Shown: piece after piece, positions 1 to 64,000 of the stretch
Position numbering within the stretch: position 1 is the first letter of the stretch
How the letters are laid out: each line of letters begins with the position of its first letter
Sequence record: NC_041871.1
Length of the DNA: 64,000 nt
Strand: one strand, 5' to 3'
DNA from: Escherichia phage Murica
Program-made: the position numbers and the translations under genes
Notes under the pieces: model-generated
What the model saw: only the letters and a program-made list of their open reading frames with translations
Databases searched by the model: none
What the model was told of the DNA's origin: nothing

Positions 1-41
1 ATACAAACCCTTATAGTACAGATATTTAAGTTTTTACTGGT

Positions 42-392
42 CTAACCAGTTGTTGACATTCGAATAACTTCTTCTGGTGGCAAAACTTTGGAAAATGTGC
101 ATCTTTTACCTCTCCCTTGTGTGGATGTTTCAACCACTCCTGCACATTCTAAAGTTTTAACGCACGCTGCTGCTTTTGTTTTCTTTATCCCAACATCTGC
201 TGCAATTTTCCTTGTGCTTGGTGTGAAGCGGGAATTTCCTCCAAGCTTATACCAGTTGTGCAGGTAGCAGTATACAATCTTGTCATACAAGTCAAGAACA
301 ACAACCTCCCCAGTTGTGTCATTCAAAACTTTTGACATAGATAGTATTTCAAGGGGGACTTTAAGATATAGCAGCTTATCCCCATCTTTCAT
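42..392 (-). CDS. hypothetical protein
   Basis: 116-aa ORF co-directional with the downstream kinase/phosphatase genes; no recognisable motif. Confidence 0.4.
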   Translation of the reverse strand: MKDGDKLLYLKVPLEILSMSKVLNDTTGEVVVLDLYDKIVYCYLHNWYKLGGNSRFTPSTRKIAADVGIKKTKAAACVKTLECAGVVETSTQGRGKRCTFSKVLPPEEVIRMSTTG

Positions 393-439
393 ATCTCCTG
401 ATTCTCCTTGTGTGGCAATTTTCTTTAAAATAGCAGGGA

Positions 440-994
440 TTACTCCCTGCTGTCAATATCAAAACTCATTGCAATACGGTATGCCTCTTCTAATGGTAAG
501 AGTCTCCCCCACACATCCCAACCGACATCAAGCTGCCTGCCAAACAACTGTTGTGTGGTTCCGTGAGCATGACCGAACAGTTGGACTGATCCGTGAGGCT
601 TTCTGTTCCACTTTGCAAACTGGTAATGGCTCATACAGATCAAATTCTTGTTGTGGCGAAGCTCGTAATAATCTACAACCTCATGACCGAACTCTTTCAT
701 AATTCTGACAGTCGTCCTTGTGTCATGGTTGCCACGAACAAGAATAATATGTCCGTTCAACATATTTAGAATATCTGGAAGTAAGTTGTTGATATTCTTA
801 TCATTAGTGCACGCAATATCTCCCAGGTGGAACACAGTGTCTGCAGGTGACACAACGGAGTTCCACTCGGTGATGATTCCCGCATTCATACTGTCAAGAT
901 TGTGATCATATTGAGATCTGTGTTTTTGACATGAATCAAACTCCATGACCCGCTGGTGGAGAAAGTGCGTATCGCTTGTTACAAAGTATTTCAT
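440..994 (-). CDS. metallophosphoesterase (calcineurin/lambda-phosphatase-like)
   Basis: Ordered motifs SDTHF, HLGDIA, RGNHDT, GHAHG; start placed at in-frame ATG 992-994 (MKYF), a few nt after the kinase stop, instead of ORF-track start 1099. Confidence 0.8.
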   Translation of the reverse strand: MKYFVTSDTHFLHQRVMEFDSCQKHRSQYDHNLDSMNAGIITEWNSVVSPADTVFHLGDIACTNDKNINNLLPDILNMLNGHIILVRGNHDTRTTVRIMKEFGHEVVDYYELRHNKNLICMSHYQFAKWNRKPHGSVQLFGHAHGTTQQLFGRQLDVGWDVWGRLLPLEEAYRIAMSFDIDSRE

Positions 995-1001
995 ACATTC
1001 C

Positions 1002-1412
1002 TCATTTAAGTTTAATGCAGTTTTTAAGCTGGCGTTCCATACGATCCACAACCTTGTCTGGAACATCATGAATGCTTTTATTACCGTGGCGGTTTTCAAC
1101 CACGATTACGGTATAACTATACCCATGACTGATTGCCATGTCAACATATTCCTGCACATGTTTTTCTTTTGTAAACGTATTACTTACCACGATACGGTCG
1201 TATCCCATACGCATCATATCTTCTACGTTATCTTTGCACCATTTTGCTGCGAGTGTTACTTTACTTGCATCCCAGTTGTAATTGCCGTCATCGTCATACC
1301 AAAACATGTCATTCTCAAAATGTGGATACAGACCTTCTAAAGATAGCGCATTTGCCAGTGTTGATTTGCCAGACCCTGGCAGACCACGCACGATATATAG
1401 CATTTTAGACAT
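1002..1412 (-). CDS. P-loop kinase (polynucleotide-kinase-like)
   Basis: Walker A GLPGSGKST near the N-terminus; start ATG 1410-1412 preceded by GGAGG; ORF-track start 1469 lacks an RBS. Confidence 0.65.
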   Translation of the reverse strand: MSKMLYIVRGLPGSGKSTLANALSLEGLYPHFENDMFWYDDDGNYNWDASKVTLAAKWCKDNVEDMMRMGYDRIVVSNTFTKEKHVQEYVDMAISHGYSYTVIVVENRHGNKSIHDVPDKVVDRMERQLKNCIKLK

Positions 1413-1440
1413 AGCAATCCTCCGTTTTAATTTTAATGAT

Positions 1441-1469
1441 AGTATACCTAACTGTTTTGTTAATTTCAA
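1441..1469 (-). promoter_or_regulatory. sigma70-type promoter TTGAAA-17-TATACT for the kinase/phosphatase operon
   Basis: -35 and -10 hexamers with 17-nt spacer read on the minus strand, about 30 nt upstream of the kinase start; divergent from the RNA ligase gene. Confidence 0.55.
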
Positions 1470-1512
1470 GTGTTGACACTAGGTTATTTGTGTGGCAGGA
1501 TAGACTGACAAA

Positions 1513-2448
1513 ATGACAAATGAGGAACGTATGATGAAGTATTTTAATGCAGATGACCTAGTAGACAAAGGTCTTGTAACCAGTCGGTATTATCCAGATC
1601 TTGGATTAAAGATCTATAAATATGCCAGAAAAGTATTCTACAACGATCTGTGGCATTTGTCTCCGCGTTTACTGGAGTGCCGAGGTATTGTTGTTGGCAA
1701 TGAGGGGAATGTTGTGGCATGGCCTTTCACAAAAGTATTCAACTTAGGAGAAAACTCCACCAACCTACCGGACAGTAAACTTGTTACTGCGGTAGAGAAA
1801 AAGAACGGATTCCTCGGTGTGGTATCATCTCATAAAGGTGAACTATTGTTCTCAACAACCGGGTCTCTTGATTCCCCATATTGTAACCTCGCAAAAGAAA
1901 CCATCAGGGAGCAATGTGGTAATTTAGATCTTATCAAGAAGGTTATGGGCAATGAAAACATGACATTCATGTTTGAAATTTGCCACCCTTCAGATCCGCA
2001 TATTGTTCAGGAAGATCATGGCGCATATTTGATAGGTTGCAGATATAATGATTCTGGAATAATGCTACCAGAAGCAGCTTTAGATGGGATTGCCAAATAC
2101 CTTGGTGCAAAACGTCCTCACACTGTGCGTGAAATTCCGTTCAGCTATGCAAAAGAATTAGCTGCAGAAACAAGAGGTGAAGGGTATATGATTCGTAAGC
2201 CTTACTACCCTTATGATCTGCAGCTGAAGATCAAGTCTCCATACTATCTGGCACGGAAGGCAGTAATGAGGGGTAAAGCTTGGAAGATTTGGGATGATGA
2301 TATCTTTAAACGTGTTGACGAAGAGTTTTACGGTATGGTAAAATTTATTCGTAGCAACTATACAGAAGATGTGTGGAATTGCTTATTAGAGCAGGAGCGT
2401 CGTGAGATACTGGACTACTATTTCCACAACGAGGACTATATGCAATGA
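1513..2448 (+). CDS. RNA ligase, Rnl1 (T4 RnlA-like) family
   Basis: Blocks LECRGIVV and KVFNLGEN resemble T4 RnlA as recalled from memory; candidate motif I VEKKNGF (KxNG); alternative start ATG 1531 has a GAGGA RBS. Confidence 0.65.
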   Translation: MTNEERMMKYFNADDLVDKGLVTSRYYPDLGLKIYKYARKVFYNDLWHLSPRLLECRGIVVGNEGNVVAWPFTKVFNLGENSTNLPDSKLVTAVEKKNGFLGVVSSHKGELLFSTTGSLDSPYCNLAKETIREQCGNLDLIKKVMGNENMTFMFEICHPSDPHIVQEDHGAYLIGCRYNDSGIMLPEAALDGIAKYLGAKRPHTVREIPFSYAKELAAETRGEGYMIRKPYYPYDLQLKIKSPYYLARKAVMRGKAWKIWDDDIFKRVDEEFYGMVKFIRSNYTEDVWNCLLEQERREILDYYFHNEDYMQ

Positions 2449-2795
2449 AGAAGTGGATTGTGTGGCTGGATGATTTGAGAGATCCGTCAAATTATGGACT
2501 CCCAGACGCTATTTGGCTGAAGAATTCCTCAGAGTTTATGGATTTTATTAACGATAAGGGAAAGCTCTACAGACGCGTTTCTGAGTGGCATATGGACAAC
2601 GACCTAGGAGAAGTATTCGAAGGATACGATTGCCTATCCATGTTGGAGGAAAAATTTGTATTCGGTAAGCCTCCAGTGATTGACAACGTGAAGATTTTCG
2701 TACATACTTCTAATCCATCGGCAGCTCGTAAATTTATGCTTGCTGCTGACTCATTCAAGAAGTTTGGAATAGAGATTAAACAAAACATCTACTGA
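2445..2795 (+). CDS. hypothetical protein
   Basis: 116-aa ORF overlapping the ligase stop (ATGA); hydrophobic N-terminal strand WIVWLDD; family not identified. Confidence 0.5.
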   Translation: MKKWIVWLDDLRDPSNYGLPDAIWLKNSSEFMDFINDKGKLYRRVSEWHMDNDLGEVFEGYDCLSMLEEKFVFGKPPVIDNVKIFVHTSNPSAARKFMLAADSFKKFGIEIKQNIY

Positions 2796-2803
2796 GGACA
2801 CTT

Positions 2804-3565
2804 ATGCGACGACTGATTATTATCTCCGGTGCTGGTTTGAGCGCTGAATCTGGTATTCCCACTTTCCGATCTGGTAGCACTGCAATGTGGGAGAATTTCA
2901 GCATCGATGAGGTGTGCAACATCCACACCTTTGCCAAGAACTACTATAAGGTGCATGACTTTTACAATGCACGTCGTGTAGCTCTGGGCAGTGTTGATCC
3001 TAACCTTGCACATCTTCGGATCGCTGAGTGGTATTCCCGCTGGTCTGGTCGTGTGATCAACCTTACCACCAATGTAGATGATTTGCTGGAGCGTGCTGGT
3101 GTAAAACATGAAGATATTTTACATGTCCACGGGTATTTGCCTGAAATCACCTACGAAGATGCTGAAGGTAACGATGTAATTAAAAATATCGGATACACGG
3201 AGGTAGATACAGGCAAGTATACCTGGGTTAAGCCTAATGTAGTGTTCTTCGGTGAGGTTGCTCCTAAGTATACAGACATGTATGACCTGTTGACATCTCT
3301 CACAAGCAATGATATGGTGATCCTGGTGGGTTGTTCTAACACAGTTATTAATTTTAACTGGGAATTGTTTCCTGCTACTTGTAAAGGCACAAAACTGCTG
3401 ATTGTAAACAAGTATGACTCGCAGAGTGCAGATGGAAGTGGCATTTCACGTAGCGACCTTTATCAATATGAGGATCGCGGGATCCCTGTATGGTTTAACG
3501 GTGCTGTTGACGCTTTCTCTGATAAAGCATTTATTGAAACTGTAGAAAACTTTATGGAACTTTAA
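2804..3565 (+). CDS. Sir2-family NAD-dependent deacylase/ADP-ribosyltransferase (sirtuin)
   Basis: Sirtuin motifs GAGLSAESGIPTFR, TTNVDDL..HVHG (catalytic His), VFFGE, VGCS, N-x-D; no CxxC zinc module seen. Confidence 0.8.
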   Translation: MRRLIIISGAGLSAESGIPTFRSGSTAMWENFSIDEVCNIHTFAKNYYKVHDFYNARRVALGSVDPNLAHLRIAEWYSRWSGRVINLTTNVDDLLERAGVKHEDILHVHGYLPEITYEDAEGNDVIKNIGYTEVDTGKYTWVKPNVVFFGEVAPKYTDMYDLLTSLTSNDMVILVGCSNTVINFNWELFPATCKGTKLLIVNKYDSQSADGSGISRSDLYQYEDRGIPVWFNGAVDAFSDKAFIETVENFMEL

Positions 3566-3578
3566 AAGGAGACCTTTA

Positions 3579-4292
3579 ATGCTGAATACTAAACTGATCG
3601 ACAACCTGGAAAAACTGTCTCAGCCTGAAAACTACCTTTGGTCTGCCAACTGGGTGGAAAACTGGAACCGTGTGGCAGCTAAAGTGAAAAAATCATACAC
3701 ACCATTCGAATTACAGCTTAGCTTCATTGAGGAAGAGTTCAATGAGGTTTTGGAAGAGCTGGAGAAAGGTGATGGTGGAGATCACCTGTTAAAAGAGGCC
3801 TGCGATCTTCACGTTGTCACAAGTTATGCCGCCTATCTTGTTAATGACAATCACGAAAAGTGGTCAAACCTGTTTGATAATCCACGAGGTCTTAAGTTCA
3901 AGATCGGTGAGTTCTATGATACACTGATCGCTGCGAAAAACACATCCAAGCAAAGAGCGTCAGCTTACCGCTTAGCGGAGTTGTCAACAGCTTTGCTGTT
4001 CCAGCTTCGCGGCGATGTGTGTGGGATGATGCGGAAGGTTCTCAAATCTAATGACAGTAAGTTTGCACGGATCAACCATCTACGGCATTCACACGGTGCC
4101 AGTGCAGATATGCCTGCTGAACAACTCATCGAGTTGGAGATTAAAGATCTTGAGCGTCGTTTTGGTGGTCGCTACGAAGGTTTTGTTGCTAAGGAAGAGT
4201 TCTACAACGGTAATAAAGTTATCATATTCCTTGACAGTAAAGGTAAGATCATGAAGCCTTCGAGCTTCAAGGATGTAACAGAGTATATTTGA
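3579..4292 (+). CDS. MazG-like nucleotide pyrophosphohydrolase domain protein
   Basis: N-terminal EExxE...ExxD pattern (FIEEEFNEVLEEL ... KEACD) typical of MazG/HisE all-alpha NTP pyrophosphatases; C-terminal half unassigned. Confidence 0.45.
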   Translation: MLNTKLIDNLEKLSQPENYLWSANWVENWNRVAAKVKKSYTPFELQLSFIEEEFNEVLEELEKGDGGDHLLKEACDLHVVTSYAAYLVNDNHEKWSNLFDNPRGLKFKIGEFYDTLIAAKNTSKQRASAYRLAELSTALLFQLRGDVCGMMRKVLKSNDSKFARINHLRHSHGASADMPAEQLIELEIKDLERRFGGRYEGFVAKEEFYNGNKVIIFLDSKGKIMKPSSFKDVTEYI

Positions 4293-4298
4293 CAACAT

Positions 4299-4327
4299 AG
4301 CCGGGTAATCCCGGCTTTACTTATTAT
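4299..4327 (+). terminator. intrinsic terminator
   Basis: Hairpin AGCCGGG-taat-CCCGGCT followed by TTTACTTATTAT directly after the 3579-4292 stop. Confidence 0.6.
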
Positions 4328-4354
4328 GGAAAGTATGCAGCGAGGTAGTTAGTT

Positions 4355-4663
4355 ATGTACAAGCATTCCAGAGATCTTGAAAAAGATGCTGTGTTTGGCG
4401 ACCAGATGAAGGAGCTGATCAAACTTATAGGTAGAATGGAAGATAAGTTTGACACTAAAATCTACATCGATAGCAAGATCTTCAACCACAAAATATGGAC
4501 AAATGTGTGTGTTGGGCTACATGGTGATAAAGATATTGTAAATTTGGTTGTAATAAAGTTCATAGTGTGGCAGAATAAGACTATACGTTATTCCGATCCA
4601 CACTTACTTGTTTATCCTATAAAAGACCTACTACAGAAGGAGGACTGCAATGCCGTTATTTAA
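4355..4663 (+). CDS. hypothetical protein
   Basis: 102-aa ORF in co-directional array. Confidence 0.4.
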   Translation: MYKHSRDLEKDAVFGDQMKELIKLIGRMEDKFDTKIYIDSKIFNHKIWTNVCVGLHGDKDIVNLVVIKFIVWQNKTIRYSDPHLLVYPIKDLLQKEDCNAVI

Positions 4664-4919
4664 TCTTGCTAAACCTGTAGAAGCCCACCAGTTTGACGGA
4701 AGCTCTTCATCAGTATCTGATCTGCAACGGTGGATTGATACAGGTGTGTTTACATCGTCACCTGTTCGGACCAGAGATCTTCGTCGCATGTGTGAGCTTG
4801 TCGAGCCTTTTGGTAACCTTGTCTTGTACCAGGGAGATTGGCTAGTTGACTTTATGGGAGACTGGTTGGTAATGAGTAAAGAAGAGATGTTTAAAATTTT
4901 TAAGGAAGAGGCCGAGTAA
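4650..4919 (+). CDS. hypothetical protein
   Basis: 89-aa ORF; start overlaps the upstream gene end, stop overlaps the ligase start. Confidence 0.4.
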   Translation: MPLFNLAKPVEAHQFDGSSSSVSDLQRWIDTGVFTSSPVRTRDLRRMCELVEPFGNLVLYQGDWLVDFMGDWLVMSKEEMFKIFKEEAE

Positions 4920-6202
4920 TGCATCAAATCAAAACAACACTGTACGCACTGAACAAAGATGGCAGCTACCAACAGTGGAAAGTATTCACTGATGGCGAAA
5001 AGGTTATCGTAGAGTTTGGCAAGCTTGACGGTAAATTGCAGTACAAAGAGACGGTATGCACACCTAAGAACGTAGGTCGTGCCAATGAGACTACAGCTGA
5101 GCAACAGGCCGAGCTTGAGGCTATCAGCAAGTGGGAAAAACAAGTCCGTCTGGGGTATGTTGAAAACATGGAAGATTGCGAGCAGGGTGTTGACCTTTTA
5201 CCCATGCTGGTGCATGACTACCTGAAGCGTGGCAAGGCACTTAAATTACCTTGCTGGATCTTGCGTAAGTTAGATGGCCTTCGTCTGCTTGTTGTTTTCC
5301 AAAATGGTGAGCCTAAATTTATTTCCCGTGGTAATAAGTCCTACCCTATTCAAGGAAAGCTTTTAGAGCAACTTCGTTCTTTCCATTCTACCACTGGGAT
5401 TAAACAACTTGATGGGGAACTATACATTCATGGTCTTCCTTTGCAGAAAATAGTGTCTCTTGCTAAACGGTGGCGCACACAGGAAGAGATTCAGGCCGAG
5501 ATCGATAAAGACTATGAGGCAGATAAAAAACGCCGTCATGCCGCAATTAAGGCAGGCTTATCAACATACAAAAACTTCAACAAGGTAGATATTCCTGTCG
5601 ATGTTGAGCCTGTTCGTGATGATTTGCGTTACGGTGGGTACTGTAGCTACGATCTGGAGTATCACATTTTTGATATTCCTAGCGACAAGGTGTGGTGGGA
5701 TCCAGAAACAGAGTCTGGACGCTGCAAGGATCTTATGGATGCAGAGGATACCGTTACCACTCTGATGCTTGATCATATCAAGGTTGTTGACGCAGAGCTT
5801 GCGTACACAGTTGATCATTGCGAAGAATCTGTTGGTATATTCATGTCCGAAGGATATGAAGGTACTATCATGCGTAATTTCTGCGGTAAATACGAGTACG
5901 GTCAGCGAACATCTGAAGCATTGAAATGGAAAAAGTTCAACGACGCAGAGGTGAAAGTTATTGACGTTGAGAAAGATAAGAATGATGAAGGTGTTCTTAT
6001 CTGTGTTGACAAGGAAGGTGTTGTTGTTAAAATGAAGATGAAAGGCACGCACGAGGAGCGTAGCTATGACAGGATGCAGGAAATGATCGGCAAGTTTGTC
6101 ACCTTCAAATACCAAGCAAGGACAGAAGACAACAACTACCAATTCCCTGTCGGTATCTGCGTCCGAAATGTTAACCCAGACACTTGGGAGGTGCTTGAAT
6201 GA
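4919..6202 (+). CDS. DNA ligase
   Basis: Nucleotidyltransferase motif I KLDGLR with the adenylated Lys near residue 118; motif IV EGYEGTIMR and motif V LKWKK; cofactor not resolved. Confidence 0.8.
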   Translation: MHQIKTTLYALNKDGSYQQWKVFTDGEKVIVEFGKLDGKLQYKETVCTPKNVGRANETTAEQQAELEAISKWEKQVRLGYVENMEDCEQGVDLLPMLVHDYLKRGKALKLPCWILRKLDGLRLLVVFQNGEPKFISRGNKSYPIQGKLLEQLRSFHSTTGIKQLDGELYIHGLPLQKIVSLAKRWRTQEEIQAEIDKDYEADKKRRHAAIKAGLSTYKNFNKVDIPVDVEPVRDDLRYGGYCSYDLEYHIFDIPSDKVWWDPETESGRCKDLMDAEDTVTTLMLDHIKVVDAELAYTVDHCEESVGIFMSEGYEGTIMRNFCGKYEYGQRTSEALKWKKFNDAEVKVIDVEKDKNDEGVLICVDKEGVVVKMKMKGTHEERSYDRMQEMIGKFVTFKYQARTEDNNYQFPVGICVRNVNPDTWEVLE

Positions 6203-6325
6203 TGTAGGAAGGTTCAGTAGGTAACGGTAGCCAATTGAATGATGGTTTTCAATCGGCACATACATAACCACACTGTGTAGTGTTGTTGATCGTGTTAGTT
6301 ATGAGTAAACTGGAGAGTATGAAAA

Positions 6326-6796
6326 ATGAAACTTGATAAAAATGTTCAACGAAAAGCTTTCTTGGATATGATCGCATATTCGGAAGGCACAGATAATGGT
6401 AGGCAACCCACTAAGGATCGTGGATACGATGTCATAGTTGGTGGCAAGCTGTTTAGCGATTACAGCAAGCATCCAGGTGTGTACGTTAAGCTAAATGCTA
6501 AACTTACCTCCTCCGCTGCTGGTCGTTACCAGGTTTTGGAGAAGTTTGCTAAACACTACATGGAACAGTTAGGATTGCCAGATTTTGGCCCTGCCAGTCA
6601 GGACAAGATTGCGTTGCAACTGATCCGTGAGTGCAAGGCTCTCGCCGACATTGACGAAGGGCGTATCCACGAGGCTATCCATAAATGCCGTTCCCGCTGG
6701 GCTTCGTTACCTGGTGCTGGATATGGTCAGCATGAACAGAAGATCGAGAAGTTGATCGAGGTGTTTAAAAAGGCAGGCGGTGTTGTCCTTGATTGA
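6326..6796 (+). CDS. endolysin, lambda R-type lytic transglycosylase
   Basis: Near full-length similarity to lambda R as recalled (QRKAFLDM.AySEGTDNGRQ, GYDVIVGG.LF.DYS.HP, GAGRYQ, WASLPGAGYGQ). Confidence 0.9.
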   Translation: MKLDKNVQRKAFLDMIAYSEGTDNGRQPTKDRGYDVIVGGKLFSDYSKHPGVYVKLNAKLTSSAAGRYQVLEKFAKHYMEQLGLPDFGPASQDKIALQLIRECKALADIDEGRIHEAIHKCRSRWASLPGAGYGQHEQKIEKLIEVFKKAGGVVLD

Positions 6797-6799
6797 TCA

Positions 6800-6828
6800 T
6801 TGACATAACCACACGGACGTGGTATTGT
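6800..6828 (+). promoter_or_regulatory. sigma70-type promoter TTGACA-17-TATTGT
   Basis: Consensus -35 with 17-nt spacer upstream of ORF 6860; spacer contains short dyad CCAC-N6-GTGG. Confidence 0.5.
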
Positions 6829-6859
6829 TACCTCATAAAATGTTTAGGAGGGCTTAACC

Positions 6860-7066
6860 ATGAAAGATTTTCTGTTGGCAATTTTGTTCATGGCAGCATG
6901 TCTGGCCTGTGGTGTCGTGTTTGCAGGTGAAACAGCGTATCTTGTCGATGTATATCGGGACAATGGTAAACGTATTTGCCTTTATGAGACAAGTCAAGGT
7001 GAGCTCTACGAGCTTGTGAAACAAGGCGAGGCTGGATCTTGTCCTCGCACCCATTTCTTTGAATGA
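6860..7066 (+). CDS. small secreted protein, possible lipoprotein
   Basis: 68 aa; hydrophobic N-terminus LLAILFMAACLAC with lipobox-like MAAC; directly downstream of the endolysin. Confidence 0.4.
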   Translation: MKDFLLAILFMAACLACGVVFAGETAYLVDVYRDNGKRICLYETSQGELYELVKQGEAGSCPRTHFFE

Positions 7067-7075
7067 GGAGAATAC

Positions 7076-7540
7076 GTGGAAGACGGACGTTTAATGAAGT
7101 CTGAACGCAGGCTTATTGTGCAACTGATCCCAGAAACAGCTTGGTATAATAACCTCCGAAACGCTGTGAAGAAGAGTGAGTGGGATAAGATCCGTAAGAA
7201 GTGCTACAGAGAAGCCAACTACACTTGCGAGGTGTGCGGAGGTAAAGGCAGCAAACATCCAGTTGAGTGTCATGAACTTTACACTTTCGAAGAAGGAGTG
7301 ATCCGGCTTGTCGGACTGATAGCGTTGTGCCCAGATTGTCACACATCGGTGCATCCTGGGTTAGCAAATATCCGTGGAAAGTATGCTCAGGCAGTTAATC
7401 AGTTGGCTAAGGTGAATAAGATCACCAAGGGTATGGCAGAGGCGTATTACCGAGACTGCTTTGCAGAGTGGCGTGAGCTTAGTAAAGTTCCAGAATGGAA
7501 GACTGACTTTTCGTGGATAGAGGGTTACCTTGATGGCTAA
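7076..7540 (+). CDS. zinc-binding protein, possibly HNH-like
   Basis: CEVCGG...HPVECH...LCPDCH cysteine/histidine cluster. Confidence 0.35.
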   Translation: MEDGRLMKSERRLIVQLIPETAWYNNLRNAVKKSEWDKIRKKCYREANYTCEVCGGKGSKHPVECHELYTFEEGVIRLVGLIALCPDCHTSVHPGLANIRGKYAQAVNQLAKVNKITKGMAEAYYRDCFAEWRELSKVPEWKTDFSWIEGYLDG

Positions 7541-7823
7541 GAAACCTGTAAAAGAGAAATTTGATAAGACAGCTTTTGTATTCGATACACCTTTGGACGA
7601 TATCATCAGAGGTATGCAAGCCTTGTATCGGAAGTCTGAATCTGAGCAGCTGTCGGAATCAGAGCTTTACTGGTTAGGTTGGTGGGAGCTTAATCTACCT
7701 AAAGCTGAAAGCTCTGATCTAAAAACCGTTAAAACGTGTGCCCAAGAAAATGCTGCACTTGGAATTTACCACAAAAGAAAAAGATCAACAAAAAGCTCTC
7801 CAAGAAAGACTAAAAAGTCTTGA
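7530..7823 (+). CDS. hypothetical protein
   Basis: 97-aa ORF with basic C-terminus. Confidence 0.35.
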   Translation: MMAKKPVKEKFDKTAFVFDTPLDDIIRGMQALYRKSESEQLSESELYWLGWWELNLPKAESSDLKTVKTCAQENAALGIYHKRKRSTKSSPRKTKKS

Positions 7824-7849
7824 CAAATGAGTCTCTGATCTGATATTAT
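7820..7849 (+). promoter_or_regulatory. sigma70-type promoter TTGACA-18-TATTAT
   Basis: Consensus hexamers; followed by dyad AGTTAA-N7-TTAACT and a GGAGAA RBS before ATG 7883. Confidence 0.6.
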
Positions 7850-7882
7850 CAGTTAACTATTTATTAACTAGGAGAACTAGGT

Positions 7883-8191
7883 ATGCTTAAAATTTTTATT
7901 GTTGAAGATAAAGATATCGTCCAGTTGTATGCAAACGAGAATCACAAAGGTATGATTCTGAAGAAGGCAAAAAACCTTCATGAAAACACAATTCAACCGG
8001 GTGATGTAATTAAGATCTGTGGTTATATGATACCAGACTCCTTGATGAAAATAACCCACCACTGGGGGTCTAATCCGTTCCTTTTTGAAAAGTATTGGGA
8101 TGTTGAGTCACTTATTGCAGAGAGTGATGATGCATTTCATTACAGCATCCAACCATCTTGCAGAATAACTAACAGGAGGGGCTTTGAGTAG
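7883..8191 (+). CDS. hypothetical protein
   Basis: 102-aa ORF downstream of a consensus promoter. Confidence 0.45.
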   Translation: MLKIFIVEDKDIVQLYANENHKGMILKKAKNLHENTIQPGDVIKICGYMIPDSLMKITHHWGSNPFLFEKYWDVESLIAESDDAFHYSIQPSCRITNRRGFE

Positions 8192-9323
8192 AGAATATCC
8201 ACTTATTGAATCTGTAGATTGTCTTGCTGATCTTCTCGAACCTGACGCTATAGTTTATTATGACTTCGACCAGGTTGCATATCAAGCTGCGGCAAGTTGT
8301 GAAAAAAGGACAATTGAGGTAACACACAAAGCCTCCGGACGTAAGAAGATGTTTAAAACACGAACAGAGTTCTGGGGTCGGCAGAAGAACACCGTTGGTG
8401 GTTGGTTAAAAGCTGAGAATACCAACCGTGAAGCCGCATGTAAAAAGTCTGGTAAGGAGTTTATTCCGTGGACACGTGAAGATTTTGATGTCTTGGATAT
8501 ACAAACACCTGACCCTGTAGAGAACTGCTTGCACACAATAAAATGTAAGGCAAATGCAGTTCTTAACTATCTTGGTATTCCGGAAGAGCGATGCGTCGGG
8601 GTGTTGGGAGGCACAGGTAACTTCAGACTAGATCTTCCAATGCCGGAAAGATACAAAGCCAACCGTAACAATACCCTTCGACCACTGCTGCTTGGAGATG
8701 CAAGACAGTATCTCCAAAAGCAGTATAATGCTCAAGTGATCAACGGTATCGAGGCTGACGACTGGTTAGCTATCCAGCAATTTGAAGGTTGGAACCACTA
8801 CCAAAAAACAGGTAAGTTCAACAAGTTTATTATCTCTATTGATAAGGACCAAAGAACACTACCGGGGCTTGTGTTCGATCCTATGCGAAACGATAAGGGA
8901 GATTTTGTAAGGGAAACCCCTATGCTGATCGATAACGGTATGGGGAACATCTTCATGAAGCCTAATGGAGAGGTTGGTGGTTACGGAATGCTGTTCTTCG
9001 GATACCAAATGCTGTGTGGTGACTCTGCTGACAATATCAAGCCGTATCAAGGACTTATCGGTAAAGGTAAGTTCGGGGATGCCTCAGCATTCTACCTGCT
9101 GTCTCAGTGCAGCACTCCAAAAGAGATGTGGGTGGCTATTATTGATCAGTACAAGAAGTGGTTCCCGAAAGGTGTTGTTAAGTATACTGACTTCAATGGT
9201 ATTGATCGTAGAATTTCCGTAGGTCAATGGATGAGTATAATTTTTGACTGTTTGTATATGAAGCGAACATTCAATGATCAAACAAAACTTGTTAACGTTC
9301 TTAGAAATGTTGGAGCAATTTGA
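8184..9323 (+). CDS. flap endonuclease / 5'-3' exonuclease (RNase H-like)
   Basis: Motifs NGIEADDWLA, IISIDKD, LCGDSADNIKPYQGLIGKGK typical of 5'-3' exonuclease/FEN proteins. Confidence 0.8.
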   Translation: MSREYPLIESVDCLADLLEPDAIVYYDFDQVAYQAAASCEKRTIEVTHKASGRKKMFKTRTEFWGRQKNTVGGWLKAENTNREAACKKSGKEFIPWTREDFDVLDIQTPDPVENCLHTIKCKANAVLNYLGIPEERCVGVLGGTGNFRLDLPMPERYKANRNNTLRPLLLGDARQYLQKQYNAQVINGIEADDWLAIQQFEGWNHYQKTGKFNKFIISIDKDQRTLPGLVFDPMRNDKGDFVRETPMLIDNGMGNIFMKPNGEVGGYGMLFFGYQMLCGDSADNIKPYQGLIGKGKFGDASAFYLLSQCSTPKEMWVAIIDQYKKWFPKGVVKYTDFNGIDRRISVGQWMSIIFDCLYMKRTFNDQTKLVNVLRNVGAI

Positions 9324-9646
9324 TGACTAAAAATTCTGTAGATAGTGCAATTATGGAAGCTGTTTTTGAGGATGATCATACAACAGGGACCATTAAAACA
9401 AAAAATACATTTATTGTTGCCACAGGTATGTGGCGGTTGTATGAAGATGACACTATTGCATACATCTTGTATACTGATGATTACGCAGATGATCGTGTAT
9501 GGTCTGCTGTGTTAAAAGAGGATTGTGAGCTGATTGAGGGCGAGCGGCTATGCATGTTTACCAGCGTGGAAACAGACGTTAAGCTTTGCTCTCTTGTGCT
9601 GTTCAAAGACAAAGCTTATTCCCCAGATGAAGAGGAAACAGTATGA
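9320..9646 (+). CDS. hypothetical protein
   Basis: 108-aa acidic ORF overlapping neighbours by 4 nt. Confidence 0.4.
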   Translation: MMTKNSVDSAIMEAVFEDDHTTGTIKTKNTFIVATGMWRLYEDDTIAYILYTDDYADDRVWSAVLKEDCELIEGERLCMFTSVETDVKLCSLVLFKDKAYSPDEEETV

Positions 9647-10272
9647 GAGAAAGACTGCTGTCTATAGATCAGTCTCTTACCCACACAGCCTGCGTTGTAT
9701 GGGACGATGGAAAGCCTGTTCATAAGGTTGTGTTACGAACTCAAAGCTCATCTGCAAAAGAAAAGAAACCAGGGACGGTTTCTTTTGCAACAGCTGCTGA
9801 GCGTATTGACTGGATCTGCAAACAGGTCAGATATTATATCCACACGCACGGAGTTGACACCGTGGTTATGGAAGGGCTTTCCTTTGGATCACGCGGGGAT
9901 GCCACACGTGAACTGGCCGGGTTGTTTTACGGTCTTGAAATTATGCTTTGGGATGCCTTAGCTGATTGTGCAAATGACGGCCTGTTTAAGGTCCACACAG
10001 TGACACCAACAACTGCCAAAAAGTTTGCTCGTAGTCATCTTCCTGAAGAACTTGCTTTTGAGGAGAAGAAAAAGCTTGACAAAAAGACAGGTAAAGAGCA
10101 TACTGTGAAGAAACCTGTTACAATGGATAAAAAGTTGATGGTTAAGGCCTGCGAAGTATCTGAACCTGGGTTCCTAGACGGGATCAATTTGGTACAAGGT
10201 AAGGCCGATCTCGCAGATGCTTATTGGATAGGCAGGGCTCATCTGGAGGGATTATCGCAAAGCGTAAAATAA
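9643..10272 (+). CDS. RuvC-like nuclease (putative Holliday junction resolvase)
   Basis: N-terminal LSIDQSLTHTA, central VVMEGLSFG and C-terminal ADLADAYWIGRAHL fit the RuvC fold pattern. Confidence 0.5.
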   Translation: MRERLLSIDQSLTHTACVVWDDGKPVHKVVLRTQSSSAKEKKPGTVSFATAAERIDWICKQVRYYIHTHGVDTVVMEGLSFGSRGDATRELAGLFYGLEIMLWDALADCANDGLFKVHTVTPTTAKKFARSHLPEELAFEEKKKLDKKTGKEHTVKKPVTMDKKLMVKACEVSEPGFLDGINLVQGKADLADAYWIGRAHLEGLSQSVK

Positions 10273-10829
10273 GAAAGAAAGCTGTCAAAGCCCCAGTTCA
10301 TAACGGGTGGTTAAAAGATTCTAAGGACATAGCCAACTTTCGAAAAGAATTGTCAGAGGAGCAGGATGGTCTTGATCCGATCTTGTGCGAGCCACTTCGT
10401 AAGCCTTGTTTAGATCATGATCATCTGACTGGTCGTTGCAGGGGTGTTTTGTCTCAATGCACTAATACCTTTGAGGGGTATGTGCTTAAATACTGGATGA
10501 AATACTGTAACGAGTATACAGATTGCAGTTTATCAGAGGCGTTGCGCCGGATGGCTGACTATTTGGAGAAAGACTACAGCGACTTCCCACTCCACAAAAA
10601 CTACAGAGATGATATGACAAAGTTCTTGAGGAGATGCTCTAAAGCTACGATTATTGCACGAGCAGAATCAGATCTCAATCTTGTCATTAATCCGGAGTGC
10701 ACCAAGCATGAGGCTATTGAGTTCTACATGCAGGAGTTTATAAAGAAAACTGAGGAGAGAGATTTCTATGGGGATGAAAAAGGTATTCAATCCTTGCGAC
10801 TCAGTCCTGATCAGGATGAAATACCGTAA
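10224..10829 (+). CDS. endonuclease VII-like nuclease
   Basis: CLDHDHLTGRCRGVLSQCTN matches the EndoVII core signature; true start uncertain (overlaps upstream ORF). Confidence 0.6.
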   Translation: MDRQGSSGGIIAKRKIRKKAVKAPVHNGWLKDSKDIANFRKELSEEQDGLDPILCEPLRKPCLDHDHLTGRCRGVLSQCTNTFEGYVLKYWMKYCNEYTDCSLSEALRRMADYLEKDYSDFPLHKNYRDDMTKFLRRCSKATIIARAESDLNLVINPECTKHEAIEFYMQEFIKKTEERDFYGDEKGIQSLRLSPDQDEIP

Positions 10830-10989
10830 CTGGAAAGGTGTTGTTGCAGATCGCTGCGTTACTGAGCCTAATTTATGGTTTGGCTCTACAGAGTATCATA
10901 AAGAAGAGCAGTGGTTGATGCGTGCCTTCGATGTAGACAAGGGCGAATATCGTGACTTCGCTTTAAAAGACATTCTTCAGTTTTACTAA
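10816..10989 (+). CDS. hypothetical protein
   Basis: 57-aa ORF from ATG 10816 overlapping the EndoVII stop. Confidence 0.3.
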   Translation: MKYRNWKGVVADRCVTEPNLWFGSTEYHKEEQWLMRAFDVDKGEYRDFALKDILQFY

Positions 10990-11001
10990 GGAATCTTAAC
11001 G

Positions 11002-11985
11002 ATGATGACAAAGTTAACTCTTGAGCAAATTTTAACACTAAAGCAACAGGGATACACTAATAGACAAATTGCTCGTGAATTTTTAGGCCGTGAGTCACGT
11101 GAGAGCTGGATCCGACTACAGCTTAAACGTGCACAAGATAATATGTCAGAGATTGTAGGAGAAGCAACGGAGCGCTTCCTTGAAGAGCACAAAGGTGCTA
11201 AAGTTTGGGTGTATGATACAGAGACATCCCCAACAAACGGCTGGTTCTTTGGGCACTATAAGACCAACATTCAAACCTGCGGTATTGAAGTTATGCCCTA
11301 TATGCTAACTTTCGCAGGTAAGTGGTTAGACAGCCCTAGTGTGGTTGACTGCGCTCTTCCAGATTACAAAATGTGGGATGAAGATATTCACAATGATCTC
11401 GAATTGATTCAGGATTTGTGGTATTATCTGGATAAATGCGATGTCGCAGTAGCCCACAATTCAGGTTTTGACTGCGGGTGGGCCAACCAACGATTTGCAT
11501 TTCACGGGTTGCCTCCAACAAGCCCTTACAAAGAGGTTGACACCCTTAAAATGATCAAGAAGGCATTCCGTTTGAATGCAAACACTTTGGAGTATGCATG
11601 CAAATACTTCCAACTGGCCCGACAGAAACTGATTGATCACACATTTGAAATGTGGATCAAGTGTGTCCATGGCGATCTTGAGGCATTTAAACAGATGCGA
11701 GAGTATAATGTTGGTGATATCCTGTCTCTGGAAGGACTGTATTTGCTGGCTCGCCCGTTTGCTAAGCAGCACCCAAACATGTCATTGTACTACCAAGACG
11801 AGGAGCCAAAGGTTCGTTGCCCACGCTGTGGTGGAGAACACTTTCACGAGGAAGAAGCTTTGGCATATACTCAGCTGAGTGCATTTAAAACATACCGCTG
11901 TGAAGGTTGTGGATCTGTTGTTCGTGACCGTAACAACATCCGTACCAGAGAAGAAATGAAAAACACCCTGATTCAGATAATCTAA
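11002..11985 (+). CDS. DEDD-family 3'-5' exonuclease with N-terminal HTH and C-terminal zinc ribbon
   Basis: HTH-like LTLKQQGYTNRQIAREF; exo motifs VYDTETSP and AHNSGFD; CPRCGG...CEGCG. Confidence 0.55.
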   Translation: MMTKLTLEQILTLKQQGYTNRQIAREFLGRESRESWIRLQLKRAQDNMSEIVGEATERFLEEHKGAKVWVYDTETSPTNGWFFGHYKTNIQTCGIEVMPYMLTFAGKWLDSPSVVDCALPDYKMWDEDIHNDLELIQDLWYYLDKCDVAVAHNSGFDCGWANQRFAFHGLPPTSPYKEVDTLKMIKKAFRLNANTLEYACKYFQLARQKLIDHTFEMWIKCVHGDLEAFKQMREYNVGDILSLEGLYLLARPFAKQHPNMSLYYQDEEPKVRCPRCGGEHFHEEEALAYTQLSAFKTYRCEGCGSVVRDRNNIRTREEMKNTLIQII

Positions 11986-11993
11986 CAATTATA

Positions 11994-12021
11994 GGGAGGC
12001 TTGCGCCTCCCTTTTCCTTTT
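11994..12021 (+). terminator. intrinsic terminator
   Basis: GGGAGGC-ttgc-GCCTCCC followed by TTTTCCTTTT, 9 nt after the exonuclease stop; lies inside the ORF-track extension of the next gene. Confidence 0.8.
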
Positions 12022-12030
12022 GGAGGCACT

Positions 12031-12849
12031 TTGAGCAAGAAAGAGTCCAACGACAAATATTACACAAACCCTAAGTATGCAGAATATCTTGTTGGTAAAG
12101 TAAAAGACAAGTATGGGAATTGTGCATACGTTGAGCCTTCTGCTGGAAGGGGTTCTTTTTCAAAACTATTTTCAGAGATACTGTCGTACGATCTAGTACC
12201 AGATCCTGAATTTGAAGGACCAACACAGTGCATTCAGGCAAACTTCTTGGAGGTGCATCCTAAGGCAGATGTCTTCATAGGTAACCCACCATTTGGCAAG
12301 AATTCATCTTTAGCTTGCAAATTCTTTAACCATTGTGCATCATTGCTAGAGCTTGGCGGGGCTATAGCCTTCATCTTGCCACGGACATTTGAAAAAATAT
12401 TTTTTGCAAACAAACTGGACATGTCTATGCACCTTGTCTACAGCGAAAGGTGCCCTAAGAACTCGTTTTTACTTAATGGCAAACCTTACGACGTGCCATG
12501 TGTTTTCCAAATTTGGGAGAAAAAGGCGTGCAATAGGGATCCTGTAGAGATTGGAGAGAATAAGTTATTTTCTTTTAGCACACCGGATGACTACGACTTC
12601 TGTGTAAGACGTGTTGGGTATAACGCTGGAAAAGTATTGGGTGATGATGATCCAAAATCTGAAGAATCTACGTATTTCATAAAATCTTTAGTTGACGGTG
12701 TTGACAGAGTGTTTGCTGAATGCTATTCTTCTTTTCAAGAAGAAGCAGGTAAGACTGCTGGAATGAAGAGTATAGGCAAGAAAGAACTACAATACATTTT
12801 GGAGACCTGGTATGATCAAAAGCATAGACTTGACAAAAGAACTTACTGA
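12031..12849 (+). CDS. N6-adenine DNA methyltransferase
   Basis: YYTNP, AdoMet motif VEPSAGRGSF, catalytic NPPF; no in-frame ATG before the motifs, so start assigned to TTG 12031 four nt after GGAGG. Confidence 0.75.
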   Translation: MSKKESNDKYYTNPKYAEYLVGKVKDKYGNCAYVEPSAGRGSFSKLFSEILSYDLVPDPEFEGPTQCIQANFLEVHPKADVFIGNPPFGKNSSLACKFFNHCASLLELGGAIAFILPRTFEKIFFANKLDMSMHLVYSERCPKNSFLLNGKPYDVPCVFQIWEKKACNRDPVEIGENKLFSFSTPDDYDFCVRRVGYNAGKVLGDDDPKSEESTYFIKSLVDGVDRVFAECYSSFQEEAGKTAGMKSIGKKELQYILETWYDQKHRLDKRTY

Positions 12850-13270
12850 TGCAAAAGCTTTTGGTGAGACAGCGGTACAAAGAGGCCAGGCGATGGGACT
12901 GGCACTACCTTTCGTCTTAAAAGAGCACTTTACAGATTTTCAACTTATCAAAGGTGATAAGGGAATGCTTATCCTGGAGCATAAGTTGAGTAAGAAACGC
13001 TACAAAGTTGTTTTTAATTCTAAAGCCCCAACAAAACTTGGATTCAGAACTTACAATCTCAACCCATCCTATACTAAGGGTGTTGGAAGGGTAGAACAAC
13101 AGCATTTCAGCGCTAGAGCTTCTTTAGCTCCTTTGATGCTAAATTTCTCAGGGGTGGCTTTAGGATACCTTGATAAGAAAAGAGTTCTTCATGTCCGTTT
13201 CACAGACTTTGTAACGCTTTTAGCTAACAACGAAGTTGATGAAAAGGGACGTGTAAAAACAAACTTCTAA
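12812..13270 (+). CDS. hypothetical protein
   Basis: 152-aa ORF overlapping the methyltransferase 3' end. Confidence 0.4.
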   Translation: MIKSIDLTKELTDAKAFGETAVQRGQAMGLALPFVLKEHFTDFQLIKGDKGMLILEHKLSKKRYKVVFNSKAPTKLGFRTYNLNPSYTKGVGRVEQQHFSARASLAPLMLNFSGVALGYLDKKRVLHVRFTDFVTLLANNEVDEKGRVKTNF

Positions 13271-13285
13271 TAACGCATAGTATGA

Positions 13286-13489
13286 TTGGAGACTACAATG
13301 ACACTAAAGTTAACAATTCCAGACAGCTTTTCAGAAAACTTTATCCCAGAAATGATGGGTAAGATGCGATCATTGCTTGATCAGATTGAGGAAGCTGTTT
13401 GGGAAGACGATGCTGTAGTGGCTAACGAGCTAGTAGATAAGTGTAAAAGTATTATTGATGCAGTTGAAGAATACCACGGAGGTTTTTGA
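13286..13489 (+). CDS. hypothetical protein
   Basis: 67-aa acidic ORF. Confidence 0.3.
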   Translation: METTMTLKLTIPDSFSENFIPEMMGKMRSLLDQIEEAVWEDDAVVANELVDKCKSIIDAVEEYHGGF

Positions 13490-14103
13490 TGGATATTATT
13501 GTTCTTAACGCCCCACCCAGCAGTGGTAAGGATCACATTGCAGATCTCTTGTTGGAAGCTATTCCTAACTCACACCACCGTGAGGTTAAGGAGATGCTCT
13601 TCAGTGTGGCAATTAAGGCAGCTGGTGTAACTCCTCAACTCTGGAATGCACTTTATGACCGCCACTACAAAGAAGATCCTTGCCCTTTCTTAATGATAGA
13701 CGGCAAGCATGTTTCTCCGCGAGAGTGGATGATCCATTGTAGTGAAAATCTGATTAAACCTATCTTTGGTGAAGATGCTTTCGGTAAGGCCGCAGTCACA
13801 TCCTTGAAGAAAGATTTCCCTAAAGGTAAAGGGGTTGTTGTTTACTCCGATGGTGGATTCAAAGAGGAGCTGGCATGCCTTAGTGAGTACGCATACAGCA
13901 CAGGTGGAGATCTGTTGTTGTTCCGTATTCACCGTGTAGGATATGACTGGGGAAATGATTCCAGAACCTATCTAAGTCTGGAAAAGAACGGAATAAAAGG
14001 GGTTGAGTTTGATGTTGTAAACCCTGAAGGTGCACCTTGGGAGTGTGCATCGGAGATTGTGTGCAAGTATATTGATGCTAAAGAGGCCCAAGAAGAATGT
14101 TAA
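13486..14103 (+). CDS. deoxynucleoside monophosphate kinase-like P-loop protein
   Basis: N-terminal IIVLNAPPSSGKDHIADLL resembles the T4 gp1 dNMP kinase P-loop as recalled. Confidence 0.55.
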   Translation: MMDIIVLNAPPSSGKDHIADLLLEAIPNSHHREVKEMLFSVAIKAAGVTPQLWNALYDRHYKEDPCPFLMIDGKHVSPREWMIHCSENLIKPIFGEDAFGKAAVTSLKKDFPKGKGVVVYSDGGFKEELACLSEYAYSTGGDLLLFRIHRVGYDWGNDSRTYLSLEKNGIKGVEFDVVNPEGAPWECASEIVCKYIDAKEAQEEC

Positions 14104-14690
14104 TCGGAATTGATGTAGATCTGACACTGGTAGATTCAGGAACAGCATGGTGGGAGTGGTTGGAGCGTTTGTATGGTCCAGCCAGTAAGACAGTAGCTAA
14201 ACCTTCTAATGGGCTAATGTATTACGATCTGTCAAAGTATTGGCCTGATCGTCCCAAAGAAAACATCATAGGACCTTTTGATTTCTGGAGTGATCCGTTC
14301 CTCTACGACTTCCTTAAGCCTGAAGAGGGGGCTATTGAGGTTATGAAAGATTTGGTGGCTCGTGGTCACAAGCTTGCATTTATCTCGGTATGCAAGAAAG
14401 GTCACCTTGCATCTAAATCAAGGTTCTTAAAGCGTTGGACCAGTGATTTTATGGATCTGGACGATCACACCCAAGGCCACGGCTTCTACGCCACACATTT
14501 CAAAGGGAATGTGGCTGTAGATGTTATAATTGACGACAGGCATGAATACCTGAACCAATTCGCTTCACGACCTGAAGTTATTAAAATCCTAAAAGATACA
14601 CCTTATGAGCAATTCGAGGAGTTAAAGGTCAGTGTTGACTATACCGCTAATAGCTGGTATAAAATAGGAAAATTTTTAGAAGGTATTTGA
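14097..14690 (+). CDS. HAD-superfamily phosphatase (5'(3')-deoxyribonucleotidase-like)
   Basis: Motif I IGIDVDLTLVD (DxDxT) at the N-terminus and a VIIDD acidic motif. Confidence 0.6.
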   Translation: MLIGIDVDLTLVDSGTAWWEWLERLYGPASKTVAKPSNGLMYYDLSKYWPDRPKENIIGPFDFWSDPFLYDFLKPEEGAIEVMKDLVARGHKLAFISVCKKGHLASKSRFLKRWTSDFMDLDDHTQGHGFYATHFKGNVAVDVIIDDRHEYLNQFASRPEVIKILKDTPYEQFEELKVSVDYTANSWYKIGKFLEGI

Positions 14691-14691
14691 A

Positions 14692-14892
14692 ATGGGCAGA
14701 TGTTCTAAAGGTGGCGATCCTGTAGTCAGATACGGTGACTGGCTAGAGGTGTATGATCTAGGAGGTAAGCTAGTGTATGCCTCCAGGATCACCCAAGACA
14801 TGTGCTCCGATATGTTCAACAGATACCTTGCATTTAAGGCCAACATAAACCCAGACGAAATTTCCAAAATTAAAACAAGGAGAGCTAAATAA
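14692..14892 (+). CDS. hypothetical protein
   Basis: 66-aa ORF. Confidence 0.35.
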   Translation: MGRCSKGGDPVVRYGDWLEVYDLGGKLVYASRITQDMCSDMFNRYLAFKANINPDEISKIKTRRAK

Positions 14893-15875
14893 TGCTAAAA
14901 CTGTGCACTGCAAAGATCATTGCTGACAGCATTTCCGAGAAAGGTAAGCGCATCACCACTTTTGAGCTAGAGTATCCTCGAATTATTCACTCAGAGCTTA
15001 TGACGCACCGAGTGTTCAGCCGAAACGCCATGTCTTCCCGTGCAGTGCCTGTCGGAAAGATGCTGCAACAGATTGTGGAGAATCCGGCAATGCCAGTTCG
15101 CTTCGGTGTAAATAAGCGAGGAATGGAAGATGGTGGGGAACACGATCAAAAGATCCGTGTAGAGTACACTGATATGGAGCTAACTCCGGAAGAGTTTTGG
15201 AAAGAAGCTGCAAAAAACGCCGCTTGGCATGCAGAGAAGTTTGCCCTTGCTGGTTACCATAAGCAAGTATGTAACCGCTTAGTGGAGCCTTTTCAGCGCA
15301 TGAAAACAGTTGTAACAAGCACCGAGTGGAATAATTTTTTCCACCTCCGTTGCTGGCACGATGCGGATCCTACGATTCAGATGTTAGCTAATTGTATGTG
15401 GGAGGCTCTTGTGAATAGCACTCCTGAAATCCTTAAACCGGGTCAATGGCACACTCCATATGTAGAGCACGTTTATTTGGACGGGGAGTTTAACTACGCT
15501 GTACGTGACACAGAAGGAAAGCTCTGCATTCTCGATACTAAAGAAGCTCTGTCTATCAGTGCTAGTTGCTGTGCACAAGTATCTTATCGAAATATTGACA
15601 GCACGTTTGAAAAGGCAGACAGTGTGGCTAAAAAATTGATTGGTGGGGATCGTATTCATGCAAGCCCTTACGAGCACCAGGCAACACCTATGGATCACGA
15701 TAACGCAATGGAACGTTTAAACTACTACCTGTCTTCATGTGAAATCACACAAGACATCAGTACTTGGCAGGAAGGTGTAACCCATCAAGACCGTGATGGT
15801 AAATTCTGGTCTGCCAACTTTTGTGGGTGGGTTCAGCACAGACAACTGCTTAATAACCACTTCGTGAAAGGTTAA
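14892..15875 (+). CDS. ThyX-like flavin-dependent thymidylate synthase homolog
   Basis: THRVFSRNAMSSR fits the ThyX RHR-x7-S signature with Thr at the first Arg; 327 aa is long for ThyX. Confidence 0.5.
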   Translation: MLKLCTAKIIADSISEKGKRITTFELEYPRIIHSELMTHRVFSRNAMSSRAVPVGKMLQQIVENPAMPVRFGVNKRGMEDGGEHDQKIRVEYTDMELTPEEFWKEAAKNAAWHAEKFALAGYHKQVCNRLVEPFQRMKTVVTSTEWNNFFHLRCWHDADPTIQMLANCMWEALVNSTPEILKPGQWHTPYVEHVYLDGEFNYAVRDTEGKLCILDTKEALSISASCCAQVSYRNIDSTFEKADSVAKKLIGGDRIHASPYEHQATPMDHDNAMERLNYYLSSCEITQDISTWQEGVTHQDRDGKFWSANFCGWVQHRQLLNNHFVKG

Positions 15876-15876
15876 T

Positions 15877-15905
15877 CCTATCACAGCGATAGGTAACTTT
15901 TGTGT
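15877..15905 (+). terminator. intrinsic terminator
   Basis: CCTATC-acagc-GATAGG followed by TAACTTTTGTGTT. Confidence 0.65.
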
Positions 15906-15933
15906 TGACTAATAGTATTAGATAATCTATAAT
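15905..15933 (+). promoter_or_regulatory. sigma70-type promoter TTGACT-17-TATAAT
   Basis: Near-perfect consensus; followed by leader hairpin GGCTCAC-N7-GTGAGCC (15937-15957) and GGAGA RBS. Confidence 0.7.
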
Positions 15934-15973
15934 AATGGCTCACTTTGTTGGTGAGCCAGAAATGGAGACAGAT

Positions 15974-16435
15974 ATGAGTAATGTTATGATTCCTAAAAAG
16001 ACATTTATTTCAGTTACTTTGGATTTCCTATCTACCGTTCCCGGGTTTAACGTTCGCACACGAAACGGTCTCCGAGCTGCACTCTTTGCCGTAGGGTTTG
16101 ATTTAAAAAGTATTGATGTTCTTCGTGGAAAAAACGTTCGATGCAAAAATAAGCCAACACATTATCGAAAGGCAGATGTATTTGCTGGTGTCATGCGTGC
16201 AGACTTTAGATACCCGCAAATGTATAACGGTGTAGATATTTTAGATGTGGATAAAGCACCTGGTGAGGCAATGCTTGTTCAAGATCTTCCGTATGATATT
16301 CCTGTAGAGGATCGTGTTAATGTAAGAAAGTATACAAAACAATCTGAAAAGGCTGAAGATATTCATATTGTTGATGAACCTTTCAATTTTGAAGATCTGC
16401 ATCGCCTGGAAAAATTATTCGGTATTGAAAGCTAA
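15974..16435 (+). CDS. hypothetical protein
   Basis: ORF-track start 15935 lies 2 nt after the -10; start moved to ATG 15974 after GGAGA. Confidence 0.45.
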   Translation: MSNVMIPKKTFISVTLDFLSTVPGFNVRTRNGLRAALFAVGFDLKSIDVLRGKNVRCKNKPTHYRKADVFAGVMRADFRYPQMYNGVDILDVDKAPGEAMLVQDLPYDIPVEDRVNVRKYTKQSEKAEDIHIVDEPFNFEDLHRLEKLFGIES

Positions 16436-16445
16436 GGTGGTGAAG

Positions 16446-16676
16446 ATGAGTCATAACTCCAAGTGGAAGGATCTTGGTTTTGCAAGTCGGTCAGAGTATG
16501 TTGGTTGGCTTTGGTTCAACGGCCTGACAAACGATATTAAAATGTATGATGATGTTTATTATGACGAGTATACAGGCAAAATTATAAATATCTCTGTAGA
16601 AGAGGATACCTTTATCCAGCAAGATACTGATACCTGCCTTGATAAATACGTTGATGAAGTGGAGGAAGCAAATTGA
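16446..16676 (+). CDS. hypothetical protein
   Basis: 76-aa ORF from ATG 16446 preceded by AAGGTGG; overlaps the nrdA start. Confidence 0.4.
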   Translation: MSHNSKWKDLGFASRSEYVGWLWFNGLTNDIKMYDDVYYDEYTGKIINISVEEDTFIQQDTDTCLDKYVDEVEEAN

Positions 16677-18988
16677 TCACCAAGGTAATTAAAAGCAACG
16701 GATGTGAAGTGGCATTCGATCCAGAACGTTTAAATAAGGCAGCTATTTTCGGTGACGACGGTAACGGCAATTGGTCACATATTGCACTGGATGCATACAA
16801 ACGACTGTATGATGGATGTACAACCAAAGAAGTTAACCAAGCTATCATAGACTCCTGTGTTAGCCGTAAAGACGAAGCACATTCCCGTATGGCTGGTCGT
16901 GTTCTTATTGGTCAGATTTATAAAGAGGCTTTTGGAGGGTTTACAAAGATCCCTTCCTTACCATCATTTTACAACGACATGGTTGAGAAAGGGTATTGGG
17001 AGGATATGGGATATAGCTTTACCGAGCTAAACACTTTAGACGCTGTTATTGACCACAGTAAAGATCTCGGTTATGGCTATGCAGTCCTTAAACAGTTTCG
17101 CGACAAATACGGGATCAAGGATACTCTTAAAGACACCTTGTTTGAATCTCCCCAGATGATGTTTATGGGGATAGCAATGGCTGTCATGAAGAATATGCCG
17201 AAAGAACGTCGTATCAACGATGTTGTAAAATTATACACTTATCTGTCCGACTTAAAGATCAATGCCCCGACACCGTACTTAAACGGGCTGCGCACAGGTA
17301 AGACAGGGTATGCATCTTGTTGTGTAATAAAAGCTGACGATACAGCAAAATCTATTGGTGTGGCACGTGAAGTTGCGTACACAATGACGGTTAACCAAGC
17401 AGGTATCGGCTACTATTTATCATCAAGATCTGCAGGTGATGGTGTTCGCGGTAACACTATTAAACACATGGGTAAGATTCCATATTATCGAGGTATTGAC
17501 GCTGGGGTTAAGGAGAACAGGCAACAATCACGTGGCGGTTCTGCAACAGTATCATTCCTTGCACTAGACCCGCAGATTGATGAGCTAATCCGCTTGAGAA
17601 ACCCTATGACTGTTGCTTCAAAAAGAATCAACACCATGGACTACTCCATCGGTATTAATAGGTCGTTTATCAACCGTGTGGCTAAGAATTTAGATTGGAT
17701 GCTTGTTTCTTATAAGCACGCTCCTCAACTGCATGAGGGTATCTTCACCATGTCTATGGAGGAGTTTGATGCAGAGGTTGATCGTATTGCTAAAGATGAC
17801 AGTATCCCTAAAACATGGATCCGAGCCAGAGATCTTGCTGTTGAACTGATCACGCAGCGTACTGAGGTGGGAAGGCTGTATGTATACTGGACAGATGAGA
17901 TGAATAGACATACACCTTTTAAAGATGTGATCTATTCAAGTAACCTGTGTGCAGAAATAGCCCTCCCTACAAAAGGCTATTCAGATATGCGTAATATCTT
18001 CAAGTACGATGCTGATGATGGAGAGGTTGCATTGTGCTTCCTGTCATCTCTTGTAGCTGGAAGGGTTACTCCAGAGGAGTATGAGGATGTTGCATACTAC
18101 ACGGTGCTTATGATTGACAATGTTATGGAAATCATGACATATCCGTATGAAAATATGGAAAGCACAGTTAAAAAACGCAGATCCATCGGGGTTGGCCTTA
18201 CCAATGTTGCACATTTTATTGCCAGCCACAAGGTTACTTACGGATCTCCTGAAAGTAAACAGCTTGTTCACGATCTTGCAGAACTTCACAGCTACAGCTT
18301 GCATAAGGCAAGTTTACGGTTGGCAAAAGAGCGTGGTGTCTGCGAGTGGATGCATAAAACAAAATATCCAGAAGGTTGGTTACCAATCGACACCTATAAC
18401 AAAGAGGTCGATAGCGTGGTGAAAGATCCTTCTCTTAAACAGGATTGGGAAGGGTTACGTAAAGAAATTATTGAAAATGGTGGGCTACGTAATAGCGTTC
18501 TTGAAGCATATATGCCTAATGAAAGCTCTTCGCTGGCAACAAACACCACTAACGGGGTTTATCCTGTCCGTGAGCACATTATCTTTAAAAAGTCGCCACA
18601 AGGGCAGGTGCTGTTTATCGTTCCTGACTATGATGAGTTGAAAGAGTATTACACCTCGGCTTGGGACGTTGATACTAACGACATGATCGATATGTATGCT
18701 GTGATTCAAAAATTTACAGGTCAGGCAATCAGCGCGGATTTATACATAGATTACACCAAGTTGAAAGATGGTAAAATTTCAATGAAGGAGCAGCTAGGGT
18801 ACCTTATCCGTGCCACTAAATTCGGGATGAAGACATGGTATTATTTAAACTCCAGGGTTGGTGCTGGTGACTCATTGGCAGAGGAACTTCATGCCAAGAA
18901 ACAGGCTGAAGATGAAACCAGAAAGAACTACCCTTTGATTGCAGATAGTTCGGTTGAAGATCCGTATTGCGAAAGTTGTGCACTATAA
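16673..18988 (+). CDS. nrdA: ribonucleotide reductase class Ia alpha subunit
   Basis: 771 aa; N-terminal ATP cone (VIKSNGCEVAFDPERL), active-site SSNLCAEIALP, C-terminal YCESCAL. Confidence 0.95.
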   Translation: MITKVIKSNGCEVAFDPERLNKAAIFGDDGNGNWSHIALDAYKRLYDGCTTKEVNQAIIDSCVSRKDEAHSRMAGRVLIGQIYKEAFGGFTKIPSLPSFYNDMVEKGYWEDMGYSFTELNTLDAVIDHSKDLGYGYAVLKQFRDKYGIKDTLKDTLFESPQMMFMGIAMAVMKNMPKERRINDVVKLYTYLSDLKINAPTPYLNGLRTGKTGYASCCVIKADDTAKSIGVAREVAYTMTVNQAGIGYYLSSRSAGDGVRGNTIKHMGKIPYYRGIDAGVKENRQQSRGGSATVSFLALDPQIDELIRLRNPMTVASKRINTMDYSIGINRSFINRVAKNLDWMLVSYKHAPQLHEGIFTMSMEEFDAEVDRIAKDDSIPKTWIRARDLAVELITQRTEVGRLYVYWTDEMNRHTPFKDVIYSSNLCAEIALPTKGYSDMRNIFKYDADDGEVALCFLSSLVAGRVTPEEYEDVAYYTVLMIDNVMEIMTYPYENMESTVKKRRSIGVGLTNVAHFIASHKVTYGSPESKQLVHDLAELHSYSLHKASLRLAKERGVCEWMHKTKYPEGWLPIDTYNKEVDSVVKDPSLKQDWEGLRKEIIENGGLRNSVLEAYMPNESSSLATNTTNGVYPVREHIIFKKSPQGQVLFIVPDYDELKEYYTSAWDVDTNDMIDMYAVIQKFTGQAISADLYIDYTKLKDGKISMKEQLGYLIRATKFGMKTWYYLNSRVGAGDSLAEELHAKKQAEDETRKNYPLIADSSVEDPYCESCAL

Positions 18989-18995
18989 TTTTAAA

Positions 18996-19020
18996 GGGGC
19001 TTCGGCCCCATTTTAGAGGT
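18996..19020 (+). terminator. hairpin between nrdA and nrdB, candidate attenuator/partial terminator
   Basis: GGGGC-ttcg-GCCCC followed by ATTTTAG. Confidence 0.45.
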
Positions 19021-19027
19021 TAGAATA

Positions 19028-20116
19028 ATGGCTGTATTTAATGCTGAGAACACCGCTCATAAAACTGGTGACTATCCGCTGTTTCTAGGACAGCAAATGG
19101 GTATGTATGACTCTATCAACAAAAAATATCCACAACTGTTTGAACTATACAAAAAACAAAAAGAGCAAGATTGGGCAGAGGATGAAGTGGATTTGTCGCA
19201 ATCTATTTCAGATTTTGTAACATGCTCCAAGTCAACTTATGACGTGATGGTGCAGACCTTGATGTGGCAATGGGAGGCTGATAGCGTTGCGGCAAGATCG
19301 ATCATCTGCCTCTTTTCACCATTCATCACTAATAGTGAGCTTTTCACTCTATTGATGAAACAGTCAGAGATTGAAGTTCTTCACGCACTAACTTACTCAG
19401 AGATTGTTAGACAATGCCTCCCAAATGCCCGTGAGATTATAGAAGAGATTCAGGAAAACCAAAACGTTCTGAGCAGATCTGGCGTTATTGTCAAATACAT
19501 GCAAGAGCTTGAGGTTATTGGTGCAAAATACCGACTGGATCCTTCTAGTGTTGAAGAAGATATTGTGCGGAAATGCATTCTTAGAGCGCTTTTTGCACTT
19601 TTAGCCCTGGAAAGTATTGAGTTTATTGCAAGTTTTGCATGCACTTTCGCAGTAGCTGAACAGGGTATCTTTGTTCAGGTGGCGCAGCTTGTTCAAAAAA
19701 TCATGCTTGACGAAATGCTGCATTCGAAAGGTGATTTTGCCATCATTGATATCCTGCTTAATGATCCCGCATGGGAGAAAAGCTTCCTTGAGATAAAGGG
19801 GGAGTTAAAAGAGATTCTTGATGAAGTACGAACCAAAGAGTACGGTTGGAGTGACTATATTTTCAGCGAAGGAAGAGCGATTATAGGTCTTAACTCACCG
19901 TTGCTTAAAGAATGGGTTGACTATAACTGCTCACCGATTTATGATTACTACGACATCGACAAAGACTTTGTGCCGCCAACAAAGGACCCGCTACCGTTTA
20001 TGCAGGTGTGGATGAAACCTTCATTGCAACAGACGGCAAACCAAGAAATGTCGAACACTGACTACCGCGTCAACACAACTGTTAATGACGCTGAAGAAGA
20101 AATTTGGGAGTTTTAA
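19028..20116 (+). CDS. nrdB: ribonucleotide reductase class Ia beta subunit
   Basis: 362 aa directly downstream of nrdA; ferritin-like helix pattern with acidic C-terminal tail. Confidence 0.9.
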   Translation: MAVFNAENTAHKTGDYPLFLGQQMGMYDSINKKYPQLFELYKKQKEQDWAEDEVDLSQSISDFVTCSKSTYDVMVQTLMWQWEADSVAARSIICLFSPFITNSELFTLLMKQSEIEVLHALTYSEIVRQCLPNAREIIEEIQENQNVLSRSGVIVKYMQELEVIGAKYRLDPSSVEEDIVRKCILRALFALLALESIEFIASFACTFAVAEQGIFVQVAQLVQKIMLDEMLHSKGDFAIIDILLNDPAWEKSFLEIKGELKEILDEVRTKEYGWSDYIFSEGRAIIGLNSPLLKEWVDYNCSPIYDYYDIDKDFVPPTKDPLPFMQVWMKPSLQQTANQEMSNTDYRVNTTVNDAEEEIWEF

Positions 20117-20119
20117 TAC

Positions 20120-20398
20120 ATGAGCTGTGAAAAATCTTTTTTCTTTATTATTTACGGTAAAGATAACTGCCCACATTGTGTAAGAGCAAAAGAATTTGCA
20201 GTCAGTAAAGGTCTGCCTTTTGTATATAAGACACTTGGCGAGGGTTACACAAAAGAAGAGCTTATTGAGAAGTGCAGTCCAATCGTACCCAGAACGTTGC
20301 CGCAGATCTTCTTAGAAAGCAATCTTGAAAGTGTCCATATAGGCGGTGCCGACGATTTCATCTCTTTTGTTAAGAATGGTTTTGGAGAGAAAAAGTGA
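20120..20398 (+). CDS. glutaredoxin-like redoxin
   Basis: 92 aa with CPHC active-site motif, between nrdB and nrdD. Confidence 0.8.
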   Translation: MSCEKSFFFIIYGKDNCPHCVRAKEFAVSKGLPFVYKTLGEGYTKEELIEKCSPIVPRTLPQIFLESNLESVHIGGADDFISFVKNGFGEKK

Positions 20399-22518
20399 AA
20401 GTTGTAAAACGGGACGGTAGAGAAGAGGTCTATAACGGAATTAAGGTGATCAAGGCGGCAGAGTCCGCCTTACTTGAGTCTGGACATACTGAAGAAGAAG
20501 CTTACCGGATCGCTTGTGCGGTTAATGAAGTTGTTGCTAACAATCTACCAACCGACCAGTGCACAATCTCTGTAAAAAATATCCATATCCTTGTTGAAGA
20601 TGCTCTTATGGATATGGGTTTAAAATGTGCAGCCAGAGAATACATCCAGTATAGACAGACAAGAGATAATAACAGAGAGGCAGGTGGAAAACTGCTTGCA
20701 GATATTAGTGGCTTCTTGGATCGAACTTGTGATGAATTTACAAAAGAAAACGCAAATAAGCCTACCAATCATGTACACACTCATCGTGACCTGCTTGCAG
20801 GCATCCTTAGCAAACACCTTGCATCAACACAGATCCTGCCAGACCGTGTCTCAGAAGAGCACAATAAAGGCTTCATCCATGTGCATGATCTTGACTACTT
20901 GATCAGTCCGTTAACAAACTGTTGTTTGGTAAATTATCCAGATATGTTGGAAAACGGATTCAACATTGGTAACGCCCATGTCAGTAAGCCGAAGTCAATA
21001 GGGGTTGCAACAACAATCCTTAGCCAAATCTCTAGTGCGGTAGCTAGTGCTCAATATGGGGGTCAGACTATGAGCCATATTGATCATTATCTGGCACAGT
21101 ATGCTGAGGCGACTTATGAGAAGAACCTTAAATTTTGCCAGGAACATTGGTTGCCAGATGCTGAGACTGTTGCAATGCAGATGACAGATAAAGACGTATT
21201 TGACAGCATGCAGACTTTACTCTATCAAATCAATACGTTAACTTCTGTCAACGGGCAAACCCCATTCATCACATTAAGTTTAGGTCTGGACACCTCAGTC
21301 TTTGGTAGAATGATTACCAAAAACTACTTGAAAGTCCACAAAATGGGTCTTGGTGAAGAACGTATCACACCTGTGTTCCCTAAAGTGTTGTTCTTCCTAG
21401 AAGAGGGTGTCAACATGAACCCTGGAGATCCTAACTATGATTTGAAACGATTAGCTCTGGAATGCTCTGCAGAGCGGATTTATCCTGACTTTGTTTCTGT
21501 TCCACTAAATCGTAAAGTGACAGGCTCGACAGATGGCAAAGTAACGAGCATGGGTTGCCGGAGTTTTCTTAGCAAATACAGTGACTTGGAAACAGGCGAG
21601 GAGAAATATCTTGGCAGATTTAACTTAGGCGTTGTTAGCCTTAACCTACCAATGATTGCGGCAAAAGCTAAGACGGAAGGTGTTGATTTCTTTGCAGTTC
21701 TTGACGAATACTTGGATCTTGCATACGAGGCTCACCTTGTAAGGGTTAACCGTCTAAAAGGAACAAAGGCAGGGCAGAACCCCATCATGTGGTGTGAAGG
21801 AGCTCTTGCTCGCCTGGATCCTGAAGAGAGTGTTGATAAACTCTTCTATGACGGGTACGCTTCCATCAGTATTGGGTATATTGGTGTGTATGAAACCTGT
21901 CAGATTTTGGGTAGAGAGGGTGACAAGGCTTTAGCTCTTGGAATCCTTCAGCACATGAGAGATGCTTGTGAGCGATACAAGAAGGAAAGTAGACTAGCGT
22001 TTAGCTTGTACGGCACTCCTTCTGAGAGTCTATGCTATAAAGCTGCAACCTGTCTGGATCGTGAATATCCGGAAGTGTTGAAGCACGAGCATGAATATCT
22101 CACCAACAGTTTCCATCAGCCAGTATGGATAAATAGCTCTCCTTTTGATAAGTGGGAGTATGAGGAAGGTTTTGCTATGATCTCCTCTGGTGGCAACATC
22201 GGATACGTAGAGACACCTAACCTGAAAAACAACTTGGATGCTTTAGAGGCTCTTGTTGACTTCGGGTATAAACACATTATGTATTTTGGTATTAACCAAC
22301 CTGTGGATAAATGTCTCAAGTGTGGTTTCTCTGGTGAGTTCAGTGCAACAGCTAAAGGGTTCTGCTGCCCTGCGTGCGGATGCCACGATGAACAATATAT
22401 CTCAGTGATCCGAAGAGTGTCTGGATATCTTTCCAGTCCTAACTCCCGTCCTTACAATAAAGGTAAGCAAGCGGAAGTTATCGAGCGAGTTAAGCACTAC
22501 GGAAGTTGTGGTTGCTGA
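20395..22518 (+). CDS. nrdD: anaerobic ribonucleotide reductase (class III)
   Basis: 707 aa; C-terminal glycyl-radical motif RRVSGY and CxxC zinc cluster. Confidence 0.95.
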   Translation: MKVVKRDGREEVYNGIKVIKAAESALLESGHTEEEAYRIACAVNEVVANNLPTDQCTISVKNIHILVEDALMDMGLKCAAREYIQYRQTRDNNREAGGKLLADISGFLDRTCDEFTKENANKPTNHVHTHRDLLAGILSKHLASTQILPDRVSEEHNKGFIHVHDLDYLISPLTNCCLVNYPDMLENGFNIGNAHVSKPKSIGVATTILSQISSAVASAQYGGQTMSHIDHYLAQYAEATYEKNLKFCQEHWLPDAETVAMQMTDKDVFDSMQTLLYQINTLTSVNGQTPFITLSLGLDTSVFGRMITKNYLKVHKMGLGEERITPVFPKVLFFLEEGVNMNPGDPNYDLKRLALECSAERIYPDFVSVPLNRKVTGSTDGKVTSMGCRSFLSKYSDLETGEEKYLGRFNLGVVSLNLPMIAAKAKTEGVDFFAVLDEYLDLAYEAHLVRVNRLKGTKAGQNPIMWCEGALARLDPEESVDKLFYDGYASISIGYIGVYETCQILGREGDKALALGILQHMRDACERYKKESRLAFSLYGTPSESLCYKAATCLDREYPEVLKHEHEYLTNSFHQPVWINSSPFDKWEYEEGFAMISSGGNIGYVETPNLKNNLDALEALVDFGYKHIMYFGINQPVDKCLKCGFSGEFSATAKGFCCPACGCHDEQYISVIRRVSGYLSSPNSRPYNKGKQAEVIERVKHYGSCGC

Positions 22519-22522
22519 TTCT

Positions 22523-22553
22523 TGACAAAAGCCACAAGGATGTGGCATATTAT
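22523..22553 (+). promoter_or_regulatory. promoter with embedded palindromic operator
   Basis: TTGACA 22523-22528; -10 options CATATT/TATTAT at 17-19 nt; perfect dyad GCCACA-AGGA-TGTGGC (22531-22546) in the spacer. Confidence 0.5.
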
Positions 22554-22581
22554 TGACACACAGTGAGCTAGGAGGTGCAGT

Positions 22582-22698
22582 ATGTCATCAGGTATTTATA
22601 AAATTTGCAAGTGCGGCTGTAGTTGCAATCTTCGTTGGTGCAAGGCACTAGACGATTTTATTTGGCATTGCCCTAAATGTGATGCGGAGTATCTATGA
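22582..22698 (+). CDS. small cysteine-rich zinc-ribbon protein (38 aa)
   Basis: ATG 22582 after GGAGG; CKCGCSC...CPKCD; stop TGA overlaps the nrdG ATG; below ORF-track cutoff. Confidence 0.45.
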   Translation: MSSGIYKICKCGCSCNLRWCKALDDFIWHCPKCDAEYL

Positions 22699-23168
22699 AC
22701 ATTGTCGGATACGCAGAAATATCTTACACCGAAGGGCCAGGTATTAGAACTGCCTTGTGGGTATCTGGGTGCCCACACGCTTGCCCTGGTTGCTTTAATC
22801 AGGCATTTTGGTCAAAAGATAAGGGGAGGGAGTTCACTGAAGAAGACTTGCAAAAAATCTTGTCAGGTTTAGATAACCCGTCTGTGTGCGGTATCTCTCT
22901 GCTGGGTGGAGAACCCTTAGCATACTATAATGAGCCAGATATTATTAGCCTGATGGAGAAAATTAAGGAAAAATTTGGTGACAAGAAAACTATTCTTGTA
23001 TATACTGGGTTCACATTTGACCATATCTCTAGTGATGTTCTTAAACTGGCTGATATCATCATTGACGGTAAGTATGTAAAAGATTTACCAACCAAGAAAC
23101 CGTTCCGAGGCAGTGATAACCAAAGAATGTTTAAAAAAGTATCAGGCGGTTGGGTTCAGGTAGACTAG
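22695..23168 (+). CDS. nrdG: anaerobic RNR activating enzyme (radical SAM)
   Basis: CPHACPGC (CxxxCxxC) motif near the N-terminus; follows nrdD. Confidence 0.9.
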   Translation: MNIVGYAEISYTEGPGIRTALWVSGCPHACPGCFNQAFWSKDKGREFTEEDLQKILSGLDNPSVCGISLLGGEPLAYYNEPDIISLMEKIKEKFGDKKTILVYTGFTFDHISSDVLKLADIIIDGKYVKDLPTKKPFRGSDNQRMFKKVSGGWVQVD

Positions 23169-23171
23169 TTG

Positions 23172-23201
23172 TTGACAAAGCTTTGTTTAGATAGGTATAA
23201 T
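23172..23201 (+). promoter_or_regulatory. sigma70-type promoter TTGACA-18-TATAAT
   Basis: Consensus hexamers followed by GAGGAGG RBS. Confidence 0.65.
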
Positions 23202-23232
23202 TATCGTAAAATGAAAGCAGAGGAGGTGCCAA

Positions 23233-23346
23233 ATGGCTAAAAAAGCCTTGAAGAAGGCGTACAAGAAAGAGATTGCGCTTGAGCTTAAGAAAAAACACAA
23301 GCGTGAAAAGAAACATCATGAAGATGAAGAGGGGGTGCAACAGTGA
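23233..23346 (+). CDS. small lysine-rich protein (37 aa)
   Basis: ATG 23233 after GAGGAGG; MAKKALKKAYKKEIALELKKKHKREKKHHEDEEGVQQ; stop overlaps next start. Confidence 0.4.
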   Translation: MAKKALKKAYKKEIALELKKKHKREKKHHEDEEGVQQ

Positions 23347-23693
23347 CACAAGAACGTATCGATTTGGCTAATAAGTTTGTAGATCTCATTTTGCCACGGT
23401 TAGTTACTCAACATGCAGATGCTATTTCTACTAATCTTGATGGCTTACGCCTAATGCTGAATCGCACAGATGACCCTCGTATTCGGGCTGATTTAGAAGC
23501 CTCTGCCAACAAACTGGAAAAGTTCTTGCAAGTAGACACGCAAGAAGCCTTGCACAAGATTATGGTGGAAGGTTTCTCTAAAGAATTTACCATTAAAGAG
23601 CTTAAGGAGCTGATCCACCAAGAAGAGATGAATATCCGAGTTCAGGCTGTTGCAAGCAGCATGGAAGCGGCTATTGAAAAACTGTTGCAGTAA
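23343..23693 (+). CDS. hypothetical protein
   Basis: 116-aa helical ORF; GTG start per ORF track. Confidence 0.4.
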   Translation: MTQERIDLANKFVDLILPRLVTQHADAISTNLDGLRLMLNRTDDPRIRADLEASANKLEKFLQVDTQEALHKIMVEGFSKEFTIKELKELIHQEEMNIRVQAVASSMEAAIEKLLQ

Positions 23694-23731
23694 AAGTACT
23701 TGGCACATCTCAATCTGAAAGGAGTCCCAAC

Positions 23732-24520
23732 ATGGGTCGAGCTAAAGAAACAAAACGCATGCGTGATGAAGCTAGAGAGGCTCGCAAATCTGATCGCCTG
23801 CGTAAGGCTGCTGAGAAATTTGCTGACGAAAGAGAGCACACCGCTCCAGCTCTCCGACCAATGAATAAGAAGCAGCAAAAGTATCTTGATTATCTAGGGT
23901 CACGTAAGATTATTATTGTAAACGGTGTGTTTGGATCCGGTAAGACATTCATGGCATCTGCATATGCAGGTGATCTTCTGCGTAAGAACGAGATTGATAA
24001 GATTATTGTTGCACGTCCTTACGTTCAGACAGGAAAGACTTCAGGATTTAAACCTGGAAATGCAATGCAGAAACTGTGGCCCTATCTTCGAAGCATGATG
24101 GACACGATTTGTCGTCGTGTTGGCAAAGGTGCTTTTGCCGCAATGCTGGGAGACGGTCAGAACAGCCGTATCGAGATTTGTGAAGTTGAAAGCATTCGTG
24201 GTCGTAGTTTCGATGAGCGATGCTTTGTCCTGATTGACGAGGCACAGCAAACTAACCCTGAAGAAATGTTGTCAATTATCACAAGGATCTCTGATCAAGC
24301 CACCCTTGTAATTATGGGTGATAATAGCCAACGTGACATCCCTGGTAAATCTGGCCTTGCATGGGTGACGGATTTCTTTACTCGTCATCCAGATCCTGAG
24401 GTTGGAATGATCAGCTTTGATAGTCCAGACGATGTCGTTCGTTCCGGGTTGGGTCGTCAGATCGCACTCAATCTTATTGATGATCGTGCAAATCATATTT
24501 GGACCCCTGTTTCCGAGTAA
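23732..24520 (+). CDS. phoH: PhoH-like ATPase
   Basis: Walker A GVFGSGKT and Walker B-like VLIDEAQ in PhoH arrangement. Confidence 0.85.
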   Translation: MGRAKETKRMRDEAREARKSDRLRKAAEKFADEREHTAPALRPMNKKQQKYLDYLGSRKIIIVNGVFGSGKTFMASAYAGDLLRKNEIDKIIVARPYVQTGKTSGFKPGNAMQKLWPYLRSMMDTICRRVGKGAFAAMLGDGQNSRIEICEVESIRGRSFDERCFVLIDEAQQTNPEEMLSIITRISDQATLVIMGDNSQRDIPGKSGLAWVTDFFTRHPDPEVGMISFDSPDDVVRSGLGRQIALNLIDDRANHIWTPVSE

Positions 24521-24564
24521 TACAGAAGGGTGGTTATTCCACCCTTAAATATCTAAAACAGTTG

Positions 24565-24593
24565 TTGACAAATAGGTAAGCTTTAGATATTAT
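24565..24593 (+). promoter_or_regulatory. sigma70-type promoter TTGACA-17-TATTAT
   Basis: Consensus hexamers; flanks resemble the promoter at 23172. Confidence 0.65.
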
Positions 24594-24621
24594 TATCGGA
24601 CAAAACAGAGAGAAGGACAGT

Positions 24622-24933
24622 ATGGCTACAATACAAGAGAAACTGAATAAAATATACTGCCTGTTTGTCTATAACGGCGAGACAATTTTGGCAAATAAGG
24701 GATCCAAGAATGTGTGGACCAAGGACAGCGGTGGTAATATAATTAACTTAGCGTTGCTACGTGAGCGCCGACACAGATTCTTTATCGAGTCTAGAATTAT
24801 TGAAAGCAGCACTTGCTACAGAACAGGCGATAAAGTAATTGTTGACAATGATACGTGGTATGTGGTAGACTGGCAATCATTGAGTTGTGATGCTTCTGAC
24901 AATCGTAAGTATTCCATAGTGATTGCTAAATAA
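24622..24933 (+). CDS. hypothetical protein
   Basis: 103-aa ORF downstream of a consensus promoter. Confidence 0.45.
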   Translation: MATIQEKLNKIYCLFVYNGETILANKGSKNVWTKDSGGNIINLALLRERRHRFFIESRIIESSTCYRTGDKVIVDNDTWYVVDWQSLSCDASDNRKYSIVIAK

Positions 24934-24993
24934 AGGTAAATGTGAATCAGGTTTAAATAAATAGCTTTCAACTTCCAATATTAAGGATTTCTC

Positions 24994-26043
24994 ATGAATT
25001 TAACACCTCGCAGAACCATGGTACACGGCATGAAAGAAAAACAGAACGGTTTCGAACCTATGAGTAATAAAATGTTTGGTATGCCGGGCGGTATCATGGA
25101 AACATACAGCTACCCAACACCTGTTGTTGACCACGTTCTTTATATCGACGATTTGGAAGACTTACAAGATCATATGTCTCGCCTGCAGACGATCCGTATG
25201 GCTCAGCCTGAAGAAAGCATTCGAGTGATCATTAACAGCCCTGGTGGTTGCGTGCACATTGCGATGGCTTATCTGCAGGCATTCCGCGAGTCTCAGGCAA
25301 GCGTTGTTGCACATGCTGAAGGAATGTGCTGCTCTGCGGGAACAATCTTATGGCTGGGTTGCAAAGAACGCACTGTGGCTCCGGACACAGAGTTTATGTT
25401 CCACTACTATCAAGGTGGCACTTATGGTAACGGTGTGAACATGAATACTCAGGTCAGCTACTGGAAAAAACGTTTTGAACGCCTGATTGAAAAATACTAC
25501 GGTGGGGTGCTGACAGAAGATGAGATCGCATCCATCACAGCTGGTGGCGAAGTGTGGTTGGACGGAGAAGAGCTGGCAGCACGCACTGGAGCTATTATTC
25601 TGGATGAAGGCAACATACAACGCATCCAGAACGGACAAAAACCGAAAAAGCTTCTGGCAAAAGGTGATGAAGAAGGCGTGTTAGGTGAAGCAGGTCTCCC
25701 GGAGATTCACCAGTGCACATCTTTAGATGAGTTAGTTCATGCTGTTGAATCTGCAAAAGCGGGTGGTTCGAAAGGTGATGTTCACACTGTGTTCCTGAAT
25801 CTGCAGATGGAAAGTGGCGAGACCGTCAGAATTGCCCTGGGTGAGATTACTTCAGAAGATCTGCAGAGATTCTCTGTCGTTGAACTTCAGGATATTCTGT
25901 CTCAATTGAAGACTACTCTGAACGGCGGTGAAGAGGTTAAGGTGAAAGATAAGACTCGCAAGCGTCTGGTGGACAATATTATTAAAACAGCAAAAGAGCT
26001 CAATGAAAAAATCCTGGGTGCAGGAATTGTCGAAGAAGCTTAA
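24994..26043 (+). CDS. ClpP/S14-like serine peptidase homolog with long C-terminal extension
   Basis: INSPGGCVHIAMA and GMCCSAGTIL resemble ClpP oxyanion and catalytic Ser motifs; 349 aa with about 150 extra C-terminal residues. Confidence 0.5.
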   Translation: MNLTPRRTMVHGMKEKQNGFEPMSNKMFGMPGGIMETYSYPTPVVDHVLYIDDLEDLQDHMSRLQTIRMAQPEESIRVIINSPGGCVHIAMAYLQAFRESQASVVAHAEGMCCSAGTILWLGCKERTVAPDTEFMFHYYQGGTYGNGVNMNTQVSYWKKRFERLIEKYYGGVLTEDEIASITAGGEVWLDGEELAARTGAIILDEGNIQRIQNGQKPKKLLAKGDEEGVLGEAGLPEIHQCTSLDELVHAVESAKAGGSKGDVHTVFLNLQMESGETVRIALGEITSEDLQRFSVVELQDILSQLKTTLNGGEEVKVKDKTRKRLVDNIIKTAKELNEKILGAGIVEEA

Positions 26044-26054
26044 ACATTAATTCT

Positions 26055-26080
26055 AAAGCCCTCTTCGGAGGGCTTTTATG
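26055..26080 (+). terminator. intrinsic terminator
   Basis: AAAGCCCTC-ttcg-GAGGGCTTT followed by TAT. Confidence 0.7.
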
Positions 26081-26094
26081 ATCTGGAGATTTGC

Positions 26095-26628
26095 ATGACT
26101 TGTGCTAGAAAACCTGATGAACAACGTAACGCCTACGATGAGTATGTGACACCGGAGTGGTGTGCAGAAGGGCTGTATGACCTTATTCAGTTCCCAGAAG
26201 ACTGGACCTACTTAGAGCCTTGCAGGAATAGTGCCTCAGGTGTGTTCTACTCCCGTATGCCGTTAGGATCTGCATGGGGAGAAATACAAGAAGGTGTTGA
26301 CTATCTGAATACAGAATACAACCATGTTGACTGTATTATCACCAACCCACCATACAGCCTGGCTCGTGAGTTTGTAGACAAGGCGTTGAAAGATGCTGAC
26401 GTAGTTATTATGCTTTTGCGTCTTAATTTTCTGGAAAGCAAAGCCAGATTTGAATGGTGGCTTGATAATGCACCTACTACTGTGATCACAATATCTAAGC
26501 GTCCATCATTTCAATCAAACGGCAGAACTGACGGGCAAGCATATGCATATTTTGTGTGGGATAAGAAAAACCGTTTAGACTTGCCGCCGTTTATGTGGTT
26601 GGCACCCCCAGAGGTAGACCTGAAATGA
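26095..26628 (+). CDS. small DNA N6-adenine methyltransferase (Dam-like phage type)
   Basis: YVTPEW, EPCRNSASGVF and catalytic ITNPPYS (NPPY) in a 177-aa protein. Confidence 0.7.
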   Translation: MTCARKPDEQRNAYDEYVTPEWCAEGLYDLIQFPEDWTYLEPCRNSASGVFYSRMPLGSAWGEIQEGVDYLNTEYNHVDCIITNPPYSLAREFVDKALKDADVVIMLLRLNFLESKARFEWWLDNAPTTVITISKRPSFQSNGRTDGQAYAYFVWDKKNRLDLPPFMWLAPPEVDLK

Positions 26629-26909
26629 AAATGAGTGCTAAGGACAAATTACACCATCTAGCGCTAAAACGCCCTGTAACGCTCCCTGACGAACTTAACT
26701 CCATTTATGATGCGATTGTAGGGGAGATACAAAATAAAGCGTTAGCAGGCTTTCTGGGGTGCGGATTTTCGATAAATCTACCCTCGCATCTCTCAGATTA
26801 CTTCCCGCACATTGTTGGAGATTTAAGGGCAGGAGGTCTGCAGGTAGATGTTGTTGGCATCTCCCCAGAGAAAAATAATACGGTTGCCTACTTGACAGTA
26901 ACCTGGTAG
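26625..26909 (+). CDS. hypothetical protein
   Basis: ATG 26625 overlapping the methyltransferase stop. Confidence 0.35.
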   Translation: MKMSAKDKLHHLALKRPVTLPDELNSIYDAIVGEIQNKALAGFLGCGFSINLPSHLSDYFPHIVGDLRAGGLQVDVVGISPEKNNTVAYLTVTW

Positions 26910-26945
26910 TTGTGTATTGTTGTTTTCAACAAGAGGGGGTCATTT

Positions 26946-27185
26946 ATGTACAAGTCATTTTCAATCTACTCAAGACAGGCGAAACACTACACAGAGATCC
27001 TGATCACTCAGAAAAAATCTGTGGAAGGTGAGTGGGAATATCACCATAAAATGTTGCGTCCAGACTGGGTTTTTGATAGACTTATTGCTATGATCCCTCT
27101 CGGAGAAGTATACCCTCTGACAGCCCATCGCGATGCTTGGGATTTAATTGATTACATAGATTCATTTAAGGAGCCTAGATTATGA
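26946..27185 (+). CDS. hypothetical protein
   Basis: ATG 26946 after a GGGGG-containing RBS. Confidence 0.35.
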   Translation: MYKSFSIYSRQAKHYTEILITQKKSVEGEWEYHHKMLRPDWVFDRLIAMIPLGEVYPLTAHRDAWDLIDYIDSFKEPRL

Positions 27186-27580
27186 AGATTGAGATTACTA
27201 AAGAAGGTAAGAAAGTGTCCGGCAACTATGCAACAGTAATTCGGGATTTAATGTTTGAAGCCACCAAGATCGGTACATCTAAAGTTGGTCAAACTGTTAG
27301 TGTGAAAAGTAATATCTCCACAGGAGAGAAGGTATTCATTGTGGTCAAAGGGCAGGATCCCGTGGAAGGAACAGTGGGCCGAGGTGGCTACCTGTGCATT
27401 TCTGAAGAGCCGCGTATGTTAGTGGCTGACGCTACTATGGGTGGGAAACGTGTGTGCGAGGCGGATGAGGTAATGATTATCCAACCTGTTGATCCAGATG
27501 ACCCAGCAACTTGGGTGGTAGGAAATGAAATCTTCTCTTTAGAAGAGTTATCCTTCCCAGCACCGCGCTCTGTTCAGTAA
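27182..27580 (+). CDS. small acidic protein, MK-I/V-E/K paralog family (probable)
   Basis: N-terminus MKIEIT; ATGA overlap with upstream gene. Confidence 0.4.
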   Translation: MKIEITKEGKKVSGNYATVIRDLMFEATKIGTSKVGQTVSVKSNISTGEKVFIVVKGQDPVEGTVGRGGYLCISEEPRMLVADATMGGKRVCEADEVMIIQPVDPDDPATWVVGNEIFSLEELSFPAPRSVQ

Positions 27581-27617
27581 TAATTTATCTTACCAGGGAC
27601 GGTAGGTAGGAGGTAGC

Positions 27618-27851
27618 ATGAAAGTTAAATTTCTTACAGATTTAGGGTACCCTTCCTTGGTTGACTGTGTTGGTAAAATTGTGGAAGCAAAACGGCTATC
27701 TGCAAACGAGAATGTTGTCCTGGTTAAAGGGAAGGATTTACTAGCTGCAGGTGCAGAGTCTGGCAGGATCTCTCCTGATTATATGTATTACCTATCTTTA
27801 AGTAATCTGCCAGAGCGAGGCGGTAAAGGCCTTGAAGTTGTGGAGGAGTGA
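27618..27851 (+). CDS. small acidic protein, MKVK paralog family
   Basis: MKVKFL...VGKIVEA...LVKGKDLLAAGAE...LEVVEE aligns with ORFs 31177 and 31394. Confidence 0.5.
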   Translation: MKVKFLTDLGYPSLVDCVGKIVEAKRLSANENVVLVKGKDLLAAGAESGRISPDYMYYLSLSNLPERGGKGLEVVEE

Positions 27852-28381
27852 CAGGTATGCTTCTGATTAACTGGGAAGACCTCTATGGGGACAAAGACCC
27901 TGTTGCGTTTGTTGATCGTAGGTGGAGATACACTGAAGAACAACTGGCGGCAAAAAATTTAACTGCAAAACGCAGAAAGATCATCCAGTGCAAGTACAAA
28001 TACGCACAGTTTGCTGCAAAAGTGTCTCCACAAATCGAGAGCTTTGTGCTTAAATTGTATGACGAGTACCTCAAATTCAAATTGGATTTTGTGCAGGTGT
28101 ACCGTGCACAGGTACGACCAGATACCAACATATGTAGATGGAAGGTTGTTTGTGAAGGTAAAGATTTGCCGCTCAGCTTGACAATTGAGTGGCGTTATGG
28201 GTATCATGAGTGTGGTCTGTATGATATTTGGGATGTCATTGTAGATCCTGCTAAGCATCTGAACACAGAGGAGCTGGAATATATCAATAAGGTTATTCTC
28301 GATATGTTTTTCAGCTACACACATGAAAACTCTGAGAAAGAACGGGATAATTTTCTTGACACCCTCAGCGACCATTTGTAG
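27848..28381 (+). CDS. hypothetical protein
   Basis: 177-aa ORF. Confidence 0.4.
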   Translation: MTGMLLINWEDLYGDKDPVAFVDRRWRYTEEQLAAKNLTAKRRKIIQCKYKYAQFAAKVSPQIESFVLKLYDEYLKFKLDFVQVYRAQVRPDTNICRWKVVCEGKDLPLSLTIEWRYGYHECGLYDIWDVIVDPAKHLNTEELEYINKVILDMFFSYTHENSEKERDNFLDTLSDHL

Positions 28382-28411
28382 TATACAATTTAACCTACAA
28401 AGGGAGGACCA

Positions 28412-28639
28412 ATGAGTATAAATGTTGTGCTAATAGGTTACCTGGTAATGTCCGTTATAACAGCGGTATTCTTGACAGGTGTATGCATCGTGTCCAGACG
28501 AAGGGTGAAGTTTGATGATTTTATCACCATCATCACTGCTGCACCTTTTTGGCCTGTTGTTATCTTCATCGTAATAATGTGCCTAGTTGATTACTACAAG
28601 AATATCAGGAAGGAGAGTAGGGATGGAGACCGCACCTAA
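28412..28639 (+). CDS. small membrane protein with two predicted TM helices
   Basis: Hydrophobic stretches VVLIGYLVMSVITAVFLTGVCIV and IITAAPFWPVVIFIVIMCLV, basic loop and C-terminus; holin-like topology but not next to the endolysin. Confidence 0.45.
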   Translation: MSINVVLIGYLVMSVITAVFLTGVCIVSRRRVKFDDFITIITAAPFWPVVIFIVIMCLVDYYKNIRKESRDGDRT

Positions 28640-28858
28640 AACTATCTATACTGTTCTTAAAGAGATTGCGTTCTACGCAGATCTTAGCCAGGCACCTTTA
28701 TGGGAAAAGAGCATGTATTTAAAATGGTGCGTTAATTTAGGGAGACCTTCCAGTGTTTCAAGCCATGTTTATTGAGATGCTATCTGGGATATTGTTACTA
28801 GTAGCCATCTTAGGTGGTGCAGTTCTGATGTATAACTATCTTGAAAAAGGAGACAGCA

Positions 28859-29044
28859 ATGGTAAAAAATAAATCTTTAGAGCAGGCTGAAAACCTTCTC
28901 CACGAGCTGGTAAAGGAGTGGAAAGTTGAATACTCAGATTTTAATGCACGAGAGGGTGAAGATTATTGGCCTACGGAGCGCTCAGAGGGCGAATGGTATC
29001 AAGATTTTATAGAGTGGTTATATCAGACGTGCGATGAGGGGTGA
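28859..29044 (+). CDS. hypothetical protein
   Basis: ATG 28859 after GGAGA; ORF-track start 28841 is TTG. Confidence 0.35.
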   Translation: MVKNKSLEQAENLLHELVKEWKVEYSDFNAREGEDYWPTERSEGEWYQDFIEWLYQTCDEG

Positions 29045-29511
29045 CGATGTTTGTTAAATATGTAAAAACGTGCCTCAACAGTCTTGGCAGAGAGCATTGG
29101 TACACCTTGCTTGAAAAAGGGGAAATTTTAACAAAATCTGGAAAGATAACTTTGATACCTCTTGATAGTAAAGGTAAAGACCCGTCACGACTTGTTATAG
29201 ATGATTACGTTACAGGTGTGACGTTCGAGGTCTCTGTGGAGAGGTTAATACGCAGAGCTGGCGGCCCTTATGACCGAAGAGAGTATGTTTTCGATTCCGT
29301 TACAGAGATGGGGGAGCATCCGTCTTTAATGTTCAGGATGGTAATCAGAGATATGAGGTCATCTATAGATAGGATCGTAAAGGACATTAAGGAACCTTTT
29401 AGAGTAAAAGTTAAGAAGTTTTTCGATTCTAAGATTAACATACTCGCCGTTGCACTAGGTGTAGTTCAACTTCTGTTAATTTTGCACTATTTTGAACTAC
29501 TATTTAAGTAG
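29041..29511 (+). CDS. hypothetical protein with C-terminal hydrophobic helix
   Basis: 156 aa; C-terminal ILAVALGVVQLLLILHYF. Confidence 0.4.
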   Translation: MTMFVKYVKTCLNSLGREHWYTLLEKGEILTKSGKITLIPLDSKGKDPSRLVIDDYVTGVTFEVSVERLIRRAGGPYDRREYVFDSVTEMGEHPSLMFRMVIRDMRSSIDRIVKDIKEPFRVKVKKFFDSKINILAVALGVVQLLLILHYFELLFK

Positions 29512-29521
29512 TAGTTGAGAT

Positions 29522-29542
29522 ATGGCACAAAGGATGTGCCAT
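29522..29542 (+). promoter_or_regulatory. palindromic operator-like site
   Basis: Perfect dyad ATGGCACA-AAGGA-TGTGCCAT; same architecture as the dyad at 22531-22546. Confidence 0.45.
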
Positions 29543-29573
29543 AGTGAAATAAACTAAGAAAGAGGTAGAGAGA

Positions 29574-29921
29574 ATGCCAAAGATTAAAACGTTATTACTG
29601 TGGGTAGCTGTTTTAGCTTTTATAGGGTACTGGACTTGGGAAACTGAATTAAAAGATATCGGATATACCAGTCTTGAGAGCAAGGCGTGCATTGGCATAA
29701 CCGATGCGTTCAGGCAAAATGCTATGGATCACGAATGTGTTGATGCAGATATAGATGAGAAACTGTCTAAGGACAAAGATTTTTACCATGGGCATGCTTT
29801 ACTTGATAGTGGTGACACTGTAGAGTTCTGGTCGTGGTTTCGTGAAGATGGAACAATAAAAACAGCAGTAAAGATCTCTAACAAAGAGTTAATGCTGTTG
29901 CAGCAAAAGGAGGCTCAATGA
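29574..29921 (+). CDS. hypothetical protein with N-terminal signal-anchor
   Basis: 115 aa; hydrophobic segment LLLWVAVLAFIGYW. Confidence 0.4.
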   Translation: MPKIKTLLLWVAVLAFIGYWTWETELKDIGYTSLESKACIGITDAFRQNAMDHECVDADIDEKLSKDKDFYHGHALLDSGDTVEFWSWFREDGTIKTAVKISNKELMLLQQKEAQ

Positions 29922-30205
29922 TCTGGATATCCTATGCTGATGGCACCATGCTGTATACTGCAGGTACCAGATATGAAGTTCAGGAGAACGATAAAAAATT
30001 TATCGTAAAAACATTTGACAAGGACGACAACCTTTTGCTAGAATTGACTTACAAAGTTGGAGAGGTATCCAATATCCAGTTGGATTGTGGTCATAAAGAT
30101 AATCCACTCAAAAAACCTGGAGTAGGTAAGGCTTCAGAAGAACGTCTGTCTCGTATTGCAGAAAGCGTTTCTCCCCAAAAATCTAAGAAGAGGACTAGAA
30201 AATGA
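29918..30205 (+). CDS. hypothetical protein
   Basis: 95-aa ORF with ATGA overlap. Confidence 0.4.
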   Translation: MIWISYADGTMLYTAGTRYEVQENDKKFIVKTFDKDDNLLLELTYKVGEVSNIQLDCGHKDNPLKKPGVGKASEERLSRIAESVSPQKSKKRTRK

Positions 30206-30396
30206 AAAACTTACGTTTTAACACTTATTACTACAACACATTGAATGATTTGTATTATATTGTTCGAAGTAAAAGTCCTGAAACAGTCCTATTCTGCCGC
30301 GAACCTTTCAAAGGGGAGGAAGTAGAGTCTGAGATGAATGTTAGCCAGATCACCTCTTTGTTGCTCTCAGGCGCAATGGAAGAAGCAATATTCTAA
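30202..30396 (+). CDS. hypothetical protein
   Basis: 64-aa ORF with ATGA overlap. Confidence 0.35.
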   Translation: MKNLRFNTYYYNTLNDLYYIVRSKSPETVLFCREPFKGEEVESEMNVSQITSLLLSGAMEEAIF

Positions 30397-30414
30397 ACCA
30401 GGCAGGAGGGTTTT

Positions 30415-30603
30415 ATGAAGCACTATTGCCTGTCTGGTAGAATGGGTGCAGATTGTGATTGGGTTTTCTTAAAACTTGTCAGCATTCGAGAGTTCATCCC
30501 AGAGGAAGAGCAAGAAAGCGAGCTGATGTCATGGATCAACCATTACGGTAACACTTTTCGGCATGTTAAGGTAGAAGAGTTGCCAAGCGAGGCTGAATTA
30601 TGA
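30415..30603 (+). CDS. hypothetical protein
   Basis: 62-aa ORF after AGGAGGG RBS. Confidence 0.4.
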   Translation: MKHYCLSGRMGADCDWVFLKLVSIREFIPEEEQESELMSWINHYGNTFRHVKVEELPSEAEL

Positions 30604-30896
30604 AACTTTTTGAGTGGTTTAAAAAGTTTAAATATAAAGCTGTAGCCATCGTGCCGTGGTCCATTCAGTGGGTTGATGAAGGTGGTCTACCGATACCTGG
30701 TGACAAAGATACTGGGTACTGGATTATGATGGAGAACGGGTTTGGAAAGCGAAAGTATACGTGCACAAACTCTACTCGATCTGCACTTAATAGAGTGCCC
30801 GGTTACAAACTTATGGTTGTGTGGAAAATGTCAGGCGTGCCTCCAGCCAATGCTCAATTTCTTACTGACAATCCGACCACGGTAGAGGGAGATTGA
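30600..30896 (+). CDS. hypothetical protein
   Basis: 98-aa ORF with ATGA overlap. Confidence 0.4.
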   Translation: MKLFEWFKKFKYKAVAIVPWSIQWVDEGGLPIPGDKDTGYWIMMENGFGKRKYTCTNSTRSALNRVPGYKLMVVWKMSGVPPANAQFLTDNPTTVEGD

Positions 30897-31180
30897 TAAT
30901 GAAAAAGATTAACAGTAGTGAAGTAGAGTTTAAACTTGTCGGAAAAGGCACTTACTGGGAAGTTCGTCAAAAGGTATATTTGTTCGGTCTTATTCCCTAC
31001 TGGTCTAAATTCTACTGGGGAGCTAACGAGTTGGGAAGATATGCCACCAAATCAATGGCACTTATTGGTATAGCAGAGTACATTGCAGCCCGAGACAGGG
31101 TTGGAACCACTTATTACTACACTGCTGACGATATTCGTAACAGTGTTTACGTCCCACAACCACCTGATGGAGACCGTTGA
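30893..31180 (+). CDS. hypothetical protein
   Basis: 95-aa ORF with overlapping start. Confidence 0.4.
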   Translation: MIMKKINSSEVEFKLVGKGTYWEVRQKVYLFGLIPYWSKFYWGANELGRYATKSMALIGIAEYIAARDRVGTTYYYTADDIRNSVYVPQPPDGDR

Positions 31181-31404
31181 TGAAAGTTAAAGTTTTAGAT
31201 TCAAGCTTCTATATTGGTCAGGAGCCTTTAGTAGGAAAAGTGTTTACTGCTGTCCCTAACGAAGATTACCCTGACCTTTTAAAAATAAAAGGAGCAGATC
31301 TTATTGCCGCTGGTGCATCTCAGGAATGCTTTGACAGTCAGTGGACCTATAACTTTGCCCTAGGTGAGGATGTAGAGGTAGTGGAGGACGATCATGAAGG
31401 TTAA
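31177..31404 (+). CDS. small acidic protein, MKVK paralog family
   Basis: MKVKVLDSSFYIGQ..VGKV..IKGADLIAAGA..VEVVED. Confidence 0.5.
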   Translation: MMKVKVLDSSFYIGQEPLVGKVFTAVPNEDYPDLLKIKGADLIAAGASQECFDSQWTYNFALGEDVEVVEDDHEG

Positions 31405-31648
31405 AATTCTTGATTCTAACGTCTACTTGGGGCAATCCTTCCTGAATGGAAAGGTCGTTCCTGCGGTATACTTTGAAGGGTTGCCGTGGGATGATCCTGT
31501 GCGGCAACATCACAATTATGTAGGCCACAACGTGGTGTTTATCTTGGGATCAGACCTGATCACCGCTGGTGCACCTGAATATTATTTCGGGGAAGAGTCC
31601 TACTATGCCTTTGGGGTAGGGTCAGATGCAGATATTGTAGAGCTGTGA
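31394..31648 (+). CDS. small acidic protein, MKVK paralog family
   Basis: MKVKILDSNVYLGQ..NGKV..GSDLITAGA..DIVEL. Confidence 0.5.
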   Translation: MKVKILDSNVYLGQSFLNGKVVPAVYFEGLPWDDPVRQHHNYVGHNVVFILGSDLITAGAPEYYFGEESYYAFGVGSDADIVEL

Positions 31649-31660
31649 TGGGTAACCGTT

Positions 31661-32059
31661 GTGAAAAATAAACTGTTTAAAGTTACAATGAAAATTCGCG
31701 GGGCTTGGAGCGTAAAGCAAGGGCGTATTCCAGAATTTGAGAAAGACTTCTACGTAGTCTCCACCTCTGAGGAGGCTGCATGCTGGCAGGCTGGCTATGC
31801 CTATGCAAGAACCTGGTACGAAGGATACCAGACTGGGGGCTATGACGGAGAAATTATCAGCAAGGGTGTAGAAGAAATTAATGTGTTGACAAGTGAAAAA
31901 GTTTTTGTTATAGTGCATCCAGATTCCAGAGTGAAGCATTACTGGAATGCCAGAACAAAAACTTGGACACCGTTTGCAGATTCTGCTACGCCACTTTTAA
32001 ACCAGAAAGCTCTTGACTCTGCCCCAAGTTATGGGGTTGTTGAAGAAAAGCTAAACTGA
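31661..32059 (+). CDS. hypothetical protein, paralog of ORF 33870
   Basis: Shares KVFVIVHPDSRVKHYWNARTKTWTP with KFVMRHPHSNIAYYWDVLNNEWTP of ORF 33870. Confidence 0.5.
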   Translation: MKNKLFKVTMKIRGAWSVKQGRIPEFEKDFYVVSTSEEAACWQAGYAYARTWYEGYQTGGYDGEIISKGVEEINVLTSEKVFVIVHPDSRVKHYWNARTKTWTPFADSATPLLNQKALDSAPSYGVVEEKLN

Positions 32060-32076
32060 AACAGTGAGGTGTCACC

Positions 32077-32367
32077 ATGATGGATTTAATTCTAAATATT
32101 GATAACGCAGGAGAGTTTAAAGACGATGGTGTAACAAGCATGGACAAACCCTGCTCTGCTAAGGTTGACTCAAAATGGACCTACAAGTTTGACGGAGAGA
32201 TCTTCGCAAATGATGAGAAGGTTGTAGATGCTGCAGCCATTTTAAACGCTCTAGGGTACGACCCTGTGAATTCTTTGATCAAGGATCCTGTTGAGTTTGC
32301 AGAGTATGTTCGAAAAATGGCAGATCTTGCTGTGGATATTTTAAAAACTATCGACAACAAGCTGTAA
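32077..32367 (+). CDS. hypothetical protein
   Basis: 96-aa acidic ORF. Confidence 0.4.
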   Translation: MMDLILNIDNAGEFKDDGVTSMDKPCSAKVDSKWTYKFDGEIFANDEKVVDAAAILNALGYDPVNSLIKDPVEFAEYVRKMADLAVDILKTIDNKL

Positions 32368-32373
32368 AAACTG

Positions 32374-32402
32374 TTGACACAACGCTTCAGATTTAGTATC
32401 AT
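32374..32402 (+). promoter_or_regulatory. sigma70-type promoter TTGACA-17-TATCAT
   Basis: Consensus -35 with 17-nt spacer upstream of ORF 32452. Confidence 0.55.
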
Positions 32403-32451
32403 TGTTTTCAAAGAGAGATAGTTATTCCCTCTTCCTTAAAAGGAACACGTT

Positions 32452-32751
32452 ATGCAAATTGAAATCACTGGCAACAATGTAGAAATCACAGAAGGTATGG
32501 TATCTTTTATTTCCCGCAAAATGTCCAAGCTGGAGCGTTTACATCCCTCTGTTAACTATGCACGTGTGAGTGTAAAAGTTGAAAATGATCACCAGGAAGT
32601 TATGGCGTTCATTTTTGACAATTCTGGAAAAGAAGTTATTGCCAAGGCTAAAGGCAGTGATGCTTACGAGGCAACTGACCGTATGGTAGATGTTGCAGCA
32701 CGTCAGCTGGCTAAATGCGGTGGAAAGAAAGGTAAGGGGAAGGCAAAGTAA
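32452..32751 (+). CDS. small protein, possible MK-I/V-E paralog
   Basis: MQIEITGNNVEIT N-terminus; glycine/lysine-rich C-terminus. Confidence 0.4.
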   Translation: MQIEITGNNVEITEGMVSFISRKMSKLERLHPSVNYARVSVKVENDHQEVMAFIFDNSGKEVIAKAKGSDAYEATDRMVDVAARQLAKCGGKKGKGKAK

Positions 32752-32780
32752 AGATTGACTTTGGAGAATGAGGTGCTACA

Positions 32781-32882
32781 ATGGGTGTGATTAAGAAATT
32801 AGTCCCAAATGTAGAGATTGCATGCTTTGAAATTATGTTTGCAATCGCAGTTGTAGTTAATGTGTTAGGTTACGGCTATTAA
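32781..32882 (+). CDS. small hydrophobic peptide (33 aa)
   Basis: ATG 32781 after GGAG..GAGG; single TM-like segment; below ORF-track cutoff. Confidence 0.3.
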   Translation: MGVIKKLVPNVEIACFEIMFAIAVVVNVLGYGY

Positions 32883-32908
32883 TATCAAATAATTGAGGAG
32901 ACCTCTAA

Positions 32909-33178
32909 ATGAAAATTAAATTATTCCAAACTGAGCTGGCAGACAAAAATTGTGGACTGGTTGAAGGCATGATTGTTGAAGCACAACCAGTGGACTATAT
33001 GAAGGTGGTTCGTGATGCCCTAGGTGAAGGTTTTGATCTGATGGAGCCAGCTCTGCGAGAAGATGTTATCGAGATGGCTAAAAAGCACACACCTGAAGGT
33101 TTGGTGGTGTTTGTTGCACCGGGTAACGGAGAAGAGTTGATTGTAACTCCTGATGTGTATGAGATTGTAGAGGAATAA
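32909..33178 (+). CDS. small acidic protein, MK-I/V-K paralog family
   Basis: MKIKLFQTEL...EIVEE. Confidence 0.45.
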   Translation: MKIKLFQTELADKNCGLVEGMIVEAQPVDYMKVVRDALGEGFDLMEPALREDVIEMAKKHTPEGLVVFVAPGNGEELIVTPDVYEIVEE

Positions 33179-33197
33179 TCCTGCTTGGATTAGCATA

Positions 33198-33228
33198 CTT
33201 CCTCGCTAAGGAAGATTTGTAATTATTT
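33198..33228 (+). terminator. intrinsic terminator-like hairpin
   Basis: CTTCCT-cgcta-AGGAAG followed by ATTTGTAATTATTTG. Confidence 0.5.
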
Positions 33229-33269
33229 GTGGGAAAGGAGTCCCAATCTCTTACCAGAGGTGATACTAT

Positions 33270-33533
33270 ATGATTGTTTATTTTAAAACTTCAGGTGGAT
33301 ACCCTGATTCTCAAAGCTTGATCGGAAAAACGTGCACAGCATACTCACCTCTTGATGAGGAGGTAAGCGATATTTTACGAAATATGTATCGGATTGACCC
33401 CCAAGAAGCCTTTGATCAAAACCTTGTATTTGTCAAGGGCTCAGATATGAAGTCTTTGGGAGCATTCCCTGAAGCAGATGATGATGCCGTTTATTCGTTC
33501 ATGACTCCTTTTGAAGCTATGGTTGTTGGGTGA
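33270..33533 (+). CDS. small acidic protein, paralog family member
   Basis: GYPDSQSLIGKT...VFVKGSDMKSLGA aligns with the MKVK family core. Confidence 0.45.
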   Translation: MIVYFKTSGGYPDSQSLIGKTCTAYSPLDEEVSDILRNMYRIDPQEAFDQNLVFVKGSDMKSLGAFPEADDDAVYSFMTPFEAMVVG

Positions 33534-33537
33534 TAAT

Positions 33538-33870
33538 ATGAAAGTACGCTTTATTGGTGAAACAATTCCTGTGCATCTCCGGTCGCCTGAGGATTCTGCA
33601 GATCTTGCATCTCAAAAGGCGAGAGGTTATGATAAGAAAGTAACCTCAACCGATGTAGTGCTTGAGGCTACTAGTCTACCTGACCCTGCTGCATTCTTTA
33701 ATCATTATGGGTACTATTTCAGCAATCTGATGAATATCGGTGAGCTTGTGTTTATTAGTGGTGGAGAAATTGTTAGCAAGCTTGGCGGCGATCCGGATAT
33801 CTTTCATGAAACCTGTCCTTTTGCATTTGTGGTAGGTTCAGATGTGGAAGTTATTGAGGAGGTGCGGTAA
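33538..33870 (+). CDS. small acidic protein, MKVR paralog family
   Basis: Start moved to ATG 33538 (MKVRFIGE); ends VGSDVEVIEEVR. Confidence 0.45.
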   Translation: MKVRFIGETIPVHLRSPEDSADLASQKARGYDKKVTSTDVVLEATSLPDPAAFFNHYGYYFSNLMNIGELVFISGGEIVSKLGGDPDIFHETCPFAFVVGSDVEVIEEVR

Positions 33871-34265
33871 TGGTAAGCCTATACCGTGTTGAGTATAGCT
33901 CAGATACTGTATACAACGTAAGAAGCAAAGATCGCAGCGACAGAGTGCAAGAAATGTATGTTCTTGCCGACAGTCCGTTATCTGCAGCGTTCAAGGCAGG
34001 GGCTCTTGCATCTCGTTGGAAATTTGAAGGTGGATCTTTCTATGAAGAAACCCTTGAAGATTCTGTTGTTATTTCTTCTGTAGAGGTTTCAGATGACTAC
34101 GAAGGGAAAAAGTTCGTAATGCGGCACCCACACAGCAACATTGCGTACTACTGGGATGTTCTGAACAACGAGTGGACCCCAGATCTTCAGAAGGCTACTG
34201 TGCTAACACCGTTTTTGGCAGATAAGTTCCCACCAGAAGGTAATTTATCCGCACTGTTTCAGTAA
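33870..34265 (+). CDS. hypothetical protein, paralog of ORF 31661
   Basis: Shared HP-S..YW...WTP core with ORF 31661. Confidence 0.5.
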   Translation: MVSLYRVEYSSDTVYNVRSKDRSDRVQEMYVLADSPLSAAFKAGALASRWKFEGGSFYEETLEDSVVISSVEVSDDYEGKKFVMRHPHSNIAYYWDVLNNEWTPDLQKATVLTPFLADKFPPEGNLSALFQ

Positions 34266-34273
34266 TTTTCTTG

Positions 34274-34311
34274 CACACAGGTGTTGACAACGCCAACCCT
34301 GTGTGAAATAA
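34274..34311 (+). promoter_or_regulatory. promoter with -35 hexamer in a hairpin loop
   Basis: Inverted repeat CACACAGG-N16-CCTGTGTG encloses TTGACA (34283-34288); AATAAT 17 nt downstream. Confidence 0.45.
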
Positions 34312-34341
34312 TACCTTCATCTTAACAAGACAGGGGACCGA

Positions 34342-34602
34342 TTGATGAAGATTAAATTGAAAAACCTTGAAACGGCAGAGATTCAGGACGGTGTTGATTT
34401 CCGTTCTAAAGATGGTGACATCTTAGAGGTAAATATTCCAACCTACGAGCTGATTAAAGGTTTTGGCAACGTTCCGGAAGAGGATATTACAGAAATTCTT
34501 ATGATGTTGATTCTTGACGGAACTGTGTTTGTAGGTGAAGGTGAGAACGCTATTGCAATCCCAGGCCATTTTTATGAAGTAGTTGACGAAGAGGTGCTGT
34601 AA
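34342..34602 (+). CDS. small acidic protein, MK-I/V-K paralog family
   Basis: MMKIKLKNLE...YEVVDEEVL. Confidence 0.45.
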   Translation: MMKIKLKNLETAEIQDGVDFRSKDGDILEVNIPTYELIKGFGNVPEEDITEILMMLILDGTVFVGEGENAIAIPGHFYEVVDEEVL

Positions 34603-34953
34603 ATGAAAGTAGAAATTACCGGTTTTGATGTGAATGTGGTTCCGGAAGATATTTTAGCTAAACTTCCAGAAGGTTTTGGTAACGGCGTTGTGGTGGATGC
34701 TGTTCCTCCTACCAAAGACATTCTGCTGCAGTATGGTGTAGCAGAGGAAGATGTCGATAAAGTTCTTACAATGATGGCAATCGATCGTGTTGTCGTTGTT
34801 AAAGGTCTCGATAATTTTGAGAGTGATCCCCTGATTATTCGTGGAGATGACTACAAAATCATCGATAATGAAGGCCAAGAGTTCTATGAACCTTGTGCAG
34901 AAGATATTCTTAACTTATTACTGGAAGCAGGTACCGAAGAGGAGGACGAATAA
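34603..34953 (+). CDS. small acidic protein, MKVE paralog family (probable)
   Basis: MKVEITGFDVNVV; acidic C-terminus. Confidence 0.45.
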   Translation: MKVEITGFDVNVVPEDILAKLPEGFGNGVVVDAVPPTKDILLQYGVAEEDVDKVLTMMAIDRVVVVKGLDNFESDPLIIRGDDYKIIDNEGQEFYEPCAEDILNLLLEAGTEEEDE

Positions 34954-35282
34954 TGAAGATTGACCCGTTACTGAAGGCTCGTGCAGAAAAAGCGTACACC
35001 ATTAAGCTGACCAACCTGGTTCCTACTTGTCATCCAGATGTAGGTTGGCCTGAAGGTCTGGTAGAGGGGACTGTAACAGCTGCATACCTCCCTAACATCA
35101 AATACCTTATGGAAATCTTGGAGCTGGATGAGGAAACGGCAGAAGAGTTCCAGTTGGACATGAAACAAAGTGGGACTCTGGTTATTCACGGGTGGTATAA
35201 TACTAAAGACGCAGAAGACCCTCTTGTAACTTCTAATCTGGCATATGAAATCTTAGGACCTTTGAACCTGGGGGAAGACTAA
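34953..35282 (+). CDS. small acidic protein
   Basis: 109-aa ORF with ATGA overlap; N-terminus MKIDPL. Confidence 0.4.
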   Translation: MKIDPLLKARAEKAYTIKLTNLVPTCHPDVGWPEGLVEGTVTAAYLPNIKYLMEILELDEETAEEFQLDMKQSGTLVIHGWYNTKDAEDPLVTSNLAYEILGPLNLGED

Positions 35283-35569
35283 TGAAAGATCTGGTTAAGA
35301 TTAAGATTAAAGATACCAACGGCGAACTCAGCCATTTTGGAATTAATGATGGTGACGAGCTGATCGCACACCTGCCTACCAAGGAAGTTGTAAGCAAAGC
35401 AGTTGCCGGAGAAGAAGATGCAATGCAGGCTGCAGGTGTGGATGAAAACTATGTAGCCATGTGCATGTGCCGAGACCAGGTTGTTCTGTATAAAGCGTAT
35501 CGACCAAACGGAGCCACGGAGTGGCTTGTATTCCGACCCGAAGGATATGAAATCTTAGAGGCACTATGA
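35282..35569 (+). CDS. small acidic protein
   Basis: 95-aa ORF with ATGA overlap. Confidence 0.4.
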   Translation: MKDLVKIKIKDTNGELSHFGINDGDELIAHLPTKEVVSKAVAGEEDAMQAAGVDENYVAMCMCRDQVVLYKAYRPNGATEWLVFRPEGYEILEAL

Positions 35570-35649
35570 TAAATCTTGCCAAGGTTGCAACGGCACTGTT
35601 AATTATTTGCTGGTCAGTAACCTTAACACTGTGTCTTGTATTTCAGTAA
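35566..35649 (+). CDS. small hydrophobic peptide (27 aa)
   Basis: ATG overlaps upstream stop; MINLAKVATALLIICWSVTLTLCLVFQ; below ORF-track cutoff. Confidence 0.3.
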   Translation: MINLAKVATALLIICWSVTLTLCLVFQ

Positions 35650-35658
35650 GGTGCTTAT

Positions 35659-35922
35659 ATGAACATCCTGATGTGGGTTGTAGCAGTGGCGTTTGTTGCA
35701 TGTTTTTGCTGCTGGGTTGCGGTGAGGATTTCTGTAGCTACCCTTCGGAAGTTGGGGTTCTCAGAGTGGGATATTAATATCCTTTCTTTTCGCAATGAAA
35801 CAATCTCAGCCGCCCTGCTCTGTAAGAAATTCAAGTGGGAACCTTGCGAGGTCATGAACTATCTAAGAACGGGAGATATCCCTGAAAGATTTAAAAAAGT
35901 TCTTGACGACAAGGATAAATGA
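35659..35922 (+). CDS. small membrane protein
   Basis: 87 aa; N-terminal TM segment ILMWVVAVAFVACFCCWVAV. Confidence 0.4.
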   Translation: MNILMWVVAVAFVACFCCWVAVRISVATLRKLGFSEWDINILSFRNETISAALLCKKFKWEPCEVMNYLRTGDIPERFKKVLDDKDK

Positions 35923-36077
35923 TAGTATAGTGACTAACAAGAGGTGAGGAATGACTGATTTTACTGAAGCTTTAATGATGGCCTTGTCTGTTTTAGCGCT
36001 ATCGGTGTGTTTTGGGGCGTTATTCACATCTCTGGTTAAAGTTTTACATACAGTATTATTACCCAAGGAGCGCAGTA

Positions 36078-36329
36078 ATGACGAAGATTGACTTAAATGC
36101 TGGAGACCATGTTGTTGTCAAATGCATCGGAGATTATCTTGGATTCACAATCGGCAATACTTACGAGGCGGTAGTGGCGAAGGTTTACCATGATAAAGTC
36201 CTCAGTCTTGTATTTGACTGCGATGATGATGGGGATGACCGATACGTCTGTGAGGTGCTGGCACGAGACGATAGTGAAGACCAGAAATTCCTGGTTATTG
36301 AACTGAACGGTATTTTTGTAGAACGTTAA
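36078..36329 (+). CDS. small acidic protein
   Basis: ATG 36078 after AAGGAG; ORF-track start 36012 has no RBS. Confidence 0.4.
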   Translation: MTKIDLNAGDHVVVKCIGDYLGFTIGNTYEAVVAKVYHDKVLSLVFDCDDDGDDRYVCEVLARDDSEDQKFLVIELNGIFVER

Positions 36330-36357
36330 TTTAAAACAACATAAGGAGACTCTTACT

Positions 36358-36663
36358 ATGGCTAAATCTAAAGTTGAACTGTTCACCTCTCTTCCTTCTG
36401 ACACTGCAGAGCGTGATCGCCTTCGCAAAACAATCGAAGAACTGGTAGAACTCCAACTTCAGATTAAAGATCTGAAAGATGCCATTAAGGATATCATTCT
36501 CGTTGAGAAGCAGGATCACCTGTATTCTCCTAAATTCATCAAATCTCTGGTGGCTACCGAGTTCGATATTCGCTATGAGGCTGAAAAACGTCGCGCTAAA
36601 ATCGAAGAAGAGGTTGAGCACATGTCTGAGGCAGACATTCTGTTCAAACGCTCTGTAGAATAA
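36358..36663 (+). CDS. coiled-coil protein
   Basis: 101 aa, charged heptad-like pattern; strong AAGGAGA RBS and terminator immediately downstream. Confidence 0.5.
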   Translation: MAKSKVELFTSLPSDTAERDRLRKTIEELVELQLQIKDLKDAIKDIILVEKQDHLYSPKFIKSLVATEFDIRYEAEKRRAKIEEEVEHMSEADILFKRSVE

Positions 36664-36672
36664 TGACAAAGA

Positions 36673-36697
36673 GAGGGGCTTGGGCCCCTCTTTTTAC
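36673..36697 (+). terminator. intrinsic terminator
   Basis: GAGGGGC-ttgg-GCCCCTC followed by TTTTTACT. Confidence 0.8.
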
Positions 36698-36718
36698 TAT
36701 CTATGAAGGAGATTTGAG

Positions 36719-37045
36719 ATGGGTATACCAATCACTGTAAAAGAATTGAATGAGCGTGATGCAGGCGGTCTATGGCCTGCACGAAAAATCCGCTGCGTCT
36801 ATATGAAAGAGAATCTTGAACATCTTGATCAACAGATCAAGGTCGGTGATATTTTTGAGGTCTTCTATTCCAATCGTCGTAACTGGGAAACCATTCAACC
36901 TTCTGGTTTTGTTCTTGCCAAACTTGACACTGGAGAAGTGATTATCCCTGGGTTGGATATTGTCTTCGAAATTATCCAGGAGTGGGATCCGGATAAGATT
37001 AGATACGAAGAGTTATTCGGTAAAGGTATTATCAAACCTGTGTGA
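36719..37045 (+). CDS. hypothetical protein
   Basis: 108-aa ORF. Confidence 0.4.
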   Translation: MGIPITVKELNERDAGGLWPARKIRCVYMKENLEHLDQQIKVGDIFEVFYSNRRNWETIQPSGFVLAKLDTGEVIIPGLDIVFEIIQEWDPDKIRYEELFGKGIIKPV

Positions 37046-37353
37046 GGTGGATTATGTCTACAAAGGCGGCTAAATACTCCTACATGCCATCAACCTCTGC
37101 AGAGGTAGACTTTAGTTTCGATGTGTTTCCACTGTTTGAGGTGGTTCTGGCATACCCAACAATACTATCTACTCCTGAATCACTTGTACCTGTTAAGTTG
37201 CAGAACGCTATGCATTCTATGCACTACAACAATAAATGTAGGCACAGATGGTGTCAGGACGAGGAAAAAGATTTGGATAGTTTGAGGGATTTTGACAGTC
37301 ACCTTTTGACACCTTTCAGCTACTCCAACCTTGATAAGCCCTCATGGGTATAG
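37042..37353 (+). CDS. hypothetical protein
   Basis: 103-aa ORF with overlapping start. Confidence 0.4.
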   Translation: MRWIMSTKAAKYSYMPSTSAEVDFSFDVFPLFEVVLAYPTILSTPESLVPVKLQNAMHSMHYNNKCRHRWCQDEEKDLDSLRDFDSHLLTPFSYSNLDKPSWV

Positions 37354-37377
37354 CAAAATATCAAATTTAAGACACCT

Positions 37378-37405
37378 AGGACGCTCTGTGGCGTCCTTTT
37401 CTTTA
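37378..37405 (+). terminator. intrinsic terminator
   Basis: AGGACGC-tctgtg-GCGTCCT followed by TTTCTTTATCT. Confidence 0.75.
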
Positions 37406-37566
37406 TCTGGTGCACGATTGCATACCTTGGACAGATAATCTCGTTACAGAGCGTTTAAGAGCTTTCTACAAACAAGTCTCTCTTTCGAGCGTAGCGAGAA
37501 CGCACGTCCGTTTTGACCAAAATCACCATACGCTCGGATTTTAACCAAACCCTCGCGGCGTTGCTG

Positions 37567-37595
37567 TTGACACATTACCGCTCCCGTGATAGTAT
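37567..37595 (+). promoter_or_regulatory. sigma70-type promoter TTGACA-17-TAGTAT
   Basis: Consensus -35 with 17-nt spacer upstream of the small ORF at 37616. Confidence 0.55.
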
Positions 37596-37615
37596 CCACA
37601 CACAGTTTGGAGAAT

Positions 37616-37717
37616 ATGGAATACACAATGAGAACATTGTCTGAAGTTTTAGTGGTGATCCTGATGATCATTACTTCCATAGCGGCTGTTGCCGGAATAC
37701 TCACGGGTGGAACATGA
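37616..37717 (+). CDS. small hydrophobic peptide (about 30 aa)
   Basis: Single TM-like segment LVVILMIITSIAAVAGIL; stop overlaps ATG of ORF 37714; start ambiguous (37616 or 37628). Confidence 0.3.
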   Translation: MEYTMRTLSEVLVVILMIITSIAAVAGILTGGT

Positions 37718-37926
37718 TCAACACACATGCACCTGAAGAGACATCCAAAGGAGTGACCATATGTCCCTTGGCTGAGCCAGTTAGAGAGGAAAACTTAGAT
37801 TCTGAGGACTCTTCATCTTCGTCCCAGACAGATCCTGAGGCTGATGACCTGACGTGGGAGGACATCGTAGATATCTGGTTCTCTATTATGCCTGAGCACG
37901 AAGAGTTCAGAGGTGGTAGACTATGA
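37714..37926 (+). CDS. small acidic protein
   Basis: 70 aa, serine/acidic-rich. Confidence 0.4.
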   Translation: MINTHAPEETSKGVTICPLAEPVREENLDSEDSSSSSQTDPEADDLTWEDIVDIWFSIMPEHEEFRGGRL

Positions 37927-38046
37927 AGCACCGAGCCCACACAGGTTCCTCATGCTAAAGCATGGCCTGAAGAGGCAAACGTGTATAATTCCTGTGCATT
38001 GTGACGTATAAAACCCGTTCACACTCTCATTTCCAGAGGAGATTTT

Positions 38047-38262
38047 ATGAAGATAGAAATATTTGGTGGAGCTGACAACACTCGTGGCCTGATTTACCTG
38101 GAATTCGATGAATCATACCTGCCAGAGGTGTTAAATATAGACTCTGTTGCTGAGGCTTTGGGAGTAAACCCTAAAGAACTCCACTCTTGTGCTGAGATCG
38201 ATGGTTGGGAAGAGACCATGAACATTGATTTCAGTGAAGTAGAGGATGAACCGCTGGACTGA
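38047..38262 (+). CDS. small acidic protein, MKIE paralog family (probable)
   Basis: MKIEIFGGADNTRGLIYLEF; last plus-strand gene before the non-coding gap. Confidence 0.45.
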   Translation: MKIEIFGGADNTRGLIYLEFDESYLPEVLNIDSVAEALGVNPKELHSCAEIDGWEETMNIDFSEVEDEPLD

Positions 38263-39739
38263 CACACAATTAGCTGCCCGGCTAAAGTGCTGGAGCACCT
38301 ACAATACATCTTTCAACTAAATTTCCCACCACCACAATCACTTACCTTCCACACATGACTGTTTGCTTGTTTAGTGAGCAGTCATGCCTTGACATTCTTG
38401 CCTATCCTGATAAAATTAAGTTCTTCTCTTTTCTTTTACCGAGTAATTCGGGTTTTCTGTTCTCTTCGGTTTGAAGGGGTATGGAGATACACCTGAGTGA
38501 ACATGGTGAACAACCGAACATTTGGCTATGGCATTAGCATGGCGAAGCGGACGGGTGACGAAAGAGGGGCCGGAGGACACCAGTCACTGCCATATGATAT
38601 ATGGGTGATAACCTGAAGAGTCTGAATAAGTGTTTAAGTACCAGTCAGAGGAAAAGGTGAATGGTAGCCGAAGGGGGAGGGGGGTTTCTTGTATCTTTAA
38701 TTTGTATATTATGTATACACTCGTAAACCAATCTCATCTGAATCTGTTTACCACACAAAGTAGATAGGGACAAATATCACCTATTAAACTTGAATTATTT
38801 ATAGAAAATACCACAACACCACTTAAGTCTTTGATTTTACACACAAATCCTACAGATATTCAACCTCTATATTTAACATATTCATAACATATTCCATACT
38901 CTACCTGTCTGATCAATTTACCCAACCACATCCTCCATATTTTCCCTGTCTGTACCACCCCTGCCCCGCCGGGAGTCCCGTCATATCTGGCTTTCCAGCA
39001 AATATCACACCCACAAATATCATTGCCTGAAGAGGGTTTCATCCCATAGTACATGCCTTACCTGAAGAGCGCTTCATACACCACGTAAATTTTTTAATTT
39101 ACCCCCCCTCCCCGCCGCCGGAGTGGTCGGCTTTTCCCACACAGGCCTGAAGAGTCAGCCAGAAATATCTGAACAGGTCCAGTTATACCACGATTTTGAC
39201 CTGACCGACAGGAGTGCTGCCAGGCGGACGGAATGGGAATACTTCTCATTCTTATAATAATTCTCAAATATCGAGGCAGTGAGGCAAATTAATAGGTGAG
39301 GCCGTTCACACAGTGGCACAACATTTGCAATCTATTTTGTGAGGGTGAATGAGAATACCTATCATTGTGAGAACTGTTATCATTACGGGCAATTTAACAT
39401 AATACCCATTATGCGCACCACTGGCGATCCATACAGGGATTGATAACATGAGTTACAGTTTACGCATATAACAATCATATTTCTTACTATTTGTGTGGGA
39501 TATAGTTAGCAGCCGATAGATTAGATATTGACCTGTGGACTTCCAACCGTCTAGACGTCTAAACGCCCACACAACAAGGATTATACATACATTACTGAAT
39601 GTAAACAGGGCCGCAAAAATGCTACCATACCAGATTGTAAATTTTTCATGCAGCACTTGACAAAGAGGAGAAAAACTTGTCTGACACAATATGACATACT
39701 GGGCACATTAAACACACTTTAGACTTAATTGACATGCCT

Positions 39740-39862
39740 GACTGTTTACGCTGTCACTATTCACGCTATTACTATTCACTCCCTTTACTGTTCACGCTCT
39801 TACTGTTTACATGCTTAATGGTTTACATGACCAATAGTTTACATAGCTAACTATTTACATGG
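39740..39862. repeat. array of eight tandem 15-17-bp iterons
   Basis: Head-to-tail units ending TT(T/C)AC(G/A/T) with 15-16-bp period (e.g. ctgtcactattcacg, ctattactattcact, ctcttactgtttacatg, ccaatagtttacatag). Confidence 0.75.
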
Positions 39863-39871
39863 AAATGATAA

Positions 39872-40153
39872 GCCATGCCATTCGTTTGCATGATAACTAT
39901 TAGCAAGTTAATAATCTTTCGCTGGCTATGCCAGGTGACCTTTGGTCACCCCTTCGGGTGTTTCTATGACATAATATAAAAGCAGGGCAACTATTAGAAG
40001 ATCTATAGTTGCCTTGCTTGTTATGTCATGATTAACTAAATACAAGGCAACTATGATCTGATTAATAGTTTGCAAACAAACTATCACGGGGGGTGATGGT
40101 TACTGCTTTTATATTATGTCGCGACTCCGTCGCGCCATGCCATTCGTTTGCAT
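39872..40153. repeat. 262-bp dyad-rich element bounded by exact 20-bp direct repeats
   Basis: GCCATGCCATTCGTTTGCAT at 39872-39891 and 40134-40153; internal inverted repeats GGTGACC-ttt-GGTCACC, GGCAACTAT..ATAGTTGCC, GACATAATATAAAAGCA / TGCTTTTATATTATGTC. Confidence 0.75.
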
Positions 40154-40765
40154 AGTTGCCTTATTGTTACAGATAAAATAATTGTATTGTTAATTATTTC
40201 TTATCTTTCTCTTAGTCATCTAATGATTCCAGTCAGTATAGTAATGTACAGTAAACATTAGACGACTAAAGATTTATATGCTTATAATAACTTACAGTGA
40301 CAATTTCGGACTGTTTACGAAAAATGTTGACACCTGAGCCGATTTATGTTATGCAGTTTACACGAATAATTATTTTATGCAGGTATTGACTATTCCGTTA
40401 TTCTATGGTCGGAATAAATACTTAGCAGTCTATAGAATGGTGACGCTACGTGAATTCTGGAATTTAGTGGCTATAGTTATACCCGATTTTTCACGTAGAA
40501 CACGCTTTTGTGGTTATGTAAGTGTATGACTTATAAAGATTTTTAGTTGTTGACAAGACACTGAAGATATGCATCAGGTTAAATTTTGTGCAATAGCTGC
40601 ATTACGTGCAATTTTGGAAGGAAAAACGTGTAAAAATGGCCCTGCTACCACACAATGAAAGATTATGCAATAGCTATTTTATATGTATGTTTGTACAGTG
40701 TGTGGGATTGATGGCTAGTCAATTATTCCACTTGCCAGGTGGGGACGTTTGTGGTAGGAGAAATA

Positions 40766-40798
40766 CAGACAAAAAGAAAGGGGCCTTTTAAAGCCCCT
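40766..40798 (-). terminator. intrinsic terminator for minus-strand gene 40817-41236
   Basis: Minus strand: AGGGGC-N8-GCCCCT followed by TTCTTTTTGTC. Confidence 0.7.
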
Positions 40799-40816
40799 GA
40801 TAGTTTAGTTAAGAAA

Positions 40817-41236
40817 TTATAATGATTCGTATATTTCATAGATTCGATTTGCCAGGTCGTTACGGTAGCGGAATTTTTCCTCACGTTTGATCATCAGATC
40901 TTTAAAGCCATATTCTTTAAGCACTTCATTAACTTTATGGCGGCATACCTTCATATTATCCTGTGCGTCACCAATAAACTTGTTGCTATGGTGCATGGCT
41001 TTAATTTCTTCTTCCAGGACCAGGGCAACTATGCGGACCGGATCAAGCTGATAGGCGGTAACATCAATGCGGCATTGTAAACGGCTTTTTACGTCTGCCA
41101 CCGGATATACTGCAACCTCTTCCCCGTCAACATTGACAATAATTAGTTTACCATCGATTTCGAATCCTTTCGCCGCCGGACCGTGACAAAAAGCGTTATC
41201 AAAGCTATATGCCGGATTATTAGATTTAATGTTCAT
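40817..41236 (-). CDS. hypothetical protein
   Basis: 139-aa ORF with promoter upstream and terminator downstream. Confidence 0.5.
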   Translation of the reverse strand: MNIKSNNPAYSFDNAFCHGPAAKGFEIDGKLIIVNVDGEEVAVYPVADVKSRLQCRIDVTAYQLDPVRIVALVLEEEIKAMHHSNKFIGDAQDNMKVCRHKVNEVLKEYGFKDLMIKREEKFRYRNDLANRIYEIYESL

Positions 41237-41285
41237 GGTGTTTTTACCTCTTAGTTAATTTTCTTACAACTTCCCTTCAAAAAAG

Positions 41286-41314
41286 AATATAGCAAAACTG
41301 CCGATCCTTGTCAA
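41286..41314 (-). promoter_or_regulatory. sigma70-type promoter TTGACA-17-TATATT (minus strand)
   Basis: Consensus hexamers upstream of gene 40817-41236. Confidence 0.6.
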
Positions 41315-41381
41315 CCAAGGATAGCATAATTTTTATGTGATCAAGGGGCTTTATTGCCCCCTGATCGTGCAACTTGTTGTA

Positions 41382-41645
41382 TTATTTGTTACTCATCCAG
41401 TTTTCCCAGGCTGCCTGATAATCTGCCTCACTGCGGCGGATCTCTTCTTGCTCTTCAAGTCGGATCTCTTCTTCCAGGTACCCCAAGATATCGGCTTTCT
41501 TGGTCTGGCGTAACATCCAATCATCTTTTTTACGGGTAAAGATCTTATATGCTTTCTCGCAAACCTCTTTTTTGCTACCTTTTTGGACTTCAAGAACTTT
41601 GTAGGCCATGTACTGAACTAGTTTAAGCTGATCAAGACGTTTCAT
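41382..41645 (-). CDS. hypothetical protein
   Basis: 87-aa charged ORF. Confidence 0.4.
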   Translation of the reverse strand: MKRLDQLKLVQYMAYKVLEVQKGSKKEVCEKAYKIFTRKKDDWMLRQTKKADILGYLEEEIRLEEQEEIRRSEADYQAAWENWMSNK

Positions 41646-41705
41646 GATGTTTACCTCTTTGTGTGGTTCTGATTAGTGGGCCTCCCGGCCCGTGTCATTA
41701 TCTTA

Positions 41706-41978
41706 TTACTTACGGCGGCAGAATTCAAGCGTTTTTAATTGATAATCTTCCTCAGCCTGGAGTACAACCGCCTCGATCATTTCGTTGGCATTGTTGAAGC
41801 CATACCCTTTAGCGAACTCGTCCGCACCACCTTCGTGATCATGTTCTGCGTTCATCGCTTCCACAAAATGGAATTCCAAATTGTTGAGGTAGGGGCTTGA
41901 TGTGCCGTCTTCTTTTTCGATGAGATCCCAAATAGCATTAAAACGTGATTCGACTTCTTGATTAATCCAGCTTGACAT
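41706..41978 (-). CDS. hypothetical protein
   Basis: 90-aa acidic ORF with AAGAGAGGAAAA RBS. Confidence 0.45.
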   Translation of the reverse strand: MSSWINQEVESRFNAIWDLIEKEDGTSSPYLNNLEFHFVEAMNAEHDHEGGADEFAKGYGFNNANEMIEAVVLQAEEDYQLKTLEFCRRK

Positions 41979-42032
41979 AGTGTTTTCCTCTCTTCTGGTT
42001 GTTGTGTGGGCACCTTTGCCCCTTCAAGATAA

Positions 42033-42061
42033 ATGTTACCCCACCCCATGGCAGATGTCAA
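42033..42061 (-). promoter_or_regulatory. sigma70-type promoter TTGACA-17-TAACAT (minus strand)
   Basis: Upstream of gene 41706-41978; second candidate TTGACT-17-TATTCT at 42138-42166. Confidence 0.5.
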
Positions 42062-42196
42062 CGGTTTTTATAGTTCTTATATGACAGGCAGGCCTGGTGA
42101 TTGTCTCCCCCTGTTCCCAAGTGCCGCCCGTTTAATAAGAATAGCAAAAGGGGCCGAACAAGTCAACCCCAAAATCAGTACCAAAACACTTTTTAT

Positions 42197-42508
42197 TTAT
42201 ACGGTCCGGTCATTGGCCTTTGTCCAGGACCTGGCGATCCGTTTCCCAGTCACCTGGAACGGAGACTGCATTGTGTGTAATGAATCCAGCGTAAGGGAGG
42301 ACCGTTTACGGCGTATCTTCAGGATCGCCAATGTATTGTCCATCTCACGGCCAGGTCCTGGGCGGTATGGAGTGCCTCCAGCGTTAAGGTTGATGATCTC
42401 ATGTATTGAGATCCGGCGTTGTTTTGCTTCCGCATCTTTGAAGATAGCCAGCGGTGGCGCTATACGTTGCCGATACCAATCTAAAACGGTTGGCGTAATA
42501 GCGATCAT
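42197..42508 (-). CDS. hypothetical basic protein
   Basis: 103 aa; start overlaps upstream stop. Confidence 0.4.
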   Translation of the reverse strand: MIAITPTVLDWYRQRIAPPLAIFKDAEAKQRRISIHEIINLNAGGTPYRPGPGREMDNTLAILKIRRKRSSLTLDSLHTMQSPFQVTGKRIARSWTKANDRTV

Positions 42509-42696
42509 ATTTTACCCCCTATGTAGTCAGGTCGGTTTTTCTCTGTCATGCGCTTTAGCAATTCGTGCATGTTACTTATAGCTTGTAGTGTATCCTCTTC
42601 CAGGCTTGAATCAACATAATCAGGATCGTCTATGACCTTTCTATGATTATGATAACGCAGTACCGCCAATACCTTTCTAACTTGTTCAGTATTCAT
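42505..42696 (-). CDS. hypothetical protein
   Basis: 63-aa ORF. Confidence 0.35.
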   Translation of the reverse strand: MNTEQVRKVLAVLRYHNHRKVIDDPDYVDSSLEEDTLQAISNMHELLKRMTEKNRPDYIGGKI

Positions 42697-42712
42697 TTTA
42701 CATCTCCCTTAC

Positions 42713-43003
42713 TTATTGTTGGCGGTTTACGTAAGCTTTACCGTTTACCGTCATCGGCAAATCTTCCAGGTCTGGATCTTCCTTAAGGTCGCGAGCAAGT
42801 TCACCGCACCGGATACCCTCGAATCCGTAGTACTCTGTTGTACCGTCATTAAAAGTTTTAGTGGCAAGGCATAAGCGATAAGTAACCCCGATTCGATTGA
42901 CGGCATGAATATCCGTTAGATTAACCTCTTTTGCCAGCTCATTAGCCATTGCAGGCGCACTAAGTCCAACAACCAGGGCAACCACTGCGATCATCTTTTT
43001 CAT
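42713..43003 (-). CDS. secreted (periplasmic) small protein
   Basis: N-terminal signal peptide MKKMIAVVALVVGLSAPAMA with AxA cleavage site; two Cys in mature part. Confidence 0.5.
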   Translation of the reverse strand: MKKMIAVVALVVGLSAPAMANELAKEVNLTDIHAVNRIGVTYRLCLATKTFNDGTTEYYGFEGIRCGELARDLKEDPDLEDLPMTVNGKAYVNRQQ

Positions 43004-43094
43004 TGTGCCTATCCTCTTTCTGCTACGTTTAAGGCGGCGGTAACCGCCTGTTTATGATTTGTTGGTTAATTTTCGGGTATCGGTATAAATTAAA

Positions 43095-43310
43095 CTATGC
43101 GGTACGCTCAACTATAACAACGGTTTGGGGGATCTCCCCTTCCACCACTAGTAAGGCCTTTTTCTGCGTGATAGATATCTTTACCCGTTGCAGCGTGGCG
43201 GTGAAGTCTTTCATTTCGTCACGCGGTGTTTTAGTGCAGTACCAGATCTCAGGCTTGCCGATCTGTAAGTTGCGTAAAAATTCTGTTTTGCCCGTTTTGT
43301 TAGTGATCAT
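43095..43310 (-). CDS. hypothetical protein
   Basis: 71-aa ORF. Confidence 0.35.
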   Translation of the reverse strand: MITNKTGKTEFLRNLQIGKPEIWYCTKTPRDEMKDFTATLQRVKISITQKKALLVVEGEIPQTVVIVERTA

Positions 43311-43501
43311 TTGCCAACCTCACCCGATACCGTTGGAAGACAAGATCATATTAGACATGGTTGCAATCAGGCCAATACCCAGGGCAATAATCAAGATCGC
43401 TGCATCGATTAATTTCTGTTTCATGGTGTTTATTCTCTTCTGTTAGTAACCTTATTCATGGGGCCGCTACCACAGCCCCAGGGTAAGGCGGCTATGTGCT
43501 T

Positions 43502-43747
43502 TTAGTGTTTCATTCCAACCATCGCGGCACGGATCGCCGTAGTGCTGTACTTGAAGCCGTCCGGGGTCTTATCTTGTCCGGTTAGCTCCAGAAAAAGCAT
43601 CATATCCCGCGCCGCATCATTACGATTAGCATTAGCGTTAATAAAGCCTTGGGCCAACCGGTACAATGACTCATCGTTATTAATCCAAAGGCTTACATTC
43701 CAATGAGTTTTGTTTTTGTAACCGTTATAACCTTTATTGCTTTTCAT
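43502..43747 (-). CDS. hypothetical protein
   Basis: 81-aa ORF. Confidence 0.4.
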   Translation of the reverse strand: MKSNKGYNGYKNKTHWNVSLWINNDESLYRLAQGFINANANRNDAARDMMLFLELTGQDKTPDGFKYSTTAIRAAMVGMKH

Positions 43748-43839
43748 GGTGTTTACCTCTTCTTTGTTCCGGGGTGGCGGATCATTCTACCACCTTATGT
43801 ATTATGCTTTGTTAGATGGTTGTTTGTTGTCAAACTATT

Positions 43840-44019
43840 TTAACGATAATCATCGTACGCTTTATTAACCTGGCGAATATAACATTCAAAAGCTAGATCA
43901 ATAGATTCATATTCACGGATATACTCACCATAGGAAACCACATACATTTCTATAGCTTCCTCATATGCGAGGAGAATAGAATCTAAGCCTACGATCTCGG
44001 TCTTTGCAATAATAGCCAT
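43840..44019 (-). CDS. small acidic protein (59 aa)
   Basis: ATG 44017-44019 after GAGGATAAAAATC; downstream of promoter 44071-44098; below ORF-track cutoff. Confidence 0.35.
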   Translation of the reverse strand: MAIIAKTEIVGLDSILLAYEEAIEMYVVSYGEYIREYESIDLAFECYIRQVNKAYDDYR

Positions 44020-44070
44020 GATTTTTATCCTCTTTGTGGTTGGTGGGGCTTGTTGCTCCCTTTGATTTAT

Positions 44071-44098
44071 ATATTACAGTTTTATATGGTCATGTCAA
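44071..44098 (-). promoter_or_regulatory. sigma70-type promoter TTGACA-16-TAATAT (minus strand)
   Basis: Consensus -35; adjacent to A10T5 homopolymer tract 44107-44121. Confidence 0.5.
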
Positions 44099-44104
44099 CT
44101 ATTT

Positions 44105-44332
44105 TCAAAAAAAAAATTTTTCTGCTGTGATATTCTTCCCGGTAGGGTTCGCTACTTTCAAAATTTTATCATGCACTGGACGCCCAAAAGAATAAGCGCC
44201 GTACACAGTAAACCAATAATCGCCGTCAGGTTGTACTATTACCGCCGCATATGGTACGCCTTTTTCGTTTTTGCTGACAAAATAGATCACATTGCCATTA
44301 ATAGCCTCAGCGCGTTTAATTTGTTCCATCAT
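44105..44332 (-). CDS. hypothetical protein
   Basis: 75-aa ORF. Confidence 0.4.
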   Translation of the reverse strand: MMEQIKRAEAINGNVIYFVSKNEKGVPYAAVIVQPDGDYWFTVYGAYSFGRPVHDKILKVANPTGKNITAEKFFF

Positions 44333-44386
44333 GATGATTTACCTCTCTTTATTTTCATAATTGGGGCCTTTTCGGCCCCGCCAGGT

Positions 44387-44671
44387 TTATTTATTGATAG
44401 CGTGCAGCGGGAAAGCTACGCCAGGTTGATAAATAACCTTTACAACCTCATCAGGACAAAAGAAGTTGCAGAACTCACCGCAGTAGGCCTCATCCTCTTT
44501 CAACTCTTCATTAACATACTCAAAAAAGTAGTCGATGCTTGGATAATCCTGGCCGGGATTATAGTCAACCATCGTTAATAATAACTCTTGATCATTCCGT
44601 AGGATATGCATACCCGCTTTTAAGTATTTTGCTTCCATTTCTACTACATCGCCAGCGGTAACAATAGCCAT
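44387..44671 (-). CDS. hypothetical protein
   Basis: 94-aa acidic ORF. Confidence 0.4.
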   Translation of the reverse strand: MAIVTAGDVVEMEAKYLKAGMHILRNDQELLLTMVDYNPGQDYPSIDYFFEYVNEELKEDEAYCGEFCNFFCPDEVVKVIYQPGVAFPLHAINK

Positions 44672-44873
44672 GATTTTAACTCCTATCTATCTGGTCAATG
44701 ATTGGGGGCCTCCCCCCTCGACAACTCTTATTATCCATATTGTCGGGAATGATGCAAGTACTTCTTTAAAAATTTTTTAAGCGCCTTAGGGCCGTTGTAA
44801 CGTCAAAACAATAAAGGCTATGCGATTGCATAGCCTGCTAGTGTTTAGGTCGCTGTAGGCCCTGCCTGGGGCC

Positions 44874-45224
44874 TTATTTTGCATTCTTGCCTGTATTGCC
44901 GCCACGGTACCAGCGTTTGCGGTGAAAATGGTAATAATCCCCCTCGGCATTAAACATCAGATGATTTTCAATAACCAGCTTACGAAGGTGGGCCGGATCT
45001 TGTTCCATTCTTGCCAGATTCCGGCGGCTGTTACGTAAACGGATAAATTCCATATTCAGGCCGTTGATTGCAGCATGGATGTTAAAGTAACCACCTTTGA
45101 GACGTTCACGCATGGCGTTAAGCTCAACACAATATACAGATTTCTCACAAATCAAGGTATTAGCTAGGGCGCGGACCTGGGCAAGGGGGTTAAGCTCATT
45201 AAGGTAATATAATTTAACTTTCAT
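44874..45224 (-). CDS. hypothetical basic protein
   Basis: 116-aa ORF. Confidence 0.4.
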   Translation of the reverse strand: MKVKLYYLNELNPLAQVRALANTLICEKSVYCVELNAMRERLKGGYFNIHAAINGLNMEFIRLRNSRRNLARMEQDPAHLRKLVIENHLMFNAEGDYYHFHRKRWYRGGNTGKNAK

Positions 45225-45241
45225 AAAATCACCTGTTGAAA

Positions 45242-45550
45242 TTAGTTTGAGAAAACATCGTTCACAATAGCGATCACAATGCCGCTCACCTTGTCACGGT
45301 CAACAATGCACAAATCACCATAGATCATGTGGTAGTCTGGATGATCTTTCACAGAATAGTCAATAAGTGTTTTCTTGTCATCCAGCTTCGTAACTTCCAT
45401 TCTCATAACGATATGAGAATCATCAAAGGCATTATTCCGAAAAGTCATAGCCTGACCGCCAGGGCACCCAGTGATCTCCACTTCCACACCATCTACGATC
45501 TGACCATCAAAGAAATAAAGATTATTAGCCTGGATAAACATGTCTATCAC
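45242..45550 (-). CDS. hypothetical protein
   Basis: 102-aa ORF with AAGGAG RBS, downstream of 45-bp element copy 1. Confidence 0.45.
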   Translation of the reverse strand: MIDMFIQANNLYFFDGQIVDGVEVEITGCPGGQAMTFRNNAFDDSHIVMRMEVTKLDDKKTLIDYSVKDHPDYHMIYGDLCIVDRDKVSGIVIAIVNDVFSN

Positions 45551-45587
45551 TCCTTGTTAACTGCGTGGTATTTTAACAGGGTTTAAA

Positions 45588-45632
45588 TTTACTTTATTGA
45601 TGGCCCTGGAGTCAAGGCCATCTAAAAATAAA
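45588..45632 (-). promoter_or_regulatory. conserved 45-bp promoter/hairpin element, copy 1
   Basis: Minus strand TTATTTTTA-GATGGCC-ttgactccag-GGCCATC-AATAAAGTAAAT; TTGACT in the loop, 18-nt spacer, TAAATT. Confidence 0.55.
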
Positions 45633-45634
45633 TT

Positions 45635-45835
45635 TTACAGGCCTACAATCTCTTTGATTCGTTTAACCGCTGCCTCAGCGCCTTGGGGGTAAAAATTATG
45701 GTAACCAATCACGCGAGTGATACTAATCGCCGTTTGATGATCTTCATAGTCGCCCTTGAAGATTTCTTGACCGTCAATCAGCACGGCAATTTTTTCTTCT
45801 TTTTTGAAGTTAATAACGCGGATATTGTTGCTCAT
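45635..45835 (-). CDS. hypothetical protein
   Basis: 66-aa ORF with AGGAG RBS. Confidence 0.45.
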   Translation of the reverse strand: MSNNIRVINFKKEEKIAVLIDGQEIFKGDYEDHQTAISITRVIGYHNFYPQGAEAAVKRIKEIVGL

Positions 45836-45978
45836 TTTGTTTCTCCTTTCTGGTTTTTGTGGTGGTGGGGATTAGCTCCCCCCGTTGATTGTTATTATCC
45901 ACATTCCGGACCGGATTGCAACACCCCGGAAGAAAATTTTTTTTTTTTTTAAAGATAGGCCCCCATGATCGGGGGCCG

Positions 45979-46098
45979 TTATCAGTTACTTACAGCGATA
46001 AAATACATCCCTACGCCTAACAATATTTCAAGGGCGATGATCTCAAGCCATACCATAGCACGGCGCGCCTTATCGGTGCGGGGCTTATCCTTGGTTGT
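45979..46098 (-). CDS. small hydrophobic peptide (39 aa)
   Basis: ATG after GGGAGGGGG; single TM-like segment; followed by hairpin GGCCCCC-atcat-GGGGGCC; below ORF-track cutoff. Confidence 0.3.
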
Positions 46099-46121
46099 CA
46101 TCGTCTCCCCCTTCCCTCCTG

Positions 46122-46343
46122 TTAGCAGTTACGTGGTTTGCAATGGCCCCCAGGAGTATTATCACCACGCACATTGCAAGAAAAATTATCTCTGTCGTTG
46201 TTCGATCCATTGTTATAAAATTCCTCAAGATCAGGCCTGAAAATAAAGCGTTCGTTATTGAATCCGTCACGCCAGGCGGCTGGCTTCAAATCTTCACTAA
46301 AGGGATTAATTAACGTGGCATTATTTAAACGGTTGGCCCACAT
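46122..46343 (-). CDS. hypothetical protein
   Basis: 74 aa from internal ATG; competes with an overlapping out-of-frame TM ORF (46085-46210). Confidence 0.3.
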   Translation of the reverse strand: MWANRLNNATLINPFSEDLKPAAWRDGFNNERFIFRPDLEEFYNNGSNNDRDNFSCNVRGDNTPGGHCKPRNC

Positions 46344-46692
46344 ATTTTCTATTCCTCTCAAATAGGCGATCCGCCTCAGTTAAACATATCTCATGGGCTT
46401 GATCTCTGGTTTTAGCCTCATCAAAAACCTGTTGTGCCAGGCTGCAGCGTAGGGAGACTGGAAGATCACTATAATAGGCGTTGACAAACGTTTGAGCGTC
46501 GTACAGGTCTGAAAATACTTTACCCTTTCTATTATTCCCCTTGTCAACAATTGCAAGGATAACCAATACAATAGTTGCGACTACCCCCAGGAAAATAGAT
46601 ATAATAAACCATAAAAAGGCGGATCTTCCCATCTTGCCAGCGATCCAGGCGTTAAACAAGGCAACCAATACAGCCAAAATAATAAATTCCAT
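46321..46692 (-). CDS. membrane protein with two predicted TM helices
   Basis: Start moved to ATG 46692 after AAAAGAGG; FIILAVLVALFNAWIAG and AFLWFIISIFLGVVATIVLVILAIV. Confidence 0.5.
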   Translation of the reverse strand: MEFIILAVLVALFNAWIAGKMGRSAFLWFIISIFLGVVATIVLVILAIVDKGNNRKGKVFSDLYDAQTFVNAYYSDLPVSLRCSLAQQVFDEAKTRDQAHEICLTEADRLFERNRKYVGQPFK

Positions 46693-46756
46693 TCTATGTA
46701 CCTCTTTTACAGTTCTGATTAACAATAAGGCGGCAAATATGCCGCCTGTTACCTGA

Positions 46757-47137
46757 TTAAAAATTATCGCCGTAAATCTTTCCGCTTTCTACCCATACCA
46801 CCACGCGAGGCATACTATCCCACACGTCTTGTTTTAGATTGAGCGCGTGCAATTCTTCGGTGGTGCTCATACCGGGCACGGGCTGATTGTATACTGCAAA
46901 ACGACCGCCTGCATAATCATAGGCCAGGGTTAAATCACACTGGATCATCTTTTTGATCATGGCATTAAGCATGGCGTTAGCCGCATATTGATCACGTTTT
47001 AAAGGCAACTCTTTGATTAGTTTGCGATAGTTTTCGATATGGTCGCACACTGTTTCACGTGGAAGATCTTTCATATCCTCGCGAAAGGTAACCAGGTTAA
47101 ACATAACGGTGTCAATGGCTTTAGTGGTGCTTTTCAT
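46757..47137 (-). CDS. hypothetical protein
   Basis: 126-aa ORF. Confidence 0.45.
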   Translation of the reverse strand: MKSTTKAIDTVMFNLVTFREDMKDLPRETVCDHIENYRKLIKELPLKRDQYAANAMLNAMIKKMIQCDLTLAYDYAGGRFAVYNQPVPGMSTTEELHALNLKQDVWDSMPRVVVWVESGKIYGDNF

Positions 47138-47225
47138 GATGTTTTCCTCTTTGTTTTGTGTGGGGCAAACGTCTTGCCCCTTGAGTTTTAATATAGCAGG
47201 TTTTTAGGTTATTGCAACACTTTAT

Positions 47226-47849
47226 TTATGAAAAAGTCATCTCGCCATATTCATCCACATCAAACCGCCAATCATTGGCCTCGATAAGGCCGATCAGGTT
47301 TTCGGTAGTAAATTGTTCAAGATAAGCTTGCTCCAGGTCTACGTAAACCTTGCGGGATAGCTCCCGTACCGTCTCGGTGATCAGCTCTTCCAGCTCTTCA
47401 ACTTTGTCCTCTTGCTTGGTGGTCAGGTCTAGCCAATTAGTATCGATGCACCCTCCTATTGTGTTTTCGTGGTGATAATGGCTAAACGGGATACGTTCAA
47501 CACTGGCTGATAGTTCGCCATCGTGCATTGTGCCGAACAAGTGACGAATTGATCGGAACTTGGTCAGGGCCTTTACTTTACGCAAGAATTTTTCTAAATC
47601 CACGTTTTCCGCACTGATTGACGCGCCGTCACCCTGGCACCAAAAGCCTGACCAATGTACTTCGGTATCTTCAAGGCCATACTCTGGAAAAACATATTCT
47701 TTATAGTATTCAATTACACTTTCTGCAAAAAAGTTATCCCCGCTGTGTTCTTCTCTTTCGCGTACCATTTCAATGGCTTTTTCTTTTTGTTCGTCGGTCA
47801 GCACGTCGAAAGATAAATTGTAACCTGTGGTAATGTTAACGGTGGTCAT
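47226..47849 (-). CDS. hypothetical acidic protein
   Basis: 207-aa ORF downstream of promoter 47908-47935 and a leader hairpin. Confidence 0.5.
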   Translation of the reverse strand: MTTVNITTGYNLSFDVLTDEQKEKAIEMVREREEHSGDNFFAESVIEYYKEYVFPEYGLEDTEVHWSGFWCQGDGASISAENVDLEKFLRKVKALTKFRSIRHLFGTMHDGELSASVERIPFSHYHHENTIGGCIDTNWLDLTTKQEDKVEELEELITETVRELSRKVYVDLEQAYLEQFTTENLIGLIEANDWRFDVDEYGEMTFS

Positions 47850-47877
47850 GATATTTTCTCCTGTTTTCTTTGTTAGT

Positions 47878-47896
47878 GGCGGGAAGTTTTCCCGCC
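47878..47896 (-). promoter_or_regulatory. conserved 5'-leader hairpin
   Basis: GGCGGGAA-N3-TTCCCGCC between the -10 and the RBS of gene 47226-47849; near-identical at 50390-50408. Confidence 0.5.
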
Positions 47897-47907
47897 TATG
47901 TTTTTTA

Positions 47908-47935
47908 ATTATACTTATTGAGATTTACTTGTCAA
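47908..47935 (-). promoter_or_regulatory. sigma70-type promoter TTGACA-16-TATAAT (minus strand)
   Basis: Consensus hexamers. Confidence 0.65.
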
Positions 47936-48185
47936 CACTATTTTTTAAATTATTGTGGCGCAAAATGTTTAAAATCTTCTCAACGTCATCAACACGGCGG
48001 CAATTTTTAAACGCTACCAATTGCCCCATGATTTTAATCACTGGGCGGCCTTGCCAGTGCCCCTGAAGAAAGCGCGCCTTGACTTTATCGGTGGAACTAT
48101 CACGCCACCAAATAGCCTTGTTGTTGCAGTAGTAAAAATTATTCAGGATAACATCAACTTTATCAAAATTTTTTAATTTACGCAT
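47925..48185 (-). CDS. hypothetical protein
   Basis: 86-aa ORF; stop lies within the downstream promoter. Confidence 0.4.
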   Translation of the reverse strand: MRKLKNFDKVDVILNNFYYCNNKAIWWRDSSTDKVKARFLQGHWQGRPVIKIMGQLVAFKNCRRVDDVEKILNILRHNNLKNSVDK

Positions 48186-48363
48186 GGCGTTTACTCCTTT
48201 CTCTCTTTGATGTGGTTAGTATAGCTAACCTGTTGACGATGTCGATGATATTTTTAACGCCACAAAACGGCCCTGGGCGATGTTTTCAGGTTAAAGGGGG
48301 CGATTGCATAGGTGGGGGCCTTTTTGGCACTTATAGGGCCAACCAGGGGCGCTATTCGTAGGA

Positions 48364-48395
48364 TAGAAATAAAAAGCCCCGCACAATGGCGGGGC
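48364..48395 (-). terminator. intrinsic terminator (minus strand)
   Basis: Minus strand GCCCCGC-N6-GCGGGGC followed by TTTTTATTTC, just after the stop of gene 48404-48601. Confidence 0.75.
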
Positions 48396-48403
48396 GTTGG
48401 TTG

Positions 48404-48601
48404 TTATTTGTCTTTATGGCGGTATCGTTCTGCCTGTCGTTCACGTTCCAAAAGCAGGCCCGGTAATTTGCGATCATAGTGATTCCTCCAGATCTTCCCG
48501 AACCTTTTCGGCTTATTCAGTTTATTGTTACGCTGGCGGCGTTCCGGCAGCTCTTCGGAATCGTGGGGGCGCTTTACAATTTTTTCGAAATTAATTTTCA
48601 T
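48404..48601 (-). CDS. hypothetical basic protein
   Basis: 65-aa Arg/Lys-rich ORF. Confidence 0.4.
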   Translation of the reverse strand: MKINFEKIVKRPHDSEELPERRQRNNKLNKPKRFGKIWRNHYDRKLPGLLLERERQAERYRHKDK

Positions 48602-48945
48602 AAATTTCCCCCTTTACTGATTTCAATATTTGCCTGAATCGCCCGGATACGCCGTTTTATAACCTCCTGATCCTTGCAATCATATCCCCAAAAGTCTACG
48701 ATCTTTGCGCCTCCGGCCTTTAGGCGGTATAGTGTTTCTTGCATCTTGTAAGCTGGGATCGGTCGCGGTGTTACCTGGTCGCCTCTCTCATCTTTGTACT
48801 TGATTATGTAGTCTTCGTTGTCGTTGAATACCCAAAATGGGTATTCTGTGAGCGCGTTGCTATCTTTTTCGTTTTTAGATTGGATCTTGTTTACAATTAA
48901 AGCCGTAGCAATAGCGCCAATAATAAAACTAGCCCCGCTGATCAT
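48598..48945 (-). CDS. hypothetical protein with N-terminal TM segment
   Basis: ISGASFIIGAIATALIV N-terminus. Confidence 0.45.
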   Translation of the reverse strand: MISGASFIIGAIATALIVNKIQSKNEKDSNALTEYPFWVFNDNEDYIIKYKDERGDQVTPRPIPAYKMQETLYRLKAGGAKIVDFWGYDCKDQEVIKRRIRAIQANIEISKGGNL

Positions 48946-49019
48946 GTACTTTCTCCTTTCATGGTGTTAATAAATTATCTTTATAGATGGCCCTGCAGCC
49001 AGGACCACCGAAAAAATAA

Positions 49020-49265
49020 CTATTTCACAATGCCTACAAAACAGATCCCGCCTTCACCTATATAAGCAATATCGGTCACTTTGTAGTTGGTCAAGATCTG
49101 TTTATTCAGATCATTAATAAAATCGGTCATTGCGTTGGTGTAGTTGTCTTCCGTATCTAAGGCATAATCCCAGGTGTAAACCTTTTTACGTCCGAAGCCT
49201 TTTACCATGATACGGGCGCTTTTGGTGTTGGTAGGGGCATAATATTTGGTGATTAGTGCTGCCAT
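49020..49265 (-). CDS. hypothetical protein
   Basis: 81-aa ORF with TAGGAG RBS, downstream of element copy 2. Confidence 0.45.
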   Translation of the reverse strand: MAALITKYYAPTNTKSARIMVKGFGRKKVYTWDYALDTEDNYTNAMTDFINDLNKQILTNYKVTDIAYIGEGGICFVGIVK

Positions 49266-49306
49266 GGTTTTAACTCCTATGCATTAGTTCAGTGTTAACA
49301 GTATAA

Positions 49307-49352
49307 AGTTTACTTTATTGATGGCCCTGGAGTCAAGGCCATCTAAAAATAA
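49307..49352 (-). promoter_or_regulatory. conserved 45-bp promoter/hairpin element, copy 2
   Basis: Identical core to copies 1 and 3; TTGACT-18-TAAACT on the minus strand. Confidence 0.55.
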
Positions 49353-49354
49353 TC

Positions 49355-49696
49355 TTACTCGTTTTCTTCCAGCTCCGCAAGCTCTTCTTTTGCTTCTTCC
49401 AACTCTGTCTGCAATTCCTGGTATTCTTCATCGTCCTCAATATCCAGGCTGTCGATGTAGTCGCTAAATCCGCAGCGGTAAGCGATAGGATCTAGCTCCT
49501 TGAGGATACGCGACGGAAGAAAAGAAATGTTTCCGATCATAATTTCGCCGTAGATCTCGTCCAACCATTCATCATAGTTTTCGTCGTACTTGTCCTCGTC
49601 GATTTCAAAGTTATCGATCTTGTCCTCAAGGTCTGCGATCTGTTTTTTCAGTGCGGCAACCTGAATAGCTTTTTCTGCGGCGGTCATAGTAGTCAT
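49355..49696 (-). CDS. acidic coiled-coil protein
   Basis: 113 aa, very acidic; AAAAGGAGAAAAA RBS. Confidence 0.45.
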   Translation of the reverse strand: MTTMTAAEKAIQVAALKKQIADLEDKIDNFEIDEDKYDENYDEWLDEIYGEIMIGNISFLPSRILKELDPIAYRCGFSDYIDSLDIEDDEEYQELQTELEEAKEELAELEENE

Positions 49697-49747
49697 GGTG
49701 TTTTTCTCCTTTTGTGTGTTCTGGGAAGTTTTCCCGTTTATGTGTTT

Positions 49748-49775
49748 AGTATACTGATCTAAGTTAGCTTGTCAA
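49748..49775 (-). promoter_or_regulatory. sigma70-type promoter TTGACA-16-TATACT (minus strand)
   Basis: Consensus hexamers upstream of gene 49355-49696; leader hairpin variant CTGGGAAGTTTTCCCG at 49721-49736. Confidence 0.6.
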
Positions 49776-49895
49776 TTAAAAGTTTAAGAAAAATTTTGCG
49801 ACACTGTTGGCGCTACCCATCAACATTTGCGCCAGGATGTAACCAATGATGCAAACGATAATAGTTACCTTTGTGTGCTGGCGTGTAGTACTCAT
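49776..49895 (-). CDS. small hydrophobic peptide (39 aa)
   Basis: ATG 49893-49895 after AAAGGGGGC; TM-like segment; stop abuts the -35 of the next promoter; below ORF-track cutoff. Confidence 0.35.
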   Translation of the reverse strand: MSTTRQHTKVTIIVCIIGYILAQMLMGSANSVAKFFLNF

Positions 49896-49927
49896 CTTCA
49901 AGCCCCCTTTTTAGCTTAACTGGGATT

Positions 49928-49973
49928 AGTTTACTTTATTGATGGCCCTGGAGTCAAGGCCATCTAAAAATAA
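49928..49973 (-). promoter_or_regulatory. conserved 45-bp promoter/hairpin element, copy 3
   Basis: Same core as copies 1 and 2; immediately after the stop of gene 49976-50371. Confidence 0.55.
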
Positions 49974-49975
49974 AC

Positions 49976-50371
49976 TTAGTAAGTTTTCAGTACTTTCCCG
50001 TCCAGTCTGTCAAGCTGGATCTCGATAGCTGCAGAAAACCTATTATAAACCACATCGCCCATGGAGTCCAGCCAATCTATGACGTTATACACCTGCTCTT
50101 TATTCTTGCAAGTCCGGATCCGTTTCATTACGTAAGACGGATCAATATTAGTGCTCTCGTTGTTGTGGTCATGCGCCTGGCCTGCTGCATTAGTTATAGA
50201 TTTTACAACCACCTGAAAGGGCTTTAAGGTGCCTTTTGCGTTCATCTCACGCGCTTTTGCGGCGCGGTTGTTATATGTTACACAACGGCGGCAAATGTTG
50301 ACCAAATGCATATCAATAATTTTTTCATCGTTTGCCAGTTCGTTCATGATGCGGCGTACGTTCTTATTCAT
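49976..50371 (-). CDS. hypothetical protein
   Basis: 131-aa ORF with promoter and leader hairpin upstream. Confidence 0.45.
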   Translation of the reverse strand: MNKNVRRIMNELANDEKIIDMHLVNICRRCVTYNNRAAKAREMNAKGTLKPFQVVVKSITNAAGQAHDHNNESTNIDPSYVMKRIRTCKNKEQVYNVIDWLDSMGDVVYNRFSAAIEIQLDRLDGKVLKTY

Positions 50372-50389
50372 GATCTTTTTCCTTTGTGT

Positions 50390-50408
50390 TGGCGGGAAAC
50401 ATTCCCGC
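50390..50408 (-). promoter_or_regulatory. conserved 5'-leader hairpin
   Basis: GGCGGGAA-aca-TTCCCGCC between promoter and RBS of gene 49976-50371. Confidence 0.5.
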
Positions 50409-50418
50409 CTTTTGTGCC

Positions 50419-50446
50419 TAGTTTACTTGAATTTTGCAGCGTGTCA
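50419..50446 (-). promoter_or_regulatory. sigma70-type promoter TTGACA-16-TAAACT (minus strand)
   Basis: Consensus -35. Confidence 0.55.
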
Positions 50447-50453
50447 ATGATTT

Positions 50454-50852
50454 TTATTCGTGGGCGCATGTTACAATGTGCTTTTTATAGCCTAGATGAT
50501 CAGCAAGTGCCGACAAAAACTCTTCTTCATAGATCCAGCCGTTGGCAGTGATCCCCATAGCATTTAATGCGCTCTCAAGTGCTGCGTTAGCTTTATCATA
50601 ACCGTATCCGCTGGCCTTGCCGCCAGTATAACCGTACTTATTGTTCTTGCTGTCGTGCATCCAAAAGACGCAATAATGAGTATTACCGCTGGAGGCGGCA
50701 TAATACCGGATCTCAGCTACTTCGTGCAAATTATTGTCATCGTCCAGGCCCACCAGATTATAAGCCTTATAAAATCCACGATCACGGCGGCAGTTCTTGA
50801 CATCAGAAAAAGAAAAGTCCGCATTATCAAAATTAAAGGTGGTGGTTTTCAT
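50454..50852 (-). CDS. hypothetical protein
   Basis: 132-aa ORF. Confidence 0.45.
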   Translation of the reverse strand: MKTTTFNFDNADFSFSDVKNCRRDRGFYKAYNLVGLDDDNNLHEVAEIRYYAASSGNTHYCVFWMHDSKNNKYGYTGGKASGYGYDKANAALESALNAMGITANGWIYEEEFLSALADHLGYKKHIVTCAHE

Positions 50853-50916
50853 GATTTTATCCTCTTAGTGTCTTTTGTGCTTTTAGTGTATTTGGTGTCG
50901 TACTATATGTCAATAC

Positions 50917-51114
50917 TTATTTTTTATTAAACCAGTGGTTGATCTGGCCTTTTGTCAGGGCGCAACGATTAAGCTGTTGCCGGGTATAGCTCTGACCACG
51001 ACGGAATTTATAAAGGCCTTGCCCGTTGTTGATGGTTACATCCACCCGGCAAATCACTTGATCCGTGACCACCTGGCGAGTGTTGCGACGTACTTTGATT
51101 CCGTAGGCGTTCAT
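50917..51114 (-). CDS. hypothetical basic protein
   Basis: 65-aa ORF with AAAGAGGATAAAAAATC RBS; TTGACA-containing promoter-like sequence upstream. Confidence 0.4.
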   Translation of the reverse strand: MNAYGIKVRRNTRQVVTDQVICRVDVTINNGQGLYKFRRGQSYTRQQLNRCALTKGQINHWFNKK

Positions 51115-51458
51115 GATTTTTTATCCTCTTTGTTAATTAGTGCGGTGTTGTTCACCTTGCGATAATAAGAATAACAAGAACTGCCCGAGCTGTCAACCAT
51201 TATGTAAAATTATTTTTTTGGGTAGAATTCTCCAGCCGCCACCCCTGCCAGGTTTGCAAGCTTTCACTCTCCCACCTGGTCAGTTAGGTCCTGCTAGGGC
51301 TGGCCCCGCCAGGTTGCAGCAGTTGACGCACTATGTTAGAAAAATTTTTTGAAAAGTGTTGACAACGGCCCCACCAGGTGGCACAATATACCTATCGAAA
51401 GGACGGCAGGCACCGGTGACGGGGGAGACAACCACTGGGGATGGGCGCTGCATAAAAT

Positions 51459-51477
51459 GAGAACGGTTATCATTATC
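51459..51477. promoter_or_regulatory. Fur-box-like AT-rich palindrome, site 1
   Basis: GAGAACGGTTATCATTATC; 11-nt TTATCATTATC identical to one arm of the Fur box consensus GATAATGATAATCATTATC. Confidence 0.4.
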
Positions 51478-51502
51478 ATTTAAAAATTTATGCAAAAAAT
51501 CC

Positions 51503-51533
51503 TTGCTTTCTTTGTCCTGTGTGATACTATAAT
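51503..51533 (+). promoter_or_regulatory. candidate promoter inside non-coding island
   Basis: TTGCTT-16-TGaTACTAT (extended -10) overlapping TATAAT at 51528-51533; no ORF downstream. Confidence 0.35.
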
Positions 51534-51594
51534 AACAAGCCGGGGCAACAGGGGCCGGGAGACAATCACCGGGCCTGCCCGTTATTCTGCAAAC

Positions 51595-51613
51595 GAGAAT
51601 GATTATCATTCAA
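51595..51613. promoter_or_regulatory. Fur-box-like AT-rich palindrome, site 2
   Basis: GAGAATGATTATCATTCAA; 13-nt AATGATTATCATT identical to the Fur box consensus core. Confidence 0.4.
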
Positions 51614-52215
51614 AATTCTAAATGAGAACTCCTCGCATTTAATAAATTTAATTAGCACGCTAATTACACTCCGTAACAATTTACTATAAAATAGTATCCA
51701 CTAAAATATTCCCATATAGAAATTTTAAAAATCCATTTCTGAAAACGAAAAATCGATTTCGTCCCTAAAAATTTCAGGCCTAGATCCGGAACGATTTCCA
51801 GAAAATCCGATTCAGAAAACGAAAAACAGATCGAGTACTGAGAAATTTATCGAGAAAAATTTTCAGAAAATCCAAGCCCTGAAATGAAAAGTAGATCGAG
51901 TACCTGGAAAGCTGCACCGCAACTTCAAGATAGTGGTTAGATTGTTACCATAGAAGGTCAAGGGTAAGTGGAGGAAGTTCTAGTAGAGGGAGGTTAGCAT
52001 GTGTGGGAAATCTATAATGGTGGCCTGGAATATGGTGCAAACGATAGGATGAGTTATTCAGCTTGTCGCGCCTACTCTGAAAAATCCATTTTAGTTTTCG
52101 ATCCATTTTCTGATTTTCTAAGAATTTTAAAATATCCGGCCCGGTGAAATATCAAAAGGAGGAAATCCATTTTAGAAATCCTCCTTATACTTGATATGCC
52201 AGGAATTTTCAAGTA

Positions 52216-52545
52216 TCAGCTGTCTTTGTTTTTAGGTTTGTACATGCGCAGAGGTATGGTCTTTGTAACATTCCATTTCCTCAACCCTTCCCAGCTCCAG
52301 TTGTGGGCGTGATACCCGGTTATGCATGCACTGCTGGCGTGATCATAAGCATAAGAGAACGCTATGTGCACCAGGTGGGGCCAGTCCTTCCACGGCTGTG
52401 GACCGTAAGCCTTTCTCCAACACCGACACAAACTAATTGTCTCAAGAATAGGGAGAATAACAATTCCATATACCACCACCAGAATGGTCAGTGCAATGAT
52501 TGTCAGGAAGACATACCCTGCAGTTGAAATGATGATCTCTGTCAT
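52216..52545 (-). CDS. membrane protein
   Basis: N-terminal hydrophobic segments IIISTAGYVFLTIIALTILVVVYGIVILPIL. Confidence 0.45.
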   Translation of the reverse strand: MTEIIISTAGYVFLTIIALTILVVVYGIVILPILETISLCRCWRKAYGPQPWKDWPHLVHIAFSYAYDHASSACITGYHAHNWSWEGLRKWNVTKTIPLRMYKPKNKDS

Positions 52546-52745
52546 TTGTCGTCCCCTTTCTTACGAATATAGATGTGAGAGCCTGCCTGTATATAAATTT
52601 CTCGACCATCCTCTGCAAAGATATGAAATACACGATCACCTTCGTACTCGATACGAGATATCTTCATAATGGTCTTTCCACCTGGGATACGGATCTCGTC
52701 CCCCACAGCGATGTTCCATGCAGATTTAAGCTTAAACATCTGCAC
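52542..52745 (-). CDS. hypothetical protein
   Basis: 67-aa ORF with overlapping start. Confidence 0.4.
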   Translation of the reverse strand: MQMFKLKSAWNIAVGDEIRIPGGKTIMKISRIEYEGDRVFHIFAEDGREIYIQAGSHIYIRKKGDDK

Positions 52746-52977
52746 CCTCCTTTGGGAACTTGAACTCTGGCATAGCCATATACGCTACAACAGGGTTGTG
52801 ATCAAAGTAGAACTGACCGTTAATTATCCCGGTTTTGTCCACATAGTTACCAGATCCTGCAAGAACAACCTCGCAAGCTCCGAAATCCACATTGCCATCC
52901 TCATCAGCCATGGCTACGATATACTTTCCAAGAGGCATGTTTTTAACGCCGTCTACAAATGTCCACTCTGTGTTCAT
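52732..52977 (-). CDS. hypothetical protein
   Basis: 81-aa ORF. Confidence 0.4.
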   Translation of the reverse strand: MNTEWTFVDGVKNMPLGKYIVAMADEDGNVDFGACEVVLAGSGNYVDKTGIINGQFYFDHNPVVAYMAMPEFKFPKEGADV

Positions 52978-52986
52978 ACTTTACCC

Positions 52987-53319
52987 TTAAGGTAGCCAGT
53001 AAACAATCTCACCTTTCAGCTTCATATCGTTTCCAACATAAATTTCCCAGCCATCCATCTTAGCAACTGTAGGCCCAAAGTCATCCGCACCCCTTACCTC
53101 TTTCCAGGCTCCGTAGTCAGGTTGCCAGATATAGAATCCACCTTCTTTGTCCCATGCTCCGTACACTACGTTTAACAAGTTTCCCATTGCAACAATGGTG
53201 GGCCGTGGGAATAATACATCTACAGATGCGCCACAATTTCGGGTATCTTTTAAGTTGCAATCCCAAAAGATGTCTGCCAGTGTGGCGGCGATAGCTTTAC
53301 GTCTTTCCAAAGTTACCAT
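52987..53319 (-). CDS. hypothetical protein
   Basis: 110-aa ORF. Confidence 0.4.
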   Translation of the reverse strand: MVTLERRKAIAATLADIFWDCNLKDTRNCGASVDVLFPRPTIVAMGNLLNVVYGAWDKEGGFYIWQPDYGAWKEVRGADDFGPTVAKMDGWEIYVGNDMKLKGEIVYWLP

Positions 53320-53329
53320 GGCACGATAC

Positions 53330-53521
53330 TCACTTGTTGTTAAGAAGTTCTAAAACTTTCTGTTTTACTTTATCAAGATCTGTTGATTCAAAAACTGTGC
53401 GATATCCCCAACTTTGCCCGTAGGAGTGACTGCAATCCCCGTAGCACCATTGCTCAATTTGATAGTATTCAAGGAAGGGGTGCTGTCTAACTATGATACC
53501 ATCCCGGTTAAAAATTACCAT
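53330..53521 (-). CDS. hypothetical protein
   Basis: 63-aa ORF. Confidence 0.35.
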   Translation of the reverse strand: MVIFNRDGIIVRQHPFLEYYQIEQWCYGDCSHSYGQSWGYRTVFESTDLDKVKQKVLELLNNK

Positions 53522-53584
53522 AATACATCACTCTCTGTTAGTTTATGCATATATTATACACTGCAGTTTTCAGATGTCAATCTT

Positions 53585-53836
53585 TTACAGGTTACTCCAG
53601 TATAATCGGCATTTACATTTTGGGCAATGAGGTTCTTTTATGTAATAACCATCAGTCTTTGGAACACTTTTTGGTGCAGTTTTAAGATTGTACCTGGTAA
53701 AACATCGGAAGCAGGTTACCTCTCCCACCTGTTGATCGTTGATCCACTCACCAGAGTAAAGCTCTTTCTTGTTTCTCATAATTCTCTCCCAAATCCTCTG
53801 CAATCTTATACCAAAATCTCCAGCCAGAAAGCACAC
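53585..53836 (-). CDS. zinc-ribbon protein
   Basis: CFRC...CPKCKC cysteine pairs. Confidence 0.4.
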   Translation of the reverse strand: MCFLAGDFGIRLQRIWERIMRNKKELYSGEWINDQQVGEVTCFRCFTRYNLKTAPKSVPKTDGYYIKEPHCPKCKCRLYWSNL

Positions 53837-54031
53837 GGGAACACCTTGAGGATTGAATATTTACTTGGCTCGGAAGTTCTTTTTCCGTATGGTAGGTAGA
53901 AATACCCCCCCTGCAGATTCGAATATAGCTCCTTCGGTTGTATCTACCACAGCAAGAATTAAGATTTTAGTCTCCACAGTGCTCTCCTCTCTTAGTTGTT
54001 GTGGAAACTATATCACCTCAGAAGATGGTCG

Positions 54032-54490
54032 TCAACACTTTTTGTACTCTACTACAACCACATCAATATCTGTGGTTGCAAGATTAATTACATCTTCTAC
54101 ATGTTCCCACTTTAGACCGCCAATACCGCATCCAATTTTAGGAATGTAGAACGGCAATGACACACCTTTGAATACCTCGTTGACTCGCTCAAAACCTTTC
54201 ATTATTGAGAAGTATTCAGCATTGGGCCCTGGGTAGAACTGGGTATACAGGTTGATTCCATATACGACCCTGTTCTTGGCAAAATGCTCCCAACAAGAAA
54301 ACATACCCAGCTTGTCCAGATTACCATAGGCAGTCTCTTTGTCGGCTGCCAGTGCTTGAGGGAACTCACGGGCAATATCTTTCGCTATGCCTGCACCCAT
54401 TGTATGAAAGCAGTTACAACCGTGGATCAGGTGACCAGCACCGCTCTTAAAAAGGGAGATTAAATCTCCCGCTACAGTATCAATAATCAC
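54032..54490 (-). CDS. macrodomain protein, TARG1/OARD1-like (ADP-ribose removing)
   Basis: LIHGCNCFHTMGAGIAKDI and IPKIGCGIGGLKWEHVEDVI resemble TARG1 blocks as recalled from memory. Confidence 0.65.
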   Translation of the reverse strand: MIIDTVAGDLISLFKSGAGHLIHGCNCFHTMGAGIAKDIAREFPQALAADKETAYGNLDKLGMFSCWEHFAKNRVVYGINLYTQFYPGPNAEYFSIMKGFERVNEVFKGVSLPFYIPKIGCGIGGLKWEHVEDVINLATTDIDVVVVEYKKC

Positions 54491-54905
54491 GGTATGTCAG
54501 CTCCTCTTCCGCAATTTCAAAAAACTCATCCCAACCTTGTGGCATATTTGAGTTGCCGAAGTGGCTTTCATAGTAAAGGTTCTCACCACTTGGGAGATAG
54601 AAATCTGTTACCTCGTAGAATCCACAATCGTCGCACTCGCCTTCTTCAAACTTGGCCTCAACCTTAATACCTAGGAAGGTGAAAAGTTTATGGATATCTT
54701 CAGTTTCGAACTCCCAGTAGATATTGTTTTCCGCATCGGTGTAGAACTGGATCAGCAGACCATTATCCAGTTTACCAAAATATTCTGTGAAGTAACTACC
54801 TTCCCAGAAATCTTTATGACAAATAATATCCATGCGCTTGCCCATGATAAAGGTGTGGGCGTTTTGGGCATCGTCACGAATCAGTTTTGGCATTTCATAG
54901 ATCAT
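54480..54905 (-). CDS. hypothetical acidic protein
   Basis: 141-aa ORF overlapping the macrodomain gene start. Confidence 0.4.
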   Translation of the reverse strand: MIYEMPKLIRDDAQNAHTFIMGKRMDIICHKDFWEGSYFTEYFGKLDNGLLIQFYTDAENNIYWEFETEDIHKLFTFLGIKVEAKFEEGECDDCGFYEVTDFYLPSGENLYYESHFGNSNMPQGWDEFFEIAEEELTYRDY

Positions 54906-54973
54906 CTTAGTTCTCCGGGTTCAACAGGTGGTGGTGCTACAGGAAGATCATAAAACATAGCTATCACAGTCTC

Positions 54974-55171
54974 TTACACAGGAATTGCTTCAAACAGGCC
55001 GTTATCTATACCGTCCTTCAGATAGAGATTATATTCTATGTCGGTATCTGTATAAAGGGCAGCATCCAGCATTCTATCTGTGAGTCCATCCATTGGGTGG
55101 AGAAACCACCACCCACGCCAGTCAAAGTAACAGCCTGGTGCATCTTCTCTTACACGGATTCGATAAATCAT
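54974..55171 (-). CDS. hypothetical protein
   Basis: 65-aa ORF. Confidence 0.35.
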   Translation of the reverse strand: MIYRIRVREDAPGCYFDWRGWWFLHPMDGLTDRMLDAALYTDTDIEYNLYLKDGIDNGLFEAIPV

Positions 55172-55267
55172 GGGCAGTGGCCTCCTGTTAGTTATACATC
55201 CCAGTTTTCTTCGTTCATCACGTCCTCCCGTTCTATGAAGTTATAATTGCACACCTTTCCACCTGTG

Positions 55268-55684
55268 TCAACAGAAAACTTCAACAAACTCTTCCACAGT
55301 TTTAATGTCGTGGGAAAAAGGTTTACGGCTATAACGGGCAATAGCACTATCAACCACCGCCCGGTACTCCAAATCTTCAGAATATTTCATGAAGCATTGC
55401 AGCGTCTCTGGGCAGATAGCTAAATAGCTCCACCACCCTTCTTCAGATTGGTAGTCGAATCCCATACTTTCCAACCATGAAGCATATACTCCTGCACCCT
55501 CAAGCCAGTGAGTATTTTCATCCAGAAACTTGTTAATAGACATGTGAGCTTCTAAGCATTTATCCAGCTCTTTTCCGTTAACCAGCCACGCACTGACCGT
55601 GGCGCATCCAAGGTCTACAGATTGAGTTGACAGGTTGTATTGGTCATAGTTCTCAGGTTTAACAATGATATCTTCTAATGTCAT
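55268..55684 (-). CDS. hypothetical protein
   Basis: 138-aa acidic ORF. Confidence 0.4.
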   Translation of the reverse strand: MTLEDIIVKPENYDQYNLSTQSVDLGCATVSAWLVNGKELDKCLEAHMSINKFLDENTHWLEGAGVYASWLESMGFDYQSEEGWWSYLAICPETLQCFMKYSEDLEYRAVVDSAIARYSRKPFSHDIKTVEEFVEVFC

Positions 55685-55746
55685 TTTTTAGATCTCCTTA
55701 TACAAAAATGCCCCACCCTTTCAGGCAGGGCTATGTTAACTAAATG

Positions 55747-56973
55747 TTAAAATGGGATGTCATCATCAAAGACGTACTGTGCTGGATTCTGATCCATTGG
55801 GTCATCTTCCGCATCATTTACAGGAGGAGCGTCTACAGTGTTTTGCTGTGGAGCTGCTTCCTGTTTGGCAGCCTGAGGTTCTTGATGGTCAGTGGACTCA
55901 GCACCGTTCTTGATCCAATCGTACAACGGCTCAGCTAGATTAGTCAAGACATCTTTTGCTTCTGCAGTAATTGCCACTGCAAAATCATCAACTTTCGTTT
56001 TCTTGTCAATACGGCGACAAGCGTTCAACACCGCATTACCGACACTGGCACCTACTTCATCTTCAGTTCGGTTGGTGGCTTGAGCATACTCTTTCTTAAG
56101 CTCAATGGTGACTACGTGCAGTGTTTTAGCCACGCCCAGTGGGTCGTCTACCTTAAACCCGCGATCCAGGATGATCTGCAACGCATTGATGCTATGCCCC
56201 GTTTCCACACCGATAGGGTCGTAAGAGGATTTACGCTTGCCACCAGAGCCTTGAGTGCCGTTCTCTGCCTTAGGAGGATAGGCCTTGAAACCACTGATAA
56301 TGTTTCCGGTGTCTTTGTCAACAATGGCTGCAACACGACCACCTACCACCAGGTCTTTAAGCTGCTCATCAGTTACAACCATAGCACCTTCGCCAATCTT
56401 GTGGTCATTAACAGTAACCACGTTGCCAACAATCTGAGTCACATCACCATAGATGCGTAAAACGTCCTGATTGGCATTCTGCTGAGGTTTCTGCTTCTGG
56501 CCTTGTGATTGTGCACCTTGTTGCTGTTTTTGCTGCTGAGTCGCTGCTGGAGCCTCTCCTGCACCCAGCTTGACCATCTTAGCCAGTGAGCCTTTGTAAT
56601 AGGTCTTACCGTTATGCTCGTTTGCCTTCAAAGGAATATTTACGATCCATCCCGGCGTTACGGTTTCCCACTTGTCATCAATTTTAACAGAGACAGAGTC
56701 TTGATGACCAGGTTTAAGCAGCTTATCACCCATGCTGATCCAAACTTCTTCACCACCTTGAAGCAGGTTATCAGAGGAATCCAGTTCAGAAATCAGTAAA
56801 GAGATGGTGTGGCTGGATTCAATTTTCTTACCTTGCCACACAGTGGTTTTAATACCTGTTGTAGGATCAGCACCTTTGATAGGCTTGATGCTGACACGTT
56901 TAATCATGCCGTGAGCCAGTAAAACAGTTTCACGCGGATTCATCGGGTTAGCGAATTGTTGAATAACGCTCAT
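55747..56973 (-). CDS. ssb: single-stranded DNA-binding protein with host-type acidic tail
   Basis: C-terminus DDDIPF identical to the enterobacterial SSB tip; Gln-rich linker; extra central domain (408 aa). Confidence 0.6.
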   Translation of the reverse strand: MSVIQQFANPMNPRETVLLAHGMIKRVSIKPIKGADPTTGIKTTVWQGKKIESSHTISLLISELDSSDNLLQGGEEVWISMGDKLLKPGHQDSVSVKIDDKWETVTPGWIVNIPLKANEHNGKTYYKGSLAKMVKLGAGEAPAATQQQKQQQGAQSQGQKQKPQQNANQDVLRIYGDVTQIVGNVVTVNDHKIGEGAMVVTDEQLKDLVVGGRVAAIVDKDTGNIISGFKAYPPKAENGTQGSGGKRKSSYDPIGVETGHSINALQIILDRGFKVDDPLGVAKTLHVVTIELKKEYAQATNRTEDEVGASVGNAVLNACRRIDKKTKVDDFAVAITAEAKDVLTNLAEPLYDWIKNGAESTDHQEPQAAKQEAAPQQNTVDAPPVNDAEDDPMDQNPAQYVFDDDIPF

Positions 56974-57338
56974 TATTTGTCTCCTTGTTCTTCGTTAGTG
57001 TTTGCCGTGTGTGCAAACCCTGCTTGAATTAATTTGTCCTGAACTTGAGCCAACAGCCCCATTGCAAAACTTGTGGTCCCAGAGAGGGCCATCAGCATAT
57101 CTCGTTGTTGAGCTACCCAACCTAAGGCATAGTCCAAACGACGATATTTTTCTTCTTCACGCAGAGCTTGAAATAATTGTTCAGCCTCTGGTTGTTGTGT
57201 GAGCTCCTGAAGTCTTCCCATGAAAGAAGAAAGCACTAGTAGAAGAGACACTTGATCTTTACTTAACCCTAAGAAAAATTCTTGAGGTTGTTCTTGCTCG
57301 TTCATCGCAACCGACGCTTGATCGTTCATTTGTTCCAT
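56973..57338 (-). CDS. hypothetical protein
   Basis: 121-aa ORF; start overlaps the SSB gene. Confidence 0.4.
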   Translation of the reverse strand: MEQMNDQASVAMNEQEQPQEFFLGLSKDQVSLLLVLSSFMGRLQELTQQPEAEQLFQALREEEKYRRLDYALGWVAQQRDMLMALSGTTSFAMGLLAQVQDKLIQAGFAHTANTNEEQGDK

Positions 57339-57421
57339 TATGGAATCTCCGATTTTATTTGAACAACATAGAAGGAGACACTATTTTAGCATCCCCTTCT
57401 GCAAATTACAATAGGTATTTG

Positions 57422-57667
57422 TTAGCCAATCACTTCGAAAGTTCCCCAATTCCCGTCCAGCAGGCAGGTGATCGGATCCCCATCGTCGTCAAAGATTTCA
57501 AAGTTTTCAGCATCCAGGATGTGGCCCTCGAACACAATACTTTCGTCGCCACCACCAGAAATAACAGCGTATTCCTTACCTTGAGTCAAGTTTTGACACC
57601 CTTTGCCACCAAAACCTACTTCAACACAACGTACTTTCTGTCCTGCGCGAGCAACTACTTCAGTCAT
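57422..57667 (-). CDS. hypothetical protein
   Basis: 81-aa Gly-rich ORF. Confidence 0.4.
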   Translation of the reverse strand: MTEVVARAGQKVRCVEVGFGGKGCQNLTQGKEYAVISGGGDESIVFEGHILDAENFEIFDDDGDPITCLLDGNWGTFEVIG

Positions 57668-57684
57668 CTTAAGGTCTCCTGATA

Positions 57685-58005
57685 TTAATCGTCAAGTTCA
57701 AAATAGATTTTAACAGCTTCATCAAAGATTGGAATCCCAATGTTGTTGATAAGCTGCCAAACTACCATATCTTTACCTGGATCTGGGAGAATGTCAACCT
57801 TTCTCCATGCGCTGTATATCCAGTTCGGACCACCTTCTGCACTAACTGGCAGATTTTCACCAGCCTCCTGCAGATACTTATACAGCAAAAGATATTCTGG
57901 ATACTCTAGAACACTGTCCTCTGTAGTATATAGCAGTTCACGGTATACTTTTAAGAACCCTGCTGGGGTAATGTTTTCAGTCTTCATTTGCCGCTTCTCC
58001 TGCAT
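57685..58005 (-). CDS. hypothetical protein
   Basis: 106-aa ORF. Confidence 0.4.
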   Translation of the reverse strand: MQEKRQMKTENITPAGFLKVYRELLYTTEDSVLEYPEYLLLYKYLQEAGENLPVSAEGGPNWIYSAWRKVDILPDPGKDMVVWQLINNIGIPIFDEAVKIYFELDD

Positions 58006-58369
58006 TCATCAGGTCTGCCATAGCGTCACCTACGAAGAGAACAACCACATCGTTGACAGCGTCAGCATCATCTTTATTGACGTTGCTGAATTTAGGACAC
58101 ACCGCAATGATCATATAGACACCGTTACCAACCTGAACTGTCCGTGTGGTGCACATCATGGCGGTATTTGTGCCTTCTTTGAAGGCGAAGCCTTGAAGAC
58201 GCTCCTCTAAAGTGTTACCGGTAGATTTCAGAAGCGCCAGCTCGTCCAAGGCATAGATGATATCTCCGGAAGTTAGTGTTGCCTTTCCATCAGACACCAT
58301 AATAACTCCATCAGCACCGTCAAGCTTAGAGGCTTCAAAGATATCAATATCCCAAATATTTTTCATCAC
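57977..58369 (-). CDS. hypothetical protein
   Basis: 130-aa ORF. Confidence 0.4.
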   Translation of the reverse strand: MMKNIWDIDIFEASKLDGADGVIMVSDGKATLTSGDIIYALDELALLKSTGNTLEERLQGFAFKEGTNTAMMCTTRTVQVGNGVYMIIAVCPKFSNVNKDDADAVNDVVVLFVGDAMADLMNAGEAANED

Positions 58370-58686
58370 GCTTCCTCGTCGTCTAAAGAGTTGAAGATTT
58401 CACCGAAGTATTCTAAGACTTCTAGCTCCCGTGTGGTGCAGAAAACACAGTCACCGTTGTCATCCTCGATAACGGCCTCTTTACCCAGCACATCTACTTC
58501 AAGTTTATCGTTCAACAGGACAGCCCCTGTGTAAACTTTGTCGGCTGTGCAGTCCCGAAAAGCAGAGTCTTTCTCCAGATAGTCTGGCTTAACCTTGGCT
58601 TTAATTCGTTGGTATTGTTTGGTCATTGCTGTGGTCCCCTTTCGTTTTGATAGGGCCATTATATTAGGCTCCATCACTGTTGTCAA
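58366..58686 (-). CDS. hypothetical protein, tandem paralog of ORF 58690
   Basis: Shares SAFRDCTADKVYTGA and DNGDCVFCTTRE blocks with the adjacent ORF. Confidence 0.45.
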   Translation of the reverse strand: MTTVMEPNIMALSKRKGTTAMTKQYQRIKAKVKPDYLEKDSAFRDCTADKVYTGAVLLNDKLEVDVLGKEAVIEDDNGDCVFCTTRELEVLEYFGEIFNSLDDEEA

Positions 58687-58689
58687 GTA

Positions 58690-58944
58690 TTAATGTTCAG
58701 GTTTTACAAAAACTACTTCATTAACAGTGCACCAGACAGAGTCTCCTTCATCATCTTTAAAGGTAAGGCACTGTGCTGAGTTTTCCAGCTCATCGATCTC
58801 TTCTTGTGATAAAGGGGCCCCTTCTTCCAGGAGGGCTTTTACCAGAGGGTTCTCACAAAACTCTGCTTCATAAATTGCACCGACTGTGCAATCTTTAAAA
58901 GCTCGGTCATTTGCAACGCATTCTGACTTCAAAGTAATTTTCAT
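58690..58944 (-). CDS. hypothetical protein, tandem paralog of ORF 58366
   Basis: RAFKDCTVGAIYEA and DEGDSVWCTVNE blocks. Confidence 0.45.
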   Translation of the reverse strand: MKITLKSECVANDRAFKDCTVGAIYEAEFCENPLVKALLEEGAPLSQEEIDELENSAQCLTFKDDEGDSVWCTVNEVVFVKPEH

Positions 58945-59020
58945 CTTAGCAGTCTCCTTAGTTATTTAAAAATCAACACTCTGTTTGTGCGAAGCATCTT
59001 ATATCTAATCTTACTTCTTG

Positions 59021-59419
59021 TCAATGGCTATTTTCAATCAGCCACACAGGGTCTAGGTAAATTTGTTGGCGTGTTGCCCAATGACAAACTTCATTGTACA
59101 TCTGAATCTCTTTGTCAGTCAGTTCACGAATAGGCTCATCTATACCCTCATTTTTGTGGTAATCCCAGTCGGCATCGATTTCCCACAACCATGACTTGTT
59201 GTCACCACGCTTACGCACACAGAAGTCACCGGGACGGCCTGCCAATGCATTTAAGAACTCGTTCTCCGCTCGCTCCTGAAGAATACTAAGGAGCAAAACG
59301 TTGGAGCATGACCGTAAAATATGCTTCAGCTCACAATCATCAATCTCAACTTCAATACGTTGTTTGACTGTGTGGGTACCTTTTACTAACATCCTACCTC
59401 CTCTAAACGAACTCTGCAA
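59021..59419 (-). CDS. hypothetical protein
   Basis: 132-aa ORF. Confidence 0.4.
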   Translation of the reverse strand: MQSSFRGGRMLVKGTHTVKQRIEVEIDDCELKHILRSCSNVLLLSILQERAENEFLNALAGRPGDFCVRKRGDNKSWLWEIDADWDYHKNEGIDEPIRELTDKEIQMYNEVCHWATRQQIYLDPVWLIENSH

Positions 59420-59597
59420 GAGTTGTGTTGTTCACTGCACCGCAGTAAATGGAGTATCCCAGCCCATTAGAGTGCAGAAACCACGGCGTGCCGAAATTAT
59501 CTTTCACGTAGACATCACCGTTGTTTGTAAAGGGCCAATATTCTTCCCCAAGGGTAAAATACCTATTCATACCTTCAGCAAGATACTTTACTTTCAT
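59403..59597 (-). CDS. hypothetical protein
   Basis: 64-aa ORF. Confidence 0.35.
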   Translation of the reverse strand: MKVKYLAEGMNRYFTLGEEYWPFTNNGDVYVKDNFGTPWFLHSNGLGYSIYCGAVNNTTLAEFV

Positions 59598-59821
59598 AGG
59601 TCCTCTTCAACAACTACAAACTTGGCAAGCAAAGTGGTTCCGTAGATATGATACTCACCGTTTGCCAGGTGAGAGATATACCAGGCAACCCCTTCCTCGT
59701 CTTTAATCATTTTGTTTGCACGAGCTTTATCGTAATAAACCTCGTAGGTCTTTCCTTCTTTAAAGAAGGACAGGTCTGTCATCTTTTCTTCTACAAAAGT
59801 AGCTTTAACCAAAGTTGTCAT
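59594..59821 (-). CDS. hypothetical protein
   Basis: 75-aa ORF. Confidence 0.4.
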   Translation of the reverse strand: MTTLVKATFVEEKMTDLSFFKEGKTYEVYYDKARANKMIKDEEGVAWYISHLANGEYHIYGTTLLAKFVVVEEDL

Positions 59822-60192
59822 TGATCGGTCTCCTTCTTGTTAAGTCTGAATACTGCAATAATAGCATTCCCAAGGTGCAGTGTCAAATCATTTCCAAGAT
59901 ACCACAACATTCCACGGTCATCTTTAATGAAAGGGTAACAATCTGGTGCCTTCCAGACATTGTACACTTTCCCAACCTGAAAGAAATCAGGCCCTGTTGG
60001 GATTTTGGTGCCAGGCCACACTTGAGATACCTGAACACACTCCACCTGCATAATAACAGGGATAGTCATAGATGTAAATGTTTTTGTTGGTTCTACTACC
60101 ATAAAAATCCCCTCTTTGCTCAACAGCACCTCCCTGTGCTGATAGTTTACATTAGTGACAATCACCCCAGTTCCGACCACACAAGTATTCAC
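59818..60192 (-). CDS. hypothetical protein
   Basis: 124-aa ORF directly downstream of the polymerase gene. Confidence 0.4.
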   Translation of the reverse strand: MNTCVVGTGVIVTNVNYQHREVLLSKEGIFMVVEPTKTFTSMTIPVIMQVECVQVSQVWPGTKIPTGPDFFQVGKVYNVWKAPDCYPFIKDDRGMLWYLGNDLTLHLGNAIIAVFRLNKKETDQ

Positions 60193-62929
60193 CTGTGATC
60201 TGGAATGGAACGCCCATCATTTTAGAAGCTTGCCAGAAGCAATGCACCACCATTTCACCCACAGGGCTCCAGATAAGTTCAAGCTTTCCGTCATCGTTCA
60301 GGATAGGATCGTACACCGTGTTTCCGTCTCTGTCAACCACTTCGTTTCCGTTTTCATCCTTGCGTGCCTTTTTGTACTTATGACCGTCAAACACATGAAG
60401 TTTGGCCTCCTGCTCTGCCTTAAATGCTTCCAATTCTTCAATTGTGTCGAAGGTGTACACAGTCTTATACTTAGGCGTGTCAGGGACCTGAAGTTGGTAC
60501 TCATCATGGTAATAAATAATACGACGAACACCTTCATCGTACCACCCACGCTTCACCATTTGGTGGTGCATGAGTATCCCAACTAAGTCACACAACGATG
60601 CACCACCATTTTGTTGGTATGCATTAAGTAAAGAGTGTTTAGATCGGGTCCAGATAGCATGACCATCAAAAGAGTAGATAAACTTCTTACCCGTTGCTTC
60701 CCAGAATTTCTCCAGATCCTCTTTACGCCCTTTAAGACCAGGGTTGGCATCCCAAAGCGCATCGATTACCCTTTGCCCCAACTCTGGGGAGATATCCAGC
60801 ATGTCTGCAACTTTATCTTTTTGTGCCCCATACATAACCCCGTACGTGATAGGTTTACCGTCGTTACGAGACACCTCTCTACCTGCTACTTTCGTATATG
60901 CCTCAGCATTGTTTTGGTGGGCATCCCCGTTACTTACAACATCGTAATACAGGCCGTTGTCGAACTCAAAGGCACCCCAAGCCCCGATAAGCTGCTCTAA
61001 GTTGGACCCGTCAATACCGATCTCAAAGTATCCTGGAGGAACACCCCACAGACTGCGCATCTCTTTACCCATAACCACTTTAGGAGATGGTTTAGGCATG
61101 TTTGCACAAATACTGTGTTTCTGTCGGGAAGTGTTTGTTAATCCAGAACTTTTAGCAGGAAGCTTATGGTCAATCTTCAAACGTGGGTGATTAAGAAGAC
61201 CAGTATCAACCTTATCCTCCTTGATTGGATCAAGGACCGATCTGCGGTTTCGCAATGATAACCACAAGACAATATCTTTAGCCATCTCTCCGTTCAATTT
61301 TTCAAGATTTGGGCATAGGTGTCCAAACGTATCTTTCAGCTGCGGAGAAGTAATAAGTGCTCTGGCTTTTCTACGTATTTTCCCGAATACTTCCTTTTTA
61401 ATCCTTTCGGAGTTAGGAAAGCTTCGGAACTTGTGCACGGTTGTCTGAAACTTAGCATCAGTTTTGTTCCAGAAGTTGATAATCAGGTCACAATACTCTG
61501 ACTCTAAAAGCTCGTCCATGTATGCATATACTCGTGCATCAACATCTGCATCAGGTAGAGCTTTCTTCTTGCTGTCTTTAGTTACATCCTTAGTTCTCCA
61601 CATTGTCGGAAGCCAACCAGCACTGATCAGGTATCGCTTAATGTCGTCCTGATTGCTGATTTTCATAGGTATCTTGCAGTCCGGCATTCGCTTCTGCTGT
61701 AGATCACTTATTGCCTGATCCATCAGCTCTTTAGGTAAAGGTTGTGGTGTGGAAGTGCCCTTAATATAGCCTCTCAAGAAATCAGCCATCTTATCAGGGT
61801 CTTTGCAGCCCATCTCTTCACACCATTTTATCCCCATCTTGCTGACATCTCCTGTGGAGGTAAATGCTCGCTTAGGCGGGGCTTTGAACTCCAAAGCACT
61901 CATGTCCACAGGATAGCCAAGCTTATCTTTTAACCATTTCCAACCATTGTTGGAGATTGTCCCATCTTGGTTAAACGGCTTTTCAGGGAACTTGGGCCGC
62001 TGAGACATTGACAGCTCTTTTAAAGGAAGTTGAGGTTCAACACGATCAGCGATTTCTTTCATCCACGCATCGCAACGGTCACGTAAAGCAATAGCTCCAT
62101 CTATGTCGAAGTATACACCCTGACGGGCCTGCAGCTCCATCAGGAAGTGCTGCAGCATGCCTCGGCGTAATGCGTTCTTCCAGGTGATTTTCTTGAACCC
62201 TTTCGGCTTCTCTTTGGCTGGATCGTACATAAAGTTCTGCATGTCAGATTTGCCGTAGAATACACCTTTTGATTCCGCTACCAGCTCTTTCCAGAGCAGC
62301 TCCTGGATGATAACGTCCTCGAATACACGATCCACATACTTCCACAACGGAAGATCGCGCCAGTCATCAATTTGAACTTTCTGGTTACCAAGGGCGTAGC
62401 CCCATGCCATAAGGCCGTGAGGACCAACAGGCTGCATTTTCTTAGTAACCGGGTTGAATACAGAGTCCGGACAACCTTTTGGTAAAGGGCGATCAGGCCA
62501 CAAGATTCTGCTCATCGCCAACGTATCAAACAGGTTAACCTGGTGGTCGTTGATAGTCCCCATGCATTTAGGATCACGGAACATATCAAAATGAATACCG
62601 GATAATCTTTCCATCAGCATAAAGTCATAACTGTAGCAGTTATGGCAGTTCAAAGCTGTTGGTGACCAGTCGGAATTGCCTGTAAGCCAACCTTCCAACT
62701 CCGAAAAATCTGCTATGCGAACTTCAAAATCTTTATGAAGAGTTTTCTTTGCCAGAATAAAGTTCTTAGCCTTCTCTATATCCTCTTCGGAGTAGTGTGT
62801 GCGGTCATTTAGAGGAAGGAACAGCATAAAACGGTTCTTATTCAGCTCTTTAAACAGGCCGCAGTGATAATAAAGATCTGGATCTTCCAGCAAACCGGAT
62901 GACTCAAAGTCGAACGACCACATGCTCAT
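60152..62929 (-). CDS. DNA polymerase, family A, with 3'-5' proofreading exonuclease
   Basis: 925 aa; exo motif SFDFESSG near N-terminus; motif B RNDGKPITYGVMYGA; motif C YYHDEYQ. Confidence 0.9.
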   Translation of the reverse strand: MSMWSFDFESSGLLEDPDLYYHCGLFKELNKNRFMLFLPLNDRTHYSEEDIEKAKNFILAKKTLHKDFEVRIADFSELEGWLTGNSDWSPTALNCHNCYSYDFMLMERLSGIHFDMFRDPKCMGTINDHQVNLFDTLAMSRILWPDRPLPKGCPDSVFNPVTKKMQPVGPHGLMAWGYALGNQKVQIDDWRDLPLWKYVDRVFEDVIIQELLWKELVAESKGVFYGKSDMQNFMYDPAKEKPKGFKKITWKNALRRGMLQHFLMELQARQGVYFDIDGAIALRDRCDAWMKEIADRVEPQLPLKELSMSQRPKFPEKPFNQDGTISNNGWKWLKDKLGYPVDMSALEFKAPPKRAFTSTGDVSKMGIKWCEEMGCKDPDKMADFLRGYIKGTSTPQPLPKELMDQAISDLQQKRMPDCKIPMKISNQDDIKRYLISAGWLPTMWRTKDVTKDSKKKALPDADVDARVYAYMDELLESEYCDLIINFWNKTDAKFQTTVHKFRSFPNSERIKKEVFGKIRRKARALITSPQLKDTFGHLCPNLEKLNGEMAKDIVLWLSLRNRRSVLDPIKEDKVDTGLLNHPRLKIDHKLPAKSSGLTNTSRQKHSICANMPKPSPKVVMGKEMRSLWGVPPGYFEIGIDGSNLEQLIGAWGAFEFDNGLYYDVVSNGDAHQNNAEAYTKVAGREVSRNDGKPITYGVMYGAQKDKVADMLDISPELGQRVIDALWDANPGLKGRKEDLEKFWEATGKKFIYSFDGHAIWTRSKHSLLNAYQQNGGASLCDLVGILMHHQMVKRGWYDEGVRRIIYYHDEYQLQVPDTPKYKTVYTFDTIEELEAFKAEQEAKLHVFDGHKYKKARKDENGNEVVDRDGNTVYDPILNDDGKLELIWSPVGEMVVHCFWQASKMMGVPFQITGEYLCGRNWGDCH

Positions 62930-62987
62930 ATACAGTTCTCCTTAAAGGGGAGGCGGTTGTACTACCCCTCCCACTCTTTGTTAAACA

Positions 62988-64000
62988 TTAAAAAGGTGTT
63001 TCATCATCCTCAAAACCAGGGACCGGATCAGAGGATGGATCATCGTATTGGAGGTCTTCCTGCGTGTCAATAGGCTTGACAGTGGGTGTTACAACCTTAT
63101 CAGCCACAACCTTGCCCATAGGTGTTTCTACAACTGCATGCTCCTGATCCTCAAACATAGCCTGAGGTCTCCAAACAACCTCCCCACCTTCTCCGTCTGT
63201 AAACATCTGCATTTCTTTGTCCCAGTACCAATTACTGGCATCATGGAACTTACCTGTATGCGGATCCATAACTAAAGTGTCAGCAATACCTAAAGTTTTT
63301 GCTGGACGGTTTTTAAGACCTACCAGACGGACACGTCCACGAGAACGATCCACCATTTCTTCGGCCTCGACACCTATGACTACCCAACTCAACTGTTCAA
63401 GCCCAGCCGATCCTCGCAAATTCTCTTTTCGCACAGGATACCAGAAAGGTAATGGGTTACCATCCTTGTCCTTAGGGGGCACAATCTCTGTACGTTTGAG
63501 GTGAGCGATCACCAAGATAAACACGTTAAACTGCTTACAAAACGCAGCCAGTTGGGTCATAGCCATGTCCAGTTCTTTTCGCTCATCCTTAACATTAAGC
63601 CCTGAAATTACCATGGACAGGTGATCCAGCACAATATAACGACAATGGTACAGGCAAACCATTTGCTTAAGCTTGGTAATCAACTCGTCCACTGGAATAG
63701 ACCCGAAATGTTTGAACACTTTGATTTTTCCAGCTTTTGCCCATGATTGGTGAATCTCTGCGTGTTCTTGATCAGTTAAAAACTGGCTAGGATCTTCAAC
63801 AAACTCTTTAACATCAAACCCTAACTGGTTTGCATACAAGGAGTTAATTGCTTCCTCTGGGTCCTCCTCAAGATGAATCATGCATAGACGATCATCCTCT
63901 TCATAGTCATCGGCCTTCGGGCATGTCGGGTCCATTAGGTATCTTGCAATACAGTGTTCCAGTTTTTTAGCCACGGTTGTTTTACCGCCGCCTGATGGAC
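62988..64000 (-). CDS. DnaB-like replicative helicase, partial (N-terminus beyond window end)
   Basis: Reading frame continues upstream of ATG 63974 through Walker A SGGGKTT to the window edge; Walker B IVLDHLS; acidic C-terminus ending DDETPF. Confidence 0.75.
   Translation of the reverse strand, partial: PSGGGKTTVAKKLEHCIARYLMDPTCPKADDYEEDDRLCMIHLEEDPEEAINSLYANQLGFDVKEFVEDPSQFLTDQEHAEIHQSWAKAGKIKVFKHFGSIPVDELITKLKQMVCLYHCRYIVLDHLSMVISGLNVKDERKELDMAMTQLAAFCKQFNVFILVIAHLKRTEIVPPKDKDGNPLPFWYPVRKENLRGSAGLEQLSWVVIGVEAEEMVDRSRGRVRLVGLKNRPAKTLGIADTLVMDPHTGKFHDASNWYWDKEMQMFTDGEGGEVVWRPQAMFEDQEHAVVETPMGKVVADKVVTPTVKPIDTQEDLQYDDPSSDPVPGFEDDETPF

Follow-up and report, generated by a model that had tools for sequence, protein, structure and literature searches.

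The 64-kb window analysed here (the whole stretch of phage DNA, 64,000 nt), which belongs to a Vequintavirus (rV5-like) phage, contains a four-member family of intercistronic RNA hairpins located in early accessory-gene operons. As modelled from their fold, the hairpins are probably mRNA processing or stability signals, and the near-identical DNA copies encoding them appear from sequence comparisons to be recombination points at which a gene cassette is gained or lost. Three near-identical copies had been described in the original prediction, and exact occurrences of a 24-nt core, GATGGCCTTGACTCCAGGGCCATC, were indeed found at three minus-strand sites (45599-45622, 49320-49343 and 49941-49964), with 0 matches in 100 dinucleotide-preserving shuffles. 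That description was, however, incomplete, as a diverged fourth copy (71% identity) had been missed, to which a covariance model assigned ~72 bits at an E-value of about 1e-15. The modules are ~49-51 nt long (repeat family D1), and in the 64-kb window the covariance model returned no copies beyond these four, all within one 4.4-kb stretch. The copies, named A to D, and their neighbouring genes are as follows.

45586..45634, minus strand: copy A, with the exact core and a covariance model score of 86.7 bits, lying between a 66-aa gene (stop codon 45635-45637) and a 99-aa gene (ATG 45541)
45610-45615 and 45586-45591, minus strand: sigma-70-like hexamers TTGACT and TAAATT, respectively, of copy A
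48973..49021, minus strand: copy B, the diverged member of family D1, 72.3 bits, lying between an 81-aa gene (stop TAG 49020-49022) and a 115-aa gene (ATG 48945)
49307..49355, minus strand: copy C, supported by the exact core, fold and covariance model, lying between a 113-aa gene (stop codon 49355-49357) and the 81-aa gene (ATG 49265)
49928..49976, minus strand: copy D, supported by the exact core, fold and covariance model, lying between a 131-aa gene (stop codon 49976-49978) and a 39-aa hydrophobic small ORF (ATG 49895)

All copies are oriented alike and placed alike with respect to stop codons, each beginning at that of the minus-strand gene upstream of it. The distance to the next start, previously given as 35-40 nt, covers a wider range, with 27 (B), 32 (D), 41 (C) and 46 (A) nt from the hairpin 3' end to the ATG; for A and D these values use the Shine-Dalgarno-supported ATGs at 45541 and 49895 and not the starts assumed earlier. 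Searches beyond the window, as proposed at the outset, placed the element in one genus, to which it is confined, the relatives having ~3 copies per genome each by blastn; 36 distinct copies from 14 sources were compared. The genes adjoining the copies have homologues in unrelated phages. No blastn match to the element was found in 5,426 E. coli genomes, and no Rfam covariance model matched at the four elements at E <= 1.

The sense RNA of the copies folds into a two-tier hairpin with a folding energy of -20 to -26 kcal/mol and a z-score of -3.7 to -5.4. The GC-rich upper stem comprises 10 bp (GAUGGCCUUG/CAGGGCCAUC, including one G.U pair) capped by the tetraloop ACUC, and beneath it lie a 2x3 internal loop (UA / AAU, conserved in position but variable in sequence) and a lower A-U stem, also of 10 bp. 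This lower stem opens with the final base of the upstream stop codon, and the AGUUUA beside that codon is the pairing partner of the "-10" hexamer. The original prediction of a 7-bp stem whose loop carries TTGACT therefore fell short of the full fold and, because the ACUC tetraloop closes a 10-bp upper stem, the TTG of the "-35" is itself base-paired. Copy C carries one mismatch close to the base of the lower stem, and copy B adopts the same two-tier fold with two additional G.U pairs and a GCUG loop that lacks the -35. Antisense RNA folds far worse (-8 to -16 kcal/mol, against -20 to -24 kcal/mol for sense RNA); specifically, sense and antisense values were -22.0 and -14.1 kcal/mol for copy A and -22.1 and -8.1 kcal/mol for copy B. 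In the comparison set of 36 distinct copies (14 sources), pairing held in 98.8% of 720 cells at pair positions, falling to 34-58% when partners were slid by 1-3 columns, in a sample drawn from one genus at 86-100% identity with alignments (A3 and A4) fitted to the model structure. Four pairs of the lower stem showed compensatory changes on both sides, among them, in copy B orthologues, one that runs through U-A, A-U, G.U and G-C and another through U-A, U.G and C-G. In the upper stem, all five types of change (5/5) were wobble-compatible and none broke pairing. Because all sequences come from one genus at this identity, these changes represent few independent substitution events, and much of the covariation is a single split of copy B vs copies A/C/D. 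Gene conversion, and not purifying selection, could account for the near-identity of A, C and D.

The operons in which the hairpins lie are delimited by the following predicted signals.

50420..50447, minus strand: strong sigma-70 promoter (TTGACA, 16-nt spacer, TAAACT), followed by a 5'-leader GC hairpin
49748..49775, minus strand: strong sigma-70 promoter (TTGACA, 16-nt spacer, TATACT), 11/12 match
48376..48395, minus strand: canonical intrinsic terminator (GC stem then TTTTTATTT), ending the operon with copies C and B
45894-45921, minus strand: promoter-like site at the start of the copy A operon, just past a terminator at 45958-45977
44815..44836, minus strand: intrinsic terminator, ending the operon with copy A

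The operon of the first predicted promoter reads through copy D and that of the second through copies C and B, the two sites corresponding to rV5 promoters P194 and P192, respectively (Table S4, PMC3606486). The hairpin elements appear in neither the promoter nor the terminator lists of that rV5 table, and the annotation of phage HdK5 places a terminator at the site orthologous to 48376..48395 while the four hairpins are not so annotated. Each copy has a strong promoter upstream and a canonical terminator downstream; it directly follows a stop codon and has no U-tract.

At the DNA level, copies D and C bound a 621-bp cassette with the following parts.

49356..49927, minus strand: interior of the cassette, missing in some relatives
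49776-49895, minus strand: small ORF
49748-49775, minus strand: strong promoter, followed by a 5'-leader hairpin
49355-49696, minus strand: 113-aa gene

An exact 621-bp loss was found in ECP26, magaca, phiWec189 and one IMG/VR contig, each retaining a single chimeric D/C copy whose left flank derives from D and right flank from C. These four cassette-less relatives do not cluster in flank trees, which are themselves mosaic, and the cassette interior was present in 113 phage records vs 119-122 with the flanks. In addition, some loop or internal-loop variants recur in non-orthologous copies of one genome, as seen for C and A of isim and D and A of PDX.

Copies A, C and D also contain the reported TTGACT, 18-nt spacer and TAAACT/TAAATT, giving a sigma-70 hexamer match of 9/12 here and 10/12 in many relatives, although 9/12 matches are common by chance (52 found vs 33 +/- 6 expected in 15 kb). 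TTGAC is invariant in the three copies, with a perfect TTGACA in many relatives, and the only variable bases are the sixth of the hexamer and the first of the spacer (loop positions 3-4), a pattern that would also fit selection on the -35. Judged on sequence, A, C and D are possible candidate sigma-70 promoters of moderate strength. A composite cassette in which these promoters restart the next gene while the hairpin mainly attenuates read-through from upstream, in essence the view of the original prediction, is conceivable but rather unlikely. In its favor, a T-rich UP-like tract, TTGAC(A/T), the 18-nt spacer and TAAAYT all occur in copies A, C and D, the T-rich 5' arm falling at roughly -55 to -45, presumably near the expected distal UP subsite, and TAAACT also serves as the -10 of the strong promoter at 50447. 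There is also a precedent in the promoter-early stem-loops (PeSLs) of T4-like phages, in which cassettes joining a promoter to a stem-loop have been validated experimentally and are linked to indels (Arbiol et al. 2010, PMC2839356; Comeau et al. 2014, PMC4122927). Against it, the hairpin is conserved in copy B without a -35, and six clear nearby promoters have 16-nt spacers and a GC hairpin in each 5' leader, whereas the elements have an 18-nt spacer and no such leader hairpin. Efficient intrinsic termination is unlikely because the hairpins have no U-tract, chance yields many 9/12 matches, and strong promoters further upstream already serve the genes that follow the elements.

A more elaborate version, in which an RNase III-type hairpin, a moderate sigma-70 restart promoter and a cassette crossover site share the same 49 nt as a three-in-one "cassette joint", we consider unlikely. 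If true, the processing hairpin would give each cistron its own mRNA ends, the -35 and -10 would be encoded by the hairpin's two tiers, and the crossover site would let self-sufficient gene cassettes enter or leave; such an overlapped design, unlike tandem terminator-promoter PeSLs, would be the first outside T4-like phages.

The recombination data would also suit a neutral or selfish REP- or MITE-like palindrome, spread and homogenised by recombination or gene conversion in a hyperplastic region, with the hairpin as a by-product of no regulatory role. The near-identity of A, C and D, the variants common to non-orthologous copies, the cassette indel with its mosaic flank trees and the confinement to one genus all agree with such a repeat. 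This reading is nevertheless improbable, since copy B has diverged in sequence yet keeps its pairing through compensatory and wobble changes, pairing is far better in the sense strand, and orientation and stop-codon position are uniform. The low copy number (four in one 4.4-kb stretch of the 64-kb window and ~3 per genome in relatives) and the lack of similarity to host sequences also speak against it.

One of the two readings offered in the original prediction was an operator overlapping the promoter, with the -35 sequestered in the dyad. A long dyad does overlap the -35- and -10-like hexamers, and if a dimeric protein of phage or host recognised it as an operator or cruciform in the DNA, the promoter could in principle be repressed. 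A dyad in double-stranded DNA sequesters nothing, however, and differences between the arms preserve G.U pairs only in the sense RNA; on the opposite strand they would give A.C mismatches. As DNA, the hairpins have modest energies (-7 to -12 kcal/mol). Operators are not typically 49-bp dyads whose outer half is AT-rich, and copy B has half-sites that differ from those of A, C and D, making an operator very improbable. Copy B retains the hairpin even though its loop (GCUG, GUUG, GUAG or GUAA) destroys the -35; this, together with the sense-strand bias, indicates that the selected feature is the RNA hairpin and not a DNA operator. An intrinsic terminator is barely credible despite a stable GC-rich hairpin right after the stop codon, since the 3' flank AAUAAAGUAAACU is A-rich and the U-run lies 5' of the stem (a reversed geometry, on either strand), the elements were missed by a terminator scan and by the HdK5 annotation, and the same operons have canonical terminators elsewhere.

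An intercistronic processing or stability hairpin whose DNA copies double as homology patches is, taken as a whole, the best explanation, and we give it about an even chance of being right. Host RNA polymerase would start at the strong upstream sigma-70 promoters and transcribe through every copy, and the 49 nt of sense RNA would form a two-tier hairpin of about two helical turns with its lower stem opening in the upstream stop codon. The hairpin may then work like the early RNase III sites of T7, being cut at or near the internal loop, or may simply block 3' exonucleases; either way the upstream cistron would keep a protective 3' hairpin and be uncoupled from the downstream cistron. At the DNA level, the ~50-bp copies would act as homology patches, D x C recombination having repeatedly removed or added the 621-bp cassette in a PeSL-like manner. 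A modest restart promoter may come from the hexamers in A, C and D, but these are not what the family as a whole conserves. The sequence data establish the copies, their fold and covariation, the strand asymmetry, the setting in operons, the cassette indel and the confinement to a single genus, whereas cleavage or stabilisation, the nuclease involved and any promoter activity are what we infer. The observation behind the original prediction is confirmed in part and its interpretation supported in part, its alternative of a "combined processing and restart signal" being close to what the evidence supports.

Several known systems share some of these properties. Correia elements of Neisseria are repeated inverted repeats with promoter hexamers whose hairpin transcripts are processed by RNase III, and the module resembles them as a repeated inverted-repeat element carrying promoter hexamers and giving hairpin transcripts. 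Correia elements are, however, 100-155-bp mobile elements with terminal inverted repeats, target duplications and hundreds of copies per bacterial chromosome, and the module shows none of this size, these repeats or duplications, or this high copy number. The REP/BIME sequences of enterobacteria are imperfect palindromes located just past stop codons within operons, where REPs act as 3'-exonuclease barriers stabilising the upstream cistron and as recombination substrates. The module is likewise an imperfect palindrome right after stop codons in operons, but it has no similarity to E. coli genomes, is phage-borne with four copies, and forms a two-tier stem whose lower half is A-U.

PeSLs and the module are both short conserved repeats in intergenic spaces of a hyperplastic small-ORF region, both combine a stem-loop, sigma-70-like hexamers and an AT-rich tract, and both flank ORF cassettes that are present or absent in close relatives, with chimeric copies at the junction. 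They differ in lineage (Vequintavirinae for the module, T4-like for PeSLs) and in layout, as the stem-loop of the module overlaps the hexamers, its upper stem and loop containing the -35 and its lower stem the -10, whereas that of PeSLs immediately precedes the promoter. Compared with the strong, near-consensus sigma-70 early promoter that characterises PeSLs, the match in the module is weaker (9-10/12, 18-nt spacer, missing in one copy), and while the PeSL stem-loop is a terminator/attenuator, the stem of the module has no terminator features and no U-tract. Unlike PeSLs, the module has only four copies in one 4.4-kb stretch; the formation of excised mini-circles is a PeSL trait (PMC2839356, PMC4122927).

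The RNase III sites R0.3, R0.5, R1, R1.1 and R1.3 of T7 have no sequence homology to the module; its lower stem is longer (10 bp vs 4-5 bp) and its internal loop smaller, and cleavage is demonstrated for T7 whereas for the module it is proposed. PMC1540722 gives about two helical turns of double-stranded RNA as a criterion for an RNase III signal, a length that corresponds to the 10 + 10 bp of the module around its 2x3 internal loop. This loop would be able to restrict cleavage to one strand, so that the upstream product would keep a 3' hairpin, and the T7 sites have the same layout. The step under the loop-closing pair is U.G/U-A in A, C and D and C-G/U-A in copy B (a possible distal box, in an approximate register), and next to the internal loop stands a G-C pair, a catalytic antideterminant at this position; RNase III determinants fit only partially. 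When the five T7 early sites were folded with the same tool, they gave intergenic hairpins with 9-13-bp upper stems and internal loops at energies comparable to those of the module (-17 to -21 kcal/mol), and the T7 annotation places minor promoters next to RNase III sites within the same intergenic spaces. Both families are hairpins between early polycistronic cistrons transcribed by host RNA polymerase, and in both an internal loop separates a lower stem from an upper stem of ~10 bp.

The element is a real, conserved and strand-specific RNA hairpin module with a recombination footprint like that of the promoter-early stem-loops (PeSLs) of T4-like phages. It is set among consecutive small ORFs on the minus strand that have no known function. 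The region (45000-50500) shares 90-98% identity with 122 phage records, almost all of them from Escherichia phages of the genus Vequintavirus (rV5-like), and phage LL12 is the closest (98.3%). The three copies originally predicted were confirmed, a 24-nt core, GATGGCCTTGACTCCAGGGCCATC, occurring exactly three times on the minus strand (45599-45622, 49320-49343 and 49941-49964) and giving 0 matches across 100 shuffles, although such counts are not probabilities. The description of the module as thrice-repeated holds for these near-identical copies but omits a fourth, diverged one: the repeat finder returned a 51-nt family with a further member at 48973-49023 (71% identity), and the covariance model R1, derived from the copies, recovered four copies only (72-87 bits) in an unfiltered search of the entire 64-kb window, the next-best match scoring 17 bits (E = 0.27).

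Copies of the element
45586-45634, minus strand: copy A
48973-49021, minus strand: copy B (diverged)
49307-49355, minus strand: copy C
49928-49976, minus strand: copy D

Folding of the sense (minus-strand) RNA gave one common structure for all four copies, at -20 to -26 kcal/mol and with z-scores of -3.7 to -5.4.

Parts of the common structure
Lower stem: 10 bp, A-U; begins with the final base of the upstream stop codon
Internal loop: 2x3, UA / AAU, between lower and upper stems
Upper stem: 10 bp, GC-rich, capped by a tetraloop

The predicted hairpin therefore exists, but not with a "-35" hexamer in its loop, as had been proposed: the TTG lies in the upper stem and only ACT in the loop. The "-10" hexamer is the 3' strand of the lower stem. 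Downstream of copy B the true start region, AAAGGAGAAAGTACATG, contains a Shine-Dalgarno sequence. Copies A, C and D are each followed, 8-10 nt downstream, by a C(A/T)GTTAA motif, and the translation-initiation regions 49261-49294 and 44667-44700 are alike (ATAGGAGTTAAAAYCATGGC, repeat family D7).

Conservation of the fold was assessed in a set of 51 copies, 36 of them distinct, taken from the window and from 11 GenBank phages plus two IMG/VR contigs. With alignments A3 and A4 fitted to the model, standard pairs filled 98.8% of 720 pair cells, compared with 34-58% when the 3' partners were slid by 1-3 columns, and the unpaired cells (n=9) all fell in the two pairs nearest the open helix end. 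Both sides had changed at four lower-stem pairs, the independent events being few since the sequences are 86-100% identical overall. One of these pairs runs through U-A, A-U, G.U and G-C and another through U-A, U.G and C-G, both series containing wobble intermediates, as expected of RNA. Pairing was kept in all five types of change seen in the upper stem (A-U to G.U, C-G to U.G, U.G to C-G, G-C to G.U and U.G to U-A), and the remaining variation was mostly in the tetraloop and internal loop. Because G.U pairs turn into A.C mismatches on the other strand, the sense RNA (-20 to -24 kcal/mol) is far more stable than the antisense (-8 to -16 kcal/mol), as for copy B (-22.1 vs -8.1).

The module had also been read as a sigma-70 promoter, and the hexamers were found as described, each of the three near-identical copies having TTGACT, an 18-nt spacer and TAAACT/TAAATT. 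Copies A, C and D never vary in TTGAC, and their loop changes are confined to hexamer position 6 and the adjoining base; many relatives have a perfect TTGACA, and the strong promoter at 50447 likewise has TAAACT as its -10. The T-rich 5' arm of the element sits approximately at the position of a distal UP subsite. Matches of 9/12 to sigma-70 are common here (52 observed vs 33 +/- 6 expected in 15 kb), and copy B and its orthologues keep the hairpin without a -35, with loops GCUG, GUUG, GUAG or GUAA. Six clear promoters nearby each carry a GC leader hairpin ~10 nt past the -10, whereas the elements lack this hairpin and have a spacer of 18 nt.

Promoters and leader hairpins near the elements
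50447, 49775, 47935, 47217, 45921 and one near 44740: clear promoters, all with 16-nt spacers
50391-50409, 49722-49736, 47878-47896, 47162-47180 and ~45865-45885, minus strand: leader hairpins (family D6)

Every element sits between a clear promoter and a canonical terminator, so that the downstream gene already has a promoter. The elements are absent from the promoter and terminator tables of the rV5 genome paper (PMC3606486), which do list the strong promoters P192 and P194 and the terminators, and a literature search for Vequintavirus transcriptome or transcript-end data found none. Promoter activity, predicted for three of the four copies, stands at close to even odds; to judge from the sequences compared, a promoter is not what the whole family conserves. 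An intrinsic terminator was rejected for want of a U-tract: a T-run 5' and an A-rich run 3' of the GC stem amount to terminator geometry reversed, on either strand, and the annotation of phage HdK5 does not call the elements as terminators. The suggested operator overlapping the promoter was not borne out, and a cruciform was likewise rejected, the wobble pairs being asymmetric between strands.

Strong sigma-70 promoters of the early region (16-nt spacer) are followed ~10 nt past the -10 by a GC-rich hairpin, e.g. GGCGGGAAAACUUCCCGCC, after which come a Shine-Dalgarno sequence and ATG. Comparable modules, combining promoter and leader hairpin, lie at 20431-20523, 24507-24597 and 25661-25750 of PVP-SE1. 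By sequence comparison, this promoter plus 5'-leader stem-loop is a second repeated, putatively regulatory module, common to the sister genus Seunavirus, and the stem-loop is plausibly a 5' mRNA stabiliser. Three loosely tandem units of ~65-75 nt with GATCGAGTAC and A/T-rich runs (family D2) occupy 51728-51913, within a non-coding stretch without large ORFs (~51620-51945), and a similar triple repeat at 26986-27194 of PVP-SE1 ends in GATCGAG(A/T)AC. The triple repeat may be iteron-like or origin-like and is a candidate for the "non-coding" box of the rV5 map.

The element was matched by blastn in 119 phage records, at about three places each, and on present sequences is confined to Vequintavirus. 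Further copies outside the window, which the original prediction had proposed to look for, were thus found in Vequintavirus relatives but not elsewhere: the element was not matched in 5,426 E. coli genomes (blastn), no homologue was found in PVP-SE1 (Seunavirus), where only the promoter-plus-leader-hairpin modules occur, and an Rfam scan of 40-56 kb gave no family match at the elements. Pattern scans of IMG/VR and of metagenome contigs (80 of at least 120 matching stretches for the latter) returned chance matches and a few rV5-like contigs with no new variant, these contigs being already-known IMG/VR contigs and two other assemblies. The single plasmid match was PLSDB entry CP057073.1 (137,565 bp), catalogued as a non-mobilizable E. 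coli plasmid; it has three element copies and a length that fits an rV5-like phage, and the entry is probably a misfiled phage genome or pseudolysogen. Seventeen GenBank records (MG0656xx, e.g. MG065690 A135, MG065644 A147 and MG065666 A12a, the last flagged UNVERIFIED) are labelled "Campylobacter phage" with C. jejuni as host and share 95-100% identity with E. coli rV5-like phages over the region; these host labels look doubtful.

For the neighbouring proteins, tblastn found distant homologues in unrelated phages and none in sister genera, so that the comparison of orthologous intergenic sites is limited to Vequintavirus. Specifically, for the 81-aa (49023-49265) and 207-aa (47229-47849) genes, homologues at 30-60% identity occur in Seuratvirus-like siphoviruses, in Pseudomonas phages and in jumbo phages such as phAPEC6 and RaK2, and tblastn found none in sister genera of Vequintavirinae, a pattern consistent with horizontally exchanged cassettes; the 81-aa protein matched two loci only in IMG/VR.

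An exact 621-bp loss between copies D and C, removing a small ORF, the promoter at 49775 and a 113-aa gene, was found in phages ECP26, magaca and phiWec189 and in IMG/VR contig 2051223002_000007. Each cassette-less phage has a single chimeric copy, with the left flank from D and the right flank from C, and its sequence stays collinear to either side. The cassette interior occurs in 113 phage records, vs 119-122 with the element or flanks. Neighbour-joining trees, one for the upstream and one for the downstream flank, disagreed with each other and did not group the four cassette-less phages, which points to at least two independent events or frequent exchange at the D/C point. In some genomes, non-orthologous copies have loop or internal-loop variants in common (C and A in isim, D and A in PDX), which suggests gene conversion. 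Phage V18 lacks a 116-aa gene (~343 bp; window 44885-45227) downstream of copy A; the hairpin elements do not border this indel, so the region is remodelled in other ways as well.

According to PMC1540722, typical E. coli RNase III substrates span two helical turns, ~11 bp from cut to tetraloop is the minimum for good reactivity, and internal loops can restrict cleavage to one strand, leaving a protective 3' hairpin. The modelled element has this substrate shape. The U.G/U-A step beneath the loop-closing pair is present in copies A, C and D and absent from copy B, and a G-C pair, a catalytic antideterminant there according to the same text, adjoins the internal loop; the base-pair determinants fit only in part, the register of the proximal and distal boxes not being fixed by that text. 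For this reason we favour a broader reading, in which the element is most likely a hairpin for intercistronic processing or stability; RNase III is the leading, though unproven, candidate nuclease, and a plain 3'-exonuclease barrier is the fallback. Since the lower stem starts within the stop codon, it would be melted by terminating ribosomes, and folding may depend on translation of the upstream gene.

If this reading is correct, a phage without its own RNA polymerase shapes its early mRNA with T7-style intercistronic hairpins, and the shuffling of cassettes by way of linkers is not confined to T4-like phages but extends to a second group of E. coli myoviruses, one in therapeutic use. The element would then show where accessory genes of rV5-like therapeutic phages can safely be engineered or deleted, and offer a small, well-defined RNA for studying host RNase III or exonuclease action on phage early transcripts.

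Five T7 early intergenic regions, taken here to be the RNase III site locations (the sites are not annotated in the T7 record), folded with the same tool at -17 to -21 kcal/mol into upper stems of 9-13 bp, with internal loops alongside and lower stems that are short. Like the copies of the element, these T7 hairpins resemble one another and sit between genes; minor promoters are annotated next to them, and they lack sequence homology to the element. PeSLs are conserved promoter-plus-stem-loop cassettes of hyperplastic regions in T4-like phages, with chimeric junctions and mini-circles (PMC2839356, PMC4122927). The cassette indel and chimeric junction at the element match the behaviour described for PeSLs, whereas the layout that defines them, with a terminator stem-loop placed ahead of a strong promoter, was looked for in the element and not found. 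By analogy, the element would work like the T7 RNase III signals and the PeSLs while belonging to neither, and it is not a new class of system.

Follow-up and report, generated by a model that had tools for sequence, protein, structure and literature searches.

GC-rich stem-loops in the early leaders of an rV5-like coliphage: a variant of the promoter-early stem-loop cassette

Promoter-early stem-loop (PeSL) cassettes are known from the T4-type phages RB49/phi1, PST and nt-1 (Arbiol et al. 2010, PMC2839356; Comeau et al. 2014, PMC4122927). They are compact intergenic units that combine an AT-rich upstream stop, a near-consensus sigma70 promoter, a G-rich/C-rich stem-loop, a Shine-Dalgarno sequence (SD) and an ATG, and they occur in many repeats in ORFan-rich, indel-rich early regions. 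They are described as recombining with one another, with genes gained, lost or replaced as a result, and as giving rise to mini-circles. The ompA 5' UTR, papA, hairpins on bla and the T4 gene 32 leader are 5' stabilising stem-loops (reviewed in PMC3997798; cited in PMC8948821); such elements share a stable hairpin near the mRNA 5' end, whose sequence is of minor importance, and an accessible ribosome-binding site after it. The accepted explanation for mRNA stabilisation by 5' hairpins is that RppH and RNase E both require a single-stranded 5' end (PMC3997798). Only about 10% of E. coli mRNAs are RppH-dependent (PMC3997798), a point against such a role. Intrinsic terminators also have GC-rich stems of 5-9 bp and loops of 3-5 nt, and those published for rV5 carry 6.6 T per 8 nt, with a minimum of 5 (rV5 genome paper).

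The hairpins described here belong to the known promoter-stem-loop cassette type as a variant and are not a new kind of system. The window, which is the whole 64-kb stretch of DNA that was analysed, comes from an rV5-like E. coli Vequintavirus, and a GC hairpin lies at the same post-promoter position behind at least nine of its early promoters. As read from the predicted signals, each cassette begins with an upstream stop and a sigma70-type promoter; an A/C-rich initial transcribed sequence of about 10 nt leads to the GC stem-loop, and a spacer that is CA-rich and unstructured separates this from the SD and ATG. Such units populate the ORFan-rich early regions of both rV5-like (Vequintavirinae) and phi92-like (Stephanstirmvirinae) phages. 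Promoters in the following list are predicted as matches to the sigma70 consensus, and the rV5 genome paper predicted the same three for cassettes A, B and C (P185, P192 and P194).

47908-47935, minus strand: cassette A promoter, TTGACA-16-TATAAT, 12/12 consensus positions (rV5 P185); the upstream gene's stop lies directly after the -35
47878-47896, minus strand: cassette A hairpin, GGCGGGAA-aac-TTCCCGCC, beginning 11 nt past the -10
47847-47862, minus strand: cassette A SD (AGGAG) and ATG of a 207-aa ORFan (gene 47226-47849) with no Pfam family
49748-49775, minus strand: cassette B promoter, TTGACA-16-TATACT, 11/12 consensus positions (rV5 P192), directly after the stop of a 41-aa ORF
49723-49735, minus strand: cassette B weak hairpin, GGGAA-aac-TTCCC, 5 bp, beginning 12 nt past the -10
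49694-49711, minus strand: cassette B SD (AAGGAG) and ATG of a 113-aa ORFan (gene 49355-49696)
50420-50447, minus strand: cassette C promoter, TTGACA-16-TAAACT, 10/12 consensus positions (rV5 P194); upstream stop 9 nt before the -35
50391-50409, minus strand: cassette C hairpin, GGCGGGAA-tgt-TTCCCGCC, beginning 10 nt past the -10
50369-50384, minus strand: cassette C SD (AAGGA) and ATG of a 131-aa ORFan (gene 49976-50371)
47162-47217, minus strand: cassette D, promoter TTGCAA-16-TATATT (47190-47217) and hairpin GGGGCAAG-acg-TTTGCCCC (47162-47180), 9 nt past the -10 and upstream of gene 46757-47137; fold z = -3.9
42008-42061, minus strand: cassette E, promoter TTGACA-17-TAACAT and hairpin GGGCA-aagg-TGCCC (42008-42021)
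44045-44098, minus strand: cassette F, promoter TTGACA-16-TAATAT and imperfect hairpin GGGAGC-aacaa-GCCCC (44045-44060); rV5 has a perfect stem, GGGGC/GCCCC, and Gotham lacks the 5' arm
44704-44757, minus strand: cassette G, promoter TTGCAT-16-GATAAT and hairpin GGGGG-gagg-CCCCC (44704-44717), with a terminator (44815-44836) upstream
45867-45921, minus strand: cassette H, promoter TTGCAA-16-GATAAT and hairpin GGGGA-gctaa-TCCCC (45867-45881), with a canonical terminator (45958-45977) just upstream
51144-51196, minus strand: cassette I, promoter TTGACA-17-TATTCT and short hairpin GGTG-aacaa-CACC (51144-51156)

Small hypothetical genes surround all of these cassettes, which belong to the minus-strand early region. 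At the AT-rich 5' edge, the upstream stop codon is 0-9 nt away from the -35 or follows it closely, and the SD and ATG come 19-28 nt past the stem. The first-pass annotation covered three of the at least nine hairpins, and the PeSL-like layout of the whole unit was not noticed there.

Cassettes A, B and C are the sites of that annotation, which described a repeated GC hairpin between the -10 and the ribosome-binding site of different, unrelated minus-strand genes with similar flanks. This placement holds at all three sites, where the hairpin precedes the SD and ATG of the downstream ORF. The three ORF proteins have no detectable similarity to one another, a Pfam search with these ORFans returned no family above threshold, and the flanks are indeed alike, with an A/C-rich transcribed stretch 5' of the stem and a CA-rich spacer 3' of it. 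Two copies of the exact palindrome GGCGGGAA-N3-TTCCCGCC are present in the 64 kb, where 0.08 would be expected by chance and 0 of 100 shuffles contained two or more; its repetition is thus confirmed, with the second copy moved up by 1 base to 50391-50409. The weaker variant, GGGAAGTTTTCCC, is present as a 5-bp stem, but its bounds of 49721-49736 are corrected to 49723-49735, and one extra T.G pair is possible on the plus strand only. Leader folds reach -14.6 kcal/mol in both cassette A (z = -5.2, SD unpaired) and cassette C (z = -4.3), and -5.5 kcal/mol in cassette B, where folding energy alone is not significant (z = -1.8).

Conservation in related phages, on which the first-pass annotation had made its proposal depend, is found, with stems intact in most relatives. 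The cassette A stem is intact in 15 of 18 sequences (the window and 17 relatives), one of the others having a G.U change and two a pair-breaking transversion. The 5-bp core of cassette B is retained in 18 of 19 sequences, with a 4-bp stem and 5-nt loop in a divergent IMG relative, and the cassette C alleles include one whose loop is flipped (ACA) and one in which a 7-bp stem carries a loop of 4 nt. Relatives were taken from GenBank phage records, and protein-anchored retrieval of orthologs from IMG/VR gave only two rV5-like contigs. The mean pairwise difference per column (18-19 sequences per site) is 0.029 in the stem, 0.000 in the -35, 0.063 in the -10 and 0.211 in the loop, compared with 0.128 in the initial transcribed region, 0.102 in the spacer and 0.104 in the post-hairpin leader. 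Stems are therefore about four times less variable than the neighbouring leader and are conserved like promoter hexamers.

Pairing is maintained while the paired bases change. Among 76 distinct sequences, 88.4% of cells are paired against 78.3% in shuffles, in an alignment that was fitted to the model and contains related sequences and some opposite-strand duplicates. Changes on both sides of a pair occupy 46 cells against 12 in shuffles, a count reached in 0 of 500 shuffles; compensatory changes occur in 5 of 8 pairs, and all slid registers score lower. Stems at the same position differ within one genome (GGCGGGAA, GGGGCAAG, GGGGA, GGGGG, GGGCA and GGTG), and the loops, 3-5 nt long, vary in sequence, one being flipped between orthologs. 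Structure rather than sequence is thus maintained, which supports a nucleic-acid hairpin and disfavours a fixed protein site. At site C the covariance model scores the gene strand at 33 bits and the opposite strand at 15.5 bits, with the asymmetric loop contributing part of the gap. Folding energy is indistinguishable between the sense and antisense strands (p = 0.24), and internal G.U and A.C pairs number 6 and 5, without strand asymmetry, so that neither measure identifies the strand or demonstrates an RNA-level role. Comparison with Rfam gave no family, the sole hit having 34 bits against a gathering score of 94.4. Broken stems occur in the natural isolates C9, IMG2051223002 and Gotham, so any effect would be modulatory at most.

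The hairpin position is constrained. Across 70 non-redundant cassettes the stem starts 8-15 nt past the -10 (mode 10-12), and with the extended stems of the RNAfold output this narrows to 9-12 nt; the hairpin consequently lies inside the predicted transcript, beyond the predicted start, which sets it apart from the five described PeSL subclasses, whose stem-loops are placed upstream of the promoter, within it or shortly ahead of the start site. Standard sigma70 start-site rules give an estimated 5' overhang of 0-8 nt (median 4 nt). The unpaired 5' limit of Emory et al. (1992) is reportedly 2-4 nt, and the predicted median stands at its edge. Predicted leaders contain an isolated hairpin and leave the SD free. 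Hairpins at this position are found in 16 of 62 rV5-like cassettes against 0.24 expected from dinucleotide shuffles (the window count is an undercount, site C having been missed with an ATG inside its hairpin loop), in 7 of 11 in ESCO5 against 0.20, and in 5 of 13 in KP13-26 against 0.25. About half of the rV5-like early promoters have no hairpin.

These observations suggest a role at the mRNA 5' end. The stem-loop would lie within the transcribed leader, about 3-5 nt from the predicted 5' end, where it could make the early transcripts of host RNA polymerase less accessible to host RppH and to the 5' sensor of RNase E; it may also prevent the ribosome-binding site from pairing elsewhere. The outcome would be that lifetime and yield are set for individual early mRNAs. 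We consider the chances about even that these PeSL-like cassettes act by such 5'-end protection with the SD left free; the start sites, RNA rather than DNA as the functional form, and the stabilising effect are all inferred in this reading. Compared with ompA-type stem-loops, which the hairpins resemble, the present element is genome-wide, modular and repeated on many early genes that are unrelated; how far it lies from the 5' end is a prediction, and its stabilising effect is presumed. Of the first-pass interpretation, a leader element reused on unrelated genes stands, with an mRNA-level role best supported; the alternative of a shared sequence-specific protein-binding site is not supported, since stems differ and loops are free.

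Two other readings involve termination. In PeSL-type attenuation the stem-loop would stop or dampen upstream read-through and so leave each ORFan chiefly under the control of its own promoter. The composite layout is identical to that of PeSL cassettes, one of which has a stem-loop that cut lacZ as strongly as rrnB T1 (PMC2839356), the genes stand close together in one orientation and have a promoter apiece, and two GenBank records (Alma and EdH4) annotate terminators. Gene-strand tails, however, have a mean of 0.99 T per 8 nt, with two or fewer in 66 of 70, and the lack of a U-tract after the stem on this strand means that the hairpins are not intrinsic terminators, which have the tract and do not stand between a promoter and its own gene's SD; this also makes terminator activity unlikely here, as distinct from described PeSL elements. 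An efficient terminator downstream of its own promoter would stop that promoter's transcripts too. True U-tailed terminators form a separate population in the same region, two cassettes 36-57 nt downstream of a canonical terminator still retain the hairpin, and attenuation does not need a fixed spacing from the -10; we therefore regard this role as rather unlikely. In GenBank the hairpins are labelled as terminators on the gene strand at both sites in Alma and at site C only in EdH4, and these labels, given by annotation pipelines, are probably wrong. Termination on the plus strand is a different proposal, in which the hairpin, followed there by T-rich sequence complementary to the A-rich initial transcribed region, would block antisense transcription into early genes. 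The hairpins at 47878, 50391 and 47162 do look terminator-like on that strand (5-6 T in 8 nt), but antisense tails average 3.9 T per 8 nt and reach the rV5 minimum of 5 in 22 of 70, ESCO5-type tails read CTATGTGGTAA, no strong plus-strand promoter feeds the region and the fixed distance from the minus-strand -10 is left unexplained, which makes such a blocking function very improbable.

A shared recognition site, as a DNA operator centred near +14 or as an RNA tag, could let a phage or host factor co-regulate early genes, for example in shut-off. One stem, GGCGGGAA/TTCCCGCC, recurs across genera and two subfamilies, the promoter-plus-hairpin composite is lineage-restricted, and the position matches the centre of lac operator O1, which is near +11. 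Yet the stems differ at one position within one genome and change by compensatory substitution, loops are free in sequence, and a loop length of 3-5 nt means that half-site spacing is not fixed; the conserved half-sites and fixed spacing of a palindromic operator are not seen. Lambda nut boxB and HK022 put are likewise RNA hairpins shortly past early promoters, but boxB requires a conserved loop and put two larger stem-loops, whereas loops here vary freely. The bare palindrome was rejected as a lineage marker, since it occurs in 115 IMG/VR contigs, mostly as an ordinary terminator stem of unrelated phages; it is not specific, and the promoter-plus-hairpin composite is. We thus consider co-regulation through a common site quite improbable, and give similarly little credence to the more particular idea of a lineage-specific early-transcript tag, in which a dedicated phage or host factor would read the GGCGGGAA-type stem at the 5' end of numerous early mRNAs and switch off or stabilise the early class at a set time; if true, it would define a hairpin-based post-transcriptional regulon common to Vequintavirinae and Stephanstirmvirinae. 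We put the recurrence of one stem sequence down to shared ancestry and to the exchange of patches between cassettes rather than to sequence-specific recognition. Exchange could also account for the hairpins with no direct expression role at all, as harmless passengers of cassettes that spread and homogenise by recombination. The cassettes are dispersed repeats with 80-97% identity over 30-100 nt, phage C2 carries the exact hairpin of cassette D at the cassette E site (a patch exchange between two cassettes), the region is indel-rich and stems are broken in some natural isolates. Against this stand the low variability of stems relative to the flanking leader, pairing kept by compensatory changes across two subfamilies and a constrained hairpin position, and a purely passive presence is quite improbable, at about the level of the recognition readings.

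If the stem-loop does protect the 5' end, each of these phage genomes would supply some 10-20 modular promoter-leader units of natural origin, part of them with a 5' hairpin and part without, and with stems of graded strength. They could then serve as a test system for phage evasion of RppH/RNase E 5'-end-dependent decay and for the tuning of early gene dosage. Judged from their sequences, the compact cassettes may drive strong expression and could find use in synthetic biology. Literature searches for promoters, stem-loops and transcriptomes of Vequintavirinae turned up neither a description of the hairpins nor data on start sites.

The PeSL-type cassette concept now reaches beyond T4-like phages, which bears on ORFan shuffling in large virulent coliphages (therapy, biocontrol). 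The carriers are Vequintavirinae and Stephanstirmvirinae, and the promoter-hairpin layout dominates the early regions of ESCO5 and KP13-26 (Stephanstirmvirinae), Serratia phage Kashira and 4MG/GAP31-like phages. At least eight indels occur in the early region among six close relatives, and one indel border adjoins a promoter at 53580. Within 45.2-51.2 kb these six relatives show no indel border, and hence none at the three reported cassettes, which is a difference from PeSL cassettes. An apparent 1.4-kb insertion in 47-51 kb (LL12 and other relatives) was discarded, a second BLAST piece having joined the match. The window also contains a second hairpin family, in which the stem encloses the -35 (45599, 49320 and 49941), and this family corresponds to a described PeSL subclass.

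Two exact copies of the palindrome GGCGGGAA-N3-TTCCCGCC lie within the 64-kb window (47878-47896 and 50391-50409); 0.08 copies are expected by chance, and two were never reached in 100 dinucleotide-preserving shuffles. A weaker variant, the 5-bp core GGGAAGTTTTCCC, lies at 49723-49735. These two copies and one variant confirm the GC hairpin repeat reported in the first-pass annotation, which placed the first copy exactly and the second one base too low. Each full copy folds at -14.6 kcal/mol (z = -5.2 at 47878 and -4.3 at 50391); the variant alone, at -5.5 kcal/mol (z = -1.8), has an unexceptional folding energy. Genes of the hairpin region are all on the minus strand (the gene strand hereafter), and at all three sites the hairpin does lie, as had been claimed, between a promoter and the Shine-Dalgarno (SD) sequence of a different gene. 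Such a unit of upstream stop codon, sigma70-type promoter, leader, SD and ATG is termed a cassette here. SD and ATG of ORFs of 207, 113 and 131 aa follow the 47878, 49723 and 50391 hairpins, respectively; these proteins showed no similarity when compared with each other, and none matched a Pfam family above threshold. Promoters P185, P192 and P194 were predicted at the three sites in the rV5 genome paper (PMC3606486). The sigma70-type matches are:

47935-47908, minus strand, promoter TTGACA-16-TATAAT before the 47878 hairpin
49775-49748, minus strand, promoter TTGACA-16-TATACT before the 49723 hairpin
50447-50420, minus strand, promoter TTGACA-16-TAAACT before the 50391 hairpin

The three sites stand, but the hairpin class is broader than was first recognized. 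A catalogue of promoter-leader-ATG units reveals, at further minus-strand early promoters in the window, GC hairpins that occupy this position with other sequences:

47162-47180, minus strand, leader hairpin GGGGCAAG-acg-TTTGCCCC, 9 nt past the -10 hexamer
45867-45881, minus strand, leader hairpin GGGGA-gctaa-TCCCC
44704-44717, minus strand, leader hairpin GGGGG-gagg-CCCCC
44045-44060, minus strand, leader hairpin GGGAGC-aacaa-GCCCC, imperfect here and perfect in rV5
42008-42021, minus strand, leader hairpin GGGCA-aagg-TGCCC
51144-51156, minus strand, leader hairpin GGTG-aacaa-CACC

A hairpin is absent from about half of the early promoters, whose leaders resemble the same framework minus a module of ~19 nt. 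On the plus strand, at 15905-15975, a TTGACT-17-TATAAT promoter is followed 2 nt past its -10 by a hairpin, TGGCTCAC-N7-GTGAGCCA, that overlaps the predicted start site and is unlike the leader hairpins in geometry.

The hairpin feature is real, non-random, conserved and structurally constrained. Mean pairwise difference per column, over 18-19 sequences per site, is 0.000 in the -35 hexamer, 0.029 in the stem, 0.063 in the -10 hexamer, 0.102 in the promoter spacer, 0.104 in the post-hairpin leader, 0.128 in the initial transcribed stretch and 0.211 in the loop. The stem is therefore constrained about as much as the -35 and -10 hexamers, and the loop varies freely. This bears out conservation of the hairpin in related phages. 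A covariance model built from 36 non-redundant hairpins aligned 103 matches (76 distinct). In this alignment, which is model-fitted, draws on related sequences and includes some opposite-strand duplicates, standard pairs fill 88.4% of cells versus 78.3% in shuffles, and double-sided changes occur in 46 cells versus 12 (0 of 500 shuffles as high). Compensatory changes affect five of the eight pairs (e.g., G-C to C-G or A-U), and all slid registers score below the true one. Three alleles occur at the 50391 site: two share an 8-bp stem, with the loop TGT or its flipped form ACA, and the third pairs 7 bp around a 4-nt loop. The window's own loop (50399-50401) is reverse-complemented, TGT versus ACA on the gene strand, relative to the orthologous sequences L058 and L118 (IMG contig 3300010279_000001). 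Orthologs with the flipped loop have an unchanged stem; such a flip is what a small hairpin inversion leaves behind. That stems differ, that loops range from 3 to 5 nt and that some are flipped argues for the hairpin as such and against a fixed-spacing, sequence-specific binding site; the shared protein-binding site that had been suggested is accordingly unsupported.

The window shares 94-98% identity with 121 phage records in GenBank that belong to the rV5 group (Vequintavirus, E. coli myoviruses). Hairpins also follow most early promoters in ESCO5 and Klebsiella phage KP13-26 (Stephanstirmvirinae), Serratia phage Kashira (Vequintavirinae) and 4MG/GAP31-like phages, and the stem in these non-rV5 phages is often identical (GGCGGGAA/TTCCCGCC). 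A GC hairpin starting 6-18 nt past the -10 is present in 16 of 62 rV5-like cassettes, 7 of 11 in ESCO5 and 5 of 13 in KP13-26, against 0.24, 0.20 and 0.25 expected from dinucleotide shuffles of the same leaders. The bare palindrome is ruled out as a specific marker because its 115 IMG/VR contigs mostly hold ordinary A-run/stem/T-run terminators of unrelated phages. Unlike it, the promoter-plus-hairpin composite is specific: it occurs in four IMG/VR contigs, rV5-like or phi92-like in size, and in only two records among 596 Gb of prokaryotic genomes, both phi92-like phage DNA. JAPMLR010000051.1 and JAEZZU010000352.1 are phi92/ESCO5-like phage DNA filed within bacterial assemblies (Lysobacteraceae; Proteobacteria MAG), the latter with 98% identity to ESCO5. 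Seventeen GenBank MG0656xx "Campylobacter phage" records (e.g., L139 and L140), some UNVERIFIED, are 94-98% identical to this Vequintavirus and are probably mislabelled or contaminant genomes.

Rfam has no family matching the hairpins, and full-text literature searches yielded no account of them and no start-site mapping for the rV5 group. No published description of the leader hairpin was found for these phages, and it is sometimes annotated as a terminator: GenBank entries mark gene-strand terminators at both full hairpins in Alma and at the 50391 hairpin in EdH4. The 20 terminators of the rV5 paper omit them (PMC3606486). The 8 nt after the stem on the gene strand hold a mean of 0.99 T (at most two in 66 of 70 tails) versus a mean of 6.6 and a minimum of 5 in published rV5 terminators, so on the gene strand the hairpins are not canonical intrinsic terminators. 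An efficient terminator there would also abort transcripts of the promoter 10 nt upstream. Separate minus-strand terminators with T-tails occupy the same region (44815-44836, 45958-45977, 46728-46747, 48376-48395), and the cassettes at 45921 and 44757, 36-57 nt downstream of a genuine terminator, still carry a leader hairpin. Opposite-strand tails are T-rich at three hairpins in the window; across lineages they average 3.9 T per 8 nt, with at least five in only 22 of 70, and a search of the window found no strong plus-strand promoter feeding the hairpin region. Sense versus antisense folding energies (p = 0.24) and internal wobble pairs (6 G.U versus 5 A.C) leave the strand undecided; hairpin position and flanks do carry information. 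Under the covariance model, the gene strand scores far higher than the opposite one (e.g., 33 versus 15.5 bits at the 50391 site), with contributions from both flanks and loop.

Stems start 8-15 nt past the -10 (mode 10-12), or 9-12 nt counting extended stems. Sigma70 transcription preferentially starts at a purine 7-8 nt past the -10 that is preceded by a pyrimidine, and start sites placed by these rules predict that a median of 4 nt is unpaired at the 5' end. The remaining leader is CA-rich, G-poor and predicted to be unpaired, SD included. Emory et al. in 1992 reportedly put the limit for a stabilising hairpin at 2-4 nt from the 5' end and found its sequence unimportant. Both RppH and the 5' sensor of RNase E need single-stranded 5' ends, which is the accepted reason why 5' hairpins stabilise (PMC3997798). 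Because of this need, the short predicted 5' segment and the unpaired leader and SD, the hairpins may be optional 5'-terminal stem-loops on individual early mRNAs, a reading to which we give roughly even chances, with predicted start sites, presumed RNA-level action and a putative stabilising effect. Early mRNAs made by host polymerase would have their lifetime and yield set by such stem-loops, which would also insulate the ribosome-binding site. Stems are broken in the natural isolates C9, IMG2051223002 and Gotham, so any effect is at most modulatory; the common post-transcriptional role proposed in the first-pass annotation is plausible.

The cassettes are like the promoter-early stem-loop (PeSL) cassettes of T4-type phages in architecture, and probably ompA-like or T4 gene 32-like in molecular action. 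In both kinds of cassette, a stop codon within an AT-rich stretch is followed by a consensus sigma70 promoter, then a G/C-rich stem-loop, SD and ATG, and the whole recurs across an ORFan-rich, indel-rich early region (PMC2839356, PMC4122927). Cassettes here differ in phage lineage, in lacking a gene-strand U-rich tail, and in that a comparison of six close relatives places no indel border at the three reported cassettes. From this match and these differences, they are therefore classed as a variant of known systems, not a new category, with a function that we infer. A second repeated promoter-hairpin unit of 51 nt (49307-49357, 49928-49978, 48973-49023) starts at the stop codon of the upstream gene. 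Its hairpin, GATGGCC-N10-GGCCATC, is exact at 45599-45622, 49320-49343 and 49941-49964 and degenerate at 48986-49009; the loop encloses a -35-like TTGACT on the gene strand, with TAAACT or TAAATT 18 nt after it. This unit fits the described PeSL subclass with a stem-loop over the -35.

In phage C2 (L140, about 9069), the 42061 cassette (window counterpart 42008-42021) carries, within its own unchanged flanks, a 19-nt hairpin (GGGGCAAGACGTTTGCCCC) identical to that of the 47162 cassette, which suggests that paralogous cassettes exchange short patches. As dispersed repeats, the cassettes also match one another at 80-97% identity over 30-100 nt; this match, together with the C2 hairpin, hints at exchange between them. 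In rV5 (L136, 106640-124745), the annotation of several small early genes records similarity to hypothetical proteins of RB49, the T4-type phage that served to define PeSL cassettes; this likeness hints that the two lineages have exchanged ORFans. Close relatives differ in the presence or absence of 200-360-nt segments at 53586-53806, about 51254, 44884-45249, 43444-43736 and 42149-42507, and C9 is without 42149-44514. The indel border at 53586 directly adjoins a consensus promoter at 53580.

Follow-up and report, generated by a model that had tools for sequence, protein, structure and literature searches.

A conserved non-coding island of rV5-like phages with tandem promoters, Fur-type palindromes and repeat arrays as a candidate replication origin

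We analyzed a 64,000-nt stretch of DNA (hereafter, the window) from an rV5-like phage of the genus Vequintavirus and found that an island of ~1.1 kb without conserved genes appears to be a conserved non-coding control module in the early region, which the host polymerase would transcribe. As the most likely of the readings considered, if still a tentative one, we propose that the island is a transcription-activated or transcription-primed replication origin that would be used by a T7-like replisome and wired to host Fur. We know of no earlier description of the layout of the island, and our searches of the literature on the rV5-type origin, phage Fur boxes and the transcriptomes of these phages returned nothing relevant.

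Architecture and distribution of the island

The island lies between the terminator of one minus-strand operon and a minus-strand promoter. All features listed in a preliminary description of the region were recovered where that description had placed them, and the inventory of the island, together with a related unit elsewhere in the window, is as follows:

51168-51196, (−) strand: sigma-70-type promoter TTGACA-17-TATTCT, TG-extended (10/12 match)
51216-51330: GC-rich spacer with two copies of CCCYGCCAGGTT (repeat family D11)
51359-51387, (+) strand: promoter P1, TTGACA-17-CACAAT, TG-extended (conserved 0.93 within the genus)
51394-51455, (+) strand: unit U1, type A, with core GAGACAACCAC at 51425-51435 (nhmmer E 3e-18; conservation 0.97-1.0)
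51456-51480: Fur-box 1, overlapping 19-mers AATGAGAACGGTTATCATT and AACGGTTATCATTATCATT offset by 6 bp (19.2 and 18.7 bits)
51503-51533, (+) strand: promoter P2, perfect −10 TATAAT, weak −35 TTGCTT, 19-nt spacer (conservation 0.97-0.99)
51539-51591, (+) strand: unit U2, type B, with core GAGACAATCAC at 51559-51569 (nhmmer E 2.6e-26)
51592-51640: Fur-box 2 AACGAGAATGATTATCATT, with a weaker overlapping match at 51598 and a degenerate third copy AATGAGAACTCCTCGCATT at 51622-51640 (matrix matches)
51601-51750: candidate unwinding element, ranking second lowest in stability among 150-bp duplexes of the 64 kb
51710-51910, (+) strand: three co-oriented A-rich repeats of 65-74 bp (family D1; conservation 0.89-0.995)
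51904-52083: poorly conserved spacer (identity 0.67-0.81 vs 0.87-0.98 for the flanking genes)
52082-52139: conserved right block with AAATCCATTTTAG and AT-rich palindromic sequence (conservation 0.95-1.0; families D4, I2 and I7)
52140-52186, (−) strand: intrinsic terminator of the upstream minus-strand operon (gene 52216-52545)
42078-42166, (−) strand: third unit copy U3, outside the island, with core GGAGACAATCACC and promoter TTGACT-17-TATTCT (E 2.7e-7)

At the right edge, the hairpin AGGAGGA-N15-TCCTCCT (52148-52176), listed previously, does exist but is best read as the terminator of the minus-strand operon rather than as part of a small RNA. On the minus strand, it folds with −19.0 kcal/mol and is followed by UUUUGAUAUUU, whereas in the plus direction it is weaker (−13.7 kcal/mol, followed by UAUACUU), and the phAPEC8 annotation has a terminator at the equivalent place. 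At the left edge, the promoter at 51196-51168 overturns the earlier statement that the only clear promoters read on the plus strand. Together with P1 it makes up a divergent pair, inverted repeat I1 pairing it with the P1 region, and it is predicted to restart the minus-strand operon at gene 50917-51114, which has the ribosome-binding site AAGAGGA upstream of its ATG at 51114.

The tandem composite units noted previously were borne out: their cores GGGAGACAACCACTGGG (51423) and GGGAGACAATCACCGGG (51557) are 88% alike and lie 134 nt apart, and for the palindrome segments (51455-51487 and 51591-51623) the corresponding values are 73% and 136 nt (families D8 and D3 are these unit repeats). Each unit comprises a GC-rich leader, the invariant core GAGACAAnCAC and then a 19-bp palindrome at a fixed distance. 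Specifically, the U1 core ends 23 nt before GAGAAC, a spacing found in nine distinct type-A copies, and the U2 core ends exactly 25 nt before GAGAAT, a spacing found in 25 distinct copies; U2 is 79-86% identical to phages of other genera.

The layout is kept in more than 200 phage genomes, with architecture and synteny shared by Certrevirus, Seunavirus, Mydovirus, Phapecoctavirus and unclassified Vequintavirinae. Phage phiTE carries a homologous island, and an Acinetobacter-phage-like contig (L015) also has a unit and box array; one protein of this contig gave a sub-threshold DUF match. Conservation is higher in the units and repeats than in the neighboring genes. On the left lies the spacer at 51216-51330, where most relatives have an additional small minus-strand gene (e.g., FFH2 ORF178) and where L002 and L025-L028 contain an insertion relative to the window and LL12.

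A host origin of the element was rejected on the basis of three scans. The search of 5,426 E. coli genomes returned a single weak partial match (E ~1), that of 100,044 species' genomes returned a match that co-occurs with a bacterial Fur box by chance (L052) and another match (L053), and the metagenome scan returned the same phage groups only, plus three chance matches. The combination of box and unit was found in phage groups without detectable shared proteins in the regions compared, and it appears to have moved between unrelated phage lineages, namely Vequintavirinae and Stephanstirmvirinae, which are phages of Enterobacterales, and the Acinetobacter-phage-like contig. It is possible, if somewhat doubtful, that what moves is a portable module of a sigma-70 promoter, a leader of ~60 nt with GAGACAAnCAC and a high-affinity Fur operator exactly 23-25 bp further on, which would recruit the host iron regulator into the structure of a phage control element. 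Bound Fur, as a roadblock or decoy, would then set the 3′ end of a nascent RNA or primer and couple early transcription or origin firing to iron status, or it would strip Fur from the host regulon while phage genomes multiply.

Promoters, easily unwound DNA and box arrays

The elements expected of an origin that is primed by transcription or is of the iteron type are promoters directed into AT-rich, easily unwound DNA and at least three repeats specific to the locus, and the island contains both. P1 is preceded by an A/T-rich UP-like element (51329-51358), the hexamers of P2 are identical in all Vequintavirus copies, and a weak candidate promoter P3 (TTTACT-16-TAAAAT, 51680-51707) has a −10 kept in 7/8 relatives and a poor −35. 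A co-oriented sigma-70-type promoter was found 23-37 nt upstream of the unit in 42/42 distinct copies (~45 loci), from which we infer that the island is transcribed on the plus strand. The 150 bp at 51601-51750 have a duplex stability of −170.5 kcal/mol, compared with a mean of −199 (sd 7.6), and the plus strand is strongly A-rich from 51700 to 51900.

The downstream direct repeats reported earlier proved to be conserved box arrays. Three copies of a 62-nt unit start at 51710, 51784 and 51849 (spaced 74 and 65 nt), GATCGAGTAC occurs twice (51829 and 51894) and AAATCCATTT(T/C) three times (51729, 52082 and 52163). Each A-rich repeat ends in a (G)ATCGAG box, i.e., degenerate TCGATTTCG at ~51752 followed by the two copies of GATCGAGTAC. 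Seven other loci from at least four genera have three to four co-oriented plus-strand GATCGAG boxes in their islands and almost none in the flanks, with a spacing of 63-78 bp and one gap of 107 in phiTE. The box sequence varies by lineage (GATCGAG, CTCAAG, ATAGTTAC or AACTTTAAAT), as would be seen if the boxes were iterons co-evolving with a phage protein. Taken alone, neither the 13-mer core nor GATCGAG is enriched in the window; their significance comes from conservation across genera.

A T7-like replisome is encoded 8-12 kb away, with a DNA_pol_A gene at 60152-62929 and a DnaB_C/gp4-type helicase gene at 62988-63974; the rV5 counterparts are gp228 and gp230, and rV5 also encodes the ribonucleotide reductases NrdAB and NrdDG (PMC3606486). 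We propose the following sequence of events. Host RNA polymerase would start at P1 and P2, the tandem promoters, running opposite to the flanking genes, and transcribe a short G-rich leader, the GAGACAAnCAC unit, before meeting a Fur dimer or pair of dimers bound 23-25 bp further on and then the DNA that melts most readily in this region. The transcript, or the opening driven by transcription, would allow loading of the T7-type replisome (family A polymerase and gp4-like helicase-primase), while the three downstream GATCGAG repeats would be recognized by a phage protein that is specific to the lineage and marks the site. Through Fur occupancy, firing or transcript length would be coupled to host iron status, and the ribonucleotide reductases of the phage, being iron-dependent, rely on that status.

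Several observations count against this origin reading. Classical iterons have shorter periods than the 65-74 bp of these repeats. The unit U3 lies outside the island in an ordinary intergenic gap, co-oriented with the genes and without a Fur box, which the origin reading does not explain; a second promoter and gene 41706-41978 come after it. A second island at 38.3-40.8 kb has the same ingredients, so the first need not be the origin, or the sole one. Moreover, AT-rich stretches between genes are frequent in phages and do not by themselves indicate an unwinding element, and we know of no established role of Fur at any replication origin. No initiator gene was recognized, the neighboring proteins having no Pfam match and only PHROGs of unknown function, and a conserved DnaA box is absent, since TATCCAC at 51695 is lost in relatives. 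The island shows no GC-skew switch, the maximum of the cumulative skew lying at ~38 kb, where gene orientation flips; likewise, skew changes in rV5 track only the direction of transcription (PMC3606486). Because GC skew follows gene orientation, it is uninformative here and was dropped as an origin marker.

Units as possible small RNAs

The invariant core and the promoter upstream of every unit copy raise a different explanation, namely that the island is a locus of trans-acting non-coding RNA. P1, P2 and the U3 promoter would then give rise to short early transcripts with an invariant single-stranded GAGACAAnCACC, which would base-pair with a target in the host or phage, or be bound by one, in host takeover or counter-defense, and the A-rich transcript (51700-51900) could sponge an RNA-binding protein. 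The presence of three dispersed copies in one genome, with U3 outside the island and lacking a Fur box, is in keeping with this idea, as is the core lying mostly in the apical loop in single-sequence folds. In other genera, the syntenic upstream slot is occupied by another element resembling an RNA, for which a consensus fold and some compensatory pairs were found, and this may also be counted in favor of the idea.

The structure prediction proposed in the preliminary description gave no such result for the island itself. Using RNAalifold, we obtained no consensus structure from 22 type-B units, and single-sequence z-scores against shuffled energies ranged from −1.85 to +0.41. In an explicit pairing model (P1/P2), 63.5% of cells paired compared with 62.2 ± 1.3 in shuffles (97/500 of which reached this value); the covariation score was 0.147 vs 0.118 and was reached by 16/500 shuffles. 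Apparent compensatory changes in the outer helix (A-U to G-C, L006/L007 vs phiTE/L045) failed a formal test, and the L009, L043 and L014 lineages have mismatches that are not compensated. A conserved RNA fold was set aside as unsupported by RNAalifold, z-scores and explicit pair counts. At the gathering score, the window and eight related loci had no Rfam match (the other hits were at chance level, E ≥0.49), and no tRNA or tmRNA was found. An idea drawn from the phiTE homologue, that of a pseudo-ToxI antitoxin mimic, was also rejected, given no similarity to the version of the ToxI repeat used for comparison.

On the plus strand, neither U1 nor U2 has a hairpin with a U-run, i.e., an intrinsic terminator, after it, and a search of the 64-kb window for trans targets of the core returned only the three copies themselves. 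Of the earlier proposal of plus-strand non-coding or antisense transcription, the transcription gains in silico support from the promoters at all unit copies, while a discrete structured small RNA is unsupported. The RNA explanation also leaves the invariant 25-nt spacing to a DNA palindrome and the lineage-specific box arrays unaccounted for, and we regard it as rather unlikely.

Fur-type palindromes

The Fur consensus is the 19-bp inverted repeat GATAATGATAATCATTATC, which in the 9-1-9 register reads AATGATAATNATTATCATT. Fur-box 1 matches the latter at 15/18 positions and Fur-box 2 at 16/18, with scores in the box 2 region of 19.7 bits at 51592, 12.2 bits at 51598 and 7.5 bits for the third copy. 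Overall, the island palindromes are the three best Fur-operator scores of the 64 kb (18.7-19.7 bits), compared with a median of 17.0 bits for footprinted E. coli operators scored with the same matrix; the sites of this matrix were picked by consensus match inside published footprints and are partly circular, which makes the scores of natural sites optimistic and thus counts against the phage boxes rather than for them. The 19-bp palindrome pattern has four matches in the window vs 0.05 expected, and the island has three matrix matches of at least 18 bits, whereas only 0.1% of 5,000 island shuffles give even one. In other genera, the commonest box matches at 17/18 positions and scores 22.9-23.0 bits, more than any of the 19 natural sites used. 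The suggestion of a protein-binding platform is thereby strengthened in silico, the AT-rich palindromes scoring as top-grade operators for host Fur, and we infer that Fur would bind the island boxes.

Genuine Fur sites overlap with a 6-bp offset (Chen et al. 2007, PMC2189734), an arrangement present here at 51456/51462 and 51592/51598 and as runs in 6-nt steps in L015 and phAPEC8-type islands. The GAGAAT half-site occurs in the proven iucA operator (PMC10318462) as well as in the fepB and fecA operators. However, overlap with promoters is the rule in E. coli, at 83% of Fur clusters (PMC2189734), whereas the phage boxes are located from +53 to +86 relative to their own promoters, P1 and P2, and overlap no predicted −35 or −10; Fur-box 1 ends ~23 nt upstream of the P2 −35. 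In addition, G at position −4, a minority base in the matrix, is nearly invariant in the phage boxes, so that a different protein with a related site may be involved. These phages encode no Fur homologue that we could find, and a phage-encoded Fur was accordingly rejected.

On this evidence, the island might serve host iron control, either because replicated boxes titrate Fur and thereby relieve the repression of host iron uptake or because bound Fur, depending on iron, forms a roadblock or regulates the next promoter downstream. The FURTA assay relies on such titration, with Fur boxes in multicopy. The boxes match the palindrome at 15-17/18 positions, compared with 12-16/18 for ten footprinted E. 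coli K-12 operators, and outscore most of the latter, islands carry one to five boxes, L015 carries 22 matches of at least 13 bits in 13 kb, and the phage ribonucleotide reductases need iron. The spread of box and unit across groups sharing no detectable proteins points to a universal host factor. Against this stand the position of the boxes relative to the promoters and the G at −4, the modest decoy that two boxes per rV5-type island would provide, and the GAGACAA unit and repeat arrays, which iron control does not explain. As an account of the whole island, we judge it unlikely.

GATC boxes and the variable spacer

The poorly conserved spacer of ~180 bp (51904-52083) is flanked by the left box array and, in the right block, by an inverted iteron-like GAAAATGGATCGAAAAC on the minus strand (52094-52110). 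GATC-containing boxes around a variable center recall the P1 pac site and would suit a packaging (pac) or DNA-processing site bound by the terminase small subunit or a similar protein. This is very improbable. The island belongs to the early region and is remote from every terminase gene seen in the window, such sites make no use of tandem promoters or Fur boxes, and the start points of relatives' records do not cluster at the island.

Coding status

The region had been called free of ORFs, which holds insofar as no frame is conserved; mechanical ORFs of up to 92 aa do exist. Relatives are annotated over the island with hypothetical genes (rV5 ORF198/199, FFH2 ORF179-181 and LL12 gp189), and the spacer at 51904-52083 contains a 17-aa ATG frame at 51999, with GGAGG 6 nt 5′ of it, and a 48-aa GTG frame at 52001, which some records annotate. 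That the mechanical ORFs of 43-92 aa are ordinary small protein-coding genes is the least credible explanation and was rejected, since frames are not preserved among homologues (the best is open in only 5/28 unit copies), strand and extent differ among annotators, the ORF-bearing spacer is the least conserved segment, and what is conserved across subfamilies is the nucleotide sequence, with indels of 1-2 nt.

Comparison with known systems

A close parallel to the proposed origin is the primary origin of T7, where two tandem promoters (phi1.1A and phi1.1B) are followed by an AT-rich stretch. The likeness lies in tandem promoters directed into the DNA that is richest in AT and least stable nearby and in the type of replisome (family A polymerase and gp4-like helicase). 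The island differs in having host sigma-70-type promoters, as the phage lacks an RNA polymerase, in adding Fur-type operators, a conserved leader and box arrays, and in sitting among genes of the opposite strand. A promoter followed by easily unwound DNA and repeats found only at the locus also recall T4 oriF/oriG (promoter and unwinding element, R-loop primed), T4 oriE, which combines iterons and early transcripts, and the iteron origins of lambda and plasmids. Compared with iteron origins, the repeat period of the island is 63-78 bp rather than ~20 bp, and an initiator gene, DnaA boxes and a skew switch are missing.

The boxes resemble enterobacterial Fur boxes (iucA, fepB, fhuF, entC and cir) in their 15-17/18 palindrome match, overlaps at a 6-bp offset and scores at or above the median, but they occur in virulent phages, do not overlap a −35 or −10, lie at a fixed 23-25 nt from a conserved non-Fur element and almost always have G for T at −4. 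The units resemble HK022 put and lambda nut, cis-acting RNA elements of lambdoid phages, in being ~55-65 nt long, in lying just downstream of early promoters and in having several copies per genome, with U3 in a gene leader; in contrast, they have no two-hairpin fold, sequence similarity or Rfam match, and two of the three copies point away from genes. As short plus-strand transcription units inside a minus-strand block, the island units also recall small regulatory or antisense RNAs of phages (P22 sar, lambda oop and phiTE pseudo-ToxI), but they overlap no gene in antisense, because the terminator insulates the island, and no terminator follows them.

Implications

Phages of the rV5, phi92 and PVP-SE1 types are among the coliphages with the broadest host range and are widely used in therapy cocktails. 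The island offers a compact candidate of ~0.8 kb for both their origin of replication and their early regulation. Annotation is corrected as well, since the hypothetical ORFs that many GenBank records show here are probably not genes. If Fur does bind, this would be, in the literature searched, the first strictly virulent phage with operators for a host iron regulator in a conserved non-coding control region, and it would become testable how such phages sense or rewire the iron physiology of their hosts, for example, in the iron-limited gut.

Anatomy and coding status of the island

The island (51115-52215) is set in a long run of small early genes on the minus strand; the same block also carries a polymerase and a helicase, whose rV5 counterparts are gp228 and gp230 (PMC3606486). 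The tandem units with their shared core, the AT-rich palindromes, the A-rich repeats, GATCGAGTAC, ATCCATTTT and the AGGAGGA hairpin were all found where the preliminary description had placed them, and the extended palindrome pattern occurs four times in the window against 0.05 expected. It has to be corrected in two details: the island is not ORF-free, since mechanical ORFs run across it, the longest of 92 aa (some are annotated in rV5, FFH2, FV3 and Pr121LW, with the strand differing between annotators), and its promoters are not confined to the plus strand.

Features of the island and of related sites in the window (coordinates, strand, feature)
51359-51387, plus, promoter P1, TTGACA-17-CACAAT
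51503-51533, plus, promoter P2, TTGCTT-19-TATAAT
51196-51168, minus, strong predicted promoter that restarts transcription for gene 50917-51114
52140-52186, minus, hairpin (-19 kcal/mol) followed by UUUUGAUAUUU, predicted terminator of the upstream operon
42078-42166, minus, U3, a third GAGACAATCACC unit, found by a profile built from the units
60152-62929, minus-strand early block, family A DNA polymerase
62988-63974, minus-strand early block, gp4/DnaB-type helicase

The minus-strand terminator, which is likewise annotated at the equivalent place in the phAPEC8 record, and the minus-strand promoter would together insulate the island from flanking minus-strand transcription. On the plus strand, P1 and P2 are each followed by a GC-rich leader of ~55-60 nt containing GAGACAA(C/T)CAC and then by a 19-bp palindrome. 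Beyond the second palindrome lie the second least stable 150 bp in the whole window and three A-rich repeats of 65-74 bp, each ending in a (G)ATCGAG box. Next comes the spacer with the small annotated ORFs, where conservation is lowest (identity of 0.67-0.81 within the genus); the right block beyond it is highly conserved (0.95-1.0), and the units and repeats are conserved at least as well as the neighbouring genes. With frames anchored on the core, any one frame of either strand stays open in at most 5 of 28 unit copies, and homologues from other genera are 1-2-nt indels apart. Judged by its sequence, the island is non-coding, and protein-coding genes, such as the ORFs listed for this region in the rV5 genome paper (PMC3606486), are an unlikely explanation for it.

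The third unit, U3, sits in an intergenic gap of the ordinary kind and has its own promoter, whose -35 overlaps a terminator-like hairpin. It lacks a palindrome or Fur box, and downstream of it lie a second promoter and gene 41706-41978. At ~51248-51254, the window and LL12 lack a minus-strand gene of ~170 nt (FFH2 ORF178, rV5 ORF197) present in most Vequintavirus genomes in the stretch from the minus-strand promoter to P1, an indel polymorphism within the divergent promoter region. Sigma-70 promoters whose GC-rich spacers form hairpins are numerous in the early block (52216-52545 and neighbouring minus-strand genes), which is also punctuated by intrinsic terminators, several of them bidirectional; all of the block's small proteins that were tested belong to PHROGs of unknown function.

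Spread of the module

The 1.1-kb island is 96.6% identical in Escherichia phage LL12 and matches 120 phage records, 105 of them over at least 80% of its length, all from rV5-like myoviruses of the genus Vequintavirus. Sixteen to seventeen unannotated "Campylobacter phage" records (MG065644, MG065690, MG065646 and others; host C. jejuni) are 92-98% identical to the region and appear to be rV5-type coliphages whose host is mislabelled.

A sensitive blastn search with 51555-51646 matched 249 records in all, with 79-86% identity in other phage groups, namely phages of Klebsiella, Cronobacter, Proteus, Serratia, Enterobacter and Pectobacterium and phAPEC8-like coliphages. Synteny was identical at every locus read: the minus-strand block is broken by a gap of 0.8-0.9 kb. 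On the opposite strand the gap holds a small gene and two promoters, the first with a conserved structured element (RNA-1) and the second with the GAGACAA unit, as well as one to five palindromes, another promoter and the repeat array. In rV5-type phages, a second GAGACAA unit (type A) takes the place of the small gene and RNA-1. Each of the 42 distinct unit copies is preceded by a sigma-70-like promoter in the same orientation, with 23-37 nt from the end of the -10 to the core. GAGAAY lies 25 nt from the core in 25 distinct copies of type B and 23 nt from it in 9 of type A. Scanning IMG/VR, 241 million metagenome records and the genomes of 100,044 species returned the same phage groups and a few chance matches, with one genome match (L053) standing outside this sorting.

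An informative exception to this pattern is the viral contig L015 (34% GC). No ORF of L015 matched the window, and one of its proteins is 56-58% identical to proteins from Acinetobacter phages AM24, Mithridates and Bestia. The contig carries the unit and a box at 25 nt, followed by at least 11 more boxes in tandem.

Box arrays of contig L015
2790-3045, at least 11 tandem AAATGAGAATnnTTnTCA boxes with a period of ~17 bp
6781-7190 and 7882-8114, further box clusters with matches at successive 6-nt offsets

Resemblance of the palindromes to Fur operators

The palindrome consensus, AATGAGAATnATT(A/C)TCATT, is one or two positions off the Fur palindrome AATGATAATnATTATCATT. As a reference we used ten DNase-footprinted Fur operators of E. 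coli K-12, with coordinates from Table 3 of Chen et al. 2007 (PMC2189734) shifted to NC_000913.3. Out of 18 positions of the Fur palindrome, their best 19-mers match 12-16, as against 15 and 16 for the window boxes and 17 for the box seen most often in other genera. With a Fur matrix built from 19 natural sites (own scores 8.8-22.3 bits, median 17.0), the three top scores in the 64-kb window fell at 51592 (19.7), 51456 (19.2) and 51462 (18.7), and only 0.1% of 5,000 island shuffles reached 18 bits once. The 6-bp offset between 51456 and 51462 is an arrangement reported for true Fur clusters (PMC2189734), and the GAGAAT half-site is present in the proven operators iucA (PMC10318462), fepB and fecA. 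Other islands contain 1-5 matches of at least 13 bits each, and L015 contains 22 in 13 kb. The palindromes are thus Fur-operator-like by sequence and make candidate Fur sites; no Fur homologue is encoded by these phages.

Two observations complicate this assignment. The boxes overlap no predicted -35 or -10, which counts against a classical operator role, given that 83% of E. coli Fur clusters do so (PMC2189734). In addition, G is nearly invariant at position -4 of the phage boxes, so these could belong to a different protein whose site is related to that of Fur.

Candidate RNA elements

RNAalifold gave no consensus structure for the GAGACAA unit, energy z-scores of twelve representatives ranged from -1.85 to +0.41, and the most plausible two-helix model paired 63.5% of cells versus 62.2% in shuffles, with a covariation score that 16 of 500 shuffles matched. 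These results argue against a folded RNA; conservation lies in the primary sequence (ACAAnCACC ... TGC..G..AT) and the geometry.

RNA-1 (~95 nt) lies just upstream of the unit in other genera (L003 2323-2418, L018 1314-1408, L017, L019, L022, L004 and others). It has its own promoter and consists of CGCCACCCCACGGCGnAAAGGCGGGGCTAAC, a variable hairpin and GGAAGGTGGATCGCCGGTAG, with a consensus fold of -20.6 kcal/mol that has compensatory changes in two of its pairs, and with a possible pseudoknot (CCCC/GGGG). It matches no Rfam family and is a candidate new phage RNA.

Directly upstream of the -35 of the unit promoter, loci from Certrevirus, Phapecoctavirus, Seunavirus and Mydovirus carry GTAAA-N5-GTAAA (L003 ~2425-2455, L004 ~2480-2510, L018 ~1420-1445, L017), a putative CpxR-type box with a perfect fit to the consensus; none occurs in the window. 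Such a box may tie a second host regulator into the module.

Repeat arrays and a second island

Seven other loci (Certrevirus, Seunavirus, Mydovirus and unclassified relatives) each contain 3-4 GATCGAG boxes, all on the plus strand and 63-78 bp apart, with one gap of 107 in phiTE; the boxes lie within the island, and the flanks are nearly free of them. CTCAAG boxes replace GATCGAG in W70 and two IMG/VR phages, ATAGTTAC is the box of L009-type phages and AACTTTAAAT that of phAPEC8-type phages. A fixed architecture with a lineage-specific box sequence would be expected if a phage DNA-binding protein and its sites were evolving together.

A second, larger ORF-poor island occupies 38300-40800, where plus- and minus-strand gene blocks converge.

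Features of the second island
38389-38416, plus, strong promoter, TTGACA-16-TAAAAT
39232, 39252, 39348 and 39366, four Fur-like boxes of up to 14.5 bits
39745-39860, about nine tandem ACTRTTYAC boxes

It also contains CCTGAAGAG repeats and GGCAACTAT/ATAGTTGCC inverted repeats, as well as two of the three least stable 150-bp windows. Its design of promoter, Fur-like boxes and box array is the same as that of the 51-52 kb island, and it is probably the "non-coding" box of the rV5 genome map.

Possible functions

Tandem promoters opposing the surrounding genes, a short leader, the least stable DNA, locus-specific box arrays and a T7-type replisome nearby are in combination reminiscent of the textbook designs of the T7 primary origin and T4 oriE/oriF. 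On the strength of this resemblance we rank first, tentatively, a transcription-activated or transcription-primed origin. Fur would be a host component of such a module, possibly as a roadblock setting the RNA polymerase stop point, which would account for the fixed core-to-box spacing. It could also serve as an iron gate, a plausible role because the phage NrdAB and NrdDG, both encoded by rV5 (PMC3606486), need iron.

A locus for a trans-acting RNA, which we consider somewhat unlikely, would explain the dispersed third copy (U3) better than an origin does, but explains the spacing of the DNA palindromes and the box arrays less well. More doubtful is a Fur decoy or switch, for which L015 makes the strongest case and which is compatible with either an origin or a trans-acting RNA. 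That the island serves as a packaging site is unlikely.

A search for an origin in rV5 was without success (PMC3606486), and no account of Fur boxes from non-coding regions of virulent phages turned up in our literature searches. Origins or regulatory regions with host-factor sites are an already known kind of element; what is new is this particular module, its Fur-like operators and its spread.
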